From contig CAXHJY010000058.1 of NCBI GenBank assembly GCA_964016885.1, positions 1-15,374 on the forward strand: a stretch of 15,374 nucleotides of DNA. Direction: 5' to 3'. The stretch comes from Eledone cirrhosa (lineage: Eukaryota). The position numbers were made by a program, and so were the translations under genes. Shown one piece after another: positions 1-15,374 of the stretch. The notes under the pieces were generated by a model, which made no database searches, was not told where the DNA came from, and saw nothing but the letters and a program-made list of their open reading frames with translations. Each line of letters starts with the position of its first letter. Position 1 is the first letter of the stretch.

Positions 1-294
1 TACCCCTAAAAGAACGAAAAAAAGAGATGGATGAAAAACGAAAATGCTAACTGAAACGAAAAGAAAAAAATAGACATTTTTGATATGATCTGCATTATGA
101 ATATTTCAGAGTTGAGAATTAATATATCCCAGTTGACTTTTACAGAGTTGATTCATTGTGTTGTTGTTGTTCTTCTTTTGTCTGTATGTCCGTCTGTCGG
201 TCTGTCTGTGTAACTTTATATTAACATTACAAAAACACCGTATGATGCTTTTACTGACAAGGTTAAATCTGTGACGTTTATACACCTCTAGTAT

Positions 295-420
295 TTCTCT
301 CTCTCTCTGTGGATGTGTGTGTGTCTCTATATGTGCGTGTGTATGTGTGAATGTAGGTGTGTATGTGTGAATGTAGGTGCGTATGTGTCGATGTGTGTAT
401 GTGTGCATATGTATGTATCT
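295..420. repeat. Compound (CT)n/(GT)n microsatellite
   Basis: Dinucleotide runs plus a duplicated GTGTATGTGTGAATGTAGGTG unit. Confidence 0.9.
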
Positions 421-617
421 ATGTCTGAGAGTGCTGGACTTACCTATAAGCTACATAAGCTATAGCTTAGAGCCAGGCATCATCAGAGGCCTCATTTTTA
501 AAAGATGTATTTTTATTTTGTCAGTTTTTTTTTCATCAAAACTTATATATATATATTATATATATACTATTATGATAAAGGAACAAGGATTCAGTGTTGC
601 ATCAAAACATATTTAAT

Positions 618-711
618 AGCATATTACATATGTTTCACTAACGATGAGCTCGAGGAAAGACCTATTATAGATCGAACCTGACACTGTAATCGAAAGATCG
701 TCAGATATGCT
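618..711 (-). ncRNA. Type I hammerhead ribozyme-like motif (Penelope/retrozyme type) with a 48-nt insertion after the CUGANGA box
   Basis: Minus strand reads AGCAUAU-CUGACGA-[48 nt]-GCU CAUCGUU AGU-GAAA-CAUAUG-UA-AUAUGCU. It has a perfect 7-bp stem I, both conserved boxes, a palindromic stem III (ACAUAUGU) and a GUA site at 627-625. Confidence 0.55.
627..709 (+). ncRNA. Variant hammerhead-like motif, copy 1 (ACGAUGAG...CGAAAG...GUC)
   Basis: ACGATGAG 641-648, GGAAA 654-658, ACTG 683-686, CGAAAG 691-696, GTC 700-702. The same motif order occurs at 845-943 on the minus strand. Confidence 0.4.
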
Positions 712-776
712 TCCTATATAATCTCGTCTGCCGAGTGCTCAACCGGCATAGCGCCTACGGACGCATTTTTTCTTGC

Positions 777-779
<3 letters not shown>

Positions 780-814
<35 letters not shown>
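780..814. repeat. (TA)17 microsatellite
   Basis: Pure TA run between the two hammerhead-like elements. Confidence 0.95.
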
Positions 815-816
<2 letters not shown>

Positions 817-844
817 TATAAATAAAGTTTCCTACACTTAACAT

Positions 845-943
845 ATATGTTCGACCATTGCTTTCGGGGTTCAGTTATGGCCACTACTGTATAGTGAGGG
901 AGGCTTTTCCCACCTGGTCCCTCATCGTATCGTATAACAATAT
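845..943 (-). ncRNA. Variant hammerhead-like motif, copy 2
   Basis: Minus strand: AUAUUGUU..ACGAUGA-GGGacCAGGUGG..(hairpin UCACUA/UAGUGG)..CCAUaaCUGaacCCC-GAAAG-CAAUG-GUC-GAACAUAU. A long stem II closes on GAAA, and AUAUUGUU can pair with AACAUAU. Confidence 0.4.
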
Positions 944-1114
944 CCGTTTCAATACACGTTTCAGATTCAAAATCTTGTAAAGCAAATACAAAAAGTACAT
1001 TTTATTTTGTCCCAACATTCTAATATCCATCTGTTTTCAATTTCAAATAAATAAATAAATATCTATATTCTCTAGGCAATAAGTATCAGCGTCCCTCAAG
1101 GTTTTTTGTAGCAA

Positions 1115-1670
1115 TACATGTTTGGCAAGTGACTTGATCTGAGACTGTAATGACTTGATCTGAGATCGTGTTATACAAGTCTGGCAAGTAACTTGATCTG
1201 AGTGTGTGTTGTAATTGTTTGGCAAGTGACTTGATCGAAGACTGTAGTGACCTGATCTAAGACTGTAGTGACTTGATCTGAGATCATGTTGTTATACAAG
1301 TCTGGTAAGTGACTTGATCAGAGACTGCATGTTGTAAATATCTCGCAAATGACTTGATCTGAGAAGACTGTGTGTTGTAAATGTCTGGCAAGTGACTTGA
1401 TCTGAGACTTGTAAATGTCTGGCAAATGATTTGATCTGAGACTGTGTTGTATATGTCTGACAAGTGACTTAATCCAATACTGTGGTGACTTGATCTGAGA
1501 TTGTTGTACATGTCTACAAATGATTTGATCTGAAATTGTTGTACATGTTTGGCAAGTGATTTGATCTGAAACTCTGTTGTATATATCTGACAAGTGACTT
1601 GATCAGGGATTGTGTTGATCAGGGACTGTGTTGTATATATCTGACAAGTGACTTGATCAGAGATTGTATG
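1115..1670. repeat. Minisatellite, ~38-bp unit GTCTGGCAAGTGACTTGATCTGAGACTGTGTTGTATAT with ~20-bp short variants
   Basis: About 17 copies of the (T)GACTTGATCTGAGA core, read directly. A further degenerate unit lies at ~1725-1756. Confidence 0.92.
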
Positions 1671-2257
1671 TTGAAACTAAAGCAGTTACATCGTGAAAGA
1701 GTCATTTTTACCACAACTGCACTTGTCTGGCACGTAACTAGATCTACGTCTGTGTTGAAACTAAAGCAATTACTTCATAGAAAAGTAATTTTAGCCATTC
1801 AAAAACACACAAAATCTTTTAATTTCCTTTTACATTTATAATTGAATTTTCTGTGTCAAACTTTTCGTCGGACTATTTGAGACTTGATCACTGACACAAT
1901 TTCCCTACAACTATGCAATAAATAGTTTTATGTAAACATATTTAATTCTACGAGGCTACAAAATCCTAGGTAAAGTAATATACAATCTCCCAAACTAAAC
2001 AAAGTCGGCGACAAGATCAGCAGATAGAATCATAATGAAAATACGGATTATCCTGTCAGAACACTCCTGTTGCGCCGAGAGAAATAAAATGAGTTTTGTA
2101 TCAAAGAACATTGTAAGGCAGTGTCGGACAAACAAAAAGACACGTTGCACATACCTTACTGATCGGCTAGAAATAGTAGCTAAATAGTCCTCAAAATAAA
2201 TAACTGTAGTGATTATGGTAGTTTTATAAAATTTAGATAAAACAACTCGAGTCCTCC

Positions 2258-2259
2258 CT

Positions 2260-2309
<50 letters not shown>

Positions 2310-2638
2310 AGTTATACATATATATATATACATATATACATGTATAGTTATAGATACATCATATATATACATGAATAGTTATACATATATATATACATAC
2401 ATATATACATGTATAGTTATACATATATATATACATACATATATATATACATGTATAGTTATACATACATATATATACATGAATAGTTATACATATATAT
2501 ATATACATACATATATACATGTATAGTTATACATATATAGCATATATATATATACATATATACATGTATAGTTTTATATATATATATATATATATACATG
2601 CATACATATATATCCACATGTATAGTTATACATATATA

Positions 2639-2679
<41 letters not shown>

Positions 2680-2690
2680 TACATGTATAG

Positions 2691-2742
<52 letters not shown>

Positions 2743-2841
2743 GCATACATATATATATATACATAGAGAGATGGGGAGAGAGAGATAGATTATATATAAC
2801 CATATATATATATACACATACATACATATATACATGTATAG

Positions 2842-2893
<52 letters not shown>

Positions 2894-3016
2894 GCATACA
2901 TATATATATATACATAGAGAGAGTGGAGAGAGGGATAGATAGATTATATATATCCATATATATATATATATACATACATATACATATATACATAGATGCA
3001 TACACACACACGTGTG

Positions 3017-3064
<48 letters not shown>

Positions 3065-3108
3065 CACCTTTATATATGTGTGTGTGTGTGTGCATGTGTG
3101 TGTGTGCG
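2258..3108. repeat. Compound TA-rich micro/minisatellite with a recurrent TACATGTATAGTTATA unit
   Basis: About 10 copies of CATG(T/A)ATAGTT separated by variable (TA)n. A GA-rich block is duplicated at ~2761 and ~2912. Confidence 0.92.
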
Positions 3109-3384
3109 AATTTCTGCACCTGGTGAGTAAGTTGAGCAATCTGTACTGTGAAGTCATCTCAATTACATTTTATTGTTTATTATGTTATGTATAAATGTCC
3201 GCCACTCTCCTATGTTTTCCTTATTATAATTGTGCATGAATCTAGGCCCTATCTGTATCATTAGTACCCACTGACCCACACCAATTAAAACAGAATAACA
3301 GACTAAGTAAATATAATACTTTATACAAGTACAATAGACATGTTCTCAAAGAGTACAAAGACAGAACTTAATCAATATTGGAAT

Positions 3385-3951
3385 TCAACAGAACTTCACA
3401 AAATTCGCAAGGAAAAAGATTCATAAAACCTGCAAATGCAAATATTATGTATATGATAATAAGGTATGTACAGAATGTTTTGGGTCAATATAAAGCTATT
3501 GTAGTTGACAAAACTTCACAAAATACGAAAGGAAAAGGATTTATAAAATCTGGTAATACAAATATTGTGTAACTTTACTTTGATAACTTTGATAGGTTTC
3601 GACCAGTATTGGCGCATGTCTAACTTAATAGCACCAACTGGCATGCATATGATAATTGTTTCTACTTTTGGCACAAGGCCAGCAATTATCCCAGTGCATT
3701 ACTGGTACTTTATTTTATCGACCCCGTGAGGATGAAAGGCAAAGTTAACCTGATAATAAGGTATGTACATCTATATATGTAACCAAATCTTTTGGGTTAA
3801 TATAAAGTTATTGTATTTGACAAAACTTTACAAAATTCGCAAGGAAAAGGATTATTAAAATCTGGAAATGCATATATTATGTATAGTATATGATAACAAG
3901 GTATGTACATCTATATATGTAACCAAATTTTATGTCAATATAAAGTTATTG
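3385..3951. repeat. Three-unit tandem repeat (~120-140 bp), second unit interrupted by two insertions
   Basis: CTT(C/T)ACAAAAT at 3394, 3514 and 3826; AAGGTATGTACA at 3461, 3758 and 3898. Confidence 0.88.
3657..3750 (-). mobile_element. 5'-truncated tRNA-derived SINE with a 7-bp TSD
   Basis: Closely matches the 3' half of the 5431-5618 copy. TGATAAT is duplicated at 3650-3656 and 3751-3757. Confidence 0.88.
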
Positions 3952-4061
3952 CAAAACGTTTACTGTAATGAAAAAAGATATATATGAAATAAATGATTAA
4001 TATAAAATAAGATATTTATCGTAAGGATTTGATTTGGACATAATATTATATTATATATAAT

Positions 4062-4171
4062 CGTTTCTCCTTTTGGCACAAGGCCAGCAATTATTCCAGT
4101 GCATTACTGGTGCTTTATTTTATCGACCCCGTAAGGATGAAAGACAAAGTTAAGCTCGACAAGATTTGAAC
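4062..4171 (-). mobile_element. 5'-truncated SINE of the same family, cut within box B
   Basis: GGCACAAGGCCAGCAATT...ATCGACCCCGTAAGGATGAAAG...GATTTGAAC aligns to 5431-5540. Confidence 0.88.
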
Positions 4172-4210
4172 AAATGTATTATATATATAATGTATTATAT
4201 ATATAATGTA

Positions 4211-5417
4211 CAAGCAGCGTTGCACGGGGTAGGAAACGTGAAATCGCAACACGCATATGCAAAGATTGAGGAATGCAGCTGTGTACTTTTTGAATTCCCT
4301 TATTCTCAGGGAATAATTGTTCATCTACTGGAAACGTAGAGCACCAGCAGGCCGAATGCAGTAGTAGCAGTGTCAGTGGGCTGATTGCGGAAATCCTGTA
4401 TGCGAAAGGAGTAAGTGTTGTGGGGAGATGTATGTCGTAAGTCTGTTCACGAATTGCGTCATGGATGGGGAACACACGACAGTCTGAAGGAGCGACGTAG
4501 TTAATTGTGTGAAAACCAAGTAGGGATGTACGTTTAAGTAGGGATATTGAGATGACGAAATCAGCGTGGCAACGCAGCTGCAGCAGAAGGGGGTCATAGT
4601 GCAATTAGCACAAACGCTGGGCGGCAGTGGCTGCACTGCGTTTACACAGCAACAAAGGTGCGACAAAAGGGGTCACCGCTGAATTAGCACAGCCGCTGTT
4701 CGGCGTACTTGCGCAGGGCGTTCATATGCGGTGTAGGTGCAACAAAAGGGGTTTTAGTAGAAGTAACATAGACGTGAGTTTTACGGTGTCAATAACACGT
4801 CAACGTACACAGGGCCCGGATTTGCGTGTGATGAAAGCACTAAGCGTCAACAGGGCGCCGACAAAAATTTTAAGGTTGTCCTTATTTCCTCAATCCCCCG
4901 AAAATGGTCCTACTTAAAAGTAAGTGTTGTGTCCTCTGTTAACTAAACCAAATTTTTAACGAAATATTATACACTACTTACGATGTTTAAGTAGCGCTTA
5001 TATTGAAAATGAAAATAGCATGCAATGCCCAATATTAATTCGTAAATTTCCTAGAAACCATTAATGGAATAAAAATTGTTCTTTGTCCACAGCAATGCGA
5101 GGGGACTAATTAATGTCTGCTGCAAATTTCGAGGAAATCGGCTGGATTATATTTAAGCTACGTCTAAAAAAAGCCGTTAGGCTTTAAAATGTTTAAAATG
5201 CCTTTAAAATGCCTTTAAAATGCCTTTAAAATGTTTTTACGCATAATGCGAGCCCTAGGACAGGAAAAGTTAATTTTCTTTTAGCCCATTGCACTTCAAG
5301 AAATATAAGTAACGCATGTGTAAAGTTTGAGAAAAATCGGTCGGGTACTTCTCGAGTTTTAGGGATTTACACAGACAGAAAGACAGACATCCTCTGTTTT
5401 ATATATAGAGAGAGAGA
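4211..5417 (-). mobile_element. Non-autonomous Helitron
   Basis: The minus-strand 5' end is TC(TC)nTATATATAAAA followed by CTGT repeats. The 3' end is CCCGTGCAACGCTGCTTG (CTAG-like, hairpin partly lost). It sits between host A and T with no TSD, splitting a 16-mer repeat. Two AAA(T/G)TT..AAATCGG motifs occur at 5121-5141 and 5319-5340. Confidence 0.82.
5182..5233. repeat. Five copies of (CC)TTTAAAATG inside the Helitron
   Basis: Direct reading. Confidence 0.9.
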
Positions 5418-5430
5418 TTATATATATAAT

Positions 5431-5618
5431 TGTTTCTATTTTTGGCACAAGGCCAGAAATTATGCCAGTGTATTACTGGTACTTTATTTTATCGACCCCG
5501 CAAGGATGAAAGGCAAAATTAACCTCGGCGGGATTTGAACTCAGACCACAAAGGGCCGTAACTCTTTGCTGCAAAGCATGGCGTCCGACCCTCTACCGAT
5601 ACTGCCAATCCACCGCCC
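5431..5618 (-). mobile_element. Full-length tRNA-derived SINE (octopus-type) with a 13-bp TSD
   Basis: Pol III box A TGGCAGTATCGG (5607-5596) and box B GAGTTCAAATCC (5542-5531). Central GCCTTTCATCC..GGGGTCGATAAAATAAAGTACCAG domain. TTATATATATAAT at 5418-5430 and 5619-5631. Confidence 0.93.
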
Positions 5619-5724
5619 TTATATATATAATGTTCATAAGTATGTATATCATTTTAGTATTATAGTACAATACTTACTGTGATAACACAGGAGTTATATG
5701 AAGATCTTGAAGACAAAATATAAG

Positions 5725-5826
5725 AAGGAAGGCAAAGTTGACCTTTGTGTGGTTTGAACTCAGAAAATAAAGGGCTGGAACAATAAGAATTATCTAACGC
5801 TCTAACTATTTCTGGCAATCTACTGA
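5725..5826 (-). mobile_element. Old, diverged SINE head fragment
   Basis: AAGGCAAAGTTGACCT..TTTGAACTCAGA..AAAGGGC..CTCTAAC..CTGGCAATC aligns loosely with 5510-5612. Confidence 0.7.
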
Positions 5827-5844
5827 TATCACGATATTATAAAG

Positions 5845-6165
5845 ATGGTGGTGGTGATGACGATGATGTCATCATGATGATGCTGATGCCGACGATCATG
5901 ATAACGATGATGAAATAATGATGAGTGTTGTATTGGGTATTAGAATGAAAAACAGAGGGTGGCGGTGGCGGCAGCGACACCACCACCACCACCACCAACA
6001 ACAACAACATCGTTAGTAAAATATGACGATGATGATAGTTGTACGAGGAAAAAAAAACAAAGAAAGCAAACTAAATAAACAAAAACAACAATAATAACAA
6101 CAACAACAATAATAATGATAATAACAATGATAATAATAATAATAATAAATAAACAGATTAATAAA
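5845..6165. repeat. Compound trinucleotide repeats (GAT, GGT/GGC, CAC, CAA, AAT)
   Basis: Direct reading. Confidence 0.85.
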
Positions 6166-6516
6166 TAAACAAACGCTTAACGGGTTATCTAACCGACTCT
6201 ATTGTAGAGGAATGTTGAAACTCTTATCTAAAGTTTACCAGAATAGTAAAACAGGTAAAGGTGTTGTTATTTTGTTGTTTTATTGTCGTTTATGTTTATT
6301 TTCCAATCTATTTATCTATTGGAGATAATCCTGGTATGTATATTTAAATGAGATACGAAACAGTGATATAGAAACATTGTTCTATTGATTTATATTCGAT
6401 GTGACGTCTGCTTCTATCCATCTCACAACAGGCTGCTTAACGTTGCACATATAAACAAAATGGCCACTGTTAACTTCGTTCTCGCTCTGTCTCTAATTCT
6501 CTTTGTTTTTTTCCCC

Positions 6517-6722
6517 CTCTCTCTCTAAATATATATATATATATACATGTATATGTGAGTATATATATATATGAGTGTATATATATATATATATATGAGT
6601 GTATATATATATATATATGAGTGTATGTATATATATATATATATGTATGTATATATATATATATATGTGTGTGTGAGTGTGTATATATATATATATGTGA
6701 GTGTATATATATATATATGTGA

Positions 6723-6759
<37 letters not shown>

Positions 6760-6862
6760 TACATATTATACATATGTGAGTATATGTATATGTGTGTGTG
6801 TGTATATATATATGTGTGTGTGCATATATATGTGTGTGTGTGTGGGTATATATATATATATA
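6517..6862. repeat. (TA)n/(TG)n compound microsatellite with a TGAGTG unit
   Basis: Direct reading. Confidence 0.92.
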
Positions 6863-7916
6863 CAAGTATATGCGTGTGTCTCTCTCTCGTACTTCCTTCT
6901 AAAAGATCTTATCACTTTCATACATCTGAAACAATTTTTCTTCTTCTTGTTCTATCTAGTCTGTGAATTTCTTTTATTTCATTGGACTTTTATCATCAAA
7001 AGAGAGATATATCCTCTGCTCAAGCTTTCACACCTGACAGAGTCAATTCACAATCCCACTTCCTACAATCTCCCACTCAACTACTCCAGAACTTACCCAA
7101 CACACACCAAAACCTTACGTATTTCCACACAAAAAAAAACAACAAACAAGATTCATTCTTACACATTCACTACACTAACAGAAGCACACAAACACAAACA
7201 CACACACACCAGTGGTATCAGAACATACACAACGAATTATCAGCCATATATGTGTGTGCCTGCAGACTCACACACAAAAGACACGACACAGATACACACA
7301 TACACTATGAAAGACACGTAAATGCATATACACACTGAACATTTCTGGACATGGCTGTCTCTATCAATCACATTAAAAGGCCTACTACACGCATGCGCAC
7401 ACGCACAGACATATATATATATACACACGCACACCATACTAACAAACACTCTCTCACAACACAAGACAACAGATACACACAAATTCACGTCTTCAAAATA
7501 TGTACTGAAAGAACTAGCTCATCAACACACTTCAACAAGATTATTCCAACAGGATCAACAATTCTTGGCAAAGTTGGTCTGCTAGAGAACGGGTCACAGG
7601 TGACGCATAGCAATACGACCACCAGGTATGATGGTTAGTTCCAACATAAGTGGGTACACGCCGAACGAATAAGCAACCCCCGACGAAACAGCAATAAGCT
7701 ACCAGGGGGGATGGAGAAATGGATGACACTGTTAGCTCTCAAGAAACCTCTCACACCCAATGATTTAGTTGAAATATATTGGTAACTGGAGCGAATATAT
7801 GACACAGACTACTCCAGTGTGTTCAGATGCAATAACAGCAACCAAAATATATGGAAATTTCCACCCAACGTCGACAAAACTGGCGACGGGCATGTGATCT
7901 GTTCTGGGAGGCGTGG

Positions 7917-8182
7917 GATGGAAATACAAAGAAACGTATCACGAGACACCAAAGAGTGTCCAGAATGGAACAAACCTTAACAATTGACAACTGGCACATT
8001 ACAACCCTGACAGATAAGTAGCAGGAATTAGTAAAGGAGGCCAGATGTTAGCCGATAGATTTTTCTGGGTTTCTTCAACAAATTTCCGTGGCTCTGTTAC
8101 CGTAGATTCCGATAAAAGATGGAAAATTTACTATTCTGGTGTAGTGTCAAAAATGACTACACAGATGGGAGTGTGGATACTC
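7917..8182 (+). pseudogene. Decayed N-terminus of the AP-endonuclease of an RTE-clade (Rex3/Expander-like) LINE
   Basis: Translates as DGNTKKRITRHQRVSRMEQTLTIDNWHITTLTDK*QELVKEARC*PIDF/(frameshift)/VSSTNFRGSVTVDSDKRWKIYYSGVVSKMTTQMGVWIL. This follows the WN-x-TL..K..EL..E......D..G.S.T..GS.......W..YSG......GVG.L pattern of RTE APE domains. Stops at 8019 and 8049. The GC-richer stretch ~7580-7916 may be its 5' UTR. Confidence 0.82.
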
Positions 8183-8504
8183 AAACGTTCTGCACAAACC
8201 CGGCAAAATATCTCAACGCTTTTCAACTTTTTCTCTCCGTCGTTTGCTTCATTCTTTAATAATTATCCGAAGAATGACTTTGCTCGAAAATCATCTTTAG
8301 CTTTTATTTCACTTCTATCATATCTAGCTATCTATCTTTCGCTCTCTTCCTCACCCCCCCCCCCCCCACACTCTCTCTCTCTCTTATATATATATATATA
8401 TATATATATAAGCAAAAGGGATATTCAATTTGTTGGTAATTCAACAAATATAAATGTTTATAACTGATTCAAAGCACTCGACAAGTTTTCTGGAGTATAA
8501 TATG

Positions 8505-8658
8505 CAATGATATTAAATAAATGGAAACTATATTTTTAAAACCATATTTATTCTATTATATATATTTCAAGGGTACCAATGTTTTGGTACCCTTGAAATA
8601 TATGTAATAGAATAAATATGGTTTTATAAATATAGTTTCTATTTATTTAATATCATTG
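8505..8658. repeat. Near-perfect palindrome: 75-bp arms, 4-nt spacer
   Basis: 8505-8579 versus the reverse complement of 8584-8658 differ at 3 positions by my alignment. Confidence 0.93.
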
Positions 8659-8734
8659 TGTGTGTATATATATTCTTTTTCTTTTCTTTTCAATGGCTGA
8701 CAATACCTTACCGGCGCCACTCAAATAAGGTAGT

Positions 8735-8870
8735 TATTTAACCCATAAATGGGGCCCTAACAGACCTGGGATTTATGACAACTAAGGGGTAACTCCACAT
8801 TCCCCACAGCTCCTGAACTCCCGAACTGGAACCTTGCCACTGGATGTAGTTTAATGTCATACCCAGGACA
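8735..8870 (-). mobile_element. Fragment of a dispersed repeat resembling RTE-related 5'-UTR/SINE sequence
   Basis: ACCCATAAATGGGGCCCTAACAG..GACCTGGGA..GGGGTAACTCCACATTCCCCACAGCTCC..GTCATACCCAGGACA resembles an abundant octopod repeat recalled from memory. It is flanked by TGTGTGTATATATA on both sides. Strand is tentative. Confidence 0.55.

Positions 8871-8941
<71 letters not shown>

Positions 8942-8943
<2 letters not shown>

Positions 8944-15374: not shown

What the first reader, a model, noticed from the sequence alone, without database searches (positions are those of the whole stretch)
618..711. Canonical hammerhead core on the minus strand, split by a 48-nt structured insert and overlapping a hammerhead-like motif on the plus strand
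Seen: minus strand AGCAUAU/CUGACGA/[697-650]/GCU-CAUCGUU-AGU/GAAA/CAUAUG/UA/AUAUGCU. Removing the 48-nt segment, which is bounded by a CGA direct repeat, leaves a minimal type I hammerhead. Its G-U closing pair of stem II could be a deaminated CpG. The insert folds (AGG..GAUCUA-UAA-UAGGUC..CCU), and CUGACGAU can alternatively pair with AUCGUUAG, which would mask the core. Known: minimal type I hammerheads with palindromic stem III typify Penelope-like pLTRs and can cleave as dimers; hammerheads in both polarities typify viroid-like RNAs. Inference: this is an ambisense or conformationally switched ribozyme module, or a hammerhead inactivated by insertion.
Basis: partly seen in the sequence, partly recalled or inferred. 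Interest (0 to 1): 0.72.

Follow-up and report, generated by a model that had tools for sequence, protein, structure and literature searches.

The report
Long-armed hammerhead of Hydra-clade retrotransposon
This is a decayed end-piece of a known kind of animal jumping gene (Penelope-like, Hydra clade) carrying a predicted self-cutting RNA motif whose long second arm is shared by the whole family rather than being an insertion; the supposed second ribozyme on the other strand is not real, and the RNA likely cuts only when two copies pair.

Summary
The minus-strand hammerhead core is real and exactly placed. The 48-nt 'insert' is part of a constitutive 61-nt stem II: 134 of 171 aligned copies have exactly 61 nt, and the insert-less form has 0 genome hits against 277 for the long form. 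Across 12 lineages the core is nearly invariant (1 of 12 positions varies, against 70 of 82 others) and the stems covary. The plus-strand motif has an intact core in 0 of 171 copies. The perfect masking helix is in 2 of 171 and needs a private mutation.

The motif lies in the pLTR of a Hydra-clade Penelope-like element; the window's own subfamily is joined to RT/GIY-YIG ORF remnants. The window copy is two head-to-head truncated arms in a (TA)n tract. The U.U closure of stem II is already published for Hydra hammerheads. The 61-nt arm (published Hydra arms 12-26 nt) with a conserved AG/G loop is the only unusual feature, and this copy has damaged it. Cleavage and expression are untested. The scan noted long-armed Hydra hammerheads before on other DNA of this genome.

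The parts
544..566 (.). TA-rich tract at the short 3' end of the element (target microsatellite)
   Evidence: sequence; family copies end in (TA)n at this point
565..734 (-). 5'-truncated pLTR arm carrying the hammerhead; ends at the family's 'short' end, about 60 nt 3' of the predicted cleavage site
705..711 (-). stem I, 5' strand (pairs with 624-618)
   Evidence: 92% of cells paired; 3 of 6 pairs with two-sided change
698..704 (-). catalytic core C3-A9 (CUGACGA); N7 at 700
   Evidence: N7 takes all four bases; other core positions nearly invariant
646..686 (-). family-conserved 2x1 AG/G internal loop (683-682 opposite 649) and flanking helix; damaged in this copy by A>T at 683 and G>C at 646
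633..636 (-). core G12-A15.1 (GAAA)
626..633 (-). palindromic stem III ACAUAUGU, predicted dimerisation site
   Evidence: 8-bp self-duplex -7.0 kcal/mol; ACAAUUGU-type variants in distant relatives
624..625 (-). predicted cleavage site, after GUA (A17 = 625)
   Evidence: hammerhead numbering; untested
618..624 (-). stem I, 3' strand
732..779 (+). second, inverted arm: the distal part of the family's ~80-nt 3' tail, ending near the 'long' end
732..734 (.). head-to-head junction of the two arms; 3 nt fit both arms
   Evidence: sequence compared with family copies
780..814 (.). (TA)17 tract at the long 3' end
678..702 (+). plus-strand look-alike CUGACAC...GAAA...GUC: rejected, not a hammerhead

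Best explanation
Window 565-779 is a decayed, two-armed insertion of the 3' end (pLTR) of a Hydra-clade Penelope-like retrotransposon in a (TA)n tract, and 618-711 is that element's single, minus-strand type I hammerhead motif with a family-wide 61-nt stem II, which likely cleaves only as a dimer and is predicted to be misfolded in this copy. Shown: family membership, linkage to the ORF, conservation of the core, covariation of the stems, the palindromic stem III, and the one-long/one-short arm ends. Inferred: in a multi-pLTR transcript two motifs would pair through ACAUAUGU and free the cleavage site, perhaps helped by the element's protein. The insertion was likely made by priming reverse transcription at two fixed sites in uncleaved RNA, about +60 and +145 nt from the cleavage site, one from each nicked DNA strand. 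The long arm likely serves as a binding or folding module, because it keeps its pairing and an AG/G loop.
For: Family: 146 exact hits of a 24-nt core pattern and 277 hits of a core pattern with a 45-75-nt spacer, both with control 0; 4 of the 100 listed hits are unrelated sequence. Selection: over 12 lineages 1 of 12 core positions varies against 70 of 82 others (Fisher p 2e-7). Structure: 86.8% of 703 cells paired and 15 of 32 pairs with two-sided change, 0 of 500 shuffles as high; slid controls 29-45% (22 hand-picked copies). ORF link: a family hammerhead lies downstream of ORF remnants in the same orientation in 9 of 20 regions (one is only a 42-nt piece), and beside them in 10 of 20 further regions (four of these were picked because they lay near earlier hits). 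The window's own subfamily is joined to the ORF in L298 and L308 and follows it in L299. [quoted passage not shown] Ends: 52 of 61 head-to-head insertions have one long and one short end, 0 long-long, 1 short-short (43 of 52 without the 9 loci found with the window's own arrangement; a few are segmental duplicates). Only 3 of 274 arm starts lie within 3 nt of the cleavage site. This fits two internal RT start sites and uncleaved template in PMC11167929.
Against: No cleavage or expression data. Every ORF copy I saw has stops or frameshifts, and no pLTR-ORF-pLTR direct tandem was found for this family, so the dimer context is inferred. Pfam GIY-YIG hits are below the cut-off (E 6e-4 and 7e-3). 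The clade call rests on motif comparison by eye, not on a tree. The 10.1/11.1 pair is a standard pair in only 10 of 22 aligned copies. The distal hairpin is less well kept (74% paired), and RNAalifold prefers a different register for the distal arm and does not predict stems I and III. Stem II stability is modest (z -0.3 to -3.0). Related sequences can beat the shuffle control without structure.
Confidence: 0.85

Rival explanations
1. A minimal hammerhead was inactivated, or made switchable, by a 48-nt insertion in this copy or its lineage.
For: Deleting 697-650 gives a tidy minimal fold on paper; a 3-nt CGA repeat flanks the segment; the masking helix is the monomer MFE of this copy.
Against: 0 genome hits for the insert-less form; shortest stem II among 171 copies is 33 nt; the arm covaries and the core stays conserved across lineages that all carry it; the CGA repeat is lost where N7 is G, A or U; the perfect masking helix is in 2 of 171 copies.
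Confidence: 0.04
2. An ambisense, viroid-like module with hammerheads in both polarities.
For: CUGA...GAAA...GUC can be read on the plus strand at 678-702.
Against: CUGACAC (family CUGACUC) lacks G8 and A9; 0 of 171 copies have the core; GAAA is kept in 77 of 171; position 15.2/16.2 is G.G in the window; the letters are the complement of the minus-strand stem II. Hammerheads on both strands in this family come from inverted arms.
Confidence: 0.01
3. The motif is kept as a structural or protein-binding RNA element and cleaves little or not at all in vivo.
For: Insertion ends ignore the cleavage site; predicted probability of the open-core monomer fold is 0.02 or less in all groups; hammerhead mutants did not affect insertion in vitro in PMC11167929; PLE hammerheads cleave weakly in PMC4209133.
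Against: The conservation pattern follows catalytic rules precisely (N7 free, H17 never fixed as G, palindrome kept through two-sided change).
Confidence: 0.15
4. A stand-alone non-autonomous retrozyme family rather than a PLE terminus.
For: Most copies are short and lack coding sequence.
Against: The same sequence is contiguous with PLE ORF ends through a 3' UTR in several subfamilies; no tandem monomer arrays (1 direct pair within 1.3 kb, from two different subfamilies).
Confidence: 0.05

Closest known systems
Hydra-clade PLE hammerheads (Craig et al. 2021, PMC8557442; sections 3 and 11, passages, File S1/S2 tables and alignment passages read)
   Same: C-terminal GIY-YIG without CCHH, CxCx5C linker, (TA)n targets, inverted 5'-truncated arm, tail at one end only, type I hammerhead with palindromic stem III; U.U at 10.1/11.1 in 14 of 26 Hydra rows of File S2.
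   Different: Stem II is 61 nt with internal loops, against 12-26 nt in the Hydra rows; tail about 80 nt against 30-40 bp; long 3' UTR with a purine-pyrimidine repeat tract. Its hammerhead differs from that listed for Hydra-1_Obim.
Minimal PLE hammerheads (Cervera and de la Pena 2014, PMC4209133; parts 1-2 of 4 read)
   Same: In pLTRs, type I, palindromic loop 3, dimer model, larger-than-usual helix II, pairs on opposite strands.
   Different: There G10.1-C11.1 is highly conserved and helix II is 6-8 bp; here the closure is U.U, C.A or G.U and the arm is far longer.
Poseidon PAc of Anolis (Frangieh et al. 2024, PMC11167929; parts 1-2 of 4 read)
   Same: Two internal RT start sites define the tail; AT-rich targets; both strands extended; uncleaved RNA used; AC-rich start region (the long end here is AC-rich).
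   Different: Different clade; there the hammerhead overlaps the start codon and is protein-assisted by experiment; here nothing is tested.
Avsunviroidae and viroid-like RNAs with hammerheads in both polarities (PMC6466107, passages)
   Same: Only the double-hammerhead principle.
   Different: No plus-strand core, no evidence of a circular replicon; this is a genomic retroelement end.

Membership tests
Type I hammerhead ribozyme | Core CUGANGA / GAAA / UH | tested here: met
   intact in 125 of 171 copies (89 of 134 not picked by a core pattern)
Type I hammerhead ribozyme | Stems I, II, III form and covary | tested here: met
   distal arm register less certain
Type I hammerhead ribozyme | G10.1-C11.1 pair | tested here: not met
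   U.U in the window; 1 G-C in 171. Not required in Hydra hammerheads: U.U in 14 of 26 published rows
Type I hammerhead ribozyme | Rfam hammerhead model match | tested here: not met
   likely because of the long stem II (inference)
Type I hammerhead ribozyme | Self-cleavage | not testable with these tools
   needs in vitro assay
Penelope-like element pLTR | Contiguous with an RT plus C-terminal GIY-YIG ORF | tested here: met
   Pfam GIY-YIG weak
Penelope-like element pLTR | 5' truncation, inverted arm, tail at one end | tested here: met
   52 of 61
Penelope-like element pLTR | Direct pLTR-ORF-pLTR tandem | tested here: inconclusive
   none found among loci held; search not exhaustive
Hydra clade | CxCx5C linker | tested here: met
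   L207, L246, L256, L257 translations
Hydra clade | No CCHH cysteines between GIY and YIG; CxxC and CxH around E/N | tested here: met
Hydra clade | RWK and DKT motifs | tested here: inconclusive
   L298 has HKT at the DKT position; the N-terminus with RWK is truncated away in this family; RWK seen in a related family, L071
Hydra clade | (TA)n insertion | tested here: met
Hydra clade | RT phylogeny | not tested
   only motif comparison with the supplement alignment
Ambisense viroid-like RNA | Hammerhead cores in both polarities | tested here: not met
   0 of 171
Non-LTR retrozyme | Non-coding tandem units each with a hammerhead | tested here: not met
   ORF linkage

The most novel reading that the evidence does not exclude
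The 61-nt stem II is a selected module with a 2x1 AG/G loop that recurs in unrelated long-armed Hydra hammerheads and docks the element's RT-endonuclease, so that cleavage is gated by both RNA dimerisation and the element's own protein: a protein-switched natural hammerhead class that standard descriptors miss.
Probability: 0.25. Interest if true: 0.55.

Novelty: new variant of a known kind. Interest (0 to 1): 0.3.

Why it matters
The striking readings (ambisense, switch, insertion) fall away. What remains is a long-armed variant of a published Hydra-clade hammerhead that Rfam does not detect and that exceeds the 7-17 nt and 35-50 nt core spacers searched in PMC8557442. The subfamily series gives ready natural variants to test what the long arm does and whether PLE hammerheads need the element's protein, which is an open question. 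The one-long/one-short end rule is a clean genomic match to the two RT start sites seen in vitro.

Tried and rejected
Rfam: no hammerhead hit. Insert-less form: 0 hits. Plus-strand hammerhead: rejected. Walking upstream by eye through the repeat tract first suggested a non-coding family; neighbouring PLE ORFs in L071, L077 and L087 proved to be other families with their own ends. I first labelled the ORF Neptune-like from memory; the published motif definitions put it in Hydra. Search for the tail running on into a 5' UTR or ORF: 37 hits listed, most followed by microsatellite; the 5 fetched gave no such continuation. RNA: no RNA holder listed, so no evidence either way; the three contig sets laid only show about 1,000 family pieces each. 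Tail hairpins are predicted but show 0 two-sided changes in 7 sequences. Lunse et al. (PMC5785218) is not held and is known here only through PMC6765202 passages. Literature searches for a long-stem-II or cephalopod PLE hammerhead found nothing beyond PMC8557442; the supplementary figures of PMC4209133, bioRxiv supplements and subscription papers were not seen and may hold such variants.

Full report
Observation. The core spacing occurs once in the window, against 0.01 expected. Rfam does not detect it. The monomer MFE pairs the core with 645-638 and masks it.

Family. The window lies in an unnamed 3.0-Gb genome; an earlier scan note calls it octopus-type, which I did not test. The stretch 565-779 is a dispersed repeat: 146 exact hits of a 24-nt pattern and 277 hits of a core pattern with a 45-75-nt spacer (4 of the 100 listed are unrelated), with reversed controls of 0. 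These are lower bounds. From 274 profile hits in the loci then held I kept 171 full-span, de-duplicated copies. They form six groups of 6-68 copies plus pairs and singletons; the window's group is on average 7% from its majority sequence.

The insert is not an insert. The span between A9 and G12 is 61 nt in 134 of 171 copies and never under 33. A pattern for the insert-less form has 0 hits. Seven of eight group majority sequences fold this span into the same interrupted rod. On 22 hand-picked copies, 86.8% of 703 cells pair and 15 of 32 pairs change on both sides, with 0 of 500 shuffles as high and slid controls at 29-45%. Against this: relatedness can inflate that test, the distal hairpin is only 74% paired, and RNAalifold picks another register for the distal arm.

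The core is under selection. Over 12 lineages, 1 of 12 core positions varies against 70 of 82 others (p 2e-7), while N7 takes all four bases and the stem III palindrome switches between ACAUAUGU and ACAAUUGU types. Position 10.1/11.1 is U.U (52), C.A (43), G.U (34) or C.U (19), and G-C only once. This is published for the clade: 14 of 26 Hydra rows in File S2 of PMC8557442 have U.U, though their stem II spans only 12-26 nt.

No ambisense motif, no selected switch. The plus strand has CUGANGA in 0 of 171 copies and GAAA in 77. The masking helix is perfect in 2 of 171 copies and has 3-7 of 8 pairs in the lineages; the window's version needs a private change at 641. The window also carries private changes at 683 and 646 that damage a conserved loop and helix. 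Its open-core fold is 3.2 kcal/mol above the MFE, with probability 0.003, against 0.012 for its group. A partial (7 of 8) alternative register does exist in the window's subfamily, but the group MFE keeps stem II.

What carries it. The family order is ORF end, 3' UTR with a purine-pyrimidine repeat tract, about 200 unique nt, hammerhead, short end, ~80-nt tail, long end. A family hammerhead follows ORF remnants in 9 of 20 regions and lies beside them in 10 of 20 more (four picked for proximity to earlier hits). The window's subfamily is joined as an inverted arm to a long ORF remnant in L298 and to a shorter one in L308, and follows an ORF end in L299. The protein has a CxCx5C linker, a GIY-YIG domain without the CCHH cysteines (Pfam E 6e-4, below cut-off), and RT motifs like the Hydra rows of the published alignment. 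This is a comparison by eye; no tree was built. All ORFs seen are broken.

How the copy arose. The window holds two head-to-head arms joined at 732-734 inside TA tracts. Of 61 head-to-head insertions, 52 have one long and one short end, none has two long ends and one has two short ends; without the 9 loci found with the window's own arrangement it is 43 of 52. Ends cluster about 40-70 and 140-150 nt downstream of the cleavage site, and 3 of 274 arm starts lie at the site. I infer priming from both nicked strands at two fixed sites in RNA uncleaved at this hammerhead, as found in vitro for PAc (PMC11167929) and as drawn for PLE tails (PMC8557442).

How the ribozyme likely works (inferred). In the monomer the duplicated AUAUGU offers competing pairings that bury the cleavage site. 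An 8-bp intermolecular stem III (-7.0 kcal/mol) would relieve this, as in the dimer model (PMC4209133; PMC6765202 passages). A lone, mutated copy like this one is likely inert. There is no RNA evidence either way.

How unusual. In 1.6 Mb of held loci a strict descriptor found 138 distinct hammerheads (reversed control 0), with stem II from 12 to about 99 nt and mostly non-G-C closures, in many unrelated families. Long arms are therefore common in this genome, and earlier scan notes report them on other DNA. A 2x1 AG/G loop is in 7 of 12 lineages and in 3 of 26 unrelated clusters against 0.03 expected, but I defined it after seeing those families, so this is a lead and not a test. Searches found no paper on such long-armed PLE hammerheads; unseen supplements and subscription papers may hold one. 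File S2 itself lists a plant PLE hammerhead with a stem II of about 54 nt. Part 1 of 5 of bioRxiv 10.64898/2026.07.22.740005 and passages of PMC6155905 were read for background.

Verdict. A real hammerhead motif in a known kind of element, with a long-arm variant worth a bench test. Interest 0.3.

Noticed in passing
window 1110-1760: Degenerate tandem array with a period of about 38 nt (and 21-nt sub-units) sharing a GTGACTTGATCTGAGA core.
   Followed up: no
window 8460-8660 and 8940-9020: Near-perfect inverted repeat centred near 8580, with a partial copy at 8940-9020; looks like a head-to-head junction of another pLTR family, with a CTGA...GAAAC stretch that does not fit the canonical core.
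   Followed up: no
window 9045-9165 and 9600-9710: Two direct copies of a ~115-nt sequence, and an inverted piece near 9735-9765 next to TA tracts; possibly the tail of another Penelope-like family.
   Followed up: no
window 11870-13500: GC-rich degenerate LINE (RTE-like) reverse-transcriptase remnant on the plus strand (translation 12164-12706; family label recalled).
   Followed up: no
window 3647-3766, 4052-4171, 5421-5540: Three copies of a ~120-nt SINE-like repeat (family D20) that is also common in the fetched loci.
   Followed up: no
L071 2900-7100 (minus) and L087 4400-6500: A near-complete unrelated Hydra-type element (RWK motif, CxCx5C linker) whose hammerhead has a 79-nt stem II, U.U closure, GUU site and the same AG/G loop; its tail runs on into the 5' UTR.
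   Followed up: partly
L121, L133, L134: PLE ORF end followed by a short AT-rich tandem array with repeated CTGATGA and GAAAC motifs, near-identical at three loci.
   Followed up: no
L265 3400-4750: A whole two-armed insertion of the related subfamily duplicated in tandem (651-nt unit).
   Followed up: partly
L207, L086, L298: A ~350-nt tandem unit with a small-stem hammerhead (14-nt stem II, U.U closure) sits next to several family insertions; likely a retrozyme.
   Followed up: no
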